DNA from: a virus | Taxonomy: Duplodnaviria; Caudoviricetes | Direction: 5' to 3' (one strand) | Virus record (IMG/VR): IMGVR_UViG_3300023119_000004 | Length of the DNA: 64,000 nucleotides | Shown: piece by piece, positions 1 through 64,000 of the stretch | How positions within the stretch are numbered: the first letter of the stretch is position 1 | How the letters are laid out: the number at the start of each line of letters is the position of its first letter | Notes under the pieces: model-generated | The model's input: only the letters and a program-made list of their open reading frames with translations | Databases searched by the model: none | What the model was told of the DNA's origin: nothing | Program-made: the position numbers and the translations under genes

Positions 1-1811
1 TGGTTTGTAACAACGTTTTGATCAACATAACCTTGTCCGCCATGTGAAATGTGTATTGTCCAAGTACTACCTTCAACAAGTTGTGGAGCCGCTGTTTTAT
101 AATCAGGACCAACAATAATAGTTTTAATAATATCCCATTTAGCACCAACTGATGTTTGACCAACTAGATCGACAGTTTGGTTAGTGTCAACTTGTTGTGT
201 ATATGTAGATTGGTAAAGATTTGTTTCTAGTGTATTAGTAATAATTTTTGCGTGTAACTGTTTTGCAAAGTTAAGAGAAGCAATAGTTTCTGTTAACTGA
301 GTTCTTCTTGCAATTTGACCACTTGCTGAACTGTAGTATCTTAAACCAGCATTTCTACTGTGGTAGTTTGCAAGTGTGCTATCAAGAACATCAAGAACAA
401 TACCATCTGCAATAAGTCCTAGGTCTCTGCGGCATAGTTCTCTATCATATAACAACGATGGATATGTTTCATCGAGATATGCAATAGTTTCTTCAATTAA
501 GAATTTTCTGTTTAGGTCTGTTAGAATTTTAACTTCTTCGTAACCGCTTGATGTAGTAACACCCGAATCTGTAACAAGACTTTTTCCTGCACCATTATTG
601 TATGTAATGTCTTGTACATATGGTCCAACGCCCAATGGTGAAGTATCAATAATTTCTTCTGCTTTAGCACAGGCCGCCGCCAGTGTTTTGTAAGCATAGT
701 TCCATGCTCTACCTTCTTGACCAACTGGAACATTAGCCATGCTGTCGTCACCACTTGTTGCAACATATAAATTAGCAACGGATGGAAACGCACTATTGTC
801 TACATAAAGTTTTGTAGCCGCTTGTAAATCTGTTTCACCATTTGGTGTACCTGCACCTGCAAATGAACCTGGATGATCATGTAATGTTAATGCACCAACC
901 ATTGTGTCGCCTTGTCTACGAACAACACTTTGTCTTGGCATTGCTTCTGTACTAATAAAGAAGCCTTGTAAACTTGAATCATACTCGGCATCAGTCATTG
1001 ACTGCGTACCAGTACCTGTTCCTGTAGTTAAACTAATTTTAACTCTAGTTTCGTCGTCGTTATTTTGTGCTTCATCAAGAGTTGTATGAACACTTAATTG
1101 TGTGTCACTTACAAAGCGTAAGTAATATGTATTACCACTAACTAAACCAGTTGCATCAGTTCCTGTTGAATTATACTTGTATGCAATACCATTTGATGTA
1201 GAAGTAAATCCGTGTCCACCATTAACAACAATATTACCATTTGCGTAACTGCTAATTACAAAAGTATAACTTGAAGCATCGGCAGGCTCTGTACGTACAC
1301 GAACTTGTCCTTCAGCACCTGGTGACCCAGCACTTCTTAAAAATCTACTATCTGCATACCCTTTGGTAATTACAAGATCATCAATATCAAAGTTAGTACC
1401 ATGTGCAGAGTTTAACGAGTTTACAGCGGCTTGTGAAACTGCCGCGTTAGCAATAGCCTGGTTTGCCGCATTTAGAGGACCACCTAAACTTGGAACACCG
1501 TCTGTACTAACAACTGAACTTGTATTTGAAATAACAATCTGTTCTGGACTTGTTGTTTGGATTGTCATACCTTGGCCAGCAACCAAAGTCTTCATTTCAA
1601 TTGCACTACCTTGTGCGTTTGCCATTGGTACTGTATATGGTGTTAATACTGACGGAACATCACTTAAACTTGTAAAGTTAATTTGTCCACCGATACCAAA
1701 TACTGCGTATAGTTCTGTAAAGTTTTCGTTTACTTTATTAAACGCTTCACGTATCGCGTCACCGGTATTATCGTTACCCTCTGTACCAATGTTAATAATC
1801 TGTTTTGCCAT
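1..1811 (-). CDS. Baseplate wedge/structural protein (T4 gp9/gp10-like N-terminus), truncated at left window edge
   Basis: Manual translation from ATG 1811: MAKQIINIGTEGNDNTGDAIREAFNKVNENFTELY, the typical IxIG..NDxTGD.R.AF.K.N.NF baseplate motif. Missed by the ORF track because it has no stop in the window. Confidence 0.75.
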   Translation of the reverse strand, partial: MAKQIINIGTEGNDNTGDAIREAFNKVNENFTELYAVFGIGGQINFTSLSDVPSVLTPYTVPMANAQGSAIEMKTLVAGQGMTIQTTSPEQIVISNTSSVVSTDGVPSLGGPLNAANQAIANAAVSQAAVNSLNSAHGTNFDIDDLVITKGYADSRFLRSAGSPGAEGQVRVRTEPADASSYTFVISSYANGNIVVNGGHGFTSTSNGIAYKYNSTGTDATGLVSGNTYYLRFVSDTQLSVHTTLDEAQNNDDETRVKISLTTGTGTGTQSMTDAEYDSSLQGFFISTEAMPRQSVVRRQGDTMVGALTLHDHPGSFAGAGTPNGETDLQAATKLYVDNSAFPSVANLYVATSGDDSMANVPVGQEGRAWNYAYKTLAAACAKAEEIIDTSPLGVGPYVQDITYNNGAGKSLVTDSGVTTSSGYEEVKILTDLNRKFLIEETIAYLDETYPSLLYDRELCRRDLGLIADGIVLDVLDSTLANYHSRNAGLRYYSSASGQIARRTQLTETIASLNFAKQLHAKIITNTLETNLYQSTYTQQVDTNQTVDLVGQTSVGAKWDIIKTIIVGPDYKTAAPQLVEGSTWTIHISHGGQGYVDQNVVTN

Positions 1812-1820
1812 TTGCTATTC

Positions 1821-2144
1821 CTAAAGTCCTATTGATTCCCCACAACCGCAACTTGATGTTGAAGCAGGATTTGTAATGTTGAAGTAAGATCCAAATAATT
1901 CTTTTTTGTAATCAACTGTTGATCCTATCAAATACATAATACTTGTACTATCTATAGCAAACTTGCCATTTTCTAGATCAATTACTTCATCGTTATCTTC
2001 TAGCGTGTCCTCTAATGACCAATCATACATGAATCCTGCACAGCCACCACCTTTTAAGGATAGTTTTACGGCTGGTTTTTGATGCTCTTTAAGCATACTG
2101 TTTAGATGTTCTTTTGCAGAATCAGTTAATGTTACTACTGTCAT
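1821..2144 (-). CDS. iscA: A-type Fe-S carrier (IscA/ErpA/HesB family)
   Basis: GGGCAG and SSCGCGES motifs, 107 aa. Confidence 0.92.
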   Translation of the reverse strand: MTVVTLTDSAKEHLNSMLKEHQKPAVKLSLKGGGCAGFMYDWSLEDTLEDNDEVIDLENGKFAIDSTSIMYLIGSTVDYKKELFGSYFNITNPASTSSCGCGESIGL

Positions 2145-2196
2145 TTTTAAAACCTCTCATTGTTATTTACCTTTATTTCTATAATCTTAATGTAAT

Positions 2197-2204
2197 TATA
2201 AATA
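2197..2204 (+). promoter_or_regulatory. T4-like late promoter TATAAATA
   Basis: Exact TATAAATA 9 nt upstream of ATG 2213. Confidence 0.65.
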
Positions 2205-2212
2205 TATGTGTT

Positions 2213-2503
2213 ATGTTTTTAAGAACCGAGCAAAAAATTCAGTACTACCTACGTAAAGGTAAGAAGGGTCAGCACCATCCTTATAAACGTAAGAAGACGA
2301 TTGTGTTCTTCGAATGTGATAATTGTCACGAAGAATTTACCCGTGACAAAGGACAAGTAGATCCTAAACGTTTAAATGATGATTATTCACACGTTTGCCC
2401 TAAGTGTGATCCTAAAAGATTTGCACAGAAAAAAGGTGTGCAACAACGAAAGAAATTAAACTTGCCTGTAGATAGTATGGACGTTGACATTAGCAGTCTA
2501 TAA
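2213..2503 (+). CDS. Hypothetical Zn-ribbon protein
   Basis: CDNC and CPKC pairs; start ATG 2213 after late promoter (ORF track start 2114 is too early). Confidence 0.65.
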   Translation: MFLRTEQKIQYYLRKGKKGQHHPYKRKKTIVFFECDNCHEEFTRDKGQVDPKRLNDDYSHVCPKCDPKRFAQKKGVQQRKKLNLPVDSMDVDISSL

Positions 2504-2531
2504 CTTTTTAATGCCAACTCCATTTAACTAA

Positions 2532-2696
2532 TTATTCGGACTTCCAAATAGTCCAAGCACCGTATGCGATTGCCCCGTATGCGAATAGAGCCGCGATAGG
2601 TTTAAAAATAAGAAAAGTTAGTCCGGCTACTACTAATACTACACCGTCTAATGTTGTACGCTCTTTTAAACGAGCATTAATCCATTTTTGTAACAT
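2532..2696 (-). CDS. Small membrane protein (54 aa)
   Basis: MLQKWINARLKERTTLDGVVLVVAGLTFLIF...; SD AAGGAGA and TATAAATA (2720-2727, minus) upstream. Confidence 0.65.
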   Translation of the reverse strand: MLQKWINARLKERTTLDGVVLVVAGLTFLIFKPIAALFAYGAIAYGAWTIWKSE

Positions 2697-2727
2697 AAGT
2701 ATCTCCTTTTGTGTAGAAATATTTATA

Positions 2728-3747
2728 TTAGATAGATTCGTACAATTTAATGCTGGCTAAGTTTTTGGCTTTAGATTCTACCATAATATCTGCACGATCA
2801 CGGAATGAAAGAGCCCATTCGTTAACTGCCGAATTCCACATAAAGTCGGAGTGAGCACGTAGTTTCTGCTTCTTATAACCGTTCATAAGCAGATATTCCA
2901 TATCAGGCATTTCATCTGTAGGCCATTCTGTAAGTAGATCTTCACGTGATACTGAGTAGTGAATAACAGGACGCACACCACGCCAACTATCAATTATGCG
3001 ATCAAATCTACGATCGGTGGGTTGAATGTATTCTCCACTAGCGACCCAGTGGTGGTGTATGTCAAGAACGAGTGCGACGTGGTTGGCAAGTTCCAGGCTG
3101 GCGTCGATGCCCCAGGACATTTCGTCATTTTCAATTGTAATACAGTTTCGTGCTTCTGGAGACAGTCTTGGAAGGACGTCGATGATACCGGCTGGACCTT
3201 GTCTGCCTGAGATGTGGACGTTACACTTGAAGTCTTGCCAATTGTTACCGTAACCCATCCACCTGGCGATGTCAATGTGATACTCAAATTCTTCTATGCT
3301 CCGTTCAACGATATCAGGATTATCTGACGCAAGTACAGTAAACTGACCAGGATGCATAGAAAGCCTAACATCCAGTTCACGAGCCTTTGCGCCGACGTGA
3401 GCCAAGTTCCTTTCACAATATTGTCGTACATCAGGCTTGCGCCAGAAATAACTCCAAGTAGGCTCAGTATAAACAGGTAGGACGTCACTTCCCAACCTAA
3501 CCATACGTAATTCATTCGGTAGTCCTCCTACATAGTTAACAAGGTTCCAATAACTTTGTATGTTATGAACCATAATGTCCCATAGACGCTGTTCAGCAAC
3601 ATCACGTGTTTGCCTATTCAACCAAGCAACAGTTGTTGCTTTTGTATTTAACGGTCGTTGAATCTCCTCTAGCAGTTTCTTCTTCTGCGTTTGATCAGGA
3701 TGCATATATTTGCAGGCAAAGCCTATACGTTTCGTAGTCGATTCCAT
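2728..3747 (-). CDS. uvsE: UV-damage endonuclease (UvsE/UVDE)
   Basis: RLSMHPGQF, IEND, LDIHHHW and HSDF motifs. Confidence 0.92.
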   Translation of the reverse strand: MESTTKRIGFACKYMHPDQTQKKKLLEEIQRPLNTKATTVAWLNRQTRDVAEQRLWDIMVHNIQSYWNLVNYVGGLPNELRMVRLGSDVLPVYTEPTWSYFWRKPDVRQYCERNLAHVGAKARELDVRLSMHPGQFTVLASDNPDIVERSIEEFEYHIDIARWMGYGNNWQDFKCNVHISGRQGPAGIIDVLPRLSPEARNCITIENDEMSWGIDASLELANHVALVLDIHHHWVASGEYIQPTDRRFDRIIDSWRGVRPVIHYSVSREDLLTEWPTDEMPDMEYLLMNGYKKQKLRAHSDFMWNSAVNEWALSFRDRADIMVESKAKNLASIKLYESI

Positions 3748-4424
3748 GTGTCTTCCCAGTTTTTAATATTATAGCAAATTCCTAGATCGTTGTCAATGAT
3801 TTGTTTTTTCAAAGGATAGTCATTTCCTTCAGGATACATAGCATCACCAAAAAAGTGTAGTGTATCATTTGGACTAAAATCTCTTAAGATTTGTGATTTG
3901 TCATTGCCTTTTGGAAAAACATCAATGCCTGTTTCACCGCCAACCTTAGCACTTATCTCTGGGAACATAGTTTCGAACGCTCTTGCTATTCTATCTCGTT
4001 CGTTTATCCTTAAATCATGCTCTACATATAGTTTACGTTCACCCACAGTAGCATTACGTCCTACTACACTAAAATTACACATACCAGGTCTATGCTCAAA
4101 GTGTAGTCCTGTACGTAGTGGGAATTCGCTTTCGTTCATGCATTGTGTTAAAAACTGTTCTGCTATTTCAGGTAATTTCCAATCTGTTGTATAAACATTA
4201 GTTCCTGCTTCGTAAACATCACTGCCTGAACAGTTGTAAACTTTTTTAACATTTTCGCAAATGTCAGAACCAATTTGTTCAACAGTTTTTTCGTAATCAC
4301 TGCCTGTTACAAGATATACATTATTTGAATATGTAAATTCTAAAAACCAACGTTGAAACTCAACGTTCATTTTTTGACGACTCGGAGTCAGAGTACCGTC
4401 CACGTCAAATATGAATCTTTCCAT
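3723..4424 (-). CDS. HAD-IIB phosphomannomutase-like hydrolase
   Basis: FDVDGTLT motif I, VTGSD, FGD...GND motif IV. Confidence 0.85.
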   Translation of the reverse strand: MERFIFDVDGTLTPSRQKMNVEFQRWFLEFTYSNNVYLVTGSDYEKTVEQIGSDICENVKKVYNCSGSDVYEAGTNVYTTDWKLPEIAEQFLTQCMNESEFPLRTGLHFEHRPGMCNFSVVGRNATVGERKLYVEHDLRINERDRIARAFETMFPEISAKVGGETGIDVFPKGNDKSQILRDFSPNDTLHFFGDAMYPEGNDYPLKKQIIDNDLGICYNIKNWEDTWNRLRNV

Positions 4425-4577
4425 TTACTGCTTTTTCCTTACTTGTGGCTTAGGTTTACGTTCTTGCGGTTTTTCTAAAATGTTACGAATTGTATAAAGT
4501 TGTTCAATAACATCTTCAACTAGGTCTATGTCACTTGGCTTGTCTGTATCAAGATCAAGTTCTATTTTAATTTTCAT
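4425..4577 (-). CDS. Small hypothetical protein (50 aa)
   Basis: MKIKIELDLDTDKPSDIDLVEDVIEQLYTIRN...; fills the gap between flanking genes. Confidence 0.55.
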   Translation of the reverse strand: MKIKIELDLDTDKPSDIDLVEDVIEQLYTIRNILEKPQERKPKPQVRKKQ

Positions 4578-5232
4578 TTTGTTGTCCGTCTAAATATATA
4601 TGAATTTTCTTTGCTCTATCTTTTACAAGTGTTGTATAATCAGGATTAGTACTCCACTTGTTTAAAAAATCTATTTGTTTATCTATATCAAAATTGTGAT
4701 CGTTAAATTGTTTTACACGTTCTGCTCTAAATTCTGTGTAAGCCGGATGGGTGTTAATAATTCTAATCATGTCTTTAACACTTGCACATTTACTTCTATA
4801 CTTTTTAACACCAAAGTCGGCATCAGGTAAGTCAATCGGTTTTAATTGAGGTACGTTAGGATCCCAGGTTCTAATGCCAAAAAGGTTATTTCCATCTCTT
4901 GCAAATCTACTTTTGCCATAGCCTGTTTCAAGCACAGCCATTGCTATAATAATATCTCTATGAATTCTTTCTCTAGGTTCAATACCTAAGTTCCAAAAGT
5001 CAACACAACGAGCAACACCTTTAACAAATTGTTCGTCGGTAGTATAATCAATTGCAGGTTCTAAAAATCCAAACTCAGACCATTCGTTTGCAAATGCTTT
5101 TTGCATTTTAGCAGTCCATTTGTCTGTAATCCAATGATTAGGAAACCAAGTGCCTAGCCCAAATGTAGAAATAATCACAACTACACCTGCAAGAAAATAT
5201 GTTATTTGTTTTTTGACTTTTTTACTAATCAT
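4567..5232 (-). CDS. Glucosaminidase/Bax-like peptidoglycan hydrolase with N-terminal TM anchor
   Basis: AMAVLETGYGKSRFARDGNNLFGIR and WSTNPDY, the GH73 signature. Confidence 0.85.
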   Translation of the reverse strand: MISKKVKKQITYFLAGVVVIISTFGLGTWFPNHWITDKWTAKMQKAFANEWSEFGFLEPAIDYTTDEQFVKGVARCVDFWNLGIEPRERIHRDIIIAMAVLETGYGKSRFARDGNNLFGIRTWDPNVPQLKPIDLPDADFGVKKYRSKCASVKDMIRIINTHPAYTEFRAERVKQFNDHNFDIDKQIDFLNKWSTNPDYTTLVKDRAKKIHIYLDGQQNEN

Positions 5233-5240
5233 ATGACTAT

Positions 5241-5269
5241 ATTATAACTAACTTTGTTTGAAAAGTCAA
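5241..5269 (-). promoter_or_regulatory. Sigma70-type early promoter TTGACT-N17-TATAAT
   Basis: Near-consensus hexamers with 17-nt spacer, upstream of the glucosaminidase gene. Confidence 0.75.
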
Positions 5270-5272
5270 GTC

Positions 5273-5974
5273 CTATTTCCAATTTTCTTTGCACCAAGGA
5301 TCAATGCAATCTTTTGGATTCGGATCACCATGAAAAACTGCAACACTTGTTTCGGGTAGAATTTTTGGTACGCCAGGAGAGACAAAGTTGCGTTTACCTG
5401 TAATACGTGTCATTTCGGGTCTGCCACGCATTTCCCATTTATAACTTTGTATCCATTCGTCAGGCCAAAAGTTAAATTCTGAACGAACATTTTCATATAG
5501 CCAATCTTGATCTCCATGATATCTTTTTGAATGATATCCAGGCTGTTCCATAAACCTTTGATATACAACCTTGTGTTGTCCTGTTTCTAATCTAAATATA
5601 CTAGAGTTCATTCGAGACCATGTCGATTGCATTGATCTATTAAAATCTCTAATAACACAGAACTCACCTGCCTTATATGTAAACAGTTTATCTATGTTAT
5701 CAAAGATAATAACATCTAGATCAATATAAAGTACTGTACCATGTATTCCTAAATTAGGATTAAAGAACATAGTCTTGTACCACCAACCATTAATTTCAGG
5801 ATGCTTTTGAATAGGCATAACTTGTATGCCCGGGTTAATTCCTGTAGCATCTTCTGTAAAGCAGACAAAGGTATGAGGTACTGTTAGATTACGACTAACC
5901 ATACTATGCAAAGTGTTTACATACTCAGCACTATATTTGTTACCGTATTTTAAGCAAACAACATAGTTAGCCAC
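5273..5974 (-). CDS. Glycosyltransferase-like protein (GT-A, DxD)
   Basis: VCLKYGNKY, GWWYK, LYIDLDV, NSS, GDQDW, FHGDPNP. Confidence 0.75.
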   Translation of the reverse strand: MANYVVCLKYGNKYSAEYVNTLHSMVSRNLTVPHTFVCFTEDATGINPGIQVMPIQKHPEINGWWYKTMFFNPNLGIHGTVLYIDLDVIIFDNIDKLFTYKAGEFCVIRDFNRSMQSTWSRMNSSIFRLETGQHKVVYQRFMEQPGYHSKRYHGDQDWLYENVRSEFNFWPDEWIQSYKWEMRGRPEMTRITGKRNFVSPGVPKILPETSVAVFHGDPNPKDCIDPWCKENWK

Positions 5975-5984
5975 TGTGCCCTCC

Positions 5985-6578
5985 TTACATTGATGTATTT
6001 ACTGGACCGTATGATTTAGTATTCATTGCTTTCATAGGATTAGCACCCAAACTTAACGTTACCCTTGGACCTATAATCATAGGTTTGTGATTTGTTAGTC
6101 TTGGTAATAAAATTGCATCACCCGGATTTAGTGTGTAGATTGTTTTTTCTTGAGTATCTTTATCAGTTACTAAGTAAGCAACCTGTCCGTATCCTTGAAT
6201 TAGTAATACAGTTTCATAGTCATTATGAAGCATTAAACTATTGTGTGTGTCACTCATGCTGTAAAATAAACTAGCATTGAAGTGAGTTTCAGTTTCGTGT
6301 CGATCATAGTTTGATTGGAAGTCAAGCATATACTTTTGCAATCTCTTATCAGATCCAACATCGGGCAAGTGCGATCCGCCTCTTGCTAATTCATCGACAT
6401 TAGTAATTGTTGCTTTGTATTGATTTACTTCTACAAGAGTTTCAAAATTAATATCGTTTTTTGCATCGGGAAAAGCATTACGATAAACAGCAACGTTTAG
6501 ATTTTTACGATCTTCGTTTACTTGACTCCAATCCATCTTACGCCTCGTAGATTGCAGAGTTAGCACCGTGTTCTGCAC
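5985..6578 (-). CDS. JmjC/cupin-like oxygenase
   Basis: LHND...LNPGDAILLPRLTNH (HxD...H); true start may be near 6535. Confidence 0.6.
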   Translation of the reverse strand: MQNTVLTLQSTRRKMDWSQVNEDRKNLNVAVYRNAFPDAKNDINFETLVEVNQYKATITNVDELARGGSHLPDVGSDKRLQKYMLDFQSNYDRHETETHFNASLFYSMSDTHNSLMLHNDYETVLLIQGYGQVAYLVTDKDTQEKTIYTLNPGDAILLPRLTNHKPMIIGPRVTLSLGANPMKAMNTKSYGPVNTSM

Positions 6579-6987
6579 ATTCTACCTTAACGCAATAACA
6601 ACGATTATCTGTCTTTTCTCTAATTAGTTTGTCTGCAAAATTAAATGCGTGTTCTGCAAACTTCTCTGCACCAACACCATCAAATATTCTTAGTTCTGCT
6701 AGACCCAGTGCTTCTAGTTTTTGTAATTCTTCTAAAAATGGATCTGCTCGATCTACTGCTACCTTGTGATCAAAACTATCTTCTAGCCAAGCCTTTAGTG
6801 GTTTTAGTCCTCCAAAGTCTACTGCCCAGTTTTTGTTATCTAGTTCATCACAACCAAATGTGAATGTAAATGCTAGACTGTAACCGTGTAGTAGATGGCA
6901 ATGTGAATGATCTGCGTTTGGTTGTCTAAAGACTGCCGATAGGCCAATATTATGACCATAATGTTTTGTACTGTAATGTTTACCCAT
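6538..6987 (-). CDS. queD: 6-pyruvoyl-tetrahydropterin synthase / QueD-like
   Basis: HCHLLHGY, VDFGGLK, FDH, GAEKFAE, VECAEH motifs. Confidence 0.88.
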   Translation of the reverse strand: MGKHYSTKHYGHNIGLSAVFRQPNADHSHCHLLHGYSLAFTFTFGCDELDNKNWAVDFGGLKPLKAWLEDSFDHKVAVDRADPFLEELQKLEALGLAELRIFDGVGAEKFAEHAFNFADKLIREKTDNRCYCVKVECAEHGANSAIYEA

Positions 6988-7007
6988 TATTAACTCCTAT
7001 ATATAAT

Positions 7008-7040
7008 GGCGGCAGAATTAGAAGGGGTGACGCCAAGTCC
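7008..7040 (-). promoter_or_regulatory. Candidate structured 5' leader of queD
   Basis: 33-nt segment with 20 G+C in AT-rich DNA; UGGCG/CGCCA and GAC/GUC pairings, just upstream of the SD. Confidence 0.4.
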
Positions 7041-7071
7041 TATATTAAACATATTGTATAGTATATACAAT

Positions 7072-7683
7072 TTATTTGCTTTTGTCAAGTCTTTTGTGGT
7101 ACGTATTAAAACTTATAGTTACTCGTTTTGTAGTTGTGTTTGGTGTTGAATAGTGATACAACCAACTAGGAAACAGTATTAACAGTTCGCTTCTAGGTTG
7201 AAACTCCATATTATTAGTTGTATAATACGTAGCCTTGTTGTGTATTTCAGCCATTTTAGGTCCAAGTATAGGACTTTCAAATACTAGTGGCGCACTACCT
7301 TCTTCAACAATTGGATAATATGCTCCGCTAATAATTGATAACTCGTGCCTGTGTTTGTTGATTACACCTTGTTCCTCTTGTATGTTAAGCCAACTCTTTC
7401 CAAGTTCTACAATGTCAAGACCTGCATCTTCACAATACTCGTCAAGACAATCCTGAATGCCTGTTCTTACTTTTGTTAATTCTTTCGAATGTAGAAAGTT
7501 CATTTCATGTTGGCTAGAAGTTTTACCATTGCCAATATCATCAGGCCATACAGTTAGGTCTTTGTAGTTGTTTAGATATTCTTTTTCTTCAGTGCCAAAA
7601 GGAACTTGGTACACCTGTACTAGTGTAGGAAAGATATCATATGTTGCTTTTCTAAACGTTCCGTCAACTATCGACGCTCTCAT
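7072..7683 (-). CDS. 2OG-Fe(II) oxygenase (TIGR02466-like)
   Basis: SWLN...HRH..ISGAYY...LFPSWLYH...RVTISFN. Confidence 0.85.
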   Translation of the reverse strand: MRASIVDGTFRKATYDIFPTLVQVYQVPFGTEEKEYLNNYKDLTVWPDDIGNGKTSSQHEMNFLHSKELTKVRTGIQDCLDEYCEDAGLDIVELGKSWLNIQEEQGVINKHRHELSIISGAYYPIVEEGSAPLVFESPILGPKMAEIHNKATYYTTNNMEFQPRSELLILFPSWLYHYSTPNTTTKRVTISFNTYHKRLDKSK

Positions 7684-8314
7684 GCTTTTCCATCCTATAA
7701 TCTCTTAGAGTAGAGTAGTAATCTCTGTCCATGTGTCGAACTGTATTAAAACTAATTGTATATCTTTTTTGTGTAGGATTTCTAGGAACACTATGTCGCA
7801 ACCAACTTGGGAAAATAACTAATAGTCCTGTCTTTGGCATACATTCAATTTCGTAACGATTATAATTTGTAAGGTTGATACTGTTAGTGTTCATAAAGTT
7901 TGCTTGAATAGGACTTTCAAGAATTAAAGGCGAACTGCCTGGATCAACATAAGGATAGTATGCTCCACTAATAACACTTCTTTCGTGTCTGTGAGCATCA
8001 ACTAAACCACCTTCATACAAACAATTAAACCAACTAGTACTAAGCAATGTATAATCAATACCTGCTTCTTGTGTATAAATGTCACAGCACTCTTGAATTG
8101 TTTTCCATAGGTCTGTTAGTCTTTTGTCATTTAGGAATTGTTCGTCACCTTTAATATAACTACTTTGGCCTTCGTGAACTAATCTATGATTTCCTGTTGC
8201 TTCGAACTTTTCGATTAATTCTAAAACTGTTTTTTCATCTTTGTGTCCTTCTAATTCAAAAGTTGAGATTAGAGTAGGAAAAGCCTGATGATGAACAAAA
8301 TCAATTGCTGACAT
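7664..8314 (-). CDS. 2OG-Fe(II) oxygenase (TIGR02466-like), paralogue of neighbour
   Basis: SWFN...HRH..ISGAYY...IFPSWLRH...RYTISFN. Confidence 0.85.
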   Translation of the reverse strand: MSAIDFVHHQAFPTLISTFELEGHKDEKTVLELIEKFEATGNHRLVHEGQSSYIKGDEQFLNDKRLTDLWKTIQECCDIYTQEAGIDYTLLSTSWFNCLYEGGLVDAHRHERSVISGAYYPYVDPGSSPLILESPIQANFMNTNSINLTNYNRYEIECMPKTGLLVIFPSWLRHSVPRNPTQKRYTISFNTVRHMDRDYYSTLRDYRMEKHESVDS

Positions 8315-8894
8315 TAAAAACTCCTATATCTAAATTCTTTAAGTTACTGTACTTATCGGGCCAGATTTTTTTATTGTAATTCCTGAACTTAATATTGGGA
8401 AAGTTCTCTATTACTTTGCCTATTTGGTAAATCCAATAACTTGGATCAACAGGCTTTTTGGTTTCGGCATCGTAGTTTTTAGTTCCTTTATAAATGTTGT
8501 TTACAAACTTTGTTTCGCTATAAAGATCAAATCCGATTAGATCTACAGTATCTTTGGTTAGCATAGCACCAAGCAATACTGCATAAGGTCCGCTACCCCA
8601 ATGCCACGGGTCATCTGGCCTAATCCATTCTGATCCACTATAAGGTAATTGCGGTAGTGTATGCACTTCATTAAATTGATTACTCCAGTCTTTCCTAGTC
8701 CAGATCACGCCTTTATAACCACCAGTTTGTGCTTCAATAACCATGCGTTTATCACAGCATACTAGATGATCAACAGCATAGTCTCGATATACTGCATTAC
8801 ATCCTACTTTAATACCAGTATATTGTCCTATGTCAATACCTTTTCTAGACTCTCCGTTGCCAATTACAAGCATAGCAATATTTAATAAATACAA
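8301..8894 (-). CDS. Hypothetical protein (Maf/DUF115-like; possible glycosylation accessory)
   Basis: VIGNGESR, GCNAVYRD, WGSGPYA, LIGFDL pattern; start probably near 8873. Confidence 0.5.
   Translation of the reverse strand: MYLLNIAMLVIGNGESRKGIDIGQYTGIKVGCNAVYRDYAVDHLVCCDKRMVIEAQTGGYKGVIWTRKDWSNQFNEVHTLPQLPYSGSEWIRPDDPWHWGSGPYAVLLGAMLTKDTVDLIGFDLYSETKFVNNIYKGTKNYDAETKKPVDPSYWIYQIGKVIENFPNIKFRNYNKKIWPDKYSNLKNLDIGVFNVSN
8884..8891 (+). promoter_or_regulatory. Late promoter AATAAATA for tail-fibre genes
   Basis: Motif 27 nt upstream of ATG 8918. Confidence 0.55.
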
Positions 8895-8917
8895 TAGTTA
8901 CAAGGAATAATACTGAA

Positions 8918-11038
8918 ATGACAGCGGCATATTACGATTTTTTTAGACAAATAAGACTCTTTAGTCAAGATGGTACTCTACTGCATACTATGGAAGCAGA
9001 TAGTACTACAGACTATGTAGATATCCTACCTGGTGAAGGTGTACGTTGGAACAACGTAAATGACTCAACAGTTGATGGGTTTGTTCTTGATGTCCAGTAT
9101 AACTTCGAAGTACCCCTTGCTTCAACTACTTTACGATTGTCAGATGTAAATGCAAATGCTAAAGATATTGAATTAGTTGCAGGAACTAATATTAGTATTG
9201 TTCGTAACAATAGTGGTAGATTAACATTTTCAGCACTAGTTGGTGGTGTTAGTAAAAGTATTCAAACTATTACCACAACAAATCCAGTTAGAATTACAAC
9301 AGTTAATCAACACGACTTTGCGGAAGGTACTCCGGTAACTATTGTAGATGTTGTTGGTACAACAGAATTGAACGGTAATGAATACTTTATGGACATTATC
9401 GATTCAACAACATTTGATTTATACACAGACGAAGATAGAACTGTTCCACTAGATGGTACAGCATTTACAGCATACGTTTCGGGTGGTGTTGCTACTGCTG
9501 ACTATGGTGGTGCAAAACAAGCATTTAAAACAATCGCTGTTACAGGGCAATCTCCTATAGTAGCAGACAACGTTCAAGACACGTTAACAATCACTGGCGG
9601 CGGAGGTATTGATATTACAACATTCCCCGGTAGTGATGCAATGACTATCGAAATTGACACAAACGTTATTACATCAACAGGTAGTCAAACACTAGTAAAC
9701 AAAACACTAGCATTCCAAAACAACACGATTACAATGTTGTTAAGTGAATTAAACACGGCAGTTACTGATACAGATGTTGTTGGTATTGATGAAACACAAA
9801 CACTTACAAACAAAACACTAACAGCACCAGTTATTTCAAGTATTAGTAATACAGGTACGTTAACACTTCCAACAGATACTGATACACTAGTTGGTAGAGC
9901 AACAACAGATACACTTACAAATAAAAGTATTGACTTTAATGATAATACTGTTACAATGACGTTTGCTCAGTTGAATACTGCAATAAGTGATGCAACAGTT
10001 GTTGATCTAGATGATTCTCAAACACTTACAAATAAGTCAATTGATGCAAGTAACAATACACTTTCAAACATTGCAAACTCGTCATTAACAAACAGCAGTA
10101 TTACTTTTAGTGACGGTACTACTACAGACGCAACAGCATTAGGCGGAACATTTACAGTTACCGGAGGTACAGGACTTACGTCAACTGTAAGCACTGGTGC
10201 AGTAACACTTGCTATTGATACTACAGTTGTTACATTAACAGGAACACAAACACTGACAAACAAATCAATTGATGCGAGTCAGTTAACAGGCACAGTTGAT
10301 AATGCTAGACTTGACCAACAATTACAAGATGTTGCAGGAATGACTCCAACAGACAGTAATTTTATTGTTGGTGACGGTACAAACTTTGTATTAGAATCTG
10401 GTGCAACAGCAAGAACAAGTTTAGGTTTAACTATTGGTACAGATGTACAAGCCTGGGACGCAGACCTTGATGCACTTGCTGGGTTAACTTCTGCGGCAGA
10501 TAAAGGAATTTATTGGACTGGTGCTAATACTGCTGGTACATTTGATTTTTATAACATTGGTAGAACATTCTTAGGTGCAACTAACGTAGGTAATGCCGCT
10601 GGTTCACAGCGTAAGTTATTAGGTTTAGATAATGACGACAATGTTACACACGGTAGTTTAGGTGTTGGTACTACAGCAAGTGGTACAGCAGGTGAGATTA
10701 GAGCCACAGATAACATCACAGCATACTATTCATCAGACATGGCACTAAAAGAAAATATAACAGTTATTGATAATGCACTTGATAAACTTAAACAGTTAAA
10801 CGGTGTGTTCTTTGACTGGACAAAAGAATATATGGATAAACGTGGAGGCGAAGATGGATACTTTGTCAAGAAGAAAGACACAGGTATTATTGCACAAGAC
10901 GTAGAAAAAGTATTACCTGAAATTGTAAGAACCAAACAAGACGGGTTCAAAGGCGTACAATACGAAAAACTTGCTGGATTACTAATCGAAGCAATTAAAG
11001 AACTAAACGAAAAAGTAGATAATTTGAGGAAGTCATAA
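8918..11038 (+). CDS. Tail fibre with C-terminal peptidase S74 intramolecular chaperone
   Basis: T/G-rich body; C-terminal YSSDMALKENI...W...GIIAQDVEKVLPEIV...VQYEKLAGLLIEAIKEL. Confidence 0.88.
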   Translation: MTAAYYDFFRQIRLFSQDGTLLHTMEADSTTDYVDILPGEGVRWNNVNDSTVDGFVLDVQYNFEVPLASTTLRLSDVNANAKDIELVAGTNISIVRNNSGRLTFSALVGGVSKSIQTITTTNPVRITTVNQHDFAEGTPVTIVDVVGTTELNGNEYFMDIIDSTTFDLYTDEDRTVPLDGTAFTAYVSGGVATADYGGAKQAFKTIAVTGQSPIVADNVQDTLTITGGGGIDITTFPGSDAMTIEIDTNVITSTGSQTLVNKTLAFQNNTITMLLSELNTAVTDTDVVGIDETQTLTNKTLTAPVISSISNTGTLTLPTDTDTLVGRATTDTLTNKSIDFNDNTVTMTFAQLNTAISDATVVDLDDSQTLTNKSIDASNNTLSNIANSSLTNSSITFSDGTTTDATALGGTFTVTGGTGLTSTVSTGAVTLAIDTTVVTLTGTQTLTNKSIDASQLTGTVDNARLDQQLQDVAGMTPTDSNFIVGDGTNFVLESGATARTSLGLTIGTDVQAWDADLDALAGLTSAADKGIYWTGANTAGTFDFYNIGRTFLGATNVGNAAGSQRKLLGLDNDDNVTHGSLGVGTTASGTAGEIRATDNITAYYSSDMALKENITVIDNALDKLKQLNGVFFDWTKEYMDKRGGEDGYFVKKKDTGIIAQDVEKVLPEIVRTKQDGFKGVQYEKLAGLLIEAIKELNEKVDNLRKS
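9684..10270 (+). repeat. Five (Q/D)TL(T/V)NK(T/S)(L/I) peptide repeats in tail fibre
   Basis: QTLVNKTL, QTLTNKTL, DTLTNKSI, QTLTNKSI, QTLTNKSI seen in translation. Confidence 0.75.
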
Positions 11039-12603
11039 TGCCCCTTCCTACCACCGGCGCACTATCACTAGACGACATTCAACAAGAATATAAACAGGCC
11101 GCAAGTGGCACTGAAGTTGCTCTTAATGATTATAGAGCCTACTATGACACATCAAAAATCTTTGTATTTTTAAGCCTTACAAATGGCAAACTAGCAATTG
11201 GTAGTTTTACCGCAGATCAAGATGTTTATTATCCATTTAATCGAATTGAAATAGTTATTAGAGCAGATTCTACACTTACAGGCATTCCGGTCAGGATTAG
11301 CAGTAGTGACGAAAATGGCAATGCTGATCTAATAAGTTCTACAAATGGTGTAACAAATAACAATGCAGACACAGGAAATACTATGATTGCTGTTGACGGA
11401 ACAAACAGTTATTTTGATAGTTTAACATCAGCCGGGCCAAGCACTAACTCTTTTTATGTAAAAACTGATACTGCTAGTCACGGATCTTTTAAATTTAGAT
11501 TTTATCCTGATGTTCCAAGTGGAAATTTAGTATATAGGCACTCACCTAGTTGTGTAATTAATATTCCAACAAACATTCTCGGAGGCAGTGAACTTACTTT
11601 AGCAAACAACGGTAATTATTTTGCTATTGATAGTAATACTAGTTTTGCTTCAATGTTAAAGAATGGAAGATCCTGGTCATTCCAGATGACGTGTGATCCT
11701 ATTCCTAGTTTATATAGTGGGGGATCATATCTTGCAGTATACATTGGACCATTCTATCTTGCGACAGCAACTGGCGCGGCACCATACACATACTCATTTG
11801 GCACAGCATTTAATATGGCTTGGCGACAAACAGGCAGTTATGTTGGGGGCGGCGGATTAGCCAACAACGCTAATAACGTAGCACAGGTTATTGCGGCTAA
11901 CACAGGCCAGGCAACACTCGGTGGTGCTGTTACTGGAATAACGCTATCATGGACGCGAAGCAACTCTTTATTAACCGGCACTATTACAAACAACAGTGGA
12001 AGTGATTACTTGGTTGGAAAATATACAGGAGGCGGCACTAATAGATTTATGCCTTGTACTGTTGCTTATACCGATGCAAACACAGCGAATACATTTACTA
12101 ATAGTAGTACTACTTGGGGAGACCCTCATGTTAGACAAGCATACGGAAGTTCTTTAAGTTTTCAAGTCCAATTAACATATACCGATCAAGGTAGTCAACA
12201 AACTCAGTATGTTAGAACAGTTAATTGTCCCCATGGTGCAACATTTGGTACTGTTAGAACAACTATTAAAGAAGCCCTTAAAGAAGTTTATTATACCGGT
12301 GATCCTAGATCAATAAATCCGCCACAAGCAGATTATCCTATTTTTGATTTTGAAGATGTAGCAGGTGGATTAAAAGTAACAAGAGTTGGTGGTAGAGGAA
12401 CACTAACAGGAACAATAACTTTTATTGATACAAGTCTTGCAACAGTACAACTTTCAAATGATGTAACAACAGGCGCGGCAAATACCGGCATTACTTACAC
12501 AGCCGCAGGAAGTCTACAAGCAGACGTTACCAATAACAATGTTGAAAGATCACTTTTAAATATGTCAGTTGAAGATTATAGGGGAGGTGCAATTGATGTA
12601 TAA
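11038..12603 (+). CDS. Tail-fibre-associated/receptor-binding protein
   Basis: MPLPTTGALSLDDIQQEY N-terminus typical of genes following S74 fibres; G/T/S/N-rich. Confidence 0.65.
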   Translation: MPLPTTGALSLDDIQQEYKQAASGTEVALNDYRAYYDTSKIFVFLSLTNGKLAIGSFTADQDVYYPFNRIEIVIRADSTLTGIPVRISSSDENGNADLISSTNGVTNNNADTGNTMIAVDGTNSYFDSLTSAGPSTNSFYVKTDTASHGSFKFRFYPDVPSGNLVYRHSPSCVINIPTNILGGSELTLANNGNYFAIDSNTSFASMLKNGRSWSFQMTCDPIPSLYSGGSYLAVYIGPFYLATATGAAPYTYSFGTAFNMAWRQTGSYVGGGGLANNANNVAQVIAANTGQATLGGAVTGITLSWTRSNSLLTGTITNNSGSDYLVGKYTGGGTNRFMPCTVAYTDANTANTFTNSSTTWGDPHVRQAYGSSLSFQVQLTYTDQGSQQTQYVRTVNCPHGATFGTVRTTIKEALKEVYYTGDPRSINPPQADYPIFDFEDVAGGLKVTRVGGRGTLTGTITFIDTSLATVQLSNDVTTGAANTGITYTAAGSLQADVTNNNVERSLLNMSVEDYRGGAIDV

Positions 12604-12707
12604 CAAAGAGCATGAAGAATTTTTAAAAGAAAGAAAAAGAATAGCAGAAGAATCTAAAAGAAATCAACCATTCCTTCCTCCATTGCTACTTCCTGATCAA
12701 GAAGAAT

Positions 12708-13004
12708 CTACTTCTTCTCTTCCCGCTTCAGATCTCGACGAATAGTTTTAAGTTCTTTAACAACTTCAAGAAATTTTAATCTATTATCTTCAAGCATATC
12801 TGTTAAACTTTTTACAGCATAGATAACCCACCACCACCAAGTAAAGGCAGTAACGCCAAATCCAACTGCTATAATGAGTAATACCCAATCGTAAAAATGT
12901 GCTATGTCAAAGATTAGTACTAGTATTAGTGCGAAAAGTGCTGTTAAAGGAAGCACCCGTCCCATCCACGCCCATATTTTGACGTGCTTTTCAAATTTGT
13001 TCAT
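12708..13004 (-). CDS. Membrane protein (2 TM)
   Basis: Two hydrophobic segments, WWWW. Confidence 0.65.
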   Translation of the reverse strand: MNKFEKHVKIWAWMGRVLPLTALFALILVLIFDIAHFYDWVLLIIAVGFGVTAFTWWWWVIYAVKSLTDMLEDNRLKFLEVVKELKTIRRDLKREEKK

Positions 13005-13005
13005 T

Positions 13006-14124
13006 CTATGCTCCTATTGTGCCAAATGGTTTCCATTCGCCTGGGGTTCCTTCGCGAATGCAAACCCAACCAACATATCCTGTTGGGGTTGGATGTTCAT
13101 TCCAAACAATATCGCCTCTTGCGTAGATACCAGTTGACGGAGCCTCATTTCCAATTTCGAATTTTTTACCTTGAAATTTAATAGGTCCACCTACACTTAG
13201 TGGAGCATCAGGATTGTTTACGCCAATCCCTAGTTTACCTTTTACAGTAACCTGTGCTTCTACATCTGTTCCTAGTTCAATCTTTCCGTTAGCCTTAACT
13301 TTAATTCTAACTTGATCGTCTGTAACTATTTCCAGATCGTGTGTTGTGTATGTTCCTGTTTTTACACTATTGTAATCAGGGTCGACAATGTATTCAACTT
13401 CATTGCTACAAACACTTAATTGACCGTTAGCGGCTTCAGTACCAATACCAAGACGCATACCATCTCCATCATAGAAGATAAATTGATCAATTATTAAGTT
13501 GCCTTCAGTTCTTAAGTTTCTTAGTGTGCCTACTGATCTTAGGCTACTGTCTTGAATAGACTCACCTAATGCTGTTTCACTAATTGCTGTTTTATTGTTA
13601 ATTTTGTATTCTTTACCCTCACGTAGATCAAAGTCTTCAGTAGACCATAATCTATCTGGGTGAGCCTGCATTACAAGTTGCCTAGTGTAATCTACTCCAG
13701 TCCACATAAGGCCCTTGCCGTATAAACTTTCTTCTTCACAGTTAAAAGTTAAAGGACTAGTTCTTTCATTACGGACGTCTGCTTGGAGTTCGTTTACTAT
13801 CATCTTCTGAGCGTGTACAGTACCTACAACGTTTAAGTTACGTTCTACTTGTACATCTCCAAGAAGTTTAACAGTATCAATACTGTCAACTGAAATCTTA
13901 CCATTCTCAACAATCAATGACTGCTGACTAGCACGGTCCTGAATACCTACACTAGTAAAATGGCTGATCATACCACCGTGTACCCAATCGCCACTAATTT
14001 CATCATTAGTGAACGTTGCCTTAGGTGGCTGTCTATTCGCTAGGGTGTCAATTGCTTGACCTAACTGCTGAAGGCCGTTTTTAACGGCTAGGATTTCTGT
14101 TTCTTGAAGATCATTATTGCTCAT
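13006..14124 (-). CDS. Virion structural/fibre-like protein
   Basis: 372 aa, RLGIGT and KLGIGVNNP fibre motifs; late promoter at 14130-14137. Confidence 0.6.
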   Translation of the reverse strand: MSNNDLQETEILAVKNGLQQLGQAIDTLANRQPPKATFTNDEISGDWVHGGMISHFTSVGIQDRASQQSLIVENGKISVDSIDTVKLLGDVQVERNLNVVGTVHAQKMIVNELQADVRNERTSPLTFNCEEESLYGKGLMWTGVDYTRQLVMQAHPDRLWSTEDFDLREGKEYKINNKTAISETALGESIQDSSLRSVGTLRNLRTEGNLIIDQFIFYDGDGMRLGIGTEAANGQLSVCSNEVEYIVDPDYNSVKTGTYTTHDLEIVTDDQVRIKVKANGKIELGTDVEAQVTVKGKLGIGVNNPDAPLSVGGPIKFQGKKFEIGNEAPSTGIYARGDIVWNEHPTPTGYVGWVCIREGTPGEWKPFGTIGA

Positions 14125-14144
14125 ATTATTATTTATCTAGATTG

Positions 14145-15452
14145 CTACAGTATGGCTTTTAGCAAAATAGTTTCAGCATTAATACGGCCGTTTAGTTTGA
14201 TGTCTACTGCATTGATTTCATCTAAGAATGTAACTATTTTACGTTTACCAGCATCTTGAAACTCTTTAAGTTTCTCTTCTGGTTTACGTAGTGTTTTTTG
14301 AATACTCTTTTCTTCATCAAAGTCTTGTATAGTAGTACCTTTAACACTTAATCCACTACCTTCTCTTCCTTGGTGTAATGGATCAATAACTCTAGCAACA
14401 TACTTGCCTAGTTTACGTGTTTTAATGTTAAACACCCACAACTCACTAGCACCAATAATATCCTGTGGATTGATACTTACTAGTTGGAACTTGTCATCAT
14501 TAACTGCATACTTCATTTTAGCAACCATCTTTTCCTTACTACGGATACGTTTACGTGGTTTTCTATTTGCTTTAGCAGTATTGATAATAACATCTAAAGC
14601 ACCGTTAAGTGAATCTAGTGCTTTAACTTTAACTTGAATTTGTTTTTTAGGATATACAGAGTATGCTTCACTAAGTTGATTCCAATCTTCTTGTTCATCT
14701 TCGCTTAGTTTAGCAATGGCCGCTTTGGTAGGAATATCTAATACTTTTTGTAATTCCTCTTGTTCAGGAATATAAAACTCTTTCATCTTACGAGCGTGTG
14801 CCTGTGTACAGTTTACTTCTCGCAAATGCTTGGCAATATCAAACCCTTTTGGATTAAACTTAGCAAAATCTTCTAACCACACTTCTAGCCATTCGTCAAT
14901 CTTTTCACTCATTTGATAAGACTGGAGTCGGATACGATCCTGTATGCTCATTTTTACAGGTGCTTCTTTCTTTTCTTTTTCTTCTTCTGCTTTTTTAACT
15001 TCTTCTACCATACTCTCCGCTTGTGTATATAACTCGCTAAGGAATTTATTTACCGATTCTGATAGCGGTTTAGGAGTACCCATAGTTCCTGCAAGGCTTT
15101 CCCAGTACTTATTGTATGCCTCGTGTACATCTGGACATCCTAATGTGAGCATATGACACAATCCACCAACTGTGGAACCAAAACGACTGTCAGGCAGTTT
15201 GGATAATGTTTTAGCCTTTGATTTCCATTGCTCGTTATTTTTACACCATTCAAGAACCCAACGTTTGTAGTCGCTACCCTTGTACTCCAAACGATAGTTG
15301 TCAAACGCAGATTGCTTTAGTCGACCATATGCTTCGCCACTAAGTTCGGCCGCACCAGAAAAATCAATATCAAAATTCTTATTGGCTCCGCGACGTGCAA
15401 CAGTTCTTTTTTTCTTCCTAGGGGATCCTTTTAATAGGTTCTTACCTGCCAT
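14145..15452 (-). CDS. Conserved myovirus hypothetical protein
   Basis: 435-aa ORF with SD and early promoter; C-terminal LWVFNIKTRKLGKY...KTLRKPEE. Confidence 0.65.
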   Translation of the reverse strand: MAGKNLLKGSPRKKKRTVARRGANKNFDIDFSGAAELSGEAYGRLKQSAFDNYRLEYKGSDYKRWVLEWCKNNEQWKSKAKTLSKLPDSRFGSTVGGLCHMLTLGCPDVHEAYNKYWESLAGTMGTPKPLSESVNKFLSELYTQAESMVEEVKKAEEEKEKKEAPVKMSIQDRIRLQSYQMSEKIDEWLEVWLEDFAKFNPKGFDIAKHLREVNCTQAHARKMKEFYIPEQEELQKVLDIPTKAAIAKLSEDEQEDWNQLSEAYSVYPKKQIQVKVKALDSLNGALDVIINTAKANRKPRKRIRSKEKMVAKMKYAVNDDKFQLVSINPQDIIGASELWVFNIKTRKLGKYVARVIDPLHQGREGSGLSVKGTTIQDFDEEKSIQKTLRKPEEKLKEFQDAGKRKIVTFLDEINAVDIKLNGRINAETILLKAIL

Positions 15453-15537
15453 TTCATCTCCAATACTGTGTGATTAGTTAAAACTATATAGCCTAATGTA
15501 AAAAAGTCAAGCAGAAAAAGAATGTTTTTTGTTCTTT

Positions 15538-16851
15538 TTATAATTTTTCACCTACATCAAAGCCGCGAAATGTTTTGAATCTTGGAAAACGCAAACTGTA
15601 AGTACCGTCCTGATTTTGTGTAATTGCGTCTGCTCGTACTTCTACAATATTGCCAATAAGTGTGCTACGATCATTCCAAAAATTATCACGATCGCTGTCG
15701 CTAAACCCACTCCCAACATTAACTTTGATATCTCTTCCGTCATCAAGTCCTTCACAAACGAGTGCACCAAGTTTACCAACATTCCGTCCTGTTCCTTCTT
15801 CGACATCTTTTACCTCCAATGATACCTCAATAAATGGTTTCATCTTTAACCAACTATGAGATCGTTTACATTCATAAGGAGCATCAACGTCCTTAATCAT
15901 AACTCCTTCATAACCACCGTCTACAGCCGCTTTATTTAGGTCTACAAAGCGTTTTTCGCCTTCAGGAGTACTTAGGTCTACCTCTTCCCAGTCCAACGCT
16001 TGTACGTGCTTTAAAACGCTACTATGCTGGTCTACCCAAGCCTTAACTGCTTGGCTTCTAAACGATTGTGGTTTGTCCCAGCCACCTTCCAAAAACTTAT
16101 CCAAAGGACACATATCAAATAAATGGAGAACTGCGTCTGTGGCATTGCCTCCACTCTTTCTGTGTACCTGCTTCATTAAGTCTTGGAAGTTAGCACTCAT
16201 TACTTCTCCGTCTAGCACAAGATCGTATGGTGCAGGGTTATCCTTTAATACTGTTTCAAGTTCTTCAATGATGTGTCCAAAGTTGTGAAACTGTTTACCA
16301 TTACGGCTAAACGTTTCAACTTTACCATTCTTGCATACTGCAAGAACCCTAACACCATCTAGTTTGATTTCGATCTGTTTCTTGCCAACCATTTTCTTTT
16401 CATGCTTGGCAGAGTCGTGTGCGAGTTGACAAGTAAACACAGGAACACAACCTGGTACTATTTTGTTTACTGTCTTTTCACTTACTCCACAACGTAAATC
16501 TTTGATAAGAATTCTACGATACCAACCATTCCATTGTTCTGCTGTTGCAACACTCATAGACAATTCAATAGCATCACGTGCCGCATGACCGGTTAGTTCT
16601 CGATTTTGTAATTTTTCAGCAAGTTCTTTAAACACATTCCAAGCAAGTCCTTGTGCTGATAATACTTCGTTCTCTGCTTTTTCTGGAACTTGTTTCACAC
16701 CAAATGTTACAAGTGCGTCAAGACACATACGTACACCATCAAAGAACTCTGGTAGTCCTTCATCGTGTGCTTTTTGTAGGATTGCTTCTTTGCCCAAACG
16801 TGAGTTGTCTGCTTCTAGTTGAGCGATAATATCTTGTGGTTGTGTTCTCAT
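15538..16851 (-). CDS. lig: ATP-dependent DNA ligase
   Basis: KLDGVR motif I, LDGE, YEGVMIK, WLKMK, VGSGFSD, SLRFPRF. Confidence 0.95.
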   Translation of the reverse strand: MRTQPQDIIAQLEADNSRLGKEAILQKAHDEGLPEFFDGVRMCLDALVTFGVKQVPEKAENEVLSAQGLAWNVFKELAEKLQNRELTGHAARDAIELSMSVATAEQWNGWYRRILIKDLRCGVSEKTVNKIVPGCVPVFTCQLAHDSAKHEKKMVGKKQIEIKLDGVRVLAVCKNGKVETFSRNGKQFHNFGHIIEELETVLKDNPAPYDLVLDGEVMSANFQDLMKQVHRKSGGNATDAVLHLFDMCPLDKFLEGGWDKPQSFRSQAVKAWVDQHSSVLKHVQALDWEEVDLSTPEGEKRFVDLNKAAVDGGYEGVMIKDVDAPYECKRSHSWLKMKPFIEVSLEVKDVEEGTGRNVGKLGALVCEGLDDGRDIKVNVGSGFSDSDRDNFWNDRSTLIGNIVEVRADAITQNQDGTYSLRFPRFKTFRGFDVGEKL

Positions 16852-16884
16852 ACTTGCCTCTCAGTTGCCTTATTAATAGTTTAT

Positions 16885-16913
16885 ATTATATATTAAACAC
16901 ATCTAAAAGTCAA
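16885..16913 (-). promoter_or_regulatory. Early promoter TTGACT-N17-TATAAT
   Basis: Consensus hexamers upstream of ligase. Confidence 0.75.
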
Positions 16914-17486
16914 CTAAAAATTATCCAAAAATTGTTCTTGCATTTTTATTTTAGCCTCTTTGTAGGATTCTACTTCTACATTTTGAATTTGGATATCACT
17001 TGGCAAAAACACATACGTAATAATTGAACTTGGTAATTTACTAGTTTTAAGTCCGTCACCTGCAGATATACAGTATTTGGTTAGTGTTTGTTTATCAATT
17101 ACTGCGGCACTATTATTATCGCATATAAGCAAGAAGTCTGCATAACTTTCTGGTAAATCTCTACCCTCACTTGATCCTCTGCTATTCATAAGTTGTAGAT
17201 CTGATACGTGCTTTTTTTGTTTCTGTGTTTTGCTGGTAAACAAACAATCTTGTGTGTATTTCATTTCAACTGTTGTACCGTCGGGCAATACATGATCAAT
17301 ACCTTCAACATTAATATAACGCATTTGACCATTGCTGAATTTTTCTAACGATTTTTCAAACAAGTCGCTTTTATCAAAACGTAACTTACGTTCATTTAGT
17401 TCATCACCGACTGTTGAAACAAGTGTGCAGAACCTACTCCACTCTATATTTGATCTAAGCCAATCTGCTAATTCATTAGTGTTCAT
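16914..17486 (-). CDS. PD-(D/E)xK restriction-endonuclease-like protein
   Basis: EGIDHVLPDGTTVEMK (D...ExK). Confidence 0.55.
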   Translation of the reverse strand: MNTNELADWLRSNIEWSRFCTLVSTVGDELNERKLRFDKSDLFEKSLEKFSNGQMRYINVEGIDHVLPDGTTVEMKYTQDCLFTSKTQKQKKHVSDLQLMNSRGSSEGRDLPESYADFLLICDNNSAAVIDKQTLTKYCISAGDGLKTSKLPSSIITYVFLPSDIQIQNVEVESYKEAKIKMQEQFLDNF

Positions 17487-17514
17487 TAACTACTCCATCC
17501 ACTAATTACTTATT

Positions 17515-17591
17515 TGGCGCACTCGAAGAGATTCGAACTCCTGGCCTCCAGTTCCGCAAACTGGCGTTCTATCCAACTGAACTACGAGTGC
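17515..17591 (-). tRNA. tRNA-Arg(GCG)
   Basis: Acceptor GCACTCG/CGAGTGC, G73, encoded CCA; anticodon arm CCAGT-TTGCGGA-ACTGG; T-loop GTTCGAATC. Confidence 0.93.
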
Positions 17592-17600
17592 GTAATTATT

Positions 17601-17629
17601 ATACTACAATATTCTTTGGTGAAAGTCAA
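17601..17629 (-). promoter_or_regulatory. Promoter TTGACT-N17-TAGTAT for tRNA-Arg
   Basis: Hexamers with 17-nt spacer, 10 nt upstream of tRNA. Confidence 0.7.
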
Positions 17630-17633
17630 GAGA

Positions 17634-17662
17634 AAAAAATAGGCGACATAAAGCCGCCTACT
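17634..17662 (-). terminator. Rho-independent terminator
   Basis: TAGGCGGC...GTCGCCTA hairpin followed by T7 on the minus strand. Confidence 0.7.
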
Positions 17663-17690
17663 TTCTTTAAGATTGAAATAAGGATTTAGA

Positions 17691-17933
17691 TTATACTAAA
17701 CCTTTTGCCATTGCTTTGTAACCAGCGGCTACAACTGCTCTTGACGGAGTACCTAATCTGTACTTCTTAACACCTTTTTTAGTGTTTAGGTACACAGGGT
17801 ATCCTGCAAATCTTAGTGATTGAATAACTGCTTGTGGGTTACCAGCACCAAATTTAGAAGCAATTTGCTCTGAAGTTAGTTCTTTACCGTTTTGTAAAGC
17901 AGTTAATACGCTATCTTGAATAGTAGTTTTCAT
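17691..17933 (-). CDS. Winged helix-turn-helix protein
   Basis: VLTALQNGKELTSEQIASKFGAGNPQAVIQSLRFAGYPVY; strong SD and own promoter at 17998-18026. Confidence 0.7.
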   Translation of the reverse strand: MKTTIQDSVLTALQNGKELTSEQIASKFGAGNPQAVIQSLRFAGYPVYLNTKKGVKKYRLGTPSRAVVAAGYKAMAKGLV

Positions 17934-18041
17934 TAATTTTCTCCTTAATTAAGTTTCAATTAGCAATGAACAGGGAAAGTCTCCATGTTCTTTATATATA
18001 ATACACTAAAAATTTAATAAAGTCAACGACTTATTTGCCAA

Positions 18042-18641
18042 TTACACAAAATCGGGTCCATGTACCCATCCAACTAATGACTTTCGGATGCCTTTAGTTA
18101 CAGGTGTTACTTTGTGTGGCAAATAACTTGGGAAGAAACAGATTTGATTGTATTGTAGATCACAGTTAATGCCTTTGTAGTCTACATCAAGAATTAGATC
18201 GCCACCTTCAAACTCGTTTGGATCGTTCAATAGCAAACTAAAACTTAGTTTTCGTGTATCACCATTTTGTCCTTTAAGGGCACCATCGCAATGTGTTACA
18301 TAATGACCTTTCTTTTCTGCGGTATATACACTATACTGGCAAGGTTCTAAATAGGTAATAGCAAATTTGTATAATGTATTATTTGCATAATGCACAGCAT
18401 CGCCTAACCTTGCATAAATTTCTGGAAAACGGTTTGTGTCAATCCAACTAATATCAGTTGATCGAACAGTATCGTTTGAGCCTACTGCATTGTCATCCTC
18501 GATAAATCCAGCGGGTTCTAATGGGTTCTCTTTGTTCACATAGTCAGCCAATTCTTGTATTTGTTCTGGTATTAGAACATTGTCTAACTTAAAATGCGGA
18601 AATGGATTGCTGTTAATTAATGGTGGAACTAAATTATACAT
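18042..18641 (-). CDS. PKHD-type 2OG-Fe(II) prolyl-hydroxylase-like oxygenase
   Basis: HCDG...RKLSFSLLL..FEGGDL...FPSYLPHKVTPVTKGIRKSLVGW. Confidence 0.9.
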   Translation of the reverse strand: MYNLVPPLINSNPFPHFKLDNVLIPEQIQELADYVNKENPLEPAGFIEDDNAVGSNDTVRSTDISWIDTNRFPEIYARLGDAVHYANNTLYKFAITYLEPCQYSVYTAEKKGHYVTHCDGALKGQNGDTRKLSFSLLLNDPNEFEGGDLILDVDYKGINCDLQYNQICFFPSYLPHKVTPVTKGIRKSLVGWVHGPDFV

Positions 18642-19155
18642 TTGTTGCTCTAATCTGTAGTGTTACTCTTGTCTGTTTTGCCCACGGAGTAATACTAGTA
18701 ACCGAGTGCATAACAGGCTTTTCCATTCTATTAATCAAGATCATTTTGTTGTAATTTGGTTCTTCGGCAATAATTTTTCCTAGTGTGCTATCTCTATATA
18801 AAAACAATCCACCATCGTTAAAATCCCAATCATGATTAAGATAAACTGTTGCACTAGCACCATACCCCATATCATCGTGCCAATCTAGCATACTGTTTCT
18901 ATTCCAAAGGTACACGTATGATTTAAAATCGTAATCTTTTAATCTTGGATCTACTTCAACAATAAGTTTTTTAAGTTCTTCGTTAAACTCGTCAATTAAA
19001 GTCATATTAAAACTAGTTGAGCCTTCGTGAACAATGTTATCAACACTATGGCTTGTCATCCAAGCAAATGAATTGCTTTGAATTTTTTCTTTGATATGAA
19101 GAGCAATATCTTCAATCATTTTTTGAGGTAGAAAGTTTTCTTTAATTGTAATCAT
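18634..19155 (-). CDS. 2OG-Fe(II) oxygenase
   Basis: WHDD..SATVYLN..GGLF...HSVT..RVTLQ. Confidence 0.85.
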   Translation of the reverse strand: MITIKENFLPQKMIEDIALHIKEKIQSNSFAWMTSHSVDNIVHEGSTSFNMTLIDEFNEELKKLIVEVDPRLKDYDFKSYVYLWNRNSMLDWHDDMGYGASATVYLNHDWDFNDGGLFLYRDSTLGKIIAEEPNYNKMILINRMEKPVMHSVTSITPWAKQTRVTLQIRATNV

Positions 19156-19442
19156 ATTATTGTTTTTATAAACCCTATTCCATCTATTCCTAAGTATATA
19201 ACATACATTAGTGTGAAGCCGAACGATTTCCGGCTATATGCGGCGGTCATTAACAATACACTAGCCAGTATAAAAAACAAGTAGGCCCAAAACATAGGTG
19301 GGTTTGGTGAGTACCACATTAAGATTAAACTAGCAATTAAATTGCTAACCATACCTACAACTTCGTAGGCAAATCGTTTTGGGTTTGATCTAAAGTCTTT
19401 CTTGATCCAGTTTAATGTATCCTTACGACCTATACGACTCAC
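19152..19442 (-). CDS. Membrane protein (3 TM)
   Basis: Hydrophobic segments; coupled to neighbours by overlaps. Confidence 0.65.
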   Translation of the reverse strand: MSRIGRKDTLNWIKKDFRSNPKRFAYEVVGMVSNLIASLILMWYSPNPPMFWAYLFFILASVLLMTAAYSRKSFGFTLMYVIYLGIDGIGFIKTII

Positions 19443-20173
19443 ACCTGCCTTTCTGCAATGTACTTGTTAGAGTTTACTTGAACAAAGTAACTTCTAGCAA
19501 TCATATCGCAAAAACGTTGGAATTCTAATCCAAGACGAGCAGTAGCAGTCATGTATCCTGCTCTTGTTGTTTTACTTTCGTTAATAATTTGATATTTGTA
19601 TCGAGGATTGATTAGATACACACCACCCTCAATCATTGGCATTGATCCGCAGTTTTCAACAACTAGTTTACAATCTTTGCCAGGCATTCTAACAGCACAA
19701 AGAATTGGTAATGCATCATCAAGAAAATCAAATGCATTGTTAATATTATATTCTTTATCCTGTCTTGGCTCTATTGAACTTTCAGCATCCAAAAATTCAT
19801 ATTTAATCCAACCAAATCTTTCAGATGGGAAACGTGTTTCCCACCATTCTCTTGTGTATGGAACTTCGTATGTTGTTGCAGGTCTATACTGTCCATTGGT
19901 TGCTAAGAACACTTCGTTTCGTCCTGGAAACTTTTGCTCAATCTTTTCTAGTTCAATACGTCCTCGGTAGTCTTGTCCTAATGGAATGAATTCTGGACTG
20001 TTAACAGATCGAACAGCAAGATTAATCCATCCAATGTCCTGCTTTATCATTTGTTCCAAATACCATTTAGCAACGTGAAATCCTTGATGTGGGTCAACGT
20101 CCTCAGGTAAAGGCGGAAAGATTATTTCTTTATCTTTATGTTCGTTATAAAAGTCTGTCATTTTTTCTAGCAC
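19439..20173 (-). CDS. Asp/Asn beta-hydroxylase-like cupin, metal ligands apparently degenerate
   Basis: IEPRQD in place of HxD and GGVYLIN..YKYQIIN in place of H. Confidence 0.4.
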   Translation of the reverse strand: MLEKMTDFYNEHKDKEIIFPPLPEDVDPHQGFHVAKWYLEQMIKQDIGWINLAVRSVNSPEFIPLGQDYRGRIELEKIEQKFPGRNEVFLATNGQYRPATTYEVPYTREWWETRFPSERFGWIKYEFLDAESSIEPRQDKEYNINNAFDFLDDALPILCAVRMPGKDCKLVVENCGSMPMIEGGVYLINPRYKYQIINESKTTRAGYMTATARLGLEFQRFCDMIARSYFVQVNSNKYIAERQV

Positions 20174-20318
20174 TTATAAGTTGCCTTTGCAACCTAAATA
20201 TTTCTTCCTTAACTAACTGTTGCTTCTGAAACTTAACATTACGCTTTTGCATTTTAGTAAGTTCATTAATCTTTTCTTGAATCCTTTTTTCAAGAGCGTT
20301 TATTAAGTTCTGATCCAT
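20145..20318 (-). CDS. Small coiled-coil protein (57 aa)
   Basis: MDQNLINALEKRIQEKINELTKMQKRN...; manual translation. Confidence 0.45.
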   Translation of the reverse strand: MDQNLINALEKRIQEKINELTKMQKRNVKFQKQQLVKEEIFRLQRQLISARKNDRLL

Positions 20319-20338
20319 ACTATATTTAATACAATGTT

Positions 20339-20412
20339 TGGTGCCCAGTGACAGAATCGAACTGCCAATAGATGATTACAAATCAACTGTTATACCATTT
20401 AACTAACCGGGC
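20339..20412 (-). tRNA. tRNA-Thr(TGT)
   Basis: Acceptor GCCCGGT/ACTGGGC, A73, CCA; loop TT-TGT-AA; T-loop GTTCGATTC. Confidence 0.9.
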
Positions 20413-20771
20413 AAAATTTGAACTGCTGTAATACGATCGTAGCGGAAACTACGGAAACCTTTTGATTCAGTGGCCCATACAGCAATTACTTTATCTGAAA
20501 TTTCTCGGACTTTCTTTTGAGTTAACGGCTCGTCTTTTTTAGCGGGTGGTAGCATACTAGGAATTAGTGTGCAAGGCATTACACGTTTATCGCCGTCTAG
20601 TTTAGTAAAGGTTACTTCAACTACGTTTTCCCTTAGCATTTTCAGAAGATCGTCCTTTGTCGGAATCCCCTTCATTTCTGCGATCTTTTTTTCCAAAGAT
20701 TCTGTCGTATCCTTCTGCGTATTTTGCATCGTCTGCACCTTTTCTTCTTCCACTACCTTTGCCTCCGTCAC
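20403..20771 (-). CDS. DUF2693 (WYL_2)-like protein
   Basis: VEVTFTKLDGDKRVMPCTL...VWATESKGFRSFRYDRI. Confidence 0.75.
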   Translation of the reverse strand: MTEAKVVEEEKVQTMQNTQKDTTESLEKKIAEMKGIPTKDDLLKMLRENVVEVTFTKLDGDKRVMPCTLIPSMLPPAKKDEPLTQKKVREISDKVIAVWATESKGFRSFRYDRITAVQILPG

Positions 20772-21032
20772 TCAATTCAACGTCCTCTTATTTTTAAGTT
20801 TATCTTCTTCTGGAATATCCCATGCCATCTGTTCTTCAATAGCATAACGAGCACCTTCGATATAATCTCGATCTTCGTCGTCTAACGCACTCCAAAACTT
20901 ACTTACTGTTTGAATGTGTTCTTCAACAACTTCAGGACGTTTTAAATGATAATTATCCTCCATCCACATTTGGAGAATATCCATACGTTGTTTAATTTTT
21001 TCTCTTACACTCAAATCAAAATCCTCGACCAT
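20772..21032 (-). CDS. Hypothetical protein
   Basis: MVEDFDLSVREKIKQRMDILQMWMEDNYHL...; start uncertain. Confidence 0.55.
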   Translation of the reverse strand: MVEDFDLSVREKIKQRMDILQMWMEDNYHLKRPEVVEEHIQTVSKFWSALDDEDRDYIEGARYAIEEQMAWDIPEEDKLKNKRTLN

Positions 21033-21249
21033 TTGTGATCTTGTATTCCTGTGGTCCAGGTGTTGTAAACTCCATGCCCATTTTATTTCCGACATAAACT
21101 TTACCATTCCATTGCATCTTGATTTGATTTTGCACCATGAATACTTCGACAAACTTTCCTTTTTCAAATCTGTCTACATCTGCTGTAATAGTCTTGTCAT
21201 TATCTGTACAAGTTACTACACACGTTTTATCATGTTCTGTTCTAATCAT
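21016..21249 (-). CDS. Hypothetical protein
   Basis: 77 aa, SD AAGGAGA; early promoter at 21269-21297. Confidence 0.65.
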   Translation of the reverse strand: MIRTEHDKTCVVTCTDNDKTITADVDRFEKGKFVEVFMVQNQIKMQWNGKVYVGNKMGMEFTTPGPQEYKITNGRGF

Positions 21250-21250
21250 G

Positions 21251-21436
21251 TTATCTCCTTTTTAAATTATTATATTGTAAGTAGATCAAAAAGTCAACTA
21301 TTAAAAAATTAAAAAACAATCCTGTAGTAGTAAGCATCACTCCAAAAAGCATAGGGATAATAATTAGGAACAATCCTAGTTTAATAAGATAATCAAAGGC
21401 TAATTCAACCGGAACTGTCCAAAACAACCAAGTCAT
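21251..21436 (-). CDS. Small membrane protein
   Basis: Hydrophobic 61 aa, ATGA-coupled. Confidence 0.55.
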   Translation of the reverse strand: MTWLFWTVPVELAFDYLIKLGLFLIIIPMLFGVMLTTTGLFFNFLIVDFLIYLQYNNLKRR

Positions 21437-21867
21437 ACAGTATACTCGAAATTATTTGATTCAGTGTTTTCACTGACCCATTCAGCACCATTGCGTAGAT
21501 GAAACTTCATTGCCATTTCAGTCTTAGGACTAAGAGTAACATATCGTTTAACATTCTTAGTGTTCTTAATATGATCCGCGGCACGTAATACCATGTCACG
21601 CCCTGCACCTTTTGCATAACTCCATACTGTATAGAATATTGCAATATCACCATCAACTGTACTAAACTCTGTTAGTTCTTGTTCATTAGTTGGAACTTTG
21701 TTTGCATAGGCAACACAAATAACCGCTTGTATTACACTATCTTCGTTTTCGAGTGCATAAACTTCTCTACCATTACTAATTCGATATGCTAACGGTAAGT
21801 GGCCTCGAACAGGATCGTCGGAACAGTGACCAATGTTCCAGTCATCTTGAATTTGAATTAATTCCAT
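21433..21867 (-). CDS. GNAT-fold acetyltransferase-like protein
   Basis: YTVWSYAKGAGR (motif A-like) and TLSPKTEMAMKFHLRNGA (motif B-like). Confidence 0.55.
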   Translation of the reverse strand: MELIQIQDDWNIGHCSDDPVRGHLPLAYRISNGREVYALENEDSVIQAVICVAYANKVPTNEQELTEFSTVDGDIAIFYTVWSYAKGAGRDMVLRAADHIKNTKNVKRYVTLSPKTEMAMKFHLRNGAEWVSENTESNNFEYTV

Positions 21868-22511
21868 TATTTGATTCCTAATATCAGTTTGACCCTGCGT
21901 AAATCACTTTCTGGATTGCACACAGGAATTCTATTGTACTTTTCGTAGTACTTAACCATCAAAGCCATCTCATGATCTTTGACCTGACTGCTATGCATTG
22001 GCAAGTATGCTTGATAGCAATGATCGATATCTGCTTTATCAAAGTTTTCTTTAAATGCTGTACCACAACCGTAAGGCGAAAGCCTTTCGTTTCGTACTGT
22101 GCCTTTAAAGTCTGTACGGCGACCGAGCATACAATTACGTGTTACTGCTCTACTTTCGCCAATATAAATTACACCTTCATGTAGGAAGTCTGCAGGACCA
22201 GTTGGAGGACCGTCCTTATATAATCCGTAAACATAACAACCAGCATCTTTTTTATCAAAACCCCAATTAGCACTCCAAGATTCGTCGATGTGATGCCATT
22301 TAGTAAACTCTAAACTCCAAGGGTCAACAAGTGTCATTTCTTGGGTACTAAATGCATCTAGGCCACTAGTTGTGAAAACTTTCTTGAACGTATAACATAG
22401 TTCTTCAAGTTTATCTTCGTGTTGTGTAAAAATGGACTCTAGTACTTCTTGTTTGAGTCCATGTCCTCCACTAGCCTTTGCAATGTTTTCTGCGAGTATC
22501 TTCGCTTTCAT
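21867..22511 (-). CDS. GIY-YIG nuclease-like protein
   Basis: GCYVYGLY...VIYIGES...GRR...E. Confidence 0.6.
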   Translation of the reverse strand: MKAKILAENIAKASGGHGLKQEVLESIFTQHEDKLEELCYTFKKVFTTSGLDAFSTQEMTLVDPWSLEFTKWHHIDESWSANWGFDKKDAGCYVYGLYKDGPPTGPADFLHEGVIYIGESRAVTRNCMLGRRTDFKGTVRNERLSPYGCGTAFKENFDKADIDHCYQAYLPMHSSQVKDHEMALMVKYYEKYNRIPVCNPESDLRRVKLILGIK

Positions 22512-22519
22512 GTTACACC

Positions 22520-22717
22520 TTACATCTTTGCTTCGCGTTCTTTACGAGCCTTGTTTGCTCTAGCAATACCACGCTTCTTGTCAAGTCTTTTTTGCTCACT
22601 TGGCTTAGTATAGTATTGACGTTCTTTAAGTTCAACTAGTAATCCGCTTTTTTTAATTTTACGTTTAAGTTGTCTTAATGCTTTTTCAACGTTATTATTT
22701 TTTACTATTACTTGCAT
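22520..22717 (-). CDS. rpsU: Ribosomal protein bS21 (copy 1)
   Basis: VEKALRQLKRKIKKSGLLVELKERQYYTKPSEQKR. Confidence 0.93.
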   Translation of the reverse strand: MQVIVKNNNVEKALRQLKRKIKKSGLLVELKERQYYTKPSEQKRLDKKRGIARANKARKEREAKM

Positions 22718-22733
22718 ACTCCTCCTTTCCGTG

Positions 22734-22955
22734 TTAATGGAGCGTTCTCATTGCTCCTTCATCATTTAAATCAATTCCAAAGTATTCTTCACAAATTGTA
22801 ACGATACTTTCTGGAACTAAATCTTCTTCTTTACCTGCTGGTATATACAAGCCTTTCAAATCTCCATCAGCACTAATAATTAGTGCCCAGTCATCATCTT
22901 CCATGGCTTCACCAAGTTCAAAATATTCTTGGTTGTCTTGCATTGTACACTCCAT
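22734..22955 (-). CDS. Acidic hypothetical protein
   Basis: 73-aa ORF with upstream promoter. Confidence 0.6.
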   Translation of the reverse strand: MECTMQDNQEYFELGEAMEDDDWALIISADGDLKGLYIPAGKEEDLVPESIVTICEEYFGIDLNDEGAMRTLH

Positions 22956-22985
22956 AACTAAATTATATACTATTACTATTTAATG

Positions 22986-23780
22986 TCAACCTATTTTTAC
23001 ATAATTGATCATTGTTTCGGGGTATTTGGTAATAAAGTTTTTACCGTGGCCTTTTACTTTGCCTTTTATTTTGAACGTAGTATCTACTTTTGGCAGTTGC
23101 TTAGTTTGATCAAAGTTTTTAAAGAAACTGACAAGGTTACCATCAAGTGATCCATTTAATACATGGCAACCGAAACGTTCTACAAAACGAATTTCATTAA
23201 GTGTAAACATACCAAACACTTGTTCACCAATACGCCCAATGTGTTTACTTTCACTAAAGTCGTTTTTAATCTTTTTCTTTAGTTCTTTCTTTTCGAAACT
23301 ATCAAAATATACTTTTGGAAGAACTGCTACAACACCAAAGTCGGAACGTTTCAAAGTACTTTTAGTAATAGATTCAAGTAGTGACTTCATAAAGTCGTTT
23401 AACGAATCAGCAATTACGGCAAATGCGTTTTCTTTGTGCAAATACTCTACACTTTTACGAGCATTCTCACGGTCTTCATCAATTACTGTAATAGGCTGGA
23501 AGTCCGGAGGGTTCATACCGTACGGTGCTAATTGGCATAACATTGATTCTTTATTAGAGAAAAGTGTAGGATTGTCTTCTGAAAACCTACGTGTATCTCT
23601 ATAATAGCCACCGTTGTGTCGATGTGTTGCAAATGCAACAGACAATACTTCTAGAGTATCGTATTCTTTTTTCTTTGTATTCGCCACGGGTTTTACCTTG
23701 CCTTCGTTTCTAAGTTCAAATGCTAGTTCTTGTGTTTTGAACTCTTTCTTTGTCATATCGCCTATCATTAGAAGCCTCAT
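22986..23780 (-). CDS. Hypothetical protein with C-terminal OB-like segment
   Basis: 264 aa; early promoter at 23801-23829. Confidence 0.6.
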   Translation of the reverse strand: MRLLMIGDMTKKEFKTQELAFELRNEGKVKPVANTKKKEYDTLEVLSVAFATHRHNGGYYRDTRRFSEDNPTLFSNKESMLCQLAPYGMNPPDFQPITVIDEDRENARKSVEYLHKENAFAVIADSLNDFMKSLLESITKSTLKRSDFGVVAVLPKVYFDSFEKKELKKKIKNDFSESKHIGRIGEQVFGMFTLNEIRFVERFGCHVLNGSLDGNLVSFFKNFDQTKQLPKVDTTFKIKGKVKGHGKNFITKYPETMINYVKIG

Positions 23781-23840
23781 TACCTAAGTGTTATAGTGTT
23801 ATAATAACACAAAGTATTATATTTGTCAACCAAAAAAATA

Positions 23841-24407
23841 TTAAAATATGTGATCTGCAATACCTAAATCAACCATTTGTTTGGCTGTGTAATATTGATC
23901 ACTTGGGTTCTTAATAAATTTGTTACGTACTTCTTGGATTGTCATTCCGCTGGCATCTTTTAATATTTGTAAACAACGCATTTCACAGTTTTGGTTTTCT
24001 TTCATCTGTGCTTTCATGTCGTGTACTTTGGCTTCCATTGAGTCGGAATGTTGATGATTCATTGAACCTGCATTTTTACCAACATAACGCTCACCCTGTT
24101 TGCCACTAGCAAAAATTAAAAAGCCAGCACTCATAACAGCACCAATACCGATAGTGCTAATGTTATGATAACTGTTCTTCATTACATCAATCAAAGCAAA
24201 TGCTTCGTATAGGTCTCCGCCATATGTGTTAATGTAAAGTTTAAGGGTACGTTTTGGTTTCTTGTTTAAGTTTGCAGAAAGAATCCATTTGATTGCTTCA
24301 CCTACATTTTCACTAGCAATGTCGCCGTGCAGATAATGGATATCACTGTCCAACAGACTTTTATCAATGGCGTCACTTGCAGTCCAATTATCGTATTTTG
24401 TAGGCAT
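23841..24407 (-). CDS. clpP: ClpP-family protease
   Basis: LYINTYGGD, GAVMSAG (Ser), MNHQ (His), DQYYTAKQMVDLGIAD (Asp). Confidence 0.88.
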   Translation of the reverse strand: MPTKYDNWTASDAIDKSLLDSDIHYLHGDIASENVGEAIKWILSANLNKKPKRTLKLYINTYGGDLYEAFALIDVMKNSYHNISTIGIGAVMSAGFLIFASGKQGERYVGKNAGSMNHQHSDSMEAKVHDMKAQMKENQNCEMRCLQILKDASGMTIQEVRNKFIKNPSDQYYTAKQMVDLGIADHIF

Positions 24408-24436
24408 ATTTTATTCTATTAGTTATGTACGTATAT

Positions 24437-24913
24437 TTATTCGATTGCCCAGGCTTTGTGACCAAGATCGTTTTGCTCGGCCCATCTAACAAATAGGCCT
24501 ATTTCACGACCCATTGCTTCAATTTCCCATGGATAATCCCAGTAACTCATTTTGTCACGGTTGTATTCTACTCCGTCAAATTTAACATATTGACGTCCTT
24601 TCATCAGATCCTTCATTTGACCTGTTGCGAACTGTTTGACGTGTACCATTTCGTGACACACTGATTCTAGTGCTTTACGTAGTGGTTGTGATTTGTCAAT
24701 TTCTATAGTAAATTCCTTAGGACGAGTATTATCATCTTCCCACATACAAGTACCGCACTCGTTGTGTTTTTCATACATATCTTTTGTGTATCGTACTGTA
24801 ACTTCTAGTGAGTTTGTCATTCGCTTAGACATAAGCATATATGCACAGAAATGAACTAGGCTTTCTGTGTATTTCTTTTGACTGCGATTAGCATTTACTA
24901 CGGTAACTTGCAC
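24437..24913 (-). CDS. HExxH metallopeptidase-like protein
   Basis: VCHEMVHVKQ...YPWEIEA. Confidence 0.75.
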   Translation of the reverse strand: MQVTVVNANRSQKKYTESLVHFCAYMLMSKRMTNSLEVTVRYTKDMYEKHNECGTCMWEDDNTRPKEFTIEIDKSQPLRKALESVCHEMVHVKQFATGQMKDLMKGRQYVKFDGVEYNRDKMSYWDYPWEIEAMGREIGLFVRWAEQNDLGHKAWAIE

Positions 24914-24915
24914 TA

Positions 24916-25110
24916 TTACTTTTCCTCTTGTTTAGTGTATGCACTTCTGTCTTGTGAAACCAGATAACAATCGGCTTGTATCTGTGCAATTAGATTATCA
25001 ATTTCTAAATTTGAACCCTTGACTGCACCATATTTTAGTTCTCTTAATCTGTCGGCATCTTTTTTAATACCATCAATCTTGTCGCACATTTGGCTAATTT
25101 TATGAAGCAT
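24916..25110 (-). CDS. Hypothetical protein
   Basis: 64 aa with SD AAGGAGG. Confidence 0.6.
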   Translation of the reverse strand: MLHKISQMCDKIDGIKKDADRLRELKYGAVKGSNLEIDNLIAQIQADCYLVSQDRSAYTKQEEK

Positions 25111-25168
25111 TGATCCCTCCTTATTTTTAAACTATAAATAGTTTAACAGAACGAAAGGCAAAAGTCAA

Positions 25169-25531
25169 GTGGAAATTTTCCTATTTTTAATGATAAAACA
25201 CGCTATTGTTGACCTTGGTTTTCAACCATTTGGTCTCGGTAGTTCCAAAAAATATTATTTTGGTTGGCCCGCTCACAAACAACATTATGTCCCACACGGA
25301 CTCTTAACCGTGCTTGTAATGGCGTCTTACACGCACATAAACGTCGCTGTAGCGTTGGGAATACTAGATTATATACTACACTGGCATACAGACTTTACTA
25401 AGACTAAAATACGTAATTATTTTGAATGGACTAGCAAAGACAGACAGTTTTGGATTTTGAATGCTGTAGATCAAATACTACACTTTACTGGATACTATAT
25501 AATTGTGTTGATTGCTACTTCACAAATTTAA
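25169..25531 (+). CDS. DUF3307-like membrane protein
   Basis: KHAIVD..Q...H...HWHTD...DQILH; TATAAATA at 25133-25140. Confidence 0.75.
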   Translation: MEIFLFLMIKHAIVDLGFQPFGLGSSKKYYFGWPAHKQHYVPHGLLTVLVMASYTHINVAVALGILDYILHWHTDFTKTKIRNYFEWTSKDRQFWILNAVDQILHFTGYYIIVLIATSQI

Positions 25532-26882
25532 ACGCAAACTTACCGCCAATACGTGAACTATAATAATTCTTAGAACCATCTAGTGCAACAGTACCTTGGA
25601 AGTTTGGAGGGTAAACAGCCTGGAAGCCAGTTACACGAATGTCGTCACCCTTCTTACCAACTTTGGTATAAAGTTGTATAATACTTGCTGTGTTTAATAA
25701 TGAAATTGCTTCTGTAGAAAATTTTGGATTTTCGTTTACCTTGAGTGCAACCTTTTTAGCCAACGCACTTGTGATAGCATATCCGGTATTAAACCCTTGA
25801 ACAGTCATATCAAAGTTAACACCTTCAACCATTTTAGTTGCTTCGTCACTCATGTTTTCAAAGTCTTGTTTACCTTGCTTCATATACTCGTCTGCTTCTT
25901 TTCTTAGTGCAGGAGTTGATAACTGAAACTTTTCGCCTAAATCAAAAGGTGCTTCTTTTGCACTCTTAGTTGCAATAGTTGTAACTATGTCTGCAACAAA
26001 CTTTGTATTTGACATTAGTTCGGCATTGTCTTTGTTCTTTTGTAAAGAGTCATACAAGTTCTTTGCACTAGCAGATGCACCAGCGCCACCTTTAGAACTA
26101 ATACCAATCTCTTTGCCGTCTGGAGCAAGGAACACGCTATCGACTAAGTTGTAGTTCATTGCCATAGGCCAAAAGATATTAAGGTCTTTCCAGTTAGCGC
26201 CACCGGCTAACTCTTGTCTTGCCTGTTCGGCGTCACCTTGTACAAGGCCACCCATCATAGCAACCGGACCCATAATTTCACCAAAGTAATCTCTAATAGA
26301 TTCTAGTTTTTCAATCTGCCCTGGGAACTCAGGCATTTGTCCATTAGATGCTGATTCAAGTGCAGTTACAAGAACTTCACCTTCCTGGCCAGCATTAGTT
26401 CTTACAGTTTGAATAATCTGTTCTGGACCTTTAAATTTGTTTTGAGATTTAATTAGTGTTTGTGGATCTAAACCAGTATCAATCTTTAACGCACCCTTGG
26501 TACCTAATTTCCAACCTGATGGAATTTGACTGTTACCCCAAACACCCATTAGGTCTGCACCTACTTGTCTAAGATATCTACCCCAGTAAATGTCTTTACC
26601 ATCGCTAGTTCTAATCTGTGCAATACCAAATGCTAGTGTTCCTGCGTTAGCAGTATTAACCCATTCAATTTTAGCATTGTTATTTTTTTCAAACTCTGCA
26701 ATGGCTTCGTCACGTTCTTCTGCTGTAGCAAATTTACCACCTTGTGAAAGATCTGGAATTGCAATCGCTTGTACGAACTCTGCCTTTTCGCCATTGTCGT
26801 GGATATATGGCTCTCCAGGTTTACGCCCGAAAATGCCTTTAGACTCTATTACTTGTGTTTGTTTAAATTCGAAAAACCTCAT
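25515..26882 (-). CDS. Late (probably head-packaged) protein with PD-(D/E)xK-like C-terminal domain
   Basis: MRFFEF leader; YFGEIMGP...NLVDSVF...IGISSKGG; late promoter at 26891-26898. Confidence 0.5.
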   Translation of the reverse strand: MRFFEFKQTQVIESKGIFGRKPGEPYIHDNGEKAEFVQAIAIPDLSQGGKFATAEERDEAIAEFEKNNNAKIEWVNTANAGTLAFGIAQIRTSDGKDIYWGRYLRQVGADLMGVWGNSQIPSGWKLGTKGALKIDTGLDPQTLIKSQNKFKGPEQIIQTVRTNAGQEGEVLVTALESASNGQMPEFPGQIEKLESIRDYFGEIMGPVAMMGGLVQGDAEQARQELAGGANWKDLNIFWPMAMNYNLVDSVFLAPDGKEIGISSKGGAGASASAKNLYDSLQKNKDNAELMSNTKFVADIVTTIATKSAKEAPFDLGEKFQLSTPALRKEADEYMKQGKQDFENMSDEATKMVEGVNFDMTVQGFNTGYAITSALAKKVALKVNENPKFSTEAISLLNTASIIQLYTKVGKKGDDIRVTGFQAVYPPNFQGTVALDGSKNYYSSRIGGKFAFKFVK

Positions 26883-26893
26883 AGCACTAGTAT

Positions 26894-27589
26894 TTATGCT
26901 ATTTTTGGAAATAATGCGTTAGTGCAGAATTCGTCAACATCTGCTTCATTAAGTCCTAATGACTTCATAACTCTAGGTGTATGTGGATTTTGTTGCTGGT
27001 TATGGCAGTAGTAGTTTTGAGCACCTGCTGTAATATCTACACTAGCATTGCCTGTATACTCAGGAACACTATCAAACCATACACGCAGGTTTTCTAAAGC
27101 AAGATCTACAATAGCAGTTGCTTCTTCTTCTGTGCGAACATTACCTGCGGCAACCATTCCTGGTGAAAAGATGTTCTGTGCCCATTCGGGTAGTTCACGT
27201 TGTTTACTAGGAATAAAATCTTTAACAGCATCTAAGTACCATTCTACAAGAGGATGTTCTTCACCGCCTGAACTTGCTGAAAAATCATGAAATGCACCTG
27301 TCATTTTATTCTTACCTGCAATAACATCAAAGCCGTAAATAGGACCATCATTTGATAACACAGGAAAACAACATACGTGCATCATCCACAGTCCGTGCGA
27401 GTCTCTTGCGTCTACAACATCAATGTGTGCTCTGCGTACATGATCATTTGCCCATACTCTGTTGATCCAACCGTTCTCAGGCTGATTAAATTTGTTTAAT
27501 CCTTTTTCTTCTATTTCAGTGGCTTTCTCATCAAAGATGTTTAATATTTCATTTTGGCATTCAATTAGTTTATCCCAAATGACACTCAT
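26894..27589 (-). CDS. pcyX: Ferredoxin-dependent bilin reductase, PcyX-type
   Basis: RAHIDVVD...WMMHVC-(17 aa)-GFDVI: His/Asp pair spaced as in PcyA/PcyX, Met two residues before the His, Asp 14 residues before it; ATG 27589 overlaps the halogenase TGA. Confidence 0.85.
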   Translation of the reverse strand: MSVIWDKLIECQNEILNIFDEKATEIEEKGLNKFNQPENGWINRVWANDHVRRAHIDVVDARDSHGLWMMHVCCFPVLSNDGPIYGFDVIAGKNKMTGAFHDFSASSGGEEHPLVEWYLDAVKDFIPSKQRELPEWAQNIFSPGMVAAGNVRTEEEATAIVDLALENLRVWFDSVPEYTGNASVDITAGAQNYYCHNQQQNPHTPRVMKSLGLNEADVDEFCTNALFPKIA

Positions 27590-29106
27590 GATCTGTTTCC
27601 CCAATCTCTATTATACATACCAGGTGTTGTCCAATCAACATCGTCTTTGTTCATCTTTTCTAAAAGTTCCATGGCTTTGTCTTTTTCTAATCCTGGTGAT
27701 GCTGTTTTAATTCCTGTTGTGTTAAGCCATAGTTTCCAATTCATCTCAGCAAAGATTTCTGTATTACGGGGGAAAAACTGATAGTCATCGTCCCACATAA
27801 CTGTAGGTGTATAGTTATGTTTAAAGTTTGTTGCAATCTCTGTAAGTTTATCTGTTTCCTTAAAGTTTTTATAAACGTGTTCCCAAAACTTACCTTTACG
27901 TGGATTATTAAAATAATGTAGTGCTACAAAGTTCATAGTATCTTCATAGACTGCTGTCATATCTTCGTTAAACTTTAATCTATCTTCTTCAGTATAACTT
28001 AGTTTTTCTAAAACTTTTAGGCCACTAGCACCAATTGTAAGTAATGCAAGTCCTGTTGATTCTAACGGTTCAATAAATCCACTAGCAAGTCCTACACTAA
28101 AACAGTTGCCTCTCCAGTTGTTTGCATTATATTCTGGCTTGAAAGGAACATGATTAAACTGTCCTGTTCTTAGTCTGTGTTCACCCCAATGCTGTACAAA
28201 GAAATCTTCTGCTTCTTGTTTAGTGGTAAGTTCACTGTTGTAACATAGTCCACTACCAATACGATCTTTAACAGGTGTTTTCCAAATCCAACCTAGGTCA
28301 CACGCCTGTGCAGTAACGTATGGAAGTTGTACTTCATCTTCTGTTTCGTAATCTATTTGACTTGCTACTGCGGCATTAGTAAACAGCATATGACTTCTGT
28401 CAATCCATTTACTGTCGGGCAATGCATTTGAAAGTAAACGTTTAAAGCCAGTACAGTCTACAAAAAAATCTGCTGTAACTTTTGTACCGTCATCTAATGT
28501 TACATATTCAATAACACCATCAGTAACCTTTGGAGCATCAATGTGTTTTTGAATATGTGTTAGTCTTGGATACTTCTTATTAAGATAATCAGATAAGAAG
28601 TTTGCTAGTTTAACAGCATCTAAATGATATCCTACATGAGCAGTACCACCGCAAGGTGTTGTGTTATTTGGAATCTTTTTATCTACAACAGAAACTTTAT
28701 GCCAAGCAATATATTTTTCTAATTCAACCTCATTAATGCCGCCGTCACGAGCAAGGTCAATGCTATCAAGTGTTCCGTGTTCTGTATGTGTTACAGGAAA
28801 AAAGAATGGTTGCCAAATGTTAATGCCGTCGCCCTTCCAGTTTGGAAAGTAAGTCCCTGTTTTAATAGTTGCGTCACAAGCCTTTGTCCATAGTTCTCTA
28901 GGAATATTACAATCGTCTAAAAAATGATCAAACCCTAAAATAGTTGCTTCACCTACGCCAACAATAGGAACATTAGGACTTTCAATAAGTGTGATTTGTG
29001 TTTCGGGTAAGTTTGATAATGCATAAGCGGCCGTAAGCCAACCAGCACTTCCTCCACCTACAATACAAATGGACCTAGCACGGCTACGACCTACTACTTC
29101 AGTCAT
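27586..29106 (-). CDS. Flavin-dependent (tryptophan) halogenase, PrnA/VirX1-like
   Basis: GGGSAG, VGEATI, CDATIK (catalytic Lys), GWIWKTP (WxWxIP-like), SGFIEPLESTG. Confidence 0.9.
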   Translation of the reverse strand: MTEVVGRSRARSICIVGGGSAGWLTAAYALSNLPETQITLIESPNVPIVGVGEATILGFDHFLDDCNIPRELWTKACDATIKTGTYFPNWKGDGINIWQPFFFPVTHTEHGTLDSIDLARDGGINEVELEKYIAWHKVSVVDKKIPNNTTPCGGTAHVGYHLDAVKLANFLSDYLNKKYPRLTHIQKHIDAPKVTDGVIEYVTLDDGTKVTADFFVDCTGFKRLLSNALPDSKWIDRSHMLFTNAAVASQIDYETEDEVQLPYVTAQACDLGWIWKTPVKDRIGSGLCYNSELTTKQEAEDFFVQHWGEHRLRTGQFNHVPFKPEYNANNWRGNCFSVGLASGFIEPLESTGLALLTIGASGLKVLEKLSYTEEDRLKFNEDMTAVYEDTMNFVALHYFNNPRKGKFWEHVYKNFKETDKLTEIATNFKHNYTPTVMWDDDYQFFPRNTEIFAEMNWKLWLNTTGIKTASPGLEKDKAMELLEKMNKDDVDWTTPGMYNRDWGNRS

Positions 29107-29638
29107 TATCGACCTCCATCATTTCTTTGAATGTTTCTGTAGCAAAGTCAAAACATATCTTTGCTTCTTCAGCCATATCATCGTTCAACTGTTCTCTTAT
29201 GGCTGTTTTCAGTTCGTCAACAGGAGCATCAAATTGATACAATCTTCCTTCTCCTGGAATTTTCTTTTTAATCATTTGTCCACCGCTTAGGTCACCCATG
29301 TGTCTAACATATACGTGAGCCATGACTTTATCTGGATCTCCCATAATTGTTCTCATATGTTCTAGATACTTTTCTGTTACTTTTAAAGTTTTAGGCATTT
29401 CTTGTTTAGGCCATAACTCTTTAAAATCATCTAGTATGCTCGGGGAACGTCTAATAGCAGGATGAGGCAATAAGCCATGTGTCATTGCTATTGCTTCTAA
29501 AATATTGTATTGAATATGTTGATTATATAAAAATGTTGCATAAAGTTCTTTGTCAATTTTACCTGACATTAAAACTTTTACAAATGCTTGGCGTTCTGCG
29601 TTCTTATGGTGTTCCCACGTTGCTTCTTTTAAGTTCAT
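29099..29638 (-). CDS. hemO: Heme oxygenase
   Basis: LKEATWEHHKNAE (proximal His), AHVYVRHMGDLSGGQMI, EAKICF. Confidence 0.92.
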   Translation of the reverse strand: MNLKEATWEHHKNAERQAFVKVLMSGKIDKELYATFLYNQHIQYNILEAIAMTHGLLPHPAIRRSPSILDDFKELWPKQEMPKTLKVTEKYLEHMRTIMGDPDKVMAHVYVRHMGDLSGGQMIKKKIPGEGRLYQFDAPVDELKTAIREQLNDDMAEEAKICFDFATETFKEMMEVDND

Positions 29639-29943
29639 TCTTTTTCCACTTTGATCTGCAATGGGAATCCGTTTGCTCTGCTCAAAGTGGTTGCTTCTAC
29701 GCTTTTTTGTTCTGCAATTTCAAATGCGTAAACGCCAACTACTGCACTTCCATCTTCATGAATTTGTAGAGTTAGATTTTTTGCTGTGTCAACAGAATGC
29801 TTAAAAGTAGTTACTAGCACATCGATCACGAAATCCATTGGTGTTTGGTCATCATTAATAAAAATAACTGAGTACCTTTCGGGCTCAGCAATTTTTATCT
29901 TAATCTTTTCGTCAATTTGTACATCCATATTATTACTTATCAT
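29635..29943 (-). CDS. clpS: N-end-rule adaptor ClpS
   Basis: YSVIFINDDQTPMDFVI...QIHEDGSAVVG..FEIAEQK...GFPL; SD AGGAGA before ATG 29943. Confidence 0.92.
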   Translation of the reverse strand: MISNNMDVQIDEKIKIKIAEPERYSVIFINDDQTPMDFVIDVLVTTFKHSVDTAKNLTLQIHEDGSAVVGVYAFEIAEQKSVEATTLSRANGFPLQIKVEKE

Positions 29944-29970
29944 TGTATGATCTCCTACCAGTAAATAATG

Positions 29971-29994
29971 ATAGTGGGGATTGCTCCCCACTAC
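29971..29994 (-). terminator. Strong GCAA-tetraloop hairpin between hsp20 and clpS (weak terminator or processing site)
   Basis: GTAGTGGGGA-GCAA-TCCCCACTAT, only a short U-tract. Confidence 0.55.
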
Positions 29995-30010
29995 CGACCT
30001 TTTAAGTGTA

Positions 30011-30460
30011 TTACTTAACTTCGATTGATCTTGCTTTTTTAGCCTCTGGAATAATTCTTTCCAAAGCAATTCTAAGCAAGCCATCTTTTAGTTCAGCACC
30101 TTGTACTACTACATCGTCTGCAATAGTAAATGATTTAGTAAAGTGCCTTTTACTAATACCTCTGTATTGTACACCATCCGCTTCATCGTCAGTTTTTGAC
30201 TCTTGGATTGATTTAACAGTTACCACACCGTCTTCGTATGATACGTCAATATCCTTTTTGCCAAAACCAGCAAGTGCTAATTCAATATCGTAAGTATAGT
30301 CGCCTGTTTTTACAATATTGTATGGCGGATAGTTAGTGTTAAAAGTAGGTGCATTGAAGAAGTCGTCTTCAATCATTCTTTCGAATCTATCAAAGATAGG
30401 ATCGAACCCTACTGATACGGGTCTTAGTTGGTTAAAGATTGATAGTGATTTGTTTGTCAT
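30011..30460 (-). CDS. hsp20: Small heat-shock protein Hsp20/IbpA
   Basis: YPPYNI...ELALAGF...YRGIS.R.F.KSF...A.LKDGLL.I.L. Confidence 0.95.
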   Translation of the reverse strand: MTNKSLSIFNQLRPVSVGFDPIFDRFERMIEDDFFNAPTFNTNYPPYNIVKTGDYTYDIELALAGFGKKDIDVSYEDGVVTVKSIQESKTDDEADGVQYRGISKRHFTKSFTIADDVVVQGAELKDGLLRIALERIIPEAKKARSIEVK

Positions 30461-30530
30461 TTGTTTTCTCCTTATTAAGCAAGTTGTTTGTCATGTAAGA
30501 CCTATCAAGCATCTTACAATCTTATTTATC
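30461..30530 (-). promoter_or_regulatory. hsp20 leader: late promoter, hairpin and AACTTGCTTAATAAGGAG motif
   Basis: GATAAATA, TGTAAGA-TGCTTGATAGG-TCTTACA, AACTTGCTTAATAAGGAGAAAA. Confidence 0.7.
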
Positions 30531-32414
30531 TACCTCTTCAAACTCGGCGTCTACAACGTTTTCATCTTTCTTAGATGTTGTTTCTGCTTCTTCTGAAGTG
30601 TTAGATTCTTGTTGTGCCTTGTAAACTGCTTCACCTAACTTCATTGCCACTTGTGATAGTGCTTCTGTTTTAGATTTAATATCTTCAACATTGTCACCTT
30701 TAAGTGCTTCTTGTAAGTTAGTCTTAGCATCTTCAATTGATGTTTTAATATCTTCCGATACTTTATCACCGTGTTCTTTTAACTGTGATTCAACTGAGTG
30801 TACAAGACCGTCAGCATTGTTTCTAGCATCTACGGCTTCTCTCTTTTGTTTGTCAGCCTCTTTATTTGCTTCTGCATCTTTGACCATTTGTTCAATTTCT
30901 GCATCACTCAAACCGCCGTCTGATTTAATAGAGATTGTTTGTTCTTTGCCTGTGCCTTTATCTTTTGCTGATACGTTAACAATACCGTTTGCGTCAATAT
31001 CAAATGTTACTTCAATTTGAGGCATACCTTTTGGTGCTGGTGCAATACCTTCTAGATTAAAGAGACCAAGTTCTTTATTATCTACAGCCATTTCACGCTC
31101 ACCTTGTAATACCTTAATAGTAACTGCTGATTGATTATCTTCCGCAGTACTAAACACTTGTGATTGTTTAGTTGGGATTGTTGTATTCTTTTCAATTAGT
31201 TTAGTAGTAACACCGCCTAGTGTTTCAATACCCAATGAAAGCGGAGTAACGTCAAGTAGCAATACATCTTTAACATCACCACTTAATACACCTGCTTGAA
31301 TTGCGGCACCTAGTGCTACAACTTCATCTGGGTTAACACCTTTGTTTGGATCTTTACCAAAGAATGTTTTAACAGTTTCTTGTACCTTAGGCATACGTGT
31401 CATACCACCTACTAGTACAACGTCTGTAATATCACCTTTGCTTACACCTGCGTCTTTAAGAGCAGTTTCACAAGGTTTAATTGAACGTTGGATTAGTTCG
31501 TCTACAAGACTTTCAAACTTAGCACGAGTAATTTTTAAATTCAAGTGCTTAGGTCCAGAAGCATCTGCTGTAATAAATGGTAGACTGATGTCAGTTTGTG
31601 TTGTGCTTGACAATTCAATCTTTGTTTTTTCAGCCGCTTCACGTACACGTTGTAGTGCTAGTTTGTCTGTTGAAATATCTACACCAGACTCTTTCTTAAA
31701 CTCGTCTACAATGTATTGTGTAAGAACAGCATCAAAGTCTTCACCACCTAATGCTGTGTCACCGTTTGTTGAAAGTACTTCAAATACTCCGTCACCGAGG
31801 TCAAGTACTGATACGTCAAATGTACCACCACCTAAGTCATACACAACAATCTTGCCTGACTCTTTTTTATCTAGTCCGTAAGCAAGTGCCGCCGCTGTTG
31901 GTTCATTTACAATACGTAAAACTTCTAGTCCTGCAATTTTACCTGCATCTTTAGTTGCTTGACGTTGTGCATCGTTAAAGTATGCTGGTACTGTAATAAC
32001 TGCTTGTGTTACAGTTGAGCCTGTATACTTTTCAGCAGTTTCTTTCATCTTGGTTAATACTTCTGCTGATACTTGTTGTGGGGAAAGTTCTTTACCTTTT
32101 GTTTCTACCCACGCATCACCGTTCTTTGCTTCTACAATTTTGTATGGAAGCGTTTTAGCATCACGTGTGATTTCTTTTGATTTAAACTTACGTCCAATTA
32201 GACGCTTTGACGCATAGATTGTGTTCTCTGCGTTAGTAACTGCTTGACGCTTTGCTGATACACCTACAAGTGTACCATCGTCAGTATAGGCTACAATACT
32301 AGGTGTAGTTCTATTACCTTCTACGTTTTCAATTACTTGGGGATCTTTGCCGCTTAGTATAGCAACACATGAATTTGTGGTACCCAAATCGATACCAATA
32401 ACTTTATTAGCCAT
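30522..32414 (-). CDS. dnaK: Chaperone DnaK (Hsp70)
   Basis: [33 protein letters not shown]; start ATG 32414 after SD. Confidence 0.97.
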
Positions 32415-32485
32415 TTTTTTCTCCTTATTAAGCAAGTTTTAATTACAAAACCTATTCAGCATTTTGTAACATATAAGTATTTATC
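32415..32485 (-). promoter_or_regulatory. dnaK leader: same architecture as hsp20 leader
   Basis: GATAAATA, TTACAAAA-TGCTGAATAGG-TTTTGTAA, AACTTGCTTAATAAGGAGAAAA. Confidence 0.7.
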
Positions 32486-32535
32486 ACTTATATAGTATAT
32501 ATAGTGTTAAATCGACTATTTTTCAAGTCTAAATG

Positions 32536-33096
32536 TTACCGATTTATAAAATAAAACTGATTGATACTATATCTACCACTTCCTATACACCTAGATACAC
32601 TATGTTGTAAAAAACTTGGAAATAATATAGTTGTATTATTTTTTAATGTAGGCTTATATCCAAAGTCTGTAAACTCTAAATCTCCACCTTCAAATGCTTT
32701 TGGTTCTTTCCATAAAACTGTCACGGCAGATAATGTGCCATGATCAGCATGATGATCATATACTGCTCCGTTTCCATAATAGTTTACCTGTGTTACATCA
32801 TGGTTAGTGTAAGGTAAGTATCCTGCAAACGGATTGTCTTTTAGTTGCTCTTGCAAATAAAATAGTTTCCTATTAAAGTTCAAGACGTAACTTTTTTCTC
32901 TGTTATCTTTATAGTGTGTATCCATGTGAATAGCACACATTTTATCATTTGCTCTAGGGTCGCCAGTTTCTGCTGACGGTCTAAAGTATGCGTCTAGTGA
33001 ATTAATCTCTACAAGGATTTCTTTTAGTTCCCACGGTTCGTAAAAATCGTAGATGATACTATGATGAAAAGGTTCATGTAGATTCTTAACAAGCAC
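32536..33096 (-). CDS. 2OG-Fe(II) oxygenase
   Basis: HHADH...FEGGDL..FPSFLQHSV...RYSI. Confidence 0.85.
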   Translation of the reverse strand: MLVKNLHEPFHHSIIYDFYEPWELKEILVEINSLDAYFRPSAETGDPRANDKMCAIHMDTHYKDNREKSYVLNFNRKLFYLQEQLKDNPFAGYLPYTNHDVTQVNYYGNGAVYDHHADHGTLSAVTVLWKEPKAFEGGDLEFTDFGYKPTLKNNTTILFPSFLQHSVSRCIGSGRYSINQFYFINR

Positions 33097-34247
33097 TAGT
33101 TACCTATTGTGTTTTTTTCGTATACAGTATTGTGTGTTTGTGTACAACGTACAAATGTAGCACATCTACTTAGATGTTTAAGTCTTATTGCGCCAGCATA
33201 AGTACAAGCAGAACGCAACCCACCCAAGATATCTTGAACAGTAGTAGCCACTGCTCCTCGGTAAGGCACAAGAATTTCTCTTCCTTCACTGCTTCTATAC
33301 TCCTTAAGGCCTCCAAAGTGTTTGTCGTTCGCGGCCTTCGAACTCATTCCGTAGAATTGTACAAACTTTTTTTCTTCAATTTTATTTTGTATACCACCTT
33401 GATCAAAAGTAACTTCATCTGTAGTATACATTTTAGTAATTACTTCTCCACCACCTTCATCGTGCCCGGCGAGCATTCCTCCAAGCATAACAAAATCTGC
33501 TCCTGCGGCAAAAGCCTTTGCAACATCTCCAGGCGATACGCATCCTCCATCGGCAATAATGTGTCCACCGAGACCGTGTGCGGCGTCGGCACATTCAATG
33601 ACTGCGGAGAGTTGTGGGAATCCAACCCCAGTTTGAATCCTAGTAGTACACACGCTCCCGGGACCAATACCCACCTTAACAATATCCGCTCCACTTAAAA
33701 TTAACTCCTCTGTCATTTCTCCGGTAACTACATTACCTGCAATAATTACAATATGTGGATATAAACGTCTAAACTCTGCAACAAAGTCACGGAAACGATT
33801 TGAATATCCGTTAGCAACATCGATACAAACATAACGTAACTTATCACCTGTTTGTTCATATACTTGACGAAACTTTTCATGATCGTGATCAGTAATACCA
33901 ATGCTCATTGCTACATACTGGGTACGTTCATCGTATTCACTATCAAAGTAACATACTAGATCATTTACACTATATGTCTTTTTAAGACAGGTAAACATTT
34001 TTACTTCAGCAAGTTTGTCTGCAACTTCAAATGTTCCTACACCATCCATGTTAGCGGCCATAATAGGAATACCCCGCCAGTGTCTATGATCAGGTCGGAT
34101 TTGCTCCATGCTCATATCTTGTGGCTTCCAGTTACGCCAAGTAAATCCTCTTTCAAGATCTACTTCTTTACGACTTCCTAAAGTTGAACGTTTAGGACGT
34201 AGTAATACATCTTTGTAGTCGAGTTTAATGTCTTGGTCGATTCGCAC
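33096..34247 (-). CDS. guaC: GMP reductase
   Basis: ANMDGVG, CIDVANGY, KVGIGPGSVCTTR, FYGMSS, GGLRSACTY; GTG start at 34247 after GGAG. Confidence 0.93.
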   Translation of the reverse strand: MRIDQDIKLDYKDVLLRPKRSTLGSRKEVDLERGFTWRNWKPQDMSMEQIRPDHRHWRGIPIMAANMDGVGTFEVADKLAEVKMFTCLKKTYSVNDLVCYFDSEYDERTQYVAMSIGITDHDHEKFRQVYEQTGDKLRYVCIDVANGYSNRFRDFVAEFRRLYPHIVIIAGNVVTGEMTEELILSGADIVKVGIGPGSVCTTRIQTGVGFPQLSAVIECADAAHGLGGHIIADGGCVSPGDVAKAFAAGADFVMLGGMLAGHDEGGGEVITKMYTTDEVTFDQGGIQNKIEEKKFVQFYGMSSKAANDKHFGGLKEYRSSEGREILVPYRGAVATTVQDILGGLRSACTYAGAIRLKHLSRCATFVRCTQTHNTVYEKNTIGN

Positions 34248-34845
34248 TTTTAACTCCGTAGTTAAACGATACTGCAATACGTTCGTTGTTGCTTTTGTTT
34301 TGTGTTACTTCATGTTTTGCCCAGCCAGGAAATATTGCTACCATGCCAGGTTTAGGCGGATATGTTGCCATTGTGCTTGTGATAGTATTATACTGACTTA
34401 GATTATCGGGAATATAATACTGTGCATCATCAGGACGATAAAATCTTAAATCACCCATATTCTCATCTGGTACATCAATGTAGAATACTCCACTTAGTAA
34501 TGCATCTTGATGATTGTGTAAAGTGTGATATGCTCCTGGTCCATTAATGTTAATCCAAAAGTTTTGAAATTCAACTTCTGGCAATCCGCAGACTTTAGAT
34601 ACATACGCCATAGCCTCATCTAATTCTGTTACAAATTTTCTAAGTACTGGAACGTACTGTGGATCTACTAGATCAACATTTTCAATACTACGACTGTGCC
34701 ACCCACCTTGATTGCTGTTACCATGCAAGTCTGGTTCTTTAGTTCTCCAGTCATGTGCAATATGTTTCATAGCATTTCTGTCTACCTTTTCTAAATAGCC
34801 GGCAAACACAAATTGCGGAAACCATAAGTCTGCTTTAAATTCCAT
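34225..34845 (-). CDS. 2OG-Fe(II) oxygenase (TIGR02466-like)
   Basis: WININ..HNH..LSGVFY...FPGWAKHEV...RIAVSFN. Confidence 0.88.
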   Translation of the reverse strand: MEFKADLWFPQFVFAGYLEKVDRNAMKHIAHDWRTKEPDLHGNSNQGGWHSRSIENVDLVDPQYVPVLRKFVTELDEAMAYVSKVCGLPEVEFQNFWININGPGAYHTLHNHQDALLSGVFYIDVPDENMGDLRFYRPDDAQYYIPDNLSQYNTITSTMATYPPKPGMVAIFPGWAKHEVTQNKSNNERIAVSFNYGVKSANRPRH

Positions 34846-35090
34846 TAATAACCAAATTCCCTTTCTTTACGGCGAACTTCTTTAAGCCAACGGGCACGAC
34901 CTGCCGCTTTTGCTTTCTTACGTCTTTCACTAGGTTTAATATAGTGTTGACGTTCACGTAGTTCTTGGAGTACTCCATCTTGTGAAACTTTTCTTTTGAA
35001 TGTTCGTAGTGCTTTATTAAAGTCGCCATTTTTTACTTCGACGGTTAACCCTTTGAAATGGTTATCGTCTTTCTTCCGTTGTCTTGACAA
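34845..35090 (-). CDS. rpsU: Ribosomal protein bS21 (copy 2, N-terminally extended)
   Basis: VEVKNGDFNKALRTFKRKV...ELRERQHYIKPSERRK. Confidence 0.92.
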   Translation of the reverse strand: MSRQRKKDDNHFKGLTVEVKNGDFNKALRTFKRKVSQDGVLQELRERQHYIKPSERRKKAKAAGRARWLKEVRRKEREFGY

Positions 35091-35466
35091 AATACTGTTC
35101 TCCTTCTGCTATCTGTCGAAGATCGTAGACTCTATTATTACTAATTAAATTATATGGTCTTTCGTTGTTACTTGTCAAGTAAAAAGTTTTAGATAATGGA
35201 AGAAGATATCCAATAAGCCAAACACAACTACTAGGCACATTATCTACATCAATAATAATGTAATCTACGTAATTAGAAACCTCAATAACCCAATCCTGTT
35301 CTTCTTTGCTATCAAAAAGGTACAGATTAATATCCGCTTTAATATTCTTTGCAACTTCATTAAACTGTTCTTTTATATTGTCGCTAGGATTAACCAAAAG
35401 AAAACTTAAATTATTATTCATAAGTTTATCTGGAGGTGTGATCAGATTAATAATAGGTTCACTCAT
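35062..35466 (-). CDS. Hypothetical protein
   Basis: 134-aa ORF, LITPPD N-terminus. Confidence 0.65.
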   Translation of the reverse strand: MSEPIINLITPPDKLMNNNLSFLLVNPSDNIKEQFNEVAKNIKADINLYLFDSKEEQDWVIEVSNYVDYIIIDVDNVPSSCVWLIGYLLPLSKTFYLTSNNERPYNLISNNRVYDLRQIAEGEQYFVKTTEERR

Positions 35467-35556
35467 AACAAAATTACTTATTTAATTATTTGTGGATCTT
35501 GTGCCAAACTGAATTATCAGTTTGTTCGGAATTTTGAACGTATGTGTCTGGTTCAA

Positions 35557-37257
35557 TTACTGTTGTGAAGTTGGGTCTTGTTCTTCCGGCTGTGTTTTCT
35601 TGCGGATTTGTTTGTTTTCTACTTTGGTTATGTACGAGGTTGCGTTCGCTCTTTTTTTTTGAAACTCTGGTGTTAACTCTTCTGCGTAAAAAATTCTATT
35701 CTTAGTATCTGGAATATCACTTTCTTCTGTTTCTTTTTCTGCTTCTTTGTTTGCGGCGTCAACCCATTCATTCCATTTGTCTAAGTCTGATGTCATATTA
35801 ACTTCAGGTTCAAGTTCTTTTTGTTCTTCTTCAAAGTTAGGTGGTTCGTTAACTGCTATCTTTTCAGCACGAATTTTTTCATACTCGTCAAAGTTTACTT
35901 CTTTATTGTCATCATCTTGTACTTCAACTTGTTCCATTCGCTGATCATGTTCAGTTGTGTTGGAAGTATCATCCTCTGGTACCACAGTTCCGTCATCTGC
36001 ATCTGCATCATAACTAGGGTCTTGTAAATCTCTATCATCGTCATTATCCTTGTTTGGACCTTCTGGGTCTGACTTTGGGGGCAAACTACCTCCTTTGTCC
36101 TCACGGTACCAATTGAATGTGTACTGTGATGCAATTAGAAGCAATACTGCTAATGGGTCAAACACAAAGATAATAATAATGATTACCCAACGTACTGCCG
36201 CTTCTAATAATGTTTGATCTGCTTGTTCACCGTAGATAAATTCTGCAATATACTTAATAGGTCCTACTTCTGCTTCTAGTTTACGATATTCGCCTTCAAT
36301 TTTATATTTCTGTTCTACTAGTGTATCTATTTCTGTATTAGCATTTTTAATTCTTAATGTTTGTGTATCTATTTCTGCGTCAATGCTATCTGCTTTATCT
36401 GTATTACCTAACTGCTTACGTAATCTGTCAATAAGAGCATTTGATTGTTTAACTTGATCTTCAGCAGTCTTACGTAGACGTTTAATTTCTTCAGCGGCCG
36501 CTTTAGCCTGTGGATTATTTGTTGCTTCTTCAATCTTTTTAATTAGTGCTAAACGTTCTTTCTGTTTTTCGTCTTGCCAGTCGCCAATTTTATCTGCTGT
36601 CTTTTTACCAAAGATGCCATCTGCACTAGCACCAATCATTTGTTGTGCTTTTTTAGTTTCGCCGTTGTCAATATAACCTTGTAGTGTTTCAATTTCGGCA
36701 TCTATTTTAGCAAGTTCACTACGCCATAATGATGCTTGGCTATCAATTATAGCCTGTTGTTCATCGATGGCAGGTTGAATTCTTTTATAAGCATTGTCGA
36801 TACGTTCTTGTTCTTTGTCAATTTGTGATTGTATGTTAGCGTCAGAACCTGTACCGCTTGATTCTAGTTTTTTAATTTGATTTTCTGCACGAACAATAAT
36901 ATCTTCGTTTCGTTTAATTTCGTTCTCAATACGTTCTACTTGTGCAATACTTTCTGTACCTGCACTAGTTTGTTCAATATGTGCTTTAGATAGGAATCCA
37001 AAAATACCCATACTTGTAATAAACATTAATACGAGTACTGCTATAGATAGATACGTCTTAAGCCACCATGCGGCTCTTTCCCAGTTTCGGTGTAACCATA
37101 CTGCTGTAACTAGTTTACCTACTTCTAAAGATACACCCATTACAATAATGGGAATTGCGGCCGCGGCAAATATAGCCACTAAGCCTGCGACACTATAATA
37201 TATTGCTACTGCTGAAATTGTCAGAGCAGAAAAGAATGTTAAAAAACCTAATACCAT
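35557..37257 (-). CDS. Multi-TM coiled-coil protein (DUF4407-like); -1 frameshift isoform ends at 35486
   Basis: N-terminal TMs, GIFGFLSKAH, long coiled coil, VGPIKYIAE, FVFDPLA, acidic tail. Confidence 0.75.
   Translation of the reverse strand: MVLGFLTFFSALTISAVAIYYSVAGLVAIFAAAAIPIIVMGVSLEVGKLVTAVWLHRNWERAAWWLKTYLSIAVLVLMFITSMGIFGFLSKAHIEQTSAGTESIAQVERIENEIKRNEDIIVRAENQIKKLESSGTGSDANIQSQIDKEQERIDNAYKRIQPAIDEQQAIIDSQASLWRSELAKIDAEIETLQGYIDNGETKKAQQMIGASADGIFGKKTADKIGDWQDEKQKERLALIKKIEEATNNPQAKAAAEEIKRLRKTAEDQVKQSNALIDRLRKQLGNTDKADSIDAEIDTQTLRIKNANTEIDTLVEQKYKIEGEYRKLEAEVGPIKYIAEFIYGEQADQTLLEAAVRWVIIIIIFVFDPLAVLLLIASQYTFNWYREDKGGSLPPKSDPEGPNKDNDDDRDLQDPSYDADADDGTVVPEDDTSNTTEHDQRMEQVEVQDDDNKEVNFDEYEKIRAEKIAVNEPPNFEEEQKELEPEVNMTSDLDKWNEWVDAANKEAEKETEESDIPDTKNRIFYAEELTPEFQKKRANATSYITKVENKQIRKKTQPEEQDPTSQQ
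35651..35663 (-). other. Slippery site TTC-A9-G (candidate -1 frameshift/transcriptional slippage)
   Basis: TTT CAA AAA AAA AGA; -1 frame open for 55 codons with no start codon of its own. Confidence 0.65.
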
Positions 37258-37318
37258 GCTGTTCCTTTTTATATACATTATATTTATCGACGCTTTTGAT
37301 ATTAGATAAGTGCTATTT

Positions 37319-37759
37319 TTATCGAATAAAACGCCAACCCTTATGTCCTGACTCTTTACAAGCCGTTTCTTTAAAGTTTCTAGTTTTGCCTTTATATAAC
37401 AATGTACTTGCTAGGGTACGACAATACCCGCTACCTTGCGGATAAGTGGATAGAACTAACACTTTGCCGTTAGTTCCTGTTTGATTATTGTACCATGATG
37501 ACTCTTCGCCATTCTCTAGTGTGTTAAGAGCAAAAAAGATAGATTGTTCTTGTTTTAATCTATCTTCTTGTGGAAGTCTATACCAATGCCACTTACCTAG
37601 ATTAACTAGGATACCTACATACCCGTTGGACGGTTGATATGTTGACTCTACACTAGATAGTGTGCTATCACTTCTATGATATGTATCTTGTGATGTTGTT
37701 GAACACGCCCCTAAAAAACTAGTAAGGACTATTAACAATATACCATCGCGAAGTTTCAT
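37319..37759 (-). CDS. Lipoprotein, RT0821/Lpp0805 (17-kDa antigen C-terminal) family
   Basis: Lipobox LGAC; W.N..TG..G.V......GSGYCR....Y.G.....TACK. Confidence 0.75.
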   Translation of the reverse strand: MKLRDGILLIVLTSFLGACSTTSQDTYHRSDSTLSSVESTYQPSNGYVGILVNLGKWHWYRLPQEDRLKQEQSIFFALNTLENGEESSWYNNQTGTNGKVLVLSTYPQGSGYCRTLASTLLYKGKTRNFKETACKESGHKGWRFIR

Positions 37760-38057
37760 AACTGTTACCCTTTACTAGACAAGCATAGCCTTTACGTTCG
37801 ACCATTTGTCCATTAATGTTAACTTCATACCAATGTTCTCTACAACTTTCTGCTAGACCCATTTTAGGCGGTAGCATCTTTTTAACTACATTGTCACTAC
37901 ATTGGACAATAGTATTACTAGATACTGTCTTACCATCCTTTATTTGGATTGTTTCGTCTGTTTGGCAGTATTGTGGTATATGACTTTTTGTTGCCACTTG
38001 ACCTGTACTGCTACACGCCGACATCAGAATTACAGATAGTAGAAGAACATACTTCAT
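37719..38057 (-). CDS. Cys-rich lipoprotein
   Basis: Lipobox MSAC; four further Cys. Confidence 0.7.
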   Translation of the reverse strand: MKYVLLLSVILMSACSSTGQVATKSHIPQYCQTDETIQIKDGKTVSSNTIVQCSDNVVKKMLPPKMGLAESCREHWYEVNINGQMVERKGYACLVKGNSYETSRWYIVNSPY

Positions 38058-38058
38058 A

Positions 38059-38550
38059 TTACTGAGCCTGCTTTGATTCTAGAATCAGTCTATCAAATAC
38101 CTCTAAAGGCATTTTAATACGAACGTATGTATGAACCCTATTAGTACTTGCTAACTGATAAGAGTACTTCTTAACTTCAAGATGTTCTCTAATAGTTGTG
38201 TCCTTAACAAGGTGTTCAACTCTTGTTGAATCGTTTCGTGTGTCGTTTTTAATGTCAACAACTGTAGATGAATTTACAGTTCCGTTGATTCTTTCTGCAA
38301 AGCCTTTTACTGCGAATGCATAAGCCTGTGATTCACTTGCTTGTTCGTATAGACTTTCGCCCATACCACACGCATAAGCATAATCAGTTTTCCAGAATAA
38401 AAATCCTTCTGCACCAATTTGCTCACAGTCAGCATACCAATTTGGATTTGCCTTTGTTTCTCTAACTTCGAGTGTCTTCATCGATGTACAAGCACCTAAC
38501 ATAGATGCAACTACACCAATTAGTAACACATTCTTTAATGTGCCTTTCAT
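38059..38550 (-). CDS. Lipoprotein (LPP20-like)
   Basis: Lipobox LGAC; P.WY..C...YACG.G.S...A...A. Confidence 0.7.
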   Translation of the reverse strand: MKGTLKNVLLIGVVASMLGACTSMKTLEVRETKANPNWYADCEQIGAEGFLFWKTDYAYACGMGESLYEQASESQAYAFAVKGFAERINGTVNSSTVVDIKNDTRNDSTRVEHLVKDTTIREHLEVKKYSYQLASTNRVHTYVRIKMPLEVFDRLILESKQAQ

Positions 38551-38637
38551 AAATTTAAGCCTCCTTAGCCTATTCGTTTAATTTACTATTACAGTATATA
38601 CAAATATAAATCAAAAGTCAAGTGGAAATTTGCCAAT

Positions 38638-39096
38638 TTAATTTCGACGCATTTGTGCGATTTCTGTGGCTTGTTTCTTACCATTACCGCTATCGTCTTC
38701 AAAAATTGGAACCATATTACTTTTGTGCATTGTAGCAATGCCCAAAAGTTTTCTTTCACCTGTGTACTGCATTGGTTCCTTTTTAGTACAGGGTGAAAAA
38801 CTTGCTGACGTTTGTAAACTTGGAATGTGTTTTGTTTCACGGGTAACAGTTGGGCCACTATAGTGCCACGGTGTATTGATAACAGTTTCTGTTTTGGTTT
38901 TTGGTTTGTATTCTCCGTGAATGTAATCAATGTACTCGTCCAAAGTCATCATTAGTTTATGAAGTCCTTGTTTCTTGTATTCTTTATTTCGAATACGTAA
39001 ATCTTCTTTCCAACGATCTAACTTTGCCTGTGTAATTTTACGCTTCTTCTTAGTTGTGTTAAGAGTAGTTAAGCCTCGAGCCAAATGCATTGTCAT
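38638..39096 (-). CDS. Conserved phage hypothetical protein
   Basis: YTGERKLLGIATMHKSNMVPIF C-terminus; early promoter at 39128-39156. Confidence 0.7.
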   Translation of the reverse strand: MTMHLARGLTTLNTTKKKRKITQAKLDRWKEDLRIRNKEYKKQGLHKLMMTLDEYIDYIHGEYKPKTKTETVINTPWHYSGPTVTRETKHIPSLQTSASFSPCTKKEPMQYTGERKLLGIATMHKSNMVPIFEDDSGNGKKQATEIAQMRRN

Positions 39097-39169
39097 ATTG
39101 TCACCTTTATGTTACATTAACACACTTATTGTAGTATATAGATGACAAAAAGTCAAGTGAAATTTAGCC

Positions 39170-39193
39170 AAAAAAATAGGGCCCGAAGGCCCC
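39170..39193 (-). terminator. Rho-independent terminator after porin
   Basis: GGGGCC-TTCG-GGCCCT hairpin followed by T7. Confidence 0.8.
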
Positions 39194-39209
39194 ATCTTTT
39201 ATTTTAGTA

Positions 39210-40259
39210 TTAGAATTTGTATTTGACGCTTGCCAATACTTGCTGTGTTTCAGCGTGTTCGGCACCAGTAAATACGGAACGTCCACCTTTATCGTGGTAG
39301 TAAAGTCCCATTTCCAACCCGTCCTGTTTGTCAGAACGTTTTGAAGGATCGTAGTTTGTTGCTAGGTTATATACTACACCGTAGTAGTTACCATCATATC
39401 CTAAGTCATCATTTTCAGTTCTGTGTGCTGTAACATAAACGTTTTTGTTTACGTTATACATTACACCGTAATCTAAACGATCGTCTTTTGTATATGTGCC
39501 TGTATTCTTATCGTCCCACAGTTCAACACCCCAAACTAATGGAACGTTCCATCTGTATAAACTACCACCAATTGAATAACCTTCTTGGTCACCTTTGCCT
39601 GAATCTTCAGGAGAAGTAATACGCATATAAGATACATCTGCATAACCCATTAAACTAATTGTACCTGTTGCATAACCTACGTTTCCGTCGTTATCCCAAC
39701 CAAGTGAAACACCCCAAGGCTGTTCTTTCTTTAGTCTATATGAATCAAAATCAAATTCGTTGTCATATTCCCAACCACCAAATGTTAACACAGTTTTTTC
39801 TCTGTGATCAATTCTGTAGTTTGTTTCTGTATAGATTAGTGGAACAGAAATTTTAGGAGTCTTTGCGAATCCCATTCTTTGTGCGTCAGTTTCACCAATG
39901 TACCATCTTGCTACATCATTACCAAAACCTAATTGCTTTTCTTGAACAGTATTGTTTAATGTTGTATCTAATGAATAGTGAGTGTCGTACTTCATTGATG
40001 CCCCAATCCAATCCACTGAAAGTGTTTCAGGAATGTTTGTTGAAATACCTAGTTGCAATTCTGCACGTGAGTCCCAACCTGAATCATAGGTTTTGTCATC
40101 ATAGTAACCTTCTACTTCACCATTTACAAAAAAGCCTTGCGGCAAGTTTGGAATATTATTTTCTAAAGCCTCTACTCTTTCTTCAAGACTTTTGTCATTA
40201 GCCAATGCACCTGTTGCAAATCCAAACAGGATGGCTAACACTAATGTTAGTTGTTTCAT
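39210..40259 (-). CDS. Outer-membrane porin (beta-barrel)
   Basis: Signal peptide ..GALA, short coiled coil, alternating aromatic beta pattern, C-terminal VKYKF beta-signal; late promoter at 40321-40328. Confidence 0.75.
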   Translation of the reverse strand: MKQLTLVLAILFGFATGALANDKSLEERVEALENNIPNLPQGFFVNGEVEGYYDDKTYDSGWDSRAELQLGISTNIPETLSVDWIGASMKYDTHYSLDTTLNNTVQEKQLGFGNDVARWYIGETDAQRMGFAKTPKISVPLIYTETNYRIDHREKTVLTFGGWEYDNEFDFDSYRLKKEQPWGVSLGWDNDGNVGYATGTISLMGYADVSYMRITSPEDSGKGDQEGYSIGGSLYRWNVPLVWGVELWDDKNTGTYTKDDRLDYGVMYNVNKNVYVTAHRTENDDLGYDGNYYGVVYNLATNYDPSKRSDKQDGLEMGLYYHDKGGRSVFTGAEHAETQQVLASVKYKF

Positions 40260-40358
40260 TTTATTTGTTTTTCCTTATCTTTATTCGAATAAAAAAGACA
40301 CCTAGAGTGTCTTCTGCTTTTATTTATGCACTCAAAGAGTGCAGTTGTTTATTTCTGG

Positions 40359-40817
40359 CTAATCCCACAAATTTTCGTAGTACTTGCCAAAAAGTCGGAA
40401 GCCATTTGAAATACGTTTCTGTTCTTTATCTATTTCTTTTTTATCTTCAAGACGCATCCATACATCGTCTTTGTTTGCTTTACAATCGAACGCATATATC
40501 ATTTCGTCAAGGACCCAATCCCAACGCTTAAAATGATTGTCATCTGTTTGGCCTTGATACATTGCACTAATCTGTTCTTTCGGTGGCCACAGTTCTTTTG
40601 GAACATCTTTTTCATCTACATAAGGAGCGCCGTGTTTTGTTTCCTTTAATTGTTTGAGCATAGGTAAGATAATTGGAGCAAGTGTATGATCCATACTCCA
40701 AGTATCCCACTTGTCAATATGTACTTTTACTTTTTGTTCTGGACTGTATCCAAACTTGTCATACAGCCAATTGCTCCACGGCCAATGATCCGGGTACTTT
40801 CCAATTTTAACCTTCAT
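40359..40817 (-). CDS. Conserved phage hypothetical protein
   Basis: DTWSMDHTLAPIILPML...RWDWVLDEMI. Confidence 0.7.
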   Translation of the reverse strand: MKVKIGKYPDHWPWSNWLYDKFGYSPEQKVKVHIDKWDTWSMDHTLAPIILPMLKQLKETKHGAPYVDEKDVPKELWPPKEQISAMYQGQTDDNHFKRWDWVLDEMIYAFDCKANKDDVWMRLEDKKEIDKEQKRISNGFRLFGKYYENLWD

Positions 40818-40995
40818 AACTTACCACCTTTACGTTTTGTTCTTTGCCGGGCAAAGTAAATCCTCCTGCATATTCAAATGCTGTTTCTACATCTTCAAAT
40901 AGAACAGGCTTAAGATTCCAATCGCATTTACCTGTATTCTCTGTTACAAAAATCCAATCGTCTTTACCATCAAGGCAAATCATTATAGCGTACAC
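40807..40995 (-). CDS. Hypothetical protein
   Basis: Tightly packed small ORF. Confidence 0.6.
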   Translation of the reverse strand: MYAIMICLDGKDDWIFVTENTGKCDWNLKPVLFEDVETAFEYAGGFTLPGKEQNVKVVSYEG

Positions 40996-41186
40996 TAGTA
41001 ATCTACCTCTTCAAAACTTTCCTTAATATATGCCATATTGTATTTGGAGGGATAATGTTTTAACAATCTACTTGCTTCTTCTCTAACTGCTCGTGGCACC
41101 CGTGGATACTTCTTAGGATCTCGCAGGTCCATTAGAAATCGTTCTACGTTTAATACTGCATTTGTTCTTTCAATTGGTAATGTCAT
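40995..41186 (-). CDS. Hypothetical protein
   Basis: MTLPIER...VPRAVREEASRLLKHYP. Confidence 0.7.
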   Translation of the reverse strand: MTLPIERTNAVLNVERFLMDLRDPKKYPRVPRAVREEASRLLKHYPSKYNMAYIKESFEEVDY

Positions 41187-41497
41187 AGTTCTACAATCTC
41201 TACACCGTCGCCAAACTTTTCTTTAAGTTCGTTGTAAACGCCAGCATTGCTCATACGCAATCCTTGATAATCTTTACGCAGATTATACACACTTCCGCTG
41301 TCAGTTTCAACTGTGATGTAGTCTTTTTCAACATCAATGTTCATTGTTTTAATAGGACTGCTCATACGCCAACTGTCACCGTATAGATACGAACCACTCC
41401 AGCCTGCGAGAATTTTTTGAAACTGTTCGCCGTTGTGTTTGATTTCTAATACTACCCAAGTATCTGGGGATATACCTTGTTCTGGTTCTAGTTTCAT
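41183..41497 (-). CDS. Hypothetical protein
   Basis: KILAGWSGSYLYGDSWRMSS. Confidence 0.7.
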   Translation of the reverse strand: MKLEPEQGISPDTWVVLEIKHNGEQFQKILAGWSGSYLYGDSWRMSSPIKTMNIDVEKDYITVETDSGSVYNLRKDYQGLRMSNAGVYNELKEKFGDGVEIVEL

Positions 41498-41769
41498 TCT
41501 ATCTCTGCTCCAAAGCCATTTTCAGTAGCGTACAACTTCTTAATTTTTCTACCATCAATTTCCATTCCTAATGCTACAAATGGTCCACCACTTGGATCAA
41601 ACATTCCTAAGTCTAAAGTGTCTATACCTTCAACACCTTCTCGTCCACCATAACGGCAGTATTTCAAACTATCGCCTTCCATAGTAAATTCATATGTGCT
41701 TTCTGATACTTTTGTCCAAGTATAAGAATCACTATATCTATTTGTATATTTTACATCAGATTTAAACAT
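41494..41769 (-). CDS. Hypothetical protein
   Basis: Coupled ORF, DPSGGPF. Confidence 0.65.
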   Translation of the reverse strand: MFKSDVKYTNRYSDSYTWTKVSESTYEFTMEGDSLKYCRYGGREGVEGIDTLDLGMFDPSGGPFVALGMEIDGRKIKKLYATENGFGAEIE

Positions 41770-41953
41770 CGTCTTTTTTCTTTAGGCTCCAATTACCATT
41801 GTCTAATTCTTCCCAGATAAGTGTATCGCCAATGTCCCAACCTACTTGGGCTAATGCTTCTGGGGGGAGTTCTAAATATAATTCTTTTGTCTTGCCATCT
41901 TCTTGAACTTGAACAGTCCAAGAATTTTCACCGGTCTGTATTGGATTTCGTAT
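41762..41953 (-). CDS. AbrB/MazE-like swapped-hairpin small protein
   Basis: LYLELPPEALAQVGWDIGDTLIW. Confidence 0.55.
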   Translation of the reverse strand: MRNPIQTGENSWTVQVQEDGKTKELYLELPPEALAQVGWDIGDTLIWEELDNGNWSLKKKDDV

Positions 41954-41974
41954 CATTGCTGTCACCTTTGATAA

Positions 41975-42296
41975 TTAAAAAGTGCAACTTTTCTGTTGCT
42001 AGGGAAGTTGCCACCCCCGAGTGATTATGCCGCTAGGGCAAAATCCTCAGAAAGACGAACGTCTTTTTGCTCACCGAAGTTTACAAAAGAAACGTTGTCC
42101 AATGCTTTATCGTTTGCATCTATAACGTTTGCTTGATTTACGGTCATCGCCTACCGGTAACTCCACGTTCTCTAGTACATCAGTCGATCCCGATCACCCC
42201 CTCAAAGCACACTCTGTGAATGTGTTTTAAGTGAATGGTGGAGGTGGGGGGAATTGAACCCCCGTCCTGCCTGTGTTCGATTGGCTTCATCGTTAC
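41975..42296 (-). ncRNA. ssrA: Circularly permuted two-piece tmRNA
   Basis: Acceptor piece first (T-arm GGGGG-TTCAATT-CCCCC, CACCTCC-A-CCA ending 42236), 34-nt spacer, then coding piece starting GGGGGTG at 42201. G3:U70 Ala determinant; tag ANDKALDNVSFVNFGEQKDVRLSEDFALAA* at 42117-42025; terminator hairpin near 41975-42010. Confidence 0.92.
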
Positions 42297-42303
42297 AATA
42301 CTT

Positions 42304-42332
42304 ATTTAACTACATTTTAACGCACTTGTCAA
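42304..42332 (-). promoter_or_regulatory. tmRNA promoter TTGACA-N17-TTAAAT (overlaps TAAATA)
   Basis: Hexamer spacing. Confidence 0.6.
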
Positions 42333-42426
42333 CCGATATGACTTCATTAAGTGCTACTTTTTTAAATTTTGGATAAGTAAAATATATTTCAAACCATAAT
42401 TCTAACAATGCGAAAGGATTAATGTT

Positions 42427-42573
42427 ATGGCGAAGTTAGCAAAATCATACGTAAAACACGTAAGAACTCCAAAGAAAACAAGTCAAAGTTCTAGACGTAA
42501 ATCATGTAAAATGAGTTCTATGAACAAACACAAAAAACGTAATCATAAGTTTAATGTGGGACAAGGACGTTAA
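42427..42573 (+). CDS. Small basic protein (48 aa)
   Basis: MAK...PKKTSQ...KMSSMNKHKKRNHKFNVGQGR; SD AAAGGA; TAATG-coupled to next gene. Confidence 0.7.
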   Translation: MAKLAKSYVKHVRTPKKTSQSSRRKSCKMSSMNKHKKRNHKFNVGQGR

Positions 42574-42767
42574 TGGCGGTTAAAAAAATAAAAGGTGTAA
42601 AATCACACAATTACAAAAGATATATTAATGATGTAGAAGTTAAACCAATTAGGTTTGTATTTACTGGTGGTCGTAATTTACTTGCAGGAGCAGTTGATGG
42701 CGAGATAGTTATGGATCAAAATGGAAACCCAGTTCCTTTTCATAATATAGATTGTGATTTTAGATAA
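42573..42767 (+). CDS. Hypothetical protein
   Basis: 64 aa. Confidence 0.65.
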   Translation: MAVKKIKGVKSHNYKRYINDVEVKPIRFVFTGGRNLLAGAVDGEIVMDQNGNPVPFHNIDCDFR

Positions 42768-42769
42768 AA

Positions 42770-42997
42770 TTACTTATTAAAGTTTTCAGGGCGAGTTAAA
42801 TTGCCTGCAATCATTCTGCCTCTATTGTCAACAAGTTCATACTCAAGCATCATCTTATTTTGAATTGCTGTTATATGAGCATCGTTAAAGGCACTGATAT
42901 GAACAAAAACGTCCTGACCACCTTCGACAGGTGTTATAAAGCCATAACCCTTCTTCGAGTCAAACCATTTAAGTTTACCAGTATGTCGTTCTGCCAT
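42770..42997 (-). CDS. cspA: Cold-shock protein
   Basis: GKLKWFDSKKGYGFI (RNP1), DVFVHIS (RNP2). Confidence 0.93.
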   Translation of the reverse strand: MAERHTGKLKWFDSKKGYGFITPVEGGQDVFVHISAFNDAHITAIQNKMMLEYELVDNRGRMIAGNLTRPENFNK

Positions 42998-43121
42998 TTA
43001 TATATTCCTAATTCTCTGTTAAATTATTTAACAAAGTATTTATGCTCTATGCTGGACATTTAAATGCGTAGATACGGCACAGGACGAGCCTGTGCAGTAA
43101 CTACAATTAATAAAGATTGAA

Positions 43122-43301
43122 TTAAAGTGCGTTCTTACGCTCTTGAATTTCAGCACGTCTAGACTTCGCAAGTTTACCAATATTACCTAGTGCTTTTCTT
43201 GCTCTTGCCGCCGCGGCTTTCACGTTTTTTGAATCAAACGCTTCTGCTTCTTTTAAGTAAGCCTCATATTCGGCTACGATTTGTTCATGAATTGAAGACA
43301 T
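43122..43301 (-). CDS. Histone H1-like Hc1-family protein
   Basis: KNVKAAAARARKALGNIGKLAKSRRAEIQ; start ATG 43301 after AAGGAGA. Confidence 0.75.
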   Translation of the reverse strand: MSSIHEQIVAEYEAYLKEAEAFDSKNVKAAAARARKALGNIGKLAKSRRAEIQERKNAL

Positions 43302-43389
43302 AATTTTCTCCTTGTCTATTATAATTATCGCCATATTAAAATCATACTCGCAGATCTGGCGTTACGATGTCTAAAATGGTGAAATTGTT

Positions 43390-43713
43390 TTATTTGGTTT
43401 TTAACATATCGCCTAGTCCTGCTGGTGCAGTTACTAAGCCACTCATCTGCTGTGAGTATCCGTCAGCAAATTCTTTTTTGGTAATTGTAACTAACGTGAT
43501 AGCAGATTGTTTAATACGATATGACTTTTCTAGTTCAGCAGTAAACAAGAATGGCTGTAAGCCAATGCCTTGCTGACTAGCAACAAGAGTCAACGGTGTT
43601 TTAACTTTAATATGCTGATCGTTTTCTTCTTCAAGTTTACCAACTAACTCTTCTCCAGATACCATTTTAATAGTAATAATATCTCCAACTTTGTATGGTG
43701 CTTCGATTAACAT
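43390..43713 (-). CDS. Sm-like fold phage protein
   Basis: GDIITIKMVSGEELVGKL...P. Confidence 0.6.
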   Translation of the reverse strand: MLIEAPYKVGDIITIKMVSGEELVGKLEEENDQHIKVKTPLTLVASQQGIGLQPFLFTAELEKSYRIKQSAITLVTITKKEFADGYSQQMSGLVTAPAGLGDMLKTK

Positions 43714-43985
43714 TATATTGTATGTCCTGTTCCGTTAAATCCTGTATCTTCGATATATTTGACTAACTCTTGATAGCCGCCAATATATTTTCCTTGTAGA
43801 ATAATCTGTGGTACTGACCTTGGTTGTGGTAAGCCATTTACTTCAAATTCTTCTGTAAGTTTCTGTACTGAAATGTCAGTACCAACTTGAATTGTTTCAA
43901 ATTTTACATCTAAGTTTTTCAATACTGCCTTTGCTTTGTCGCAATAAGGACACATTGGTTTTGAGTATACTACTGTTCTGCTCAT
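43713..43985 (-). CDS. grx: Glutaredoxin
   Basis: CPYC, RSVPQI, IGGY. Confidence 0.93.
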   Translation of the reverse strand: MSRTVVYSKPMCPYCDKAKAVLKNLDVKFETIQVGTDISVQKLTEEFEVNGLPQPRSVPQIILQGKYIGGYQELVKYIEDTGFNGTGHTI

Positions 43986-45085
43986 AGTTTAAATCCTTTA
44001 AGTGATTCTTTATTAACGTCTTGCTTGATGCCTCCAACAATATAACTTTCAACTTCTGTTTCCTGTGGAGCAACTTGCAATCCACTACTACTTAACCAGT
44101 GCTGGGTCCATGGTAGCGGGTTCTGAGTTGATGATGCGTCAAAAATAGGATCGTAACCTAAAGCCTTTAATCTTCTATTTGCGATGTACTCGACGTAGTC
44201 ACCTAACAATCTTTCGTTAAGTCCAATAATTGATCCGTCCTTCATCAAGTGTTTTGCCCATGCTTTTTCTTCTTCTACACAATTACGCCACATATCATAA
44301 ACTTCGTCTGTACATGATTTTGCGATCTTTGCCATTTCGGCATCGTCATCACCACGTAGCCAGTTTTTAATAACGTGAGAACTAAGTGCTAAATGTTGTG
44401 CTTCGTCACGAGCAATAAGTGAAATAATTTTAGCAGAACCTTCCATTAGTTTCAATTCACCAAACGCAAACGTACAAGCAAATGAAACATAGAAACGTAG
44501 TCCTTCTAAAATATTAACATTCATCATAGCAAGGAACATTTGCTTTTTAACATCTTGTAGTGTTCCTTTCTTATGATGGAAGTACTGTTCAGCAGTTTCT
44601 GTAAAACTATCATAGTTTTTAGTTACAGAAGTTGCTCTTTTAATAATTTCTTTATCGTCTAAAATTTTGTCTAATACTTCACTTGGATCTGGATACACGT
44701 TTTTCATAATGTGTGTATAAGAACGTGAGTGAATAGTTTCAAAGAAGTCCCAAGTAACAATACAGCCTTCTAGTTCAGGTAGTGAACAATAAGGCAAGAA
44801 AGCCAAACAAGGTCCGCGACCCTGTACACTATCTAATAGTGTTTGATACTTTAGGTTAGAAGTAAAAATATGTTTTTGCTCTGGACGGAAATTAGCATAA
44901 TCTGCTCTGTCTTTTTGTAGACTTACTTCTTCTGGTCTCCAGAAATATCCAAGCATGGTTTGATTTAATTTATCAAACACAGGGAACTTGAATACATCAT
45001 ATCGTTGTGTATTCTGATCTGCTCCAAAAAACATATTCTGTTTTGTGAAGTCTACTTTATCTTTATTAAAGACAGTTTTTGCCAT
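43982..45085 (-). CDS. nrdB: Ribonucleotide reductase class Ia beta subunit
   Basis: FWRPEE, ETIHSRSYT, LEGLRFYVSF, RDEAQH. Confidence 0.97.
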   Translation of the reverse strand: MAKTVFNKDKVDFTKQNMFFGADQNTQRYDVFKFPVFDKLNQTMLGYFWRPEEVSLQKDRADYANFRPEQKHIFTSNLKYQTLLDSVQGRGPCLAFLPYCSLPELEGCIVTWDFFETIHSRSYTHIMKNVYPDPSEVLDKILDDKEIIKRATSVTKNYDSFTETAEQYFHHKKGTLQDVKKQMFLAMMNVNILEGLRFYVSFACTFAFGELKLMEGSAKIISLIARDEAQHLALSSHVIKNWLRGDDDAEMAKIAKSCTDEVYDMWRNCVEEEKAWAKHLMKDGSIIGLNERLLGDYVEYIANRRLKALGYDPIFDASSTQNPLPWTQHWLSSSGLQVAPQETEVESYIVGGIKQDVNKESLKGFKL

Positions 45086-45158
45086 TTTCCTTTATACCTC
45101 TTTCATAACCCAAGTATTATAGTTATCTTATTATACTTGAGAATTAATTTTTGTCAAC

Positions 45159-47489
45159 CTAAATTGTACAACTTTCGCAATGCTCTTCGTCCAAATCTCC
45201 ATTAACCTGAAGTTCTGGTTCAAAACCATTTGGTGTACCTTCAACTCTTGGCTCTTCTTCAATCTCACTTGGATCAGTTTTAAAGTCGTAAGTGTTTTGG
45301 TAGTAACTTGTTTTCCAACCTAGTTTATATGTGGTTAGCATATCTTGTAACATAACACTCATAGGAACTTCATTGTTCTCAAAGTGTGTTGGATTGTATG
45401 ACCAATTACCACTAATTGCTTGATCAAAGAACTTTTGCATAACAGCAACAACATTAATATAACCTTCGTTGCTTGGCATATCCCAAAGCAATGTGTAATA
45501 GTTTTTTAGAGTTTGGTACTGCGGAACAATCTGCTTAAGAGGCCCTTTCTTTGACTTCTTAACGGACAAGTAACCTCTAGGTGGCTCGATGCCATTTGTT
45601 GCGTTCGACACAATGGAACTGCTCTCTGAAGGCATCTGTGCGGACAACGTTGAGTGCCGTAATCCGTGTTCCTTAATATATCTTCTAAGATCTTCCCAAT
45701 CATATTTTAATGTAATATTACATACCTCGTCTAAATCTTTCTTATAATGATCAATTGGAAGTAAGCCGTCTGCATACTTTGTTCTTTCAAAATACTCACA
45801 CTGACCTTTTTCTTTAGCAAGTGTTGCCGAAGCATGAAGCAAGTAATATTGAAATGCTTCTGTTAACTCGTGTACTTTAGTTAGTGCTTTTTTGTCACTA
45901 TATTTAACTTGATTCTTTGCAAGGTAATGTGCTAATCCAATGTATCCAATACCTAATGAACGTCTTGCTTTAGTAGATTTTTCAGCCGCTTCTACTGGAT
46001 AACGTTGATAGTCAATAATTTCATCTAGTGAACGTACAGCAAGATCACATAGGTCTTCTAAGTCATCTAAATTTTTCAATACACCAACGTTAATAGCACT
46101 AAGAATACATAATGCAATTTCACCTTCCTTGTCATCAATATGCTGTAAAGGTTTGGTTGGTAGTGTAATTTCTTGACATAGGTTACTCATGTAAACTGTG
46201 TCTTTAAATGAACTATGTGTGTTAGCATGGTCGACATTCATGATGTAGATACGTCCTGTTTCTGCACGTTCTTTAATCAATGCAGAAAATAAATCCATTG
46301 CTGAAATCTTCTTTTTGCGAAGTGATGTTTTACGCTCATACTTTTCGTATAGTTCTTTAAACTTGTCTTGGTCTGCAAAAAATGCTTCGTACAAATCAGG
46401 TACTTCATGTGGCGAGAAAAGAGTAATATCGCCGTCGGACAATAACCTTTCGTACATTAATTTGTTAAGTTGAATTGAATAATCTAATCTACGTACACGG
46501 TTATCTTCTGTACCTTTGTTATTTTTTAGCACTAGAATATCTTCAATTTCATAATGCCAAATAGGGAAGTGGGTAGTTGCATTACCGCCACGCACTCCGT
46601 TCTGTGTACAACATCTTACAGTTGATTCAAACTTCTTTAGGAACGGAACTACTCCCGTATGTGCAACTTCGCCTCCTCTGATCTTCGAATTGATCGCTCT
46701 AATTCTTCCTGCGTTGATTCCAATACCTGCTCTTTGGGCAGTATAACGTCCAATAGCCATATCACTGCTAAAAATGGAATTGAGAGTATCATCGCTGTCA
46801 ACAAGAACACAAGAAGCAAACTGACGAAGAGGAGTTCGTACACCTGCCATAACAGGGGTGGGGATGTTGATTTTAAAAAGTGAGGTCGCATCGTAATATC
46901 TCCTTACATATGATAGCCTTGTTTCCTTAGGGTATTCAGCAAATAGTGTTGCCGCAATCATCATATACATCATTTGTGGAGATTCAAAAATTTCACCACT
47001 ACTTCTATCTTGTACTAGATACTTGTCAACTACTTGACGCAAACCTGCATAGGTAAAGTTTTCATCACGTTTGTGTTTGATGTATTTGTTAAGTTGTTTA
47101 ATTTCATCTTCAGAATACTTTTCAAGGATAGCAGGATCATACACACCTCTTTCAATATTTTTGTTAATCATTTCTTGTAAAGTGATTGCATTGTATTGAC
47201 CAAAAGATTCTTTATAGATAGGATATAATAAAAGTCTTGCCGCCGCAAATTGATAGTTAGGTGCGTCTAACGAAATAAGATCGTTAGCACTCTTGATTAA
47301 AATTTCTTGAATTTCCGCAGTACTCATACCATCGTAAAACTGAATATTTGCATTCATTTCAATTTGTGAACTACTTACATGAGCAAGTCCTTCACAAGCC
47401 TCTTCCACTACAAAATGAATTTTATTCACGTCGAGTGGCATTAACGATCCATCACGCTTACGAATGTGGATACCTGCGCCGTTTGACAT
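45159..47489 (-). CDS. nrdA: Ribonucleotide reductase class Ia alpha subunit with ATP cone
   Basis: QFASCVL, SNLCQEI, ALCIL, C-terminal CESCTI. Confidence 0.97.
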   Translation of the reverse strand: MSNGAGIHIRKRDGSLMPLDVNKIHFVVEEACEGLAHVSSSQIEMNANIQFYDGMSTAEIQEILIKSANDLISLDAPNYQFAAARLLLYPIYKESFGQYNAITLQEMINKNIERGVYDPAILEKYSEDEIKQLNKYIKHKRDENFTYAGLRQVVDKYLVQDRSSGEIFESPQMMYMMIAATLFAEYPKETRLSYVRRYYDATSLFKINIPTPVMAGVRTPLRQFASCVLVDSDDTLNSIFSSDMAIGRYTAQRAGIGINAGRIRAINSKIRGGEVAHTGVVPFLKKFESTVRCCTQNGVRGGNATTHFPIWHYEIEDILVLKNNKGTEDNRVRRLDYSIQLNKLMYERLLSDGDITLFSPHEVPDLYEAFFADQDKFKELYEKYERKTSLRKKKISAMDLFSALIKERAETGRIYIMNVDHANTHSSFKDTVYMSNLCQEITLPTKPLQHIDDKEGEIALCILSAINVGVLKNLDDLEDLCDLAVRSLDEIIDYQRYPVEAAEKSTKARRSLGIGYIGLAHYLAKNQVKYSDKKALTKVHELTEAFQYYLLHASATLAKEKGQCEYFERTKYADGLLPIDHYKKDLDEVCNITLKYDWEDLRRYIKEHGLRHSTLSAQMPSESSSIVSNATNGIEPPRGYLSVKKSKKGPLKQIVPQYQTLKNYYTLLWDMPSNEGYINVVAVMQKFFDQAISGNWSYNPTHFENNEVPMSVMLQDMLTTYKLGWKTSYYQNTYDFKTDPSEIEEEPRVEGTPNGFEPELQVNGDLDEEHCESCTI

Positions 47490-47541
47490 CTATCTTCTCC
47501 TTAAATTTAATCCTGTTAATCTTTATGATGTTGTAGTGTAT

Positions 47542-47970
47542 TTATTGTAGTGGTATCATTGGATATATGCGTTGTGAAACAATATTAGAGGGTAAATCCG
47601 TCTTTTGGCAAACCTCATTTAGTTTGTAACATAATACATATTGATCGTCAATAATGACCGGGTACATTACCTCATCGTTTATTGTATCTGTACAGATATG
47701 TATCTCAAATTTGCTTTGAGAAAACCTATCAGTTAATTGTAAACTATAACACACTCCAAGGCTATTTGTAAAGTCACAAATTTTATTTTGGCAAAGTAGT
47801 TCCCAAGGATCAGGCCAAGTCTTTTGATCCCAAGGATCAACACTTAATTTACACTTATTAAGTGTGTTATAATGTTTTATCACATCTTCAAAGGGAGTCG
47901 CACTTGTTTCTAAACGTTTTCTAAAGTTTATCCAACTGGAGAGTTTGGTTTCGAAATTTTCTTCTTGCAT
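47542..47970 (-). CDS. Hypothetical protein
   Basis: WPDPWEL conserved-looking motif. Confidence 0.65.
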   Translation of the reverse strand: MQEENFETKLSSWINFRKRLETSATPFEDVIKHYNTLNKCKLSVDPWDQKTWPDPWELLCQNKICDFTNSLGVCYSLQLTDRFSQSKFEIHICTDTINDEVMYPVIIDDQYVLCYKLNEVCQKTDLPSNIVSQRIYPMIPLQ

Positions 47971-49599
47971 TTACGACTTATATTTTACTTTAAAAAGGAT
48001 TGAACCAGTATCACTAGTTGTAGTGTTAATCATTTCGATAACGATTGTATCAGTATTACCATCGCCATCTTCATCCGAAAGAACAGATCTAAACTGTAGA
48101 TTATTTCGAACTGTATCATCACCTAAGAAAGTAAAGTCGTCGCTTGTAGTTGTTGTTCCGTCTGCTCTGTTAACCAAAATGTCCAAGACACCTTCACGTA
48201 GTGCATTCACGTGTGTTGATTTATAAATGTATTCAACTTCAATATTTTTAGATACTTCACCGGATGCTCTTAAAATTCTTACATAACTGTTCTGTTGTGT
48301 AATAGGAATTCTATAAGAAAATCCGTTTTCAAACACCCCTGGACCTTCAATGTCTGGAGTATATTTGTAACCTGAAATTAATGTTTGGTTAAATGACAAG
48401 TCACTTGTTCTATCAAAGAAGTCATTGTTACTGCTGTTCGAAAGAGCAGTACCTTCTGTAAACTTGATAGTTGAATGAATAGCGTTTGCATTAGCGCCAC
48501 CTAAGTTACCAACATTTACAAAACTATTGTTTGAACTAGTATTGTAATTACCAATATTAACTAGGATACCGTGTTGGTCAATATCTCTAAATTTACTATT
48601 TGTTATAAGGTTACGTTGTGGACCATGTAGTTGTCCTTGTGATCCAATAATTGTATTCAAGCCAAGTACAACACCGTGACCTAATGTAACAAAGTCGACA
48701 TTTGAAAATGTATTGTCTACAACATCAAAGTCGGAAAACACACCATAAGCAAAACCTTCGATTAAAACATTATTAATATAGTTGTCGTTAGTGCTTACAC
48801 TTGTCGATAAACTGTTTAACCTAATGCCAATTTGGTCTGCGCCAAGAGCATTGTTTGCTTCCCAGATACCTTTAATTGCTAAATCTTCAAAATGACTGCT
48901 ACGACAACTTTGCAATTTTAATCCTGTGTTAGTCGTTTGTTGTAGTAGTGTTAATCCTTTAATTGTAATCTTTTTTGCTTGATTATTAAATGTACTTGTT
49001 GCATCAAGAGCATAACTGTTTGGACTACTTGCTTCATTAACTGTTTCCATGATAGGAGCATTTGCTGTTTGTACAATAACAGTCTTTTCACTACCTTCAC
49101 CAATAATGTTTGCATTAGGTGGAATTCTTAATGGAGAAGAAAGGTTATATGTTCCTGCTGGAATCACTAACGCAATTCTACTAGGTACACTACCTTTACT
49201 TGCTGGGTTTAAATATAATTCATCAATTGCTCTTTGAAGAAATACTGTTTGATCTGACCCGTCGCCTGTTGCGCCAAAACTTTTAACACTAACTGACTCG
49301 TCTAATCTTTCTTGTAAGGAACGTGTAACAGGATTTGTAATCGTTGGTCCTGTTTGGATAGTATCAATTTCTGCTTTATATTCATAAGTGTCTGCAAAGT
49401 TAAAAAGATTGTCATGTTCAGTAATAACTTTAGTATTACCAACTGCTGGCGATCCTTCTGAAACAGAGCCATTACCAATGTAAAGTTCTCTTGTGTCTAC
49501 TGCCCAACCAAACTCGCCACCTGCTAATTGCGGTACTCCCGAGCCTTGGTTCTTTTGTCCTCTACGGACTTGAATACGTGATATTTGTACTATTGCCAC
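47971..49599 (-). CDS. Virion structural protein (Mtd-N-like N-terminus, pectin-lyase-like beta-helix)
   Basis: MAIVQISRIQVRRG..PQLAGGEFGWAVDTRELYIGNG; VKSFGATGDG; late promoter at 49621-49628. Confidence 0.75.
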   Translation of the reverse strand: MAIVQISRIQVRRGQKNQGSGVPQLAGGEFGWAVDTRELYIGNGSVSEGSPAVGNTKVITEHDNLFNFADTYEYKAEIDTIQTGPTITNPVTRSLQERLDESVSVKSFGATGDGSDQTVFLQRAIDELYLNPASKGSVPSRIALVIPAGTYNLSSPLRIPPNANIIGEGSEKTVIVQTANAPIMETVNEASSPNSYALDATSTFNNQAKKITIKGLTLLQQTTNTGLKLQSCRSSHFEDLAIKGIWEANNALGADQIGIRLNSLSTSVSTNDNYINNVLIEGFAYGVFSDFDVVDNTFSNVDFVTLGHGVVLGLNTIIGSQGQLHGPQRNLITNSKFRDIDQHGILVNIGNYNTSSNNSFVNVGNLGGANANAIHSTIKFTEGTALSNSSNNDFFDRTSDLSFNQTLISGYKYTPDIEGPGVFENGFSYRIPITQQNSYVRILRASGEVSKNIEVEYIYKSTHVNALREGVLDILVNRADGTTTTSDDFTFLGDDTVRNNLQFRSVLSDEDGDGNTDTIVIEMINTTTSDTGSILFKVKYKS

Positions 49600-49623
49600 T
49601 TTGCTATACTCCTTACATAGTAT

Positions 49624-50304
49624 TTATGCAAAACGGTCATAGTACATATATACCCTATCCCACCATTTTGATTCCCAGTGTTTAAATTCGTCTGGTGTTA
49701 GATCAAACTGCTGGTATTGTAGGTCTCTACTGCACATAAACACATGGCCTTCTTTAATGTCGGTGCCATACACTTCGTTGTGTGCAAGAGCATAGGCTAC
49801 AAGTTGTAGGTAATAATCTTCAACCCATTCTTTTTTCTTGGGTTTGTTAGTTTGTTTAAAGTCCATGATAGCCGGCTGGCCTTTGTATGTTCCTACAAGA
49901 TCAGTCGTTCCTGCGTAAATTTGAGGGTGATACAGGTTGATTTCACTACCCCATATTTCGTCTACATCTACCATAGCATTTTCTTTAACTTGCTCAGCCA
50001 TCTTATGTGCTTGTTGCGAATAAGGATTACTTCCTGGGTGTCCCCATTCACCTGTGTCAATATAATCTTCTAAAAATTTGTGCATACGTGTTCCAACACT
50101 TGCGGCTTCAGTAACAATCTCTTGTGCTTTTTGTTCGCCTACACGTTTCTTCCAAGCAATTAGATGTGTCTTGTCTTTTGTTTTATCAAGTATAGTTGTA
50201 ACACTTGCAACAGCATTGCCGTCTGGACAAGCATACAATCGTTTGCCGTCTACTTGCTGTCGTTTGATTTCTTGGTAATCGTATCTATTAGTAATTAAAC
50301 TCAT
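49624..50304 (-). CDS. PD-(D/E)xK exonuclease (lambda-exo/Cas4-like)
   Basis: SVTTIL, GTRMH, YAGTTDL..IMDFKQ, QLVAYA. Confidence 0.88.
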   Translation of the reverse strand: MSLITNRYDYQEIKRQQVDGKRLYACPDGNAVASVTTILDKTKDKTHLIAWKKRVGEQKAQEIVTEAASVGTRMHKFLEDYIDTGEWGHPGSNPYSQQAHKMAEQVKENAMVDVDEIWGSEINLYHPQIYAGTTDLVGTYKGQPAIMDFKQTNKPKKKEWVEDYYLQLVAYALAHNEVYGTDIKEGHVFMCSRDLQYQQFDLTPDEFKHWESKWWDRVYMYYDRFA

Positions 50305-50312
50305 AATTTATC

Positions 50313-50846
50313 CTATTGGGCAGGTTTCCACTTTGCTTCAAAATTAATAACCAAACAACGCCTCTTGTGTTTATAAGGATAAGTTCCGTGATTAACATTA
50401 CCATTCATGATAATTGTTTTGCCAGGTGCTGGTGGAAATTCGTGGAATTCTATTTGTGTATTCGGGTGTGCCATCATGGTATATAGACACCCATCTTGTT
50501 TGAACATTTCATCCTGTTCTTTATGATCAAAGTACATAACTGTACTAATTAGATTTTCTTTGCCTGTATGATTATGAATGCCTTGGTAGCCATAAGGTTT
50601 GTATTCAATATACCAAGATTGATCTGGTTTAATTGATTCTATTGGAATATTTAGGTTTTGTACTTTGTCTAACACCCAGGAAATATATTCAGATGATATC
50701 GAATTAAGATCAATGTCGTGCTGTATTCTATCTGGGTATGTTACAGTTTCTTTAAAACTATCAATCATAATCCTATGCATAATTTCATAGTTATGATATT
50801 CAGTTTCAATTAAAAACTGTCCTTCAGCAAAGTAGTTATTATCCAT
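50313..50846 (-). CDS. 2OG-Fe(II) oxygenase-like
   Basis: SW..Y...GYQGIHNH...HGTYP..RR.LVINF. Confidence 0.7.
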   Translation of the reverse strand: MDNNYFAEGQFLIETEYHNYEIMHRIMIDSFKETVTYPDRIQHDIDLNSISSEYISWVLDKVQNLNIPIESIKPDQSWYIEYKPYGYQGIHNHTGKENLISTVMYFDHKEQDEMFKQDGCLYTMMAHPNTQIEFHEFPPAPGKTIIMNGNVNHGTYPYKHKRRCLVINFEAKWKPAQ

Positions 50847-51660
50847 TCGGAGTGTCCGGATTTAGTTGAGTTTGCATTCCTGGAATTGCTTCGTCTGGTT
50901 TGTAGTATTCAAAATCAAAATCAACAACAAAACTTCTTCTAGGTGCTTTACATGGATATACTCCATGCCATACTCTGCCATCCATTAAGATAGTACGTCC
51001 TGGATACGGACCAAATTGATTGTATAACATAGTACCATCTGGATGTGGCATTAGTGTATAAAGCATTCCGTTCTGAGGAGTCATGCCGTTCTGTGTGCCT
51101 GACACTTCTTGTTGGTCATCCATAAACATAACCATACTAATACATAACGGTCCATGATGATGTATTGCTTGATATCCGTAATCATAATAATCAACACACC
51201 AAGTCTTACTTACTTTAATACTTTTAATAGGTAGCATATATTTACGGATATTTTTCATAACCCATTCACCTAGTTTATTCCAATTAATATCGTCAAACTT
51301 TTCTTTATCAATTGGCGGAAAGTTAGATGCTACTGAAGGTTCAAATTTTGTTTCTTTAAGTGTTTCACTGCTAGGAAAGCCTGCAACCTCTGGACTGTCA
51401 GGATTTAGTTTGTCTGAGCGTACTACTGAACCGCCAAACTGTGGAAGTATAGCAGGTGTAATATCGTATTGGTAACCATTAAACGTTGTTTTGATTTCAC
51501 TTTCATCTTCGCCTCTAAACTTTTCATTTTCAAACAACGGCAAAAACTCTTCGTAGAAAGGACACTTTGCATCAATAATCCACTGATTATTTGCACTATG
51601 GAAATTAGGATCAATACTAAAATCTCTTTGTATATTCTGTCCAACTTTTTTAAATGTCAT
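50839..51660 (-). CDS. 2OG-Fe(II) oxygenase-like, paralogue of neighbour
   Basis: TW..Y...GYQAIHHH...HGVYP..RRSFVVDF. Confidence 0.7.
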   Translation of the reverse strand: MTFKKVGQNIQRDFSIDPNFHSANNQWIIDAKCPFYEEFLPLFENEKFRGEDESEIKTTFNGYQYDITPAILPQFGGSVVRSDKLNPDSPEVAGFPSSETLKETKFEPSVASNFPPIDKEKFDDINWNKLGEWVMKNIRKYMLPIKSIKVSKTWCVDYYDYGYQAIHHHGPLCISMVMFMDDQQEVSGTQNGMTPQNGMLYTLMPHPDGTMLYNQFGPYPGRTILMDGRVWHGVYPCKAPRRSFVVDFDFEYYKPDEAIPGMQTQLNPDTPNG

Positions 51661-51672
51661 TAACTTAACTCC

Positions 51673-52266
51673 TTAAATGCGGAAATAACTTCTGTTCCGT
51701 CCTTCTAGATTAATAGTAAACACAATTCTATCTTCATCTGTTTCATTCTTTTGGGTTTGGTGTGTAAGCCATCCAGGGAAGATTAAAACGTCATTTGTTT
51801 TTACACTAACTTCTCGCCAGTAGTCGTGTATAGTGCTTTTAGGAATACGACTGTATGCTACCCACTTATCTCTTAATAGTTGTTCAAACTCAATATTACC
51901 ACCATTAGGAGGATTAACAACGTATGTGCTTACTACCAAACTTGACGATCCATGATCGTGTGGCATAGTCCATGCACCTTGTTTATGTAGGTTAGTCCAA
52001 CTACCTGTAATAACAATGTCTGAAAAATCAACGTCCCATTCACGTAGAGCAATTTCTAACTTTGGATATAACCATCTAATAAAGTCTTGGTTACATTCCC
52101 ATTCGTGTGGAGGGTTTAGATGTCCTGCTGATGAACGTCCGCCATCTGCTTCAGTCTGATGTAGTTCTGCTTCTTTATCAATATAGGATTTGAACTGTTC
52201 GATGTCGAATCCTGGTTCATAATGATATTTGTATACCAAATTTGGTACTATTGAAACTTCTGACAT
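51673..52266 (-). CDS. 2OG-Fe(II) oxygenase (TIGR02466-like)
   Basis: SWTN..PHDH...FPGWLTH...RIVFTIN; early promoter at 52286-52314. Confidence 0.85.
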   Translation of the reverse strand: MSEVSIVPNLVYKYHYEPGFDIEQFKSYIDKEAELHQTEADGGRSSAGHLNPPHEWECNQDFIRWLYPKLEIALREWDVDFSDIVITGSWTNLHKQGAWTMPHDHGSSSLVVSTYVVNPPNGGNIEFEQLLRDKWVAYSRIPKSTIHDYWREVSVKTNDVLIFPGWLTHQTQKNETDEDRIVFTINLEGRNRSYFRI

Positions 52267-52319
52267 TCTTTACTCCTTGTGCTATAGTATATAACAAAAG
52301 TTACAAGTTGTCAAGTAAA

Positions 52320-52670
52320 TTATGAGAGTGCGTTATCTGTTGCTCTTTGAGCCATTTGGTCAACTTCGCCGTCTGCAGGCTCTTCACCACCTGTCATTGG
52401 TTCTTCGGAGTCTGTTTTAGTTGCAAGTGTTAATCCCTTATCGTCAAAGTTTTTGATAAGTGGTTGAATATCTGGATTAGCATCATAAATCATTTTGAAA
52501 CCATCAAAGTCAAACTGTGGTGCTTTCATATTACGCATGATTTGGTTTAGTGCGTCCCAAGATAGATAGGCAGGCTGATCTTGATTGTCAGCACTACCTA
52601 TCATGTTTCTTAAAACTTTAATGAGAATGTTTTTGGAAGGTTCTTCTTCCTCAGATAACGTTAGGCCTTT
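52320..52670 (-). CDS. -1-frame extension of the scaffold-like protein (ORF track calls it from ATG 52604)
   Basis: Frame open from TTC at 52679 to stop at 52320; no SD before ATG 52604. Confidence 0.6.
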   Translation of the reverse strand, partial: KGLTLSEEEEPSKNILIKVLRNMIGSADNQDQPAYLSWDALNQIMRNMKAPQFDFDGFKMIYDANPDIQPLIKNFDDKGLTLATKTDSEEPMTGGEEPADGEVDQMAQRATDNALS

Positions 52671-53560
52671 TTTTTTGAATCAGTTAATAACTGACCTAAT
52701 CTTCTGCTTCTTAGTACGCTTTCTCGTTTGGCCCTGTCTGCCGTTTCTTCTCCGCCTGTTGCTGGTTCACTTGCGGCAAATTCGTCTGCTACTGGTTCTT
52801 CAGCACCGGCTTCTTGATCAACTGTAGGTTCCATTGCTGGTTCCTCTGCTGGAGCCTCACCTTCTGCTCCTGGCATAGTTTCTGGTCCGCCTTCGCCTGT
52901 TACAATGGCTACGCCACTTGTTAGTGCATCACGAGTTGTTTCGAATGTTGTGTAAAGAGATTCAAGTGCTGGTTTTACAGTATTAACAAATTGCTCACTT
53001 ACTTCTGAACCTAGTTCGTCTCTAATCTTGTCGCCTAGTTCTAGCATTGATTCTGTTTGCATTTCTGCTGTATCTTCCATCCAGCCTGTAATTCTGTCAA
53101 CCATGTCCTTAGCGGCCATGACCAAAGTTGCTTCTTCTTCAGCACCTTCTTTTACTACAGACTCATCTTTCTTGCCAAAGTATTTCTTTTGCTTGTCTGA
53201 CATACCTGAGTCTTTGCCTGATTCTTTATCTTTGATAGCCTTCTTCATAGGCTCTTTTTTGTCACCATCTTTGTCCATATCAAGGAAGTCTGGTTTTGCT
53301 TCATTAGTTTCACGTTCAGAAATTTCAGCGTTAATAACATCAAGGAACATTTTTGCTTTCTGATAAGTGTCGCTAGTGTTTACAGATTCAAACTTTTCAC
53401 TCATTTCAACTTGACTAAGTTGTGTACGTAATCTATTACGTGCATCTTCGAGTTGTTCATTAGTAAACTTCTCTATTGCAATACGTTGTCCAAAGGTCTT
53501 AGCAAGGCTCTCATTTAGCGCCTTTGCTGTTAATGGTTTTCTAAGTTCTTTTAATTTCAT
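52661..53560 (-). CDS. Prohead core/scaffold-like acidic coiled-coil protein
   Basis: E/A-rich; KPDFLDMDKDGDKKEPMKKA motif; late promoter at 53586-53593. Confidence 0.55.
   Translation of the reverse strand: MKLKELRKPLTAKALNESLAKTFGQRIAIEKFTNEQLEDARNRLRTQLSQVEMSEKFESVNTSDTYQKAKMFLDVINAEISERETNEAKPDFLDMDKDGDKKEPMKKAIKDKESGKDSGMSDKQKKYFGKKDESVVKEGAEEEATLVMAAKDMVDRITGWMEDTAEMQTESMLELGDKIRDELGSEVSEQFVNTVKPALESLYTTFETTRDALTSGVAIVTGEGGPETMPGAEGEAPAEEPAMEPTVDQEAGAEEPVADEFAASEPATGGEETADRAKRESVLRSRRLGQLLTDSKKKA
52667..52679 (-). other. Slippery site TTC-A9-G containing A AAA AAG
   Basis: GAT TCA AAA AAA AAG GCC TAA. Confidence 0.7.
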
Positions 53561-53594
53561 AGTTTTTGTTCCTTACGCTTAATGTTATTTATCA

Positions 53595-54020
53595 TTATTC
53601 ATCAAATATATAGTGATCAATCTGGTCCATAGTATCGAACGTTTTGTCCTTAGCAATCTCAAATCGTGTAATAATTGCTTCTTTACGCCATTCATCTTCT
53701 GTTTTTTCGATAACATTCTTATGAAACAGGCTATCCATATAGTGTTTACATAGCAAATTATCCAAACTTAATATGTGATCGCAGTCGTGATCACGGTTCT
53801 TTTCACGTGCTTTTGCGTATGCTATAGCACCCCTTTTACTAAAGGTTTCTGCTACCCTTTGATGTGTTTTAACATCAAATACTAAAAAGCCATCTCTCGA
53901 CTTGCGTATAACAGTATTACGTATTCTAATGCTTTTACCTTTTGCATAAGGCAAATGTACTTCTTGCAATCCTTTTTCCATGATTGCATTAAGTTCTTTA
54001 ATTATTTCGTGGTTTTTCAT
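53595..54020 (-). CDS. Hypothetical late protein
   Basis: MKNHEI leader. Confidence 0.65.
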   Translation of the reverse strand: MKNHEIIKELNAIMEKGLQEVHLPYAKGKSIRIRNTVIRKSRDGFLVFDVKTHQRVAETFSKRGAIAYAKAREKNRDHDCDHILSLDNLLCKHYMDSLFHKNVIEKTEDEWRKEAIITRFEIAKDKTFDTMDQIDHYIFDE

Positions 54021-54213
54021 TTGCGATCACCATAGTCATACCGTTATTGCGTATTTTAGTTACCAAAGCCTTGCGGATAAGGTTTTCAATAATGAACTGT
54101 TCATTCTCTGGAAATGCTATTAAAGGAGTAACGTTTTGTAGTCTTTCTAATATTCGAAATTCATCGTTACTCATTTGCATAGTAAAACCTTTAAAGATTT
54201 CTTTAATCTTCAT
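53998..54213 (-). CDS. Hypothetical late protein
   Basis: MKIKEI leader. Confidence 0.65.
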   Translation of the reverse strand: MKIKEIFKGFTMQMSNDEFRILERLQNVTPLIAFPENEQFIIENLIRKALVTKIRNNGMTMVIANEKPRNN

Positions 54214-54668
54214 TATACTACCTTCTTTGCCGCTGGTGTACCAACTGCCTGATCTGCTTTTTGTTTTACTACACTATCTAAATCTTTTTTAGTGTATACA
54301 AATGCATTAGGCTCGCCTGGTCCTGGTTTTGGATTCTTCAATATAACTTGATCGCCCTTGACATCATCAATGTCGAATTCTTCTTCGCCTGCCCCTCCTT
54401 GTTTAGGCAAAGATAATTTATTTCCTTTTTTGAGAACACTTTGAGCAATATTATTTTGTGATTTTTGTATTGCTTTAACTGCTTGTTTCCCTAAGCCTTG
54501 TGCAACATTGGCCGCTTTGCCCATTGCTTTAGTACCTAACTTAGCACCTGCTTTAGCCGCCGCACTTCCCATTGAAGCACCAACACGACCAACAGCCGCC
54601 GCAATAGCAGGAACCACTTCTACTACTACTTCTTCTTCTACTGGCTTAGTAAAGTCTTTTGCTCTCAT
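54213..54668 (-). CDS. Ala/Lys-rich late protein
   Basis: MRAKDF leader, EEEVVVE then A/G/K-rich. Confidence 0.65.
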   Translation of the reverse strand: MRAKDFTKPVEEEVVVEVVPAIAAAVGRVGASMGSAAAKAGAKLGTKAMGKAANVAQGLGKQAVKAIQKSQNNIAQSVLKKGNKLSLPKQGGAGEEEFDIDDVKGDQVILKNPKPGPGEPNAFVYTKKDLDSVVKQKADQAVGTPAAKKVV

Positions 54669-55006
54669 TATTTTTTAGTCCTTTTTCCAGATCTAAAGTT
54701 TTTCTTTAAGTGAGACTTTTTATAACGTCTCTGTGTTAATGGCTTATTCGCTTTAGTCAAACGTTTTGTTAAACCGCCTGCTCTCTTAGTACGAGCAGTT
54801 TTAACTTTCATTACACTACTGCGTCTTGCTTTTGCTCTCTTAATATTTAACGAACTTCCAACTTTTTTAGTTGCTGAACAAGTGCTAGGTTTTGCAACAA
54901 TACGTCCTTTACGTGTACCAGAGGTGCAACGATACTTACGAGTAAGTTTACCTTTGTCTCTCCCCCAAATTTGAACAACACCTTCTGTAAGTTCAGCAAA
55001 TCTCAT
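54668..55006 (-). CDS. Highly basic putative internal head protein (paralogue A)
   Basis: MRFAELTE; QIW.R..K..RKYRCT.G.RKGRIV. Confidence 0.7.
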   Translation of the reverse strand: MRFAELTEGVVQIWGRDKGKLTRKYRCTSGTRKGRIVAKPSTCSATKKVGSSLNIKRAKARRSSVMKVKTARTKRAGGLTKRLTKANKPLTQRRYKKSHLKKNFRSGKRTKK

Positions 55007-55007
55007 T

Positions 55008-55187
55008 TTACATCTTCACACAATTATCAACGGTCTTGCCGTTTTTCTTTTTGGTGCCCATTCTTTTGTAGCCTTTCCAGCATACTTTGCCGTCAACACC
55101 TTTTTGCTTTTCTTCTGAAACAAAACGCCAATTTGGATTTCCGCATTCGGAACAAACATAGTTGCTATCTACTTCATAAATTTTCAT
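55008..55187 (-). CDS. Small CWKGY-motif protein (59 aa)
   Basis: MKIYEVDSNYVCSECGNPNW...VCWKGYKRMGTKKKNGKTVDNCVKM; not in ORF track. Confidence 0.75.
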   Translation of the reverse strand: MKIYEVDSNYVCSECGNPNWRFVSEEKQKGVDGKVCWKGYKRMGTKKKNGKTVDNCVKM

Positions 55188-55188
55188 A

Positions 55189-55476
55189 CTATCTTCCTCT
55201 TGATGCTTTATTTAATGCTTGTACTCTGCGTGAAGCAGGGTTAATACGTTTTGTTCTACGTGCTTTACGCATCATCTTACCGCCTATTCTTGCACGAGTC
55301 TTTTTCATAGTAATACGTGCTTTCATATTAGGTGCGGCAAAACACTGAGCCATGCTTTTAACAATACGACCTTTGCGTCTTCCAGTTGTACAACGAAACT
55401 TGCGTACAACCTTCTTGCCAGATCTTGCCCAAATCTGCTTTTCTGATAATGATTCTGTGATTTCTCGTACTAGCAT
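55189..55476 (-). CDS. Highly basic putative internal head protein (paralogue B)
   Basis: MLVREITE; QIWAR..K..RKFRCT.G.RKGRIV; late promoter at 55482-55489. Confidence 0.7.
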   Translation of the reverse strand: MLVREITESLSEKQIWARSGKKVVRKFRCTTGRRKGRIVKSMAQCFAAPNMKARITMKKTRARIGGKMMRKARRTKRINPASRRVQALNKASRGR

Positions 55477-55500
55477 AACAGTATTTATGCCAGTTAAACG

Positions 55501-55737
55501 TTAGTTTGCGTTCATTAGGATGACAACAATAGTGGAAAGTAGTCCTGCTACGATAGTGCCAGTTGCACCAATTAGTACTTTAATCATGGACTTGTTGCCG
55601 TGTGTAATATCTTCGTGGAGATGCTCGACCTTTTCTTCGATCTTCGCTAAACGTCCTTCTAGGACTTCATATCTTTGAGCACATAAATCAACGTGTGCTT
55701 CTAAGTTTTCTTTTTCTAAGTCAGTGGCTCTTGCCAT
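55501..55737 (-). CDS. Coiled-coil protein with C-terminal TM
   Basis: LEAHVDLCAQRY...C-terminal hydrophobic helix. Confidence 0.7.
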   Translation of the reverse strand: MARATDLEKENLEAHVDLCAQRYEVLEGRLAKIEEKVEHLHEDITHGNKSMIKVLIGATGTIVAGLLSTIVVILMNAN

Positions 55738-55828
55738 CTTTATCTCTCCGTTCCTTAGTTTATCGTGGAAGGGGCCTAATAATTGTAACCTATGTTAAGA
55801 TGTAATGTTTGCCTTATACTATTATTTA

Positions 55829-56263
55829 TTATACATCCAGGCTAATATTATCTGCTAACATAAAAACTATGTTAGTTGCTTCACTATCTTTAGTTCTGAA
55901 TGCACTATTATTTATCGTGATTGTCTCTGTTAACCCAGCAATTACAGGTATTAAATTGAAATCCTCTTTTAGAGCATCAACACTTGTAGCACCTTCTTGT
56001 TCAACAGTAAACTCAAAAGTCCAAATACGTTGCTTACCTGTAAAGTTTGTACCAAACCCTAGTCCGTCTATATCTGCGTCTACTGAAACAGGATCATTTT
56101 GAAAGTATGGGTTTGCTCTCATACCTAACACTTGTAGAAATGTATTCCAATTTGCCTGTTGATTAATTGCTTGTCTATCCTCAGACTTAAATTTGGTTAG
56201 GCCAGTTTTGGTAATGTCAATTAATGTAATAACTTTGAAGTTCATACACTTACTTATAGTCAT
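55829..56263 (-). CDS. Hypothetical late protein
   Basis: TLIDIT.TG...QQANWNTFLQVLGMRANP. Confidence 0.65.
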   Translation of the reverse strand: MTISKCMNFKVITLIDITKTGLTKFKSEDRQAINQQANWNTFLQVLGMRANPYFQNDPVSVDADIDGLGFGTNFTGKQRIWTFEFTVEQEGATSVDALKEDFNLIPVIAGLTETITINNSAFRTKDSEATNIVFMLADNISLDV

Positions 56264-56296
56264 AAAAAAAGGGCCCGAATAAATCCGAGCCCTTTT
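56264..56296 (-). terminator. Rho-independent terminator
   Basis: AAAAGGGCTCGG...TTCGGGCCCTTTTTTT. Confidence 0.8.
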
Positions 56297-56320
56297 CGAT
56301 AGTTTCTTCTAAACTATTAA

Positions 56321-56662
56321 TTAAGCAACAGTTACTGAAGAAGCCGCTGTTACAGTAGCCGCTGAAAGGTCAAAGTTATTTGGACCAACTGCGTCACCTA
56401 ATGCACGGATTCTAGCCTGTAAAGAAGCCGCGTCATCTTTGTGACCGTCTACGATTACAGAAACTGTTTGTGCTGAACCTGCTGAGTAGTACATTAAAGG
56501 TGCTACTTCGCGGATGATTGCTTCCATTGCTTCGTTAGCGCCATCGTCTTCAGTTGTTAATGCCGCTTGTGCGTCGATTACGAACGCCGCAATTTGTGCT
56601 GTTGAATACACAGTACCCTGTGCATATTGGCCGAAGCCATTTACTCTTGTTACGCCTGCCAT
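56321..56662 (-). CDS. Probable abundant virion protein (decoration-like)
   Basis: Ala-rich 113 aa, strong SD, structured leader, own terminator. Confidence 0.5.
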   Translation of the reverse strand: MAGVTRVNGFGQYAQGTVYSTAQIAAFVIDAQAALTTEDDGANEAMEAIIREVAPLMYYSAGSAQTVSVIVDGHKDDAASLQARIRALGDAVGPNNFDLSAATVTAASSVTVA

Positions 56663-56785
56663 TTTATTTCTCCTATAAATGTGAGTAAAAATAAACGTTA
56701 TTCTTACTCGGCTCTAATGGCCACGCATCGTTCTCTTGATGCTTTGTGGTTACTATTATTTAGTCTTTTTTGGAAAAATATAGGA

Positions 56786-57727
56786 TTAACGGCTCTTTTT
56801 GGCTCGATTATGTAATGCTCTTAGCATTTGAACAAATCCCGGTCCTGCTTTAACAATATCATCTACCATTTTAACTACAGGTGCGTATGCTTGAACGTAA
56901 GGTGCTGGTACAGCCTTGCCGTCTTTTGCTTGGTCTAAAAACTTCTTAGTTCCTACTAGACCTTTTGCACCAACTAGGTATCTATAATATTGTAACTCAG
57001 GACCGGTTGGAGTAGCCAAGTCAGGTAAACTTACAGTTGGCTCGTTGTCTTTAATTCTTGCATTTTCTAAATCTTTAGTACGAGCAAGTTCTTCAATGTA
57101 AACAATAATATCACTGCTTCTTAGTTTTGCTCTAACAGCAAGTAACAATCGTGTAACTGTATTTTGTTTTTCTTGTGTGCTAAGGGAGTTGTAGTTAAAC
57201 AAATTACGTCTAATTGCTTTGTAGTCAGTGTTAGTAATGTTTAGTCCGCCTTCTAAACGGATAAGTGTTTCAGTAGGTCTTATTGCTGTGTTGTTACCTA
57301 CTGCACTCAAATATCTATTTAAACCCATTGTAGGCAAGTTAGTTCTCATACGTACTGCTTTTGCACTTTCAGGGTCTTTAAGTTTTGCTAAGGCTTTGTC
57401 GTCACCTATAACAAAATAGATAAAGTTATATAGATCTGTACCAACCATTCTAAACTGTTGGTATGGACCATATGATGTTGTTTTCTTTGCGTAGCCTGCC
57501 GCATAACCTCTAGTGCTAGGAAATAGTCTTAGAAGTTCTAAACTTAATACAATTAAGTATAGTCGTTCACAACAATCTGTATAAGACAACTTGGCCTGAT
57601 CAGATGAGTTGCGAGTCATTCTCGCTTCTGCTAGGTCATTAAGGAATGAAAACTTTTCTTCCGTAACTGGAAGTTCGTGTCCACCTTCCATGGTTGCCCA
57701 CTCCATTGCTGTAAACTTTTCTGCCAT
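56786..57727 (-). CDS. Hypothetical late protein
   Basis: 313-aa ORF in coupled late operon. Confidence 0.65.
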   Translation of the reverse strand: MAEKFTAMEWATMEGGHELPVTEEKFSFLNDLAEARMTRNSSDQAKLSYTDCCERLYLIVLSLELLRLFPSTRGYAAGYAKKTTSYGPYQQFRMVGTDLYNFIYFVIGDDKALAKLKDPESAKAVRMRTNLPTMGLNRYLSAVGNNTAIRPTETLIRLEGGLNITNTDYKAIRRNLFNYNSLSTQEKQNTVTRLLLAVRAKLRSSDIIVYIEELARTKDLENARIKDNEPTVSLPDLATPTGPELQYYRYLVGAKGLVGTKKFLDQAKDGKAVPAPYVQAYAPVVKMVDDIVKAGPGFVQMLRALHNRAKKSR

Positions 57728-59277
57728 TATGCGTAGTTACTCTTTTCAACACTTTGTGGTTGATACTTTTTCAAAAATGCGGCGACCATTTCTTTTTGTC
57801 CGCCTGCACCTAGTAGCATACCTAGTGTATCTGCGTTTTGTACATCTTTAGTAAACTGACGTTTAATATCAGGCTTAACTCTGTCTGTAGTTAATAGCAT
57901 TTTAATAACAGTGGCTTGTTCAGCATTAATTTCATGCTGTTTGCCATCGTCTGTTGTTACAGCCTTAACTGGATTTGGATTGCCTCTTGAGTCAAGTACT
58001 TTACCTACTTGTACAATCATAGGTGTTTGTTTGAAGTCTGGATCAAGACCAGCGTCATCGCTGTCTGCTGGATCCATTTGTTTCTTCATATCTGCAAAAT
58101 CATCGTCCATATCTGAATCAATGATAAAGTCTGTTGCTTTCATAGTATTCTCCCTTTTTACTGCTCTGTTTGCTTTACTAAAACCTGAGCGATTTACTAG
58201 TTTAATATCACCACCAGGGTGTGCCAACACATAACCTTCACCACCTGGGGTATCACCAATACTTGCTTTAATGTCTGTGTCTTGCTGTTCTAGTTGATTA
58301 ATAATATCATCTTTAACTGACATTATACTTGAAACAGTTTCCCACATAACTGAAAACGCTTTAATGTTTTCTTTAACGTATTGAGTAATCTTTTCTTGTT
58401 TAGGCTTACTAACTTTACTACTGCTTAACCATTGAATAAAGTCTTTACCTAAATTAGTTAATCCCGAGTCAACTTTGCTGTTCATATACGTATAAAGTAT
58501 TTTGTCAAAGTCTGACACTTTCATTGCTGTTAGTTTATTTCTATCTAATAAACTATCAATAGCACCTGCATTTTGAGTTACAAGATTTTTAAGTTTATCA
58601 ATTCTTGTAGTATCAATCTGTGGTGATTCTTGTGGTGTTATTGGAGGAAACACTAACAAGTTATTTCCTTCAAACATACCGTAATCTTTTAATGGTGTTT
58701 CACTACCATCTTCGTCTACTTCTCTATGAATAACTACACCAACTTTACTTGCACCAATACGCTTACCAATGTCGCTCTTAGCGTCAACTGTATAAGTTAC
58801 AAGTTGTGGTTTAAAAACGTAACGTCCGTCTTTAACAGGCGGTGTGTCAAAATATAACATATCACCTTTAAAGTATCCTTTGTGTGATAAAGGAACAGCC
58901 TTCTCAGCAACAGTATAAGCATTTTTCATATTAGCCGCTAACTGAGCAAAGCCTTCTGGATTCTTTTGTGCGCCTGGACGATTTAAAAACATTTTTTCAA
59001 CATCATCTGCTGATTTAGTTTTGCCGTCATATCCTTTTGCACTAAAGCCTGACTTGTCGGTAAACACAAAGTCGCCATCTTCATTGCGTCCAAAGATAAC
59101 TGCTGGCGAGCCGTCCCACTTAATAGTAGTAGCACCACGTCCTTCGTCATTAGCCATACTAGCCAATGCATCAACAACACGTAGAGCACCTTTACTACCA
59201 TTAAAGAATATTTCATCTTCTGCGTGTTGAATACGTGCTGGCGCTTCTGTAACTATTTTTATTTCGTCAAATCTCAT
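57727..59277 (-). CDS. RNA-ligase-like nucleotidyltransferase (DUF6267-like) with in-frame C-terminal domain/internal start at 58143
   Basis: TIKWDGSP (motif I KxDG), FKGDML (III), GEGYVL (IV), IKLVNR (V). Confidence 0.65.
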   Translation of the reverse strand: MRFDEIKIVTEAPARIQHAEDEIFFNGSKGALRVVDALASMANDEGRGATTIKWDGSPAVIFGRNEDGDFVFTDKSGFSAKGYDGKTKSADDVEKMFLNRPGAQKNPEGFAQLAANMKNAYTVAEKAVPLSHKGYFKGDMLYFDTPPVKDGRYVFKPQLVTYTVDAKSDIGKRIGASKVGVVIHREVDEDGSETPLKDYGMFEGNNLLVFPPITPQESPQIDTTRIDKLKNLVTQNAGAIDSLLDRNKLTAMKVSDFDKILYTYMNSKVDSGLTNLGKDFIQWLSSSKVSKPKQEKITQYVKENIKAFSVMWETVSSIMSVKDDIINQLEQQDTDIKASIGDTPGGEGYVLAHPGGDIKLVNRSGFSKANRAVKRENTMKATDFIIDSDMDDDFADMKKQMDPADSDDAGLDPDFKQTPMIVQVGKVLDSRGNPNPVKAVTTDDGKQHEINAEQATVIKMLLTTDRVKPDIKRQFTKDVQNADTLGMLLGAGGQKEMVAAFLKKYQPQSVEKSNYA

Positions 59278-59972
59278 TGTGGTAGTACCAATCCTTCTTT
59301 TTCAAAAAAGTCTTTAGCATCTTTTACAAGTGCTTCATAGTTTGGATCGCTTTTAATTTTTGCATTGATAGTTTCAACACTTTTTAAATCACCAGCGTTT
59401 GAACCATCACCTAATAAAATCTTAGCAACTTCATCAGGGTCTTTAGTAACTTCTTTGTTTGTTAATCTATCAACTAGTCCATTAGTCGGAGACCATTTGT
59501 AACCTAATGCTTTTGCAATAGATGCCATCATGATCATTCTATGTTGTCCTTTAAATTCGCTCTTCTCATCACCTCTTAAAGCAAACTGCATAAACTTAGG
59601 ATCACCAAACATTAAATCAGTTTGTACAAACCCAAGTTTCTCATTGCCGTTAATAGGAGTTTTAAAATGTACACTTATACCACTCTTTGCAATCCATTGT
59701 TTAGTATCATCGTCTGGGTGATTCTTTTGTACCCATGCACTTAATTTTGATACAAGTCCGTCTTTGTCAACACTTGCTTTATCAACAGCAACATCAAGGT
59801 CACCACTAGTTGGTTTAAGTCCTGTACTACCGAGCATATTGTTTACATGATCAAGACCTGTAATTTTTTCAAGCCATTTAAGTGTAGGCTCAACATCTGC
59901 TTTGTTAATACGTTGTGTTGCTGGTTCACCTTCTGGTGACTTAAAAACGTTTCCACCCTCGTTTAAGATCAT
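59274..59972 (-). CDS. Pol-beta superfamily nucleotidyltransferase
   Basis: LGSTG...SGDLDVAVD...VQTDLMF (hGS, DxD, third D). Confidence 0.75.
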   Translation of the reverse strand: MILNEGGNVFKSPEGEPATQRINKADVEPTLKWLEKITGLDHVNNMLGSTGLKPTSGDLDVAVDKASVDKDGLVSKLSAWVQKNHPDDDTKQWIAKSGISVHFKTPINGNEKLGFVQTDLMFGDPKFMQFALRGDEKSEFKGQHRMIMMASIAKALGYKWSPTNGLVDRLTNKEVTKDPDEVAKILLGDGSNAGDLKSVETINAKIKSDPNYEALVKDAKDFFEKEGLVLPQ

Positions 59973-60226
59973 TTCTTTTCCTTGGATTCAATTATTTTAT
60001 CAACGCCACGTTTGAATTTACGAGGATCGCCACTTCGGATACTATTAATAAACCTGCGTTCAAGTTCATTAGCCGTTTCGGTATCATAACTTTCAGCAAT
60101 ACGATTAAGCAAATTAATACTGCTTTCAATAAGATTATTACCAGTGGTCTGGATCAGATGGTCGTTGTTACCAGTCTGCCTAAAACTACTAAGTTCCTCT
60201 AGGATTGATCGTGTACGTTTTCTCAT
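59969..60226 (-). CDS. Hypothetical late protein
   Basis: MRKRTRSILEEL...RRFINSIRSGDPRKF. Confidence 0.7.
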   Translation of the reverse strand: MRKRTRSILEELSSFRQTGNNDHLIQTTGNNLIESSINLLNRIAESYDTETANELERRFINSIRSGDPRKFKRGVDKIIESKEKK

Positions 60227-60283
60227 TTTCTTTTCCTTATGTTGTATTTAGTGTATTAAATAACTTTGTTGTCGTCAAATAGG

Positions 60284-60312
60284 TTGACAGCCATTATAAT
60301 AGGTTGTATACT
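60284..60312 (+). promoter_or_regulatory. Promoter TTGACA-N17-TATACT for tRNA pair
   Basis: Near-perfect sigma70 consensus. Confidence 0.8.
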
Positions 60313-60330
60313 AAGCAAACAATATAAAAA

Positions 60331-60404
60331 GCGGGTGTAGCATAATGGTAATGCACTGGCCTTCCAAGCCATGTATGGGAGTTCGATTCTCCTCACCCGC
60401 TCCA
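60331..60404 (+). tRNA. tRNA-Gly(TCC)
   Basis: GCGGGTG/CACCCGC, U73, CCA; loop CT-TCC-AA. Confidence 0.92.
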
Positions 60405-60410
60405 AACAAT

Positions 60411-60484
60411 GCAGGAATGGTGTAGTGGTAACACGACAGTCTCCAAAACTGTAAACTGAGGTTCGATTCCTTGTTCCTGTGCCA
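60411..60484 (+). tRNA. tRNA-Trp(CCA)
   Basis: GCAGGAA/TTCCTGT, G73, CCA; ACAGT-CTCCAAA-ACTGT. Confidence 0.9.
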
Positions 60485-60538
60485 ACCCTCTTTTTGCCTC
60501 CATAATATAATAAATACACATATTATAGGAGGGCAAAA

Positions 60539-61321
60539 ATGGGTATTTCTGCATTTAATTTTAAAGAGCGTAGTCTTTTATTTGCTAGACTGGCGCAAAT
60601 AGCATATTCTAATATAGATGTTGCTAAGAAACAAGCAAAGAAGTTAGGGTTTACTACAGTAGAGTTTTACGAAAAAGACGGAGCACAAGCATATCGCTTT
60701 ATGAATAAAGAGGATCTTGTTATTGCTTGTAGAGGAACAGAACCAACAGAGTTTAACGATATTAAAGCAGATGCAAATGCCCTTCCTGTTATTGCTGAAA
60801 CTATTTCAAGAGTACACAGAGGATTTAAAGCAGAAGTAGATGAACTATGGCCAATGGTGCTAGAAGATTTACAACGTAAAGCCAATGACAAGAAAAAGAT
60901 TTGGTTCTGTGGACACTCACTTGGAGCGGCAATGGCTACTATTATGTCAAGTCGTTGCCACTTATACCCAGACGTAGAACCTGTGCAGGAACTTTACACA
61001 TACGGATCACCAAGAGTAGGCTGGCCTGGATATGTAAAGAGTCTTGGTGTAACACACCATCGTTGGGTTAACAATAACGACATTGTAACAAGAGTTCCAC
61101 TTGCTATTATGGGTTACAAGCATCACGGTGAACAACACTATCTAAATGCATACGGCAATGTTCGTAAACCTACAGGGTGGCAACTTGTTAAAGATCGATT
61201 CCGTGGAATGTGGATGGGGTTAAAGCAAGGCAAGATTGATAACTTTTCAGATCACAGTATGGTAAACTATTGTAACTATCTTGAAATGTACGTTTCAGGA
61301 AAAGAAAACAGTCAAAGTTAA
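60539..61321 (+). CDS. Class 3 lipase (alpha/beta hydrolase)
   Basis: ACRGTE, VHRGF, GHSLG, YGSPRVG, NDIVTRVP, DHS; AATAAATA at 60509-60516. Confidence 0.92.
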   Translation: MGISAFNFKERSLLFARLAQIAYSNIDVAKKQAKKLGFTTVEFYEKDGAQAYRFMNKEDLVIACRGTEPTEFNDIKADANALPVIAETISRVHRGFKAEVDELWPMVLEDLQRKANDKKKIWFCGHSLGAAMATIMSSRCHLYPDVEPVQELYTYGSPRVGWPGYVKSLGVTHHRWVNNNDIVTRVPLAIMGYKHHGEQHYLNAYGNVRKPTGWQLVKDRFRGMWMGLKQGKIDNFSDHSMVNYCNYLEMYVSGKENSQS

Positions 61322-62055
61322 TCTTTACGAATACGTTTATTATATTCAACTGCTTCTTTTAAAATAGACAGGTCAACATCATCACGTTGGCCTGTTTTTA
61401 TGAGTGCATTTATATCTTTAGGAAAACAATGTCCACCAAAGCCACGTTCTTCTGTGATGAAACTATGACTATCTCCTATACGTTCGTCCATTGTTGTATA
61501 GTGTGCTACAGCGTCATATTCGATGTCTAATGCATCACATAGATCATACATCTGATTAAAGAAACTAACCTTTAGTGCAAGGAAACTATTGCGAACATAC
61601 TTAGCAAGTATAAGTTCTCTAGGTTCTGCAATTTCGATGCCTACTCCAAACACATTTCCCCAGAAGCAGGTACTGGTACCACCGATTAACATTAGATCCA
61701 TTTTTGCTAGATCTTCTACTGCTGTTTTTGCCCTAAGAAACTCTGGAGAGAAGTTTAACATACGATTAGGAAATGTGTCTACCAACATATCCCAACCTTC
61801 TACCGAGATTGTGCTTTTGATTAGAATAGGTACATCAGGAGATGATTCAATTACTTCGTAAACATTTTCCATTTCACAACTGCCATCAGGTCTTTCAGGC
61901 GTTGAAACACAAATAATAACTGCATCTGTGTCTTGCGGAATTGGTTTATTGTATTCTGGCCAAGCAGGATCTACAATAGTAATGTCATGCTTGTCTTTTA
62001 ATACTTCTCGATGTGCTTTGCCTACAAAGCCATACCCTGCAATAGTAATTTTCAT
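61318..62055 (-). CDS. ugd: UDP-glucose/GDP-mannose dehydrogenase, lacking C-terminal domain
   Basis: GYGFVG, IKST, SPEFLR, KYVRNSFLA, GFGGHCFPKD; 245 aa. Confidence 0.8.
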   Translation of the reverse strand: MKITIAGYGFVGKAHREVLKDKHDITIVDPAWPEYNKPIPQDTDAVIICVSTPERPDGSCEMENVYEVIESSPDVPILIKSTISVEGWDMLVDTFPNRMLNFSPEFLRAKTAVEDLAKMDLMLIGGTSTCFWGNVFGVGIEIAEPRELILAKYVRNSFLALKVSFFNQMYDLCDALDIEYDAVAHYTTMDERIGDSHSFITEERGFGGHCFPKDINALIKTGQRDDVDLSILKEAVEYNKRIRKD

Positions 62056-62063
62056 AACTGTAG

Positions 62064-62444
62064 TTATTTTGCTTTGCTTTGTAAGTCTGCGATTGCGGCT
62101 TTTATGGCATCCTCTGCCAATACTGAGCAGTGAATCTTAACTGGCGGTAAAGCCAATTCTTCAGCGATGTCAGTGTTTTTAATTTGCTGTGCTTCTTCAA
62201 GCGTTCTACCTTTAACCCATTCGGTAAGTAGACTACTTGATGCAATGGCCGACCCACAACCGTATGTTTTAAATTTCGCATCACTAATCACTCCATCTTC
62301 GCCTACTTGTATCTGTAGACGCATAACATCTCCACAAGCAGGTGCTCCTACCATTCCTGTTCCTACGTTTTCTTTCTTGGGATCAAAACTACCTACGTTG
62401 CGAGGATTCTCATAATGATCCATTACCTTGTCGCTGTATGCCAT
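62064..62444 (-). CDS. iscU: Fe-S scaffold IscU
   Basis: APACGDVM, YGCGSAIASSS, LPPVKIHCSVLAEDA. Confidence 0.96.
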   Translation of the reverse strand: MAYSDKVMDHYENPRNVGSFDPKKENVGTGMVGAPACGDVMRLQIQVGEDGVISDAKFKTYGCGSAIASSSLLTEWVKGRTLEEAQQIKNTDIAEELALPPVKIHCSVLAEDAIKAAIADLQSKAK

Positions 62445-62694
62445 CTTTCTCTCCTATTTCACAATATTTTTCTTGCTGGGTAAAGAAGTCTTCTTCTTCC
62501 CAGTCGGGTGCTTGTCTAAACTGTAAGGGATTGCCAGTGCGTTTTGAATACGCTCCACTGTATTTAACAACAATTTGATCATCTTCATATAGTATTTCCT
62601 CTGCGTAGGCCGGGTGTAATGCAAACGTGTTCAGGACAAACGCATATATCAATACTGCAATCAGTACGCCTACTTTTTCTTTGATGTTACCCAT
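62410..62694 (-). CDS. Hypothetical secreted protein
   Basis: Signal-like N-terminus ..HPAYA; 3' end overlaps iscU. Confidence 0.45.
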   Translation of the reverse strand: MGNIKEKVGVLIAVLIYAFVLNTFALHPAYAEEILYEDDQIVVKYSGAYSKRTGNPLQFRQAPDWEEEDFFTQQEKYCEIGEKDGIQRQGNGSL

Positions 62695-62810
62695 TTGTGA
62701 CTGCACTCTGGTGAACAGAATAATTTGCTTCGATCGGGTGTGTGATAGATTAGACTAAGAAACCTTTTGTTGCACGTTGCACAAATAAAAATTGCACTTA
62801 CACTAGACAT
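62670..62810 (-). CDS. Small TRASH/YHS-like metal-binding protein (46 aa)
   Basis: ICATCNK...LFCSPECS; TAAATG-adjacent to upstream ORF. Confidence 0.55.
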   Translation of the reverse strand: MSSVSAIFICATCNKRFLSLIYHTPDRSKLFCSPECSHKWVTSKKK

Positions 62811-62978
62811 TTACTTTTCCGGTGCAAGTTGCCAACATTCTAAATATTCTCCTGTTGGCTGAAGATGAGGTTGTAGTTCTATTTGCTTCACCAAACACTC
62901 CTGATGTGTATCATAAGTTCCTATCAACTTTATTATGGGCACATCTCCTACAAGTAGGAAGAATATGAGCCCATACAT
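62811..62978 (-). CDS. Small hypothetical protein (55 aa)
   Basis: MYGLIFFLLVGDVPIIKLIGTYDTHQEC...ECW; TAATG-coupled. Confidence 0.55.
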   Translation of the reverse strand: MYGLIFFLLVGDVPIIKLIGTYDTHQECLVKQIELQPHLQPTGEYLECWQLAPEK

Positions 62979-63148
62979 TATTCAACTATACGCAAATGAT
63001 TTCTTTTCTCTATTACGTGTTCTTGATATGCTAAACATATCATTCTTGTGTTAGTGAGACTCCTTCCATACATTTGACCAAACCAAACCTTGTTAGTCAT
63101 AGGAAGTTTGTCCCACCAAGTAAATGCTCTTTTTTGAATAGTATTCAA
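62978..63148 (-). CDS. Small hypothetical protein (56 aa, TTG start)
   Basis: MNTIQKRAFTWWDKLPMTNKVW...; starts right after the dsrA stop. Confidence 0.5.
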   Translation of the reverse strand: MNTIQKRAFTWWDKLPMTNKVWFGQMYGRSLTNTRMICLAYQEHVIEKRNHLRIVE

Positions 63149-64000
63149 TTATACAGCCTCTTTCTCTGCTTTGTTCTCAAACCATTTGGTTGCTTCTTCA
63201 TCCCAACGGTCCATACGAACATAAGACATATAACGAGGTGAGTTAACCATATTAGGATCAACGTCAAGTCCAATGCCTTCGAGGAAATTAACGATACCAA
63301 TACGCTCAATCATCTCTCCTGTACGCTCGTGTTCCAATGCGTTCTCAGCAAAGAAGTCAATCATCTCGCCTGCTAGTTCCTCTATGTATTCATAGTCCTC
63401 AGCAGTTTCTACTTTTAGGAATGGAACAACAACTGTTCCAAACAAGTCTCCAATCTTAAGTGTACGTTTGCCCCCTACACATATTGTTACGCCTTTGTCG
63501 TCTCCTGGCGCAAGTATTGGAGCATCTGTTAGTTCTTCAATGTACTTGTGAGTAAGTGGAGAAGTAACATTCAAGCAATGCATACACTTGACACAATTTG
63601 AATTGTCGATGGTAAGTTCACTTGTATTAGTATCCAATCGCATTGCGTTAGTAGGACAACGGCTAGTGATGTTGTCGATAACATAGTCTACCCCTTTATC
63701 CTCAACCATTTTCTTCCATGCTGTTTGGTTGATTTTTATGTCGTCCCTCCATGTGCCTATCGTACTCATATCCGAACGTTCTATTGAGTTCATACAGTCG
63801 TTAGCACAACCTGACACTTTAAACTTAAACTTGTAAGGAAGTGCTGGTCTATGCATATCGTCTAGGAAGGCATTAACCAAAGTTCTAAGTATTGCTTGTT
63901 CATTAGCGTTTGACATTTCGCATCGTGCCGCTCCCACACAAGACATTCCAGTTCGTACAGCAGGACCAGCACCGCCCAAATCAAAACCGTAGTCGTTAAG
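63149..64000 (-). CDS. dsrA: Dissimilatory sulfite reductase alpha subunit, oxidative (reverse) type; 5' part outside window
   Basis: GGAGPAVRT; CX5C (CVGAARC) and CX3C (SGCANDC) siroheme/4Fe-4S motif; HRPALPYKFKFK; ferredoxin CPT/CVKCMHC; GGKRTLKIGD; EHERTGEMIERIG. Confidence 0.96.
   Translation of the reverse strand, partial: LNDYGFDLGGAGPAVRTGMSCVGAARCEMSNANEQAILRTLVNAFLDDMHRPALPYKFKFKVSGCANDCMNSIERSDMSTIGTWRDDIKINQTAWKKMVEDKGVDYVIDNITSRCPTNAMRLDTNTSELTIDNSNCVKCMHCLNVTSPLTHKYIEELTDAPILAPGDDKGVTICVGGKRTLKIGDLFGTVVVPFLKVETAEDYEYIEELAGEMIDFFAENALEHERTGEMIERIGIVNFLEGIGLDVDPNMVNSPRYMSYVRMDRWDEEATKWFENKAEKEAV

Follow-up and report, generated by a model that had tools for sequence, protein, structure and literature searches.

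A circularly permuted tmRNA gene with a hairpin-bearing long tag in a family of uncultured, very large T4-like phages

The minus strand of the window, the whole 64,000-nucleotide (64-kb) stretch of viral DNA analysed here, carries a complete circularly permuted, or two-piece, tmRNA gene between about positions 42332 and 41975. The gene is borne by a phage and is the only permuted tmRNA gene within the window. With a probability of about 80%, in our judgement, it functions as a phage ssrA gene of the two-piece type and is inherited as a syntenic feature of a lineage of large T4-like phages. An earlier note, made from the letters of the window, had described the same arrangement. Its structural description was correct in every detail, and its interpretation was only partly right.

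Identity and elements of the gene

The gene was identified directly by ARAGORN and by Rfam models, with matches far beyond chance. ARAGORN reported a permuted tmRNA at 41934-42330(-) with the tag ANDKALDNVSFVNFGEQKDVRLSEDFALAA, exactly the tag read from the sequence. The Rfam model tmRNA_permuted (RF04321) matched at 42296-42025 over its full length (model positions 1-213) with 104 bits (E = 3.4e-19; gathering threshold, 47 bits). The alpha_tmRNA model (RF01849), which the earlier note had suggested for this purpose, matched at 42336-41981 with 74.4 bits (E = 2.3e-18; gathering threshold, 50 bits). The tRNA-like domain and the tag frame were both intact, and the claim of a phage-encoded permuted tmRNA was upheld.

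The acceptor piece comes first (42236-42296, minus strand; 61 nt), as delimited by the RF04321 alignment and by the computed pairing of the T-stem and the acceptor stem. It consists, in this order, of a 5′ extension with one strand of helix P2 (GUAAC...), a T-arm with a 7-nt loop (GGGGG/UUCAAUU/CCCCC), the acceptor 3′ strand CACCUCC, the discriminator A and an encoded CCA that ends at 42236. An intervening spacer of 34 nt follows (42202-42235, minus strand) and folds as a 7-bp hairpin, CACAUUC-ACA-GAGUGUG (-7.9 kcal/mol, z = -1.9). The 5′ part of the coding piece (42118-42201, minus strand; RF04321 and RF01849 alignments) begins at 42201 with the acceptor 5′ strand GGGGGUG, which forms a perfect 7-bp stem with CACCUCC, including the pair G3:U70. 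This part also holds the D-arm analogue AUCGGGAUCGAC, the return strand of P2 (GUUAC, 42161-42157) and a hairpin, CCGG-UAGGCGAUGA-CCG, after which comes the resume context UAUAGAU. The tag frame (42025-42117, minus strand) opens with the resume codon GCA at 42117, runs for 30 codons and closes with the stop codon UAA at 42027-42025.

Each of the structural marks that had been pointed out beforehand was present: the T-arm and the CACCTCC-A-CCA end at 42236 upstream of the spacer and of GGGGGTG at 42201, the G3:U70 pair, the resume context AUAGAU-GCA, and the stop after ALAA. The two pieces, foreseen at about 60 nt and about 220 nt, are predicted from the sequence to measure 61 nt and about 224 nt.

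Helix P2 is only partly supported by modelling. The covariance model aligned GUAAC (42296-42292) with GUUAC (42161-42157) and marked several inner pairs as non-standard. In thermodynamic co-folding of the two pieces, the acceptor stem was recovered and P2 was not, at an energy no better than that with shuffled partners.

The 3′ trailer (41975-42024, minus strand) is pseudoknot-like, with GGGGG...CCC interleaved with GCAAC...GUUGC, and it matches the alpha and the beta Rfam consensus alike in their 3′ part. The second stem of the trailer (41999-41984), followed by the U run in ACUUUUU, forms an intrinsic-terminator-like site according to a terminator scan and to folding, and was the sole match of this kind in the 1-kb region scanned.

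At the other end of the gene, a putative sigma70-like promoter occupies 42304-42332 (minus strand), with a -35 element TTGACA (42332-42327), a 17-nt spacer and a -10 element TTAAAT (42309-42304). As read from the sequence, transcription would start at about 42297. A scan for consensus promoters did not list this promoter; TTAAAT is weak and breaks the rule of the scan that position 2 be A. The element TTGACA was found at the same aligned position in the relatives L003, L005, L014, L016, L019 and L096, in which the -10 element is TATAAA(T). Directly upstream lies a gene for a cold-shock-domain (CSD) protein (42770-42997, minus strand; Pfam CSD, E = 1e-17).

Covariation among the relatives was observed directly. 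In all 55 loci compared by script, a T-stem was followed immediately by the acceptor 3′ strand and ACCA, and a perfectly pairing 5′ strand lay downstream, separated from the CCA by a spacer of 18-149 nt. The 55 loci had seven different acceptor stems, all of them compensatory, and eight variants of the T-stem, and the G3:U70 pair was invariant. The stem of the 3′ trailer likewise changed in pairs within the family (GCAAC/GUUGC, GCGAC/GUCGC and GCCAC/GUGGC).

Carrier phages, synteny and lineage

The carrier is an uncultured, very large T4-like phage. The window has a GC content of 35-39% and tightly packed genes, mostly on one strand, and PHROG matches in it comprised baseplate and tail-fibre proteins, a DNA ligase and a class Ia ribonucleotide reductase. 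Its NrdA was about 70% identical to those of T4-like cyanophages and of Pelagibacter phage Mosig, with nothing cultured closer, and a blastn search with 8 kb returned nrdAB as the only match, at less than 70% identity. The genome carrying the window is at least 312 kb long, and DNA of the window was present in salt-marsh metagenomes.

An exact 24-nt sequence at the end of the tag frame was found in 45 contigs of IMG/VR and in 32 metagenome contigs, and a motif from the 5′ half of the gene brought in 11 further viral contigs. The family thus gathered numbers more than 70 contigs, from uncultured viruses or from metagenomes; with the exact 24-nt anchor, its conservation of EDFALAA is by construction and its breadth is uncertain. 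Synteny was observed directly: wherever the flank was long enough, in about 40 IMG/VR and about 20 metagenome contigs, the tmRNA gene closed the block NrdA-NrdB-Grx-107aa-Hc1-CSD-tmRNA. In this block, Grx stands for a glutaredoxin, 107aa for an ORF of 107 amino acids and Hc1 for an Hc1-like protein. The NrdA and NrdB proteins of the family were 75-89% identical to those of the window, as against about 70% for any cultured phage. Homologues of the CSD protein, 75-80% identical, adjoined the tmRNA gene in 42 viral loci and also in metagenome contigs. No cellular context was seen among the family contigs.

CheckV put the completeness of family contigs of 69-116 kb at 19-35%; the implied size of the genomes is 330-390 kb. 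One further contig was 228 kb long. Genomes of this lineage appear to measure 310-390 kb. A blastn search of GenBank phages with the tmRNA gave nothing at E 1e-5 and, at E 1, only T-arm matches to unrelated tmRNAs; therefore, no cultured phage in that collection carries a member of the family. No exact match in IMG/VR was found for a 26-mer taken from the beginning of the tag of the window, so the tag variant of the window is so far unique.

The earlier note had taken the RNA to be matched to an alphaproteobacterial host. Such an RNA might also have been acquired from that host, and the phage would then infect an alphaproteobacterium, for example a member of SAR11, Rhodobacterales or Hyphomicrobiales. 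We regard this origin as plausible, at somewhat less than even odds. The part of the claim that stood is that alpha_tmRNA was the best-scoring model of its clan, kept by cmscan for the window at 74.4 bits. The tag starts with AND and ends with ALAA, as in 37 sampled alphaproteobacterial tags, and many other members of the family have the T-loop GGCGGUA of the alpha consensus. The 32-33-nt T-arm/acceptor core of the acceptor piece is identical in L003, L005 and the tmRNA of the alphaproteobacterium Salinarimonas, which alone among cellular genomes had the exact core in a permuted layout. Permuted tmRNAs occur in Pelagibacter myophages, and the AlaS of phages with a hemO-pcyX cassette is most similar to that of Pelagibacteraceae (PMC11480375).

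Other results weakened the claim. The alpha score of the window is low, 74 bits as compared with 121 bits for Salinarimonas, and the alpha-specific 7-bp helix is absent. The nearest relative of its 5′ module, L014, scored best with the beta_tmRNA model (RF01850; gathering threshold, 84 bits) at 101.6 bits, as did L016 at 93.2 bits; the cellular alpha tmRNAs sampled never reached this cut-off and had at most 72 bits on the beta model. The relatives L003, L005, L019 and L021 scored best as alpha. The spacer of the window, which is identical in L014, is a near base-for-base match to the spacer hairpin of the beta_tmRNA consensus. The sampled cellular alpha tmRNAs had only a 33-nt T-arm/acceptor stretch in common with the window, and BLAST detected no similarity beyond the T-arm to 50 cellular alpha tmRNAs or to the tmRNAs of phages Mosig and HTVC008M. 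The pattern EDFALAA-stop was found in none of 401 sampled alphaproteobacterial genomes. No cellular RF01850 match above the cut-off was found in 302 genomes, 151 sampled by phylum and 151 from the class of genome G427, assumed to be Gammaproteobacteria. Phage Melnitz has an alpha-type tmRNA and yet infects OM43 (PMC9004378), so the type of a tmRNA is not a safe marker of the host. We advise the same caution whenever the Rfam subtype of a viral tmRNA is taken as a clue to host taxonomy.

A cyanophage origin was also considered and was dropped as unsupported. The two large cyanophages nearest by NrdA had no permuted tmRNA, psbA was absent from five large family contigs, and the cyano model was not the best member of the clan.

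The long tag, its hairpin and the mosaic structure

In most family members, the tag was 27-31 amino acids long, and that of the window has 30. Relatives with the same tRNA-like core had tags of 9-14 amino acids (ANENFALAA, ANDNFAPEMRLAA, GEDNFALAA and ANFNEYALAA), and among 37 cellular and viral relatives the tags were 9-20 amino acids long. In alignments, codons ~5-24 of the window's tag form an extra segment that is absent from the relatives with tags of 9-14 amino acids. The 15 distinct long-tag peptides all contained the core F-V-[N/D]-F and all ended with EDFALAA, an end that was the search anchor. Insertions and deletions in the tag frame were multiples of three across the family.

The extra segment of the window folds into a hairpin with a cUUCGg tetraloop at its tip, the loop lying at the codons N-F-G. 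A hairpin was found at the same codons in every subfamily, formed by differing sequences. For example, AC-UUCG-GU is encoded by N-F-G in one case, and GUAGA-UUUU-UCUGC by V-D-F-S-A in another. This implies that the replacements of N by D and of G by S co-vary so that pairing is kept. When the tags were recoded with the peptide preserved, the real RNA was more stable than the recoded ones in 15 of 15 unique tags, with a mean z-score of -2.4 and a z-score of -2.17 for the window; because the family members are related, the 15 z-scores are not independent of one another. The hairpin is maintained by compensatory and synonymous changes. The predicted folds lead us to regard the extra segment as a structured RNA module inside the reading frame, presumably translated along with it.

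A role of the extra segment as a peptide is possible and is less well supported than its RNA structure. If the long tag were selected as a peptide, its ~20 extra residues (core N-V-T/S-F-V-N/D-F-G/S) would serve as an additional degron or as a site for an adaptor or a protease, and the RNA hairpin would be secondary. The partner could be a host SspB-like protein, Lon or FtsH, or a phage factor such as its ClpS, and rescued proteins would be routed otherwise than host-tagged ones. We hold this to be rather unlikely, on mixed evidence. The residues F-V-x-F were invariant in the 15 distinct tags despite synonymous variation of their codons (TTT/TTC; GTA/GTT/GTG), amino-acid identity was 0.55 in the tag frame, above the 0.47 and 0.45 of the two alternative frames, and the N-terminal AND(N/K) and the C-terminal FALAA were kept on either side of the insertion. 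The phage has ClpS and Hsp20. Long tags in Mycoplasma switch specificity to Lon, and ClpS of E. coli blocks the action of ClpAP on ssrA-tagged proteins; both precedents favour a peptide role. On the other hand, pN/pS was only 0.68 over the variable part of the tag, the N/D and G/S replacements follow base pairing rather than chemistry, and the choice of codons is tuned to RNA stability beyond what the peptide needs. Variable sites were distributed over the three codon positions as 16, 15 and 18 of 24, with no excess at the third position. Tags of 14 and 9 amino acids in the same lineage and at the same locus indicate that the segment is dispensable. No candidate adaptor adjoins the gene, a Pfam search of ten neighbouring small ORFs having found no adaptor, protease or RNA-processing gene.

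Sequence comparison shows the gene of the window to be a mosaic, in which a 5′ module of the short-tag type is joined to a long-tag 3′ module. Positions 3-194 of the RNA were 92% identical to L014, which has a 9-aa tag. The L014-like module comprises the acceptor piece, the identical spacer, the 5′ half of the tRNA-like domain and the resume region, and the 5′ part of the coding piece was 92-94% identical to L014 and L015. Positions 170-321, comprising the tag, the pseudoknot and the terminator, were 85% identical to the long-tag relatives L054, L066 and L085. This two-part pattern of identity indicates that short-tag and long-tag forms coexist at one locus of related phages and that modules have been exchanged between them.

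It is conceivable that the long-tag module is a virus-specific invention, that it moves as a cassette between backbones and that it alters the fate of proteins after rescue. Taken as one joint claim, this is unlikely. If it were true, tagged proteins might be re-routed to another protease or adaptor, perhaps with the ClpS of the phage, or translation of the tag might be gated or slowed. Large T4-like phages would then be active re-programmers of host protein quality control and not mere carriers of a spare ssrA.

Proposed function and comparison with known systems

As a functional ssrA gene, the locus would give rise to a precursor of ~320 nt, transcribed from its own sigma70-like promoter and ending at the intrinsic terminator. 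Host tRNA-processing enzymes would excise the 34-nt spacer, with RNase P cutting at G1 (42201) and 3′ trimming proceeding to the encoded CCA (42236). Two helices, the acceptor stem of 7 bp and P2, would keep the 61-nt acceptor piece and the ~224-nt coding piece together, and host AlaRS would charge the RNA via G3:U70. Together with host SmpB, the RNA is expected to enter stalled ribosomes, where translation would resume at GCA. A 30-aa tag ending in ALAA would thereby be appended, and the protein would be marked for host proteases. The tripling of the tag length would come from the structured in-frame hairpin module, exchanged between tmRNA backbones.

A search with a profile of SmpB from 12 alphaproteobacterial proteins detected no SmpB in the 64-kb window (part of a genome of at least 312 kb) or in 57 viral loci, and none was found in five large family contigs, which fits reliance on the SmpB of the host. 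Genes of the phage for ClpS and Hsp20 lie about 12 kb from the tmRNA gene.

Sequences of the locus were found in salt-marsh metatranscriptomes. Six runs contained 58-87% of the words sampled from a 2.5-kb stretch around the gene. In three of the four runs whose contigs were compared, the terminator, the tag and the P2 region were covered at 100% identity, and in one run overlapping contigs spanned the whole gene including the spacer. These data are assembled contigs without ends or strand, in which carry-over of DNA is possible, and the matches show presence in RNA libraries.

In another explanation, the RNA is no rescue factor for the phage but a competitor or a decoy, by which host trans-translation is taken over or inhibited. 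The absence of SmpB from the phage sequences searched would suit such a role, as the RNA would have to compete for host SmpB. There is also precedent in mycobacteriophage DS6A, whose tmRNA has no CDS and in E. coli inhibits the endogenous one (cited in PMC11915505), and in the proposal of Buchholz et al. that host proteins are tagged selectively (PMC9004378). However, a complete tag frame, a canonical degron, the resume context and the stop are kept throughout the family, and a pure decoy needs none of them. We therefore judge the decoy role quite improbable. That the gene is a host fragment carried passively and without function in the phage, for example after imprecise excision at a tmRNA att site, is hardly credible: tmRNA genes are common integration sites, and three of five exact-core matches in IMG/VR were 3′ fragments of standard tmRNAs at contig ends, but the gene studied here is complete, has its own conserved promoter and terminator, and keeps to one locus in more than 60 related contigs from a lineage of the T4-like (lytic) type, and its compensatory substitutions and synteny already contradict such an origin.

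The family is a sizeable, phage-only group of tmRNAs at one locus of uncultured, very large T4-like phages, which come from marine as well as salt-marsh samples. In this group, a hairpin cassette determines how long the tag is; close relatives have it, lack it or have exchanged it. The presence or absence of the cassette amounts to a natural experiment on what a tag needs, at the level of the RNA and at that of the peptide. A two-piece tmRNA in a phage is of an already published kind. As far as we searched, the phage-only syntenic family, the hairpin-bearing long tag and the exchange of modules are apparently undescribed, a modest novelty. None of the tag motifs occurs in 13.7 kb of supplementary text of the 2025 tmRNA database paper.

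Among 18,146 phage genomes, Buchholz et al. (2022) found tmRNAs in 402, with 133 unique structures (PMC9004378). Phage tmRNAs known to the earlier note were one-piece; in fact, 53 of the 133 unique phage tmRNAs are two-piece, and 50 of these 53 are marine or aquatic (PMC9004378). They stem from genomes of isolates, among them the Pelagibacter phages Mosig and HTVC008M. Phages discussed there are Melnitz, Pelagibacter phage Mosig and a Prochlorococcus phage. The tmRNA database of 2025 has 79 bacteriophage sequences and states that permuted tmRNA precursors are cleaved by tRNA-processing enzymes (PMC11915505). We confirmed the permuted tmRNAs of Mosig and HTVC008M by Rfam scoring (93.6 and 90.6 bits, respectively).

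Like the gene of the window, the ssrA genes of Mosig, HTVC008M and Melnitz are permuted and belong to marine T4-like (Kyanoviridae-related) myophages for which no phage SmpB is reported. The tmRNAs of Mosig and HTVC008M score near that of the window on RF04321/RF01849 (91-94 as against 104 bits), and ARAGORN detects all of them. Their tags are alpha-like and end in ALAA, as in the window, but are 9-10 amino acids long instead of 30, and in BLAST their similarity to the window is confined to the T-arm/acceptor region (42.8 bits or none). Genomes of the Melnitz/Mosig type are 141-147 kb long, whereas those of the window's lineage apparently reach 310-390 kb. For the glutamine riboswitch of the Melnitz/Mosig type, Rfam gave no glnA-type match in the 64-kb window at the gathering threshold.

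The prototype of the alphaproteobacterial two-piece tmRNA (RF01849) is that of Caulobacter (Keiler et al. 2000, as cited in PMC9004378). The window has the same order of acceptor piece, spacer and coding piece. It also has in common with the alphaproteobacterial tmRNA the G3:U70 pair, the encoded CCA, a tag of the form AND... ...LAA, a single 3′ pseudoknot with a ACCUGGCAACAGAA-like sequence, and presumably the processing by tRNA enzymes. On RF04321, cellular alpha tmRNAs scored 120-170 bits, a tally that includes one unpublished genome (G041), as compared with 104 bits for the window and 90-113 bits for the phage tmRNAs. Compared with the alpha consensus, the alpha-specific 7-bp segment of P2 is deleted in the window, and the T-loop is UUCAAUU, not GGCGGUA.

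The betaproteobacterial consensus (RF01850) is close to the window in the spacer hairpin, in the CCGGUAGGCGAUGACCG hairpin and in the layout of the terminal pseudoknot. Its 84-bit cut-off was exceeded by L014 and L016; the window was not reported above it, and clan competition hides the exact beta and cyano scores of the window.

The length of the tag is not by itself unprecedented. Tags of Mycoplasma tmRNAs have ~27 amino acids, and ARAGORN also read long tags of 24-30 amino acids in the small-genome alphaproteobacteria L103, L106, L110 and L111. Neither the Mycoplasma tags nor those of the reduced-genome alphaproteobacteria have any sequence in common with the tags of the window's family. 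Unlike these other long-tag tmRNAs, the family owes its extra length to a discrete hairpin module, which at one locus some close relatives have and others lack.

Genes flanking the permuted tmRNA

Directly upstream of the tmRNA in the window, on the same minus strand, lie genes for a cold-shock-domain protein and an Hc1-like, histone H1-type protein (42770-43334), which also adjoin the tmRNA in about 40 related contigs. Two ORFs on the plus strand point away from the tmRNA promoter: a very basic ORF of 24 codons with a plausible ribosome-binding site (42428-42502) and a 64-aa ORF (42573-42767). In 17 related contigs, weak homologues (38-40% identity) of the 64-aa ORF occupy the same position.

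Immediately downstream of the tmRNA are five small minus-strand ORFs (40359-41965), homologues of which were absent from every related contig. The genes further downstream (38638-40259) are again common to related contigs. The stretch 40359-41965 is a variable islet directly behind the putative tmRNA terminator.

A ClpS gene beside a chaperone gene

A same-strand run on the minus strand of the window (26894-30460) consists of genes for Hsp20 (30011-30460), ClpS with an N-terminal extension of about 66 aa (29635-30084), a heme oxygenase (29099-29638), a tryptophan-halogenase-like protein (27586-29106) and a ferredoxin-dependent bilin reductase (26894-27604). Because ClpS adjoins a chaperone and the same genome encodes a tmRNA, this arrangement suggests that the phage manipulates proteolysis.

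Spacer length and provirus label in the family

The intervening spacer was 104-149 nt in some family members, namely L003, L067 (149 nt), L081 (119 nt) and L016 (104 nt), compared with 18-34 nt in others. ARAGORN made no call for the family tmRNA genes with these 104-149-nt spacers.

One family contig of 69 kb, L061, is classed as a provirus by IMG/VR, whereas its lineage is T4-like and lytic in appearance; the label may be a misclassification.

Other contigs and genomes matching the tmRNA

Three IMG/VR contigs (L001, L002 and L004) end in 3' fragments of a standard one-piece tmRNA, and these fragments have the exact 32-nt T-arm/acceptor sequence of the window. Each of these terminal fragments is probably the attachment site of an integrated element. 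Two viral contigs matched by the 19-nt motif from the tmRNA 5' half carry Mu-gpT-DE RNA (RF03012; L017:11934-11986 and L022:5487-5539), and no tmRNA was called in either despite this match.

The alphaproteobacterium Salinarimonas soli (G001) has a second permuted tmRNA match at C169:81793-82007, which scored 80.2 bits compared with 117.8 for its main copy. Since this score is within the range of phage-borne copies, the second copy may be on a prophage.

What the first reader, a model, noticed from the sequence alone, without database searches (positions are those of the whole stretch)
63149..64000. Orphan oxidative-type dsrA as a phage auxiliary metabolic gene, not followed by dsrB
Seen: intact siroheme-[4Fe-4S] and ferredoxin Cys motifs. 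Downstream are three tiny coupled ORFs and iscU rather than dsrB. Established: cellular dsrA is almost always followed by dsrB, and phage rdsrA/dsrC AMGs were described from SUP05 (Gammaproteobacteria) phages. Inference: the phage subunit assembles with host DsrB to sustain sulfur oxidation during infection.
Basis: partly seen in the sequence, partly recalled or inferred. Interest (0 to 1): 0.72.

Follow-up and report, generated by a model that had tools for sequence, protein, structure and literature searches.

The report
Phage sulfur-oxidation gene dsrA, no dsrB
A large uncultured salt-marsh phage carries a working-looking copy of the bacterial sulfur-oxidation gene dsrA without its partner dsrB, next to an iron-sulfur assembly gene; this is real, but phages of this kind, and the puzzle of the missing dsrB, are already published.

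Summary
Window 63149-64000 (- strand) encodes the last 283 residues of an oxidative-type DsrA and runs off the window end. All cofactor cysteines and substrate motifs in that part are intact. No dsrB, dsrC or tusA lies anywhere in the 64 kb. Downstream come four (not three) small conserved ORFs and then iscU.

The window is a T4-like marine myophage, and the junction is not a chimera. Independent assemblies repeat the order dsrA, small ORFs, iscU, and longer contigs place it between phage genes. Relatives 99-100% identical over this part have a whole 435-436 aa gene.

In a tree, the gene sits in a phage-only clade nested among DsrA of the SUP05 group of sulfur-oxidising Gammaproteobacteria. 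The nearest cellular sequence is 90% identical. dN/dS is 0.04-0.15. The predicted DsrB-contact surface is at least as conserved as the rest of the protein. A complex model with a host DsrB passes, but this is a textbook pair.

Anantharaman 2014 (cited from memory and via Kieft) and Kieft 2021 (PMC8190135) describe phage rdsrA/dsrC. Kieft 2021 notes that dsrB is absent from phages, lists NifU/IscA genes in them, and catalogues dsrA contigs from coastal salt-marsh metagenomes. The scan had already noted unlinked dsrA on other DNA. Interest is low.

The parts
63149..64000 (-). dsrA, C-terminal 283 codons plus stop. It encodes the reverse (oxidative-type) dissimilatory sulfite reductase alpha subunit, and the gene continues beyond the window end.
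   Evidence: TIGR02064 positions 140-402/402, 325.5 bits; PF01077. It is 99.6% identical to full-length P0001, which passes the TIGR02064 cut-off. The motifs are intact. It falls in a phage-only clade within SUP05-group DsrA. dN/dS is 0.04-0.15.
62978..63148 (-). orf56, a small Trp-rich protein of unknown function. Its TTG start directly abuts the dsrA stop.
   Evidence: It is conserved after dsrA in L019, L022, L027 and L029 (75-100% identity) and in L002 and L032 (48%). It also lies near iscU without dsrA in L120 and L121. No Pfam or PHROG family matches.
62811..62978 (-). orf55, a small protein with a hydrophobic N-terminus and two conserved Cys. Its function is unknown.
   Evidence: It is conserved in L019, L022 and L027 (95-98% identity) and in L001, L014, L025 and L028 (44-47%), directly after dsrA. 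No family matches.
62670..62810 (-). orf46, a small protein with a CxxC...CxxC pattern that suggests a zinc ribbon.
   Evidence: It is conserved in L019, L022, L027, L029 and L124 (80-100% identity) and weakly in L002, L032 and L120. It has weak PHROG matches to the zinc-finger part of HNH endonucleases, E 4e-4.
62410..62706 (-). orf98, a small protein with a hydrophobic N-terminal segment. It overlaps orf46 and the start of iscU.
   Evidence: It is conserved in L022 (89%), L019 (70%), L124 (83%), L027 (100%) and L032 (55%). The called gene is 88 aa in L113, L114 and L115. No family matches.
62064..62444 (-). iscU, the Fe-S cluster assembly scaffold.
   Evidence: TIGR01999 225.6 bits (cut-off 192.4); PF01592; phrog_8429 NifU-like AMG. 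In most phage loci with enough DNA downstream of dsrA, iscU lies within 3 kb of it.
1824..2138 (-). An A-type Fe-S carrier (IscA/ErpA-like). It lies 60 kb away but belongs to the phage's Fe-S assembly set.
   Evidence: TIGR00049 99.6 bits (cut-off 58.8). It is 29% identical to the IscA next to dsrC/iscU in L032.

Best explanation
This is a phage auxiliary metabolic gene of the known rdsrA kind. A large T4-like marine (salt-marsh) myophage acquired dsrA, without dsrB, from a sulfur-oxidising gammaproteobacterium of the SUP05 group. The gene sits in a variable island that already held iscU and small phage ORFs, and it is kept as a functional protein.

Shown: the gene is on phage DNA; its cofactor and substrate motifs are intact; it is under strong purifying selection within phage lineages; no dsrB is present in this window or in any related phage locus examined.

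Inferred: during infection the phage-made alpha subunit pairs with DsrB made by the host, forming extra or replacement rDsrAB. Phage IscU and the A-type carrier help load its two [4Fe-4S] clusters. This keeps stored-sulfur oxidation, and so energy supply, running for phage production.

The host is most likely a SUP05-group bacterium, but this is the least secure step.
For: Phage context:
- The window carries tail fibre and baseplate genes, RNR and tRNAs.
- Related contigs of 64.9, 216.7 and 346.7 kb carry dsrA among genes typical of phages (many small unannotated ORFs, DUF6267, Phage_DsbA, DUF932) and no cellular operon.
- The order dsrA, orf56, orf55, orf46, orf98, iscU recurs in L019, L022 and L027, and partly in L029, L115 and L124. 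These come from different samples and assemblers.

Identity and integrity:
- TIGR02064 and PF01077 match.
- All Cys ligands, KxKxK and HER align to 3mm5_A.
- Relatives 98-100% identical over this part are 435-436 aa.

Origin:
- In the ML tree the window lies in a phage-only group of 8 (SH-aLRT 87). The 9-row clade that adds cellular L033 has support 97, and the whole sits inside SUP05-group DsrA.
- The phage/cell label needs at least 4 changes on the tree.
- The cellular loci read dsrABEFHCMKL.

dsrB:
- 78 of 80 cellular loci have dsrB within 600 bp after dsrA. None of the phage loci has one, and none is in the window.

Selection:
- Against L029 the fragment is 99.6% identical in protein but only 93.4% in DNA (dN/dS 0.044). 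Values are 0.04-0.15 against other phage copies.

Partner surface:
- The 138 predicted DsrB-contact residues differ less (6.5-12%) than the rest (11-25%) in phage-to-host comparisons, as they do host-to-host.
- None of the 5 clade-specific positions lies on that surface.

Complex model, host DsrB (L039) with phage DsrA:
- Score 0.92; best of 3 controls 0.00.
- The mark was reached by 58 of 80 solved complexes and by 2 of 110 mismatched pairs. These counts hold only roughly here, because my own alignments were used.
- The runs agree in at least 93% of contacts, and the partner's pLDDT is at least 86.
- DsrAB complexes are solved, so the pass may come from likeness.

Literature:
- The same reading is published (PMC8190135).
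Against: - The N-terminal 153 codons are outside the window, so a defect in this particular copy cannot be excluded.
- No experiment has shown that a phage DsrA binds a host DsrB or raises sulfur oxidation.
- The complex model is a textbook pair and could pass from memory.
- Host assignment rests on dsrA alone. IscU (82-84%) and DnaK (about 66%) identities to SUP05-group genomes do not discriminate.
- The phage carries an alpha-type two-piece tmRNA. Five SUP05-group genomes have only the one-piece form.
- Presence in metatranscriptome runs does not prove transcription.
Confidence: 0.8

Rival explanations
1. This is an assembly artefact. The last kilobase of the window would be a cellular SUP05-type fragment joined wrongly to a phage contig, so no phage carries this dsrA.
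For: GC is slightly higher in 62001-64000 (0.405) than the window mean of 0.37. Many assemblies break inside dsrA: L001, L019, L022, L025, L026, L114 and L115. Summed contig depth over dsrA is higher than over the flanks in the DNA runs.
Against: The dsrA-to-orf56/orf55 junction is reproduced in independent assemblies from several samples: L002, L014, L019, L022, L027, L029 and L032. L028 (64.9 kb contig) and L113 (346.7 kb contig) have phage-type genes on both sides of a whole dsrA. A cellular fragment would carry dsrB right after dsrA, and here it does not. The phage copies form their own clades. The breaks and the extra depth fit several co-occurring phage variants that share the gene.
Confidence: 0.02
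2. This is a decaying or truncated passenger gene. dsrA would have been picked up by accident and be non-functional in this phage, for example broken in the part outside the window.
For: The start of the gene is not in the window. dsrB is missing, and the alpha subunit alone is not known to be active.
Against: dN/dS is 0.04-0.15 across phage copies that have diverged to dS 0.3-1.0. All catalytic and cofactor residues in the window are intact. Close relatives are full length. The gene has been kept in at least four phage DsrA lineages.
Confidence: 0.05
3. The gene is functional but does not act through host DsrB of a SUP05-group host. Either the phage infects another sulfur oxidiser (for example an alphaproteobacterium) and forms a cross-lineage hybrid enzyme, or DsrA acts without DsrB, as an alpha-only assembly or as a siroheme/Fe-S binding protein.
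For: The phage has an alpha-type permuted tmRNA (RF04321 104 bits, RF01849 74 bits), which five SUP05-group genomes lack. Published marine T4-like phages with such tmRNAs infect SAR11 or OM43 (PMC9004378). An earlier scan note (e1-5320220) raised the same host doubt.
Against: The gammaproteobacterial OM43 phage Melnitz also carries an alpha-type tmRNA, so tmRNA type does not fix the host. DsrA is 85-90% identical to SUP05-group proteins and nested among them. Such a recent, repeated transfer is most simply explained by infection of that group. The predicted DsrB surface is conserved.
Confidence: 0.12

Closest known systems
rdsrA/rdsrC auxiliary metabolic genes of SUP05 phages. Source: Anantharaman et al. 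2014, Science, cited from my own knowledge and via PMC8190135. GenBank records: Lau218 podophage KJ183191-3 and NC_024329.
   Same: A phage-borne oxidative-type dsrA derived from SUP05-group bacteria, with no dsrB. tblastn gives 83% identity over the whole fragment to the Lau218 gene, which is annotated rdsrA. Related Lau Basin contigs also have iscU beside dsrA.
   Different: The phage backbone differs: a giant T4-like myophage rather than a 39 kb podophage. The habitat is a salt marsh rather than a hydrothermal plume. The DsrA lineage also differs: Lau218 (L013) lies in another phage clade of the tree.
'Sulfur phages' catalogue of Kieft et al. 2021 (Nat Commun 12:3503, PMC8190135)
   Same: The paper describes dsrA and dsrC/tusE on Myoviridae, Siphoviridae and Podoviridae contigs. 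It checks the same DsrA motifs (KxKxK, HeR, CxgxxxC, CxxdC) and finds purifying selection. It states that dsrB was not found on phages and lists NifU, IscA, GrxD and TusA as shared Fe-S genes. Its supplement lists a dsrA contig from Groves Creek salt marsh, IMG 3300018418, the same metagenome as relative L002.
   Different: This exact genome was not matched to an entry of that catalogue. IMG ids 3300026085 and 3300020207, which hold the closest relatives L001 and L022/L026, are absent from its supplement.
Cellular rDsrAB of SUP05-group bacteria (dsrABEFHCMKL operon, e.g. L030, L034, L039)
   Same: The alpha subunit is 85-90% identical and has all cofactor ligands.
   Different: In cells dsrB follows within 30-100 bp, then dsrEFHC. 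On the phage, small phage ORFs and iscU follow.
Unlinked extra dsrA copies in cellular genomes. Source: earlier scan note e1-1397745, which names Thiobacillus denitrificans. I did not check this myself.
   Same: A dsrA standing apart from dsrB.
   Different: Those copies are chromosomal, in genomes that also hold a complete dsr operon. Here the gene is on a virus.

Membership tests
DsrA (NCBIfam TIGR02064, dissimilatory-type sulfite reductase alpha) | Whole-protein HMM score above the curated cut-off (392.85 bits) | tested here: inconclusive
   The window fragment scores 325.5 bits over model positions 140-402. It falls below the cut-off only because the first third is off-window. The 99.6% identical full-length relative P0001 scores 490.7 bits.
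DsrA (NCBIfam TIGR02064, dissimilatory-type sulfite reductase alpha) | Siroheme-[4Fe-4S] cysteines C-X5-C ... C-X3-C | tested here: met
   CVGAARC and CANDC in the window translation align to the same motifs of 3mm5_A.
DsrA (NCBIfam TIGR02064, dissimilatory-type sulfite reductase alpha) | Ferredoxin-domain [4Fe-4S] cysteines (CP ... C-X2-C-X2-C) | tested here: met
   CPTNA and CVKCMHC align to CPTGA and CVRCMHC of 3mm5_A.
DsrA (NCBIfam TIGR02064, dissimilatory-type sulfite reductase alpha) | Substrate-binding basic residues (KxKxK, HER, and the N-terminal Arg residues) | tested here: met
   KFKFK and HER are present in the window. These are the motifs listed in PMC8190135. The N-terminal Arg residues lie outside the window and were not examined, in this copy or in P0001.
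Oxidative (reverse) type DsrA of sulfur oxidisers | Phylogenetic placement among DsrA of organisms whose operon has dsrEFH and dsrL | tested here: met
   The fragment is nested in the SUP05-group clade. The cellular loci of that clade read dsrABEFHCMKL. Reductive-type outgroups were not in the tree. The closest solved (reductive) DsrA matches only at E 1.5e-87.
Phage sulfur AMG (rdsrA of 'sulfur phages') | Encoded on a phage genome, not a cellular or chimeric contig | tested here: met
   Phage structural and replication genes are in the window. The synteny is repeated in independent assemblies, and long contigs place dsrA among phage-type genes.
Phage sulfur AMG (rdsrA of 'sulfur phages') | No dsrB on the phage | tested here: met
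   tblastn with a host DsrB finds nothing in the 64 kb apart from the paralogous dsrA itself. None of the phage loci has dsrB after dsrA, against 78 of 80 cellular loci. The rest of the phage genome could not be searched, because no genome is held.
Phage sulfur AMG (rdsrA of 'sulfur phages') | Retained under purifying selection | tested here: met
   Nei-Gojobori dN/dS is 0.04-0.15 against seven phage copies with unsaturated dS.
Phage sulfur AMG (rdsrA of 'sulfur phages') | Expressed during infection and raising host sulfur oxidation | not testable with these tools
   The stretch is held by 6 salt-marsh metatranscriptome runs. Only contigs were available, and DNA carry-over cannot be excluded.
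IscU (NCBIfam TIGR01999) | HMM score above the cut-off of 192.4 bits | tested here: met
   225.6 bits over model positions 1-123/124.

The most novel reading that the evidence does not exclude
The phage does not infect a SUP05-group bacterium but another marine sulfur oxidiser. Its backbone and two-piece tmRNA resemble phages of SAR11 and OM43-type hosts. In that case a gammaproteobacterial DsrA would have to work with a distantly related DsrB, or without any DsrB. The recurrent dsrA-next-to-iscU arrangement would then mark a self-sufficient 'enzyme plus cofactor-loading' cassette that moves between unrelated phages.
Probability: 0.08. Interest if true: 0.6.

Novelty: already known. Interest (0 to 1): 0.2.

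Why it matters
Phage copies of dsrA are thought to keep sulfur oxidation, and so energy supply, running in infected cells. They can make up a large share of the dsrA genes in an environment, so they matter for sulfur and carbon budgets.

This window adds one more well-preserved example, from a giant T4-like salt-marsh phage. It also adds some support for the usual assumption that the phage alpha subunit still fits a host beta subunit. The support is a conserved predicted interface and very low dN/dS.

It does not change the picture. The open question, already stated in the literature, remains experimental: why phages carry only dsrA, and whether the hybrid enzyme forms.

Tried and rejected
- Finding the window's own record to read past base 64000 failed. 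Megablast against GenBank phages found no match. An exact 40-mer from the window end found nothing in viral contigs or metagenome contigs. No whole genome is held. An identity look-up of IscU returned only a 1.7 kb contig. The N-terminal third of this copy therefore stays unseen.
- The small ORFs have no Pfam or PHROG family, apart from a weak zinc-finger match for orf46. I considered that orf56 and orf55 might be dsrA-specific helpers and rejected it. orf56 also lies near iscU in two phage contigs with no dsrA in the 700-800 bp upstream.
- The promoter and terminator scan of 61000-64000 did no better than shuffles: 9 promoter-like sites against a shuffle mean of 8.9, and no terminator. In relatives, a hairpin followed by a T-run and then a TAAATA box lies 30-60 nt before the dsrA start. 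This is suggestive only.
- Host assignment from other host-like genes did not discriminate. IscU is 82-84% and DnaK about 66% identical to SUP05-group genomes, and DnaK is equally close to enterobacterial DnaK.
- Read laying could not test coverage. All four runs are kept as short Logan contigs, and no piece spans the stretch. A break near 62-64 kb could therefore be neither shown nor excluded this way. The one contig that reaches dsrA from the small ORFs has only 27 letters in it. Cover in the RNA runs does not show transcription.
- The chimera and pseudogene readings were considered and rejected (see the rival explanations).

Full report
**What is in the sequence**

On the - strand an open frame enters the window at base 64000 and ends at a TAA stop at 63149-63151, giving 283 residues. 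It matches the NCBIfam equivalog model for DsrA (TIGR02064) over model positions 140-402 of 402, at 325.5 bits, and Pfam PF01077. As a fragment it stays under the whole-protein cut-off of 392.85 bits. A 436-residue protein that is 99.6% identical over the shared part (P0001) scores 490.7 bits.

The window part holds all the expected motifs, and they align to the same motifs of the solved Archaeoglobus fulgidus DsrA, 3mm5_A:
- the two siroheme-[4Fe-4S] cysteine pairs, CVGAARC and CANDC
- the ferredoxin-domain cysteines, CPTNA and CVKCMHC
- the substrate motifs KFKFK and HER

The observed motifs are therefore confirmed.

**What follows the gene**

The stop of dsrA abuts the TTG start of a 56-codon ORF. 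Next come ORFs of 55, 46 and 98 codons that overlap or abut each other, and then iscU at 62064-62444 (TIGR01999, 225.6 bits, cut-off 192.4). That is four small ORFs, not three.

All four are conserved as proteins in related contigs. orf56 and orf55 are also found directly after dsrA in more distant phages, at 44-50% identity. They are therefore genes, not noise.

They are not specific to dsrA, however. orf56 lies near iscU in two phage contigs (L120, L121) that have no dsrA in the 700-800 bp upstream. I read this as dsrA having landed in a variable island that already held iscU and small phage genes.

tblastn with DsrB, DsrC, DsrEFH and TusA taken from a SUP05-type operon and from related phages finds none of them in the 64 kb. 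It does find an A-type Fe-S carrier at 1824-2138 (TIGR00049, 99.6 bits).

**Is it really phage DNA?**

The window encodes tail-fibre and baseplate proteins, class I ribonucleotide reductase, four tRNAs and a tmRNA, at an even GC of about 0.37. No whole genome is held for it.

Independent assemblies answer it:
- The order dsrA, orf56, orf55, orf46, orf98, iscU, followed in the longer loci by the short UDP-glucose dehydrogenase-like gene, the lipase gene and the DUF6267 gene, recurs in L019, L022 and L027, and partly in L029, L115 and L124.
- Contigs of 64.9 kb (L028), 216.7 kb (L032) and 346.7 kb (L113) carry a whole dsrA among phage-type genes.
- In 78 of 80 cellular loci, dsrB starts within 600 bp after dsrA. 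In none of the phage loci does it.

Many assemblies break inside dsrA (L001, L019, L022, L025, L026, L114, L115). Summed contig depth over dsrA is also higher than over the flanks in two salt-marsh DNA runs. This fits several co-occurring phage variants sharing the gene. The Logan contigs were too short to test coverage properly.

**Where the gene came from**

I built a maximum-likelihood tree of 103 DsrA sequences: 22 from phage loci and 81 from GTDB species genomes or assemblies.
- The window falls in a phage-only group of eight, with L001, L028, L029, L002, L032, L014 and L021 (SH-aLRT 87).
- The nine-row clade formed with cellular L033, which is 90% identical, has support 97.
- The whole lies inside the DsrA of the SUP05 group: Thioglobus, Thiodubiliella, Ruthia and the Bathymodiolus symbionts.
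- The phage/cell label needs at least four changes on the tree.
- The published Lau218 podophage gene (83% identical) lies in a different phage clade.
- The cellular loci of this group read dsrABEFHCMKL, the layout of sulfur oxidisers.

"Oxidative type, SUP05-derived" is therefore supported.

**Is it functional, and with what partner?**

Against L029 the fragment is 99.6% identical in protein but only 93.4% in DNA (dN 0.014, dS 0.32, dN/dS 0.044). Against six other phage copies with unsaturated dS, dN/dS is 0.04-0.15. The protein is thus maintained by selection within phage lineages.

I modelled a host DsrB (from L039, a close cellular relative of the phage clade) with the phage DsrA (P0001), each with its own alignment:
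- Score 0.92; best of 3 controls 0.00.
- The mark was reached by 58 of 80 solved complexes and by 2 of 110 mismatched pairs. These counts hold only roughly here, because my own alignments were used.
- The runs agree in at least 93% of contacts, and the partner's pLDDT is at least 86.

DsrAB complexes are solved (3mm5, 2v4j), so this pass may only reflect likeness.

I then used the 138 predicted contact residues as a mask. Phage-to-host differences are rarer on that surface (6.5-12%) than elsewhere (11-25%), the same pattern as between hosts. None of the five positions private to the window's clade lies on it.

Nothing suggests that the phage protein has drifted away from DsrB. Binding itself remains an inference.

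**Host**

Only dsrA points clearly to the SUP05 group. IscU (82-84%) and DnaK (about 66%) do not discriminate.

The phage carries a two-piece, alpha-type tmRNA at 41981-42336 (RF04321 104 bits, RF01849 74 bits). Five SUP05-group genomes have only the one-piece form.

Such tmRNAs are known in marine T4-like phages, including Melnitz, a phage of the gammaproteobacterial OM43 clade (PMC9004378). The tmRNA therefore does not exclude a gammaproteobacterial host, but it leaves the host as the weakest link.

**Environment and expression**

At least 18 salt-marsh DNA runs and 6 salt-marsh metatranscriptome runs hold most of the 4 kb stretch. Contigs from two RNA runs cover parts of dsrA. DNA carry-over cannot be excluded, so this is only a hint of expression.

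**Comparison with what is known**

Kieft et al. 2021 (PMC8190135) catalogued 191 "sulfur phages". The paper:
- checked the same DsrA motifs and reported purifying selection
- stated that dsrB was not found and asked why
- listed NifU, IscA, GrxD and TusA as shared Fe-S genes
- lists in its supplement a dsrA contig from Groves Creek salt marsh (IMG 3300018418), the same metagenome as my relative L002

The original description of rdsrA/rdsrC in SUP05 phages is Anantharaman et al. 2014. I cite it from my own knowledge and through Kieft, and did not read it here.

Earlier notes of this scan had also flagged unlinked dsrA on other DNA (e1-1397745). On this genome they flagged the tmRNA (e1-5320216) and the host question (e1-5320220).

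**Verdict**

- The window's DsrA belongs to a phage lineage distinct from Lau218's.
- The gene sits in an iscU island rather than bringing its neighbours with it.
- The predicted DsrB surface is conserved.

Interest: 0.2.

Noticed in passing
window 41981-42336 (-): A two-piece (permuted), alpha-type tmRNA gene sits on the phage (RF04321 104 bits, RF01849 74 bits). ARAGORN predicts a 30-residue tag. Five SUP05-group genomes have only the one-piece tmRNA. Such genes are published for marine T4-like phages (PMC9004378), and another agent of this scan has already followed this one up (e1-5320216).
   Followed up: partly
L006 8626-9468 and 10001-10846; the same in L007 and L011: Some hydrothermal phage contigs carry two tandem full-length dsrA copies, 79% and 83-85% identical to P0001. 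The two copies fall in different clades of the DsrA tree, so they look like two separate acquisitions rather than a duplication.
   Followed up: partly
L028 8627-8923; L113 6178-6468; L032 3349-3672: In two long relatives (L028, 99% identical to the window's DsrA part; L113, 88%), a DsrC-like gene lies 1-1.8 kb upstream of dsrA. It keeps the C-terminal Cys but has Ala in place of the penultimate Cys, so it looks TusE-like. L032 has a true two-Cys DsrC (81% identical to the host's) beside tusA, iscA and iscU.
   Followed up: partly
window 61318-62055 (-): A short UDP-glucose/GDP-mannose dehydrogenase-like gene (245 aa) covers only positions 75-296 of the 413-position model, so it lacks the start of the NAD domain and the C-terminal domain. 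It is nevertheless conserved at 245-247 aa in L019, L022, L113, L114 and L115, so it is probably a functional shortened form.
   Followed up: no
window 62064-64000 compared with L027 and L029: The variants are mosaic. L029 is 99.6% identical in DsrA but only 80% in orf56. L027 is 100% identical from orf56 to iscU but only 93% in DsrA. Together with the contig breaks inside dsrA in many assemblies, this points to recombination among co-occurring phage strains at this island.
   Followed up: no
L030-L085, DsrB versus DsrA: Within the SUP05 group the beta subunit is more conserved than the alpha subunit: 84-100% identity to the L030 DsrB, against 77-90% identity of DsrA to P0001. A conserved beta subunit would make it easier for a foreign alpha subunit to fit many hosts.
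   Followed up: no
window 1824-2138 (-): A second Fe-S assembly gene, an A-type carrier (IscA/ErpA-like, TIGR00049 99.6 bits), lies 60 kb from iscU.
   Followed up: partly
contigs behind P0122, P0124 and P0129; L113: Contigs that carry an IscU identical or 98-99% identical to the window's reach 273-347 kb. This phage lineage is therefore probably a giant T4-like phage, unless those contigs are concatemers.
   Followed up: no
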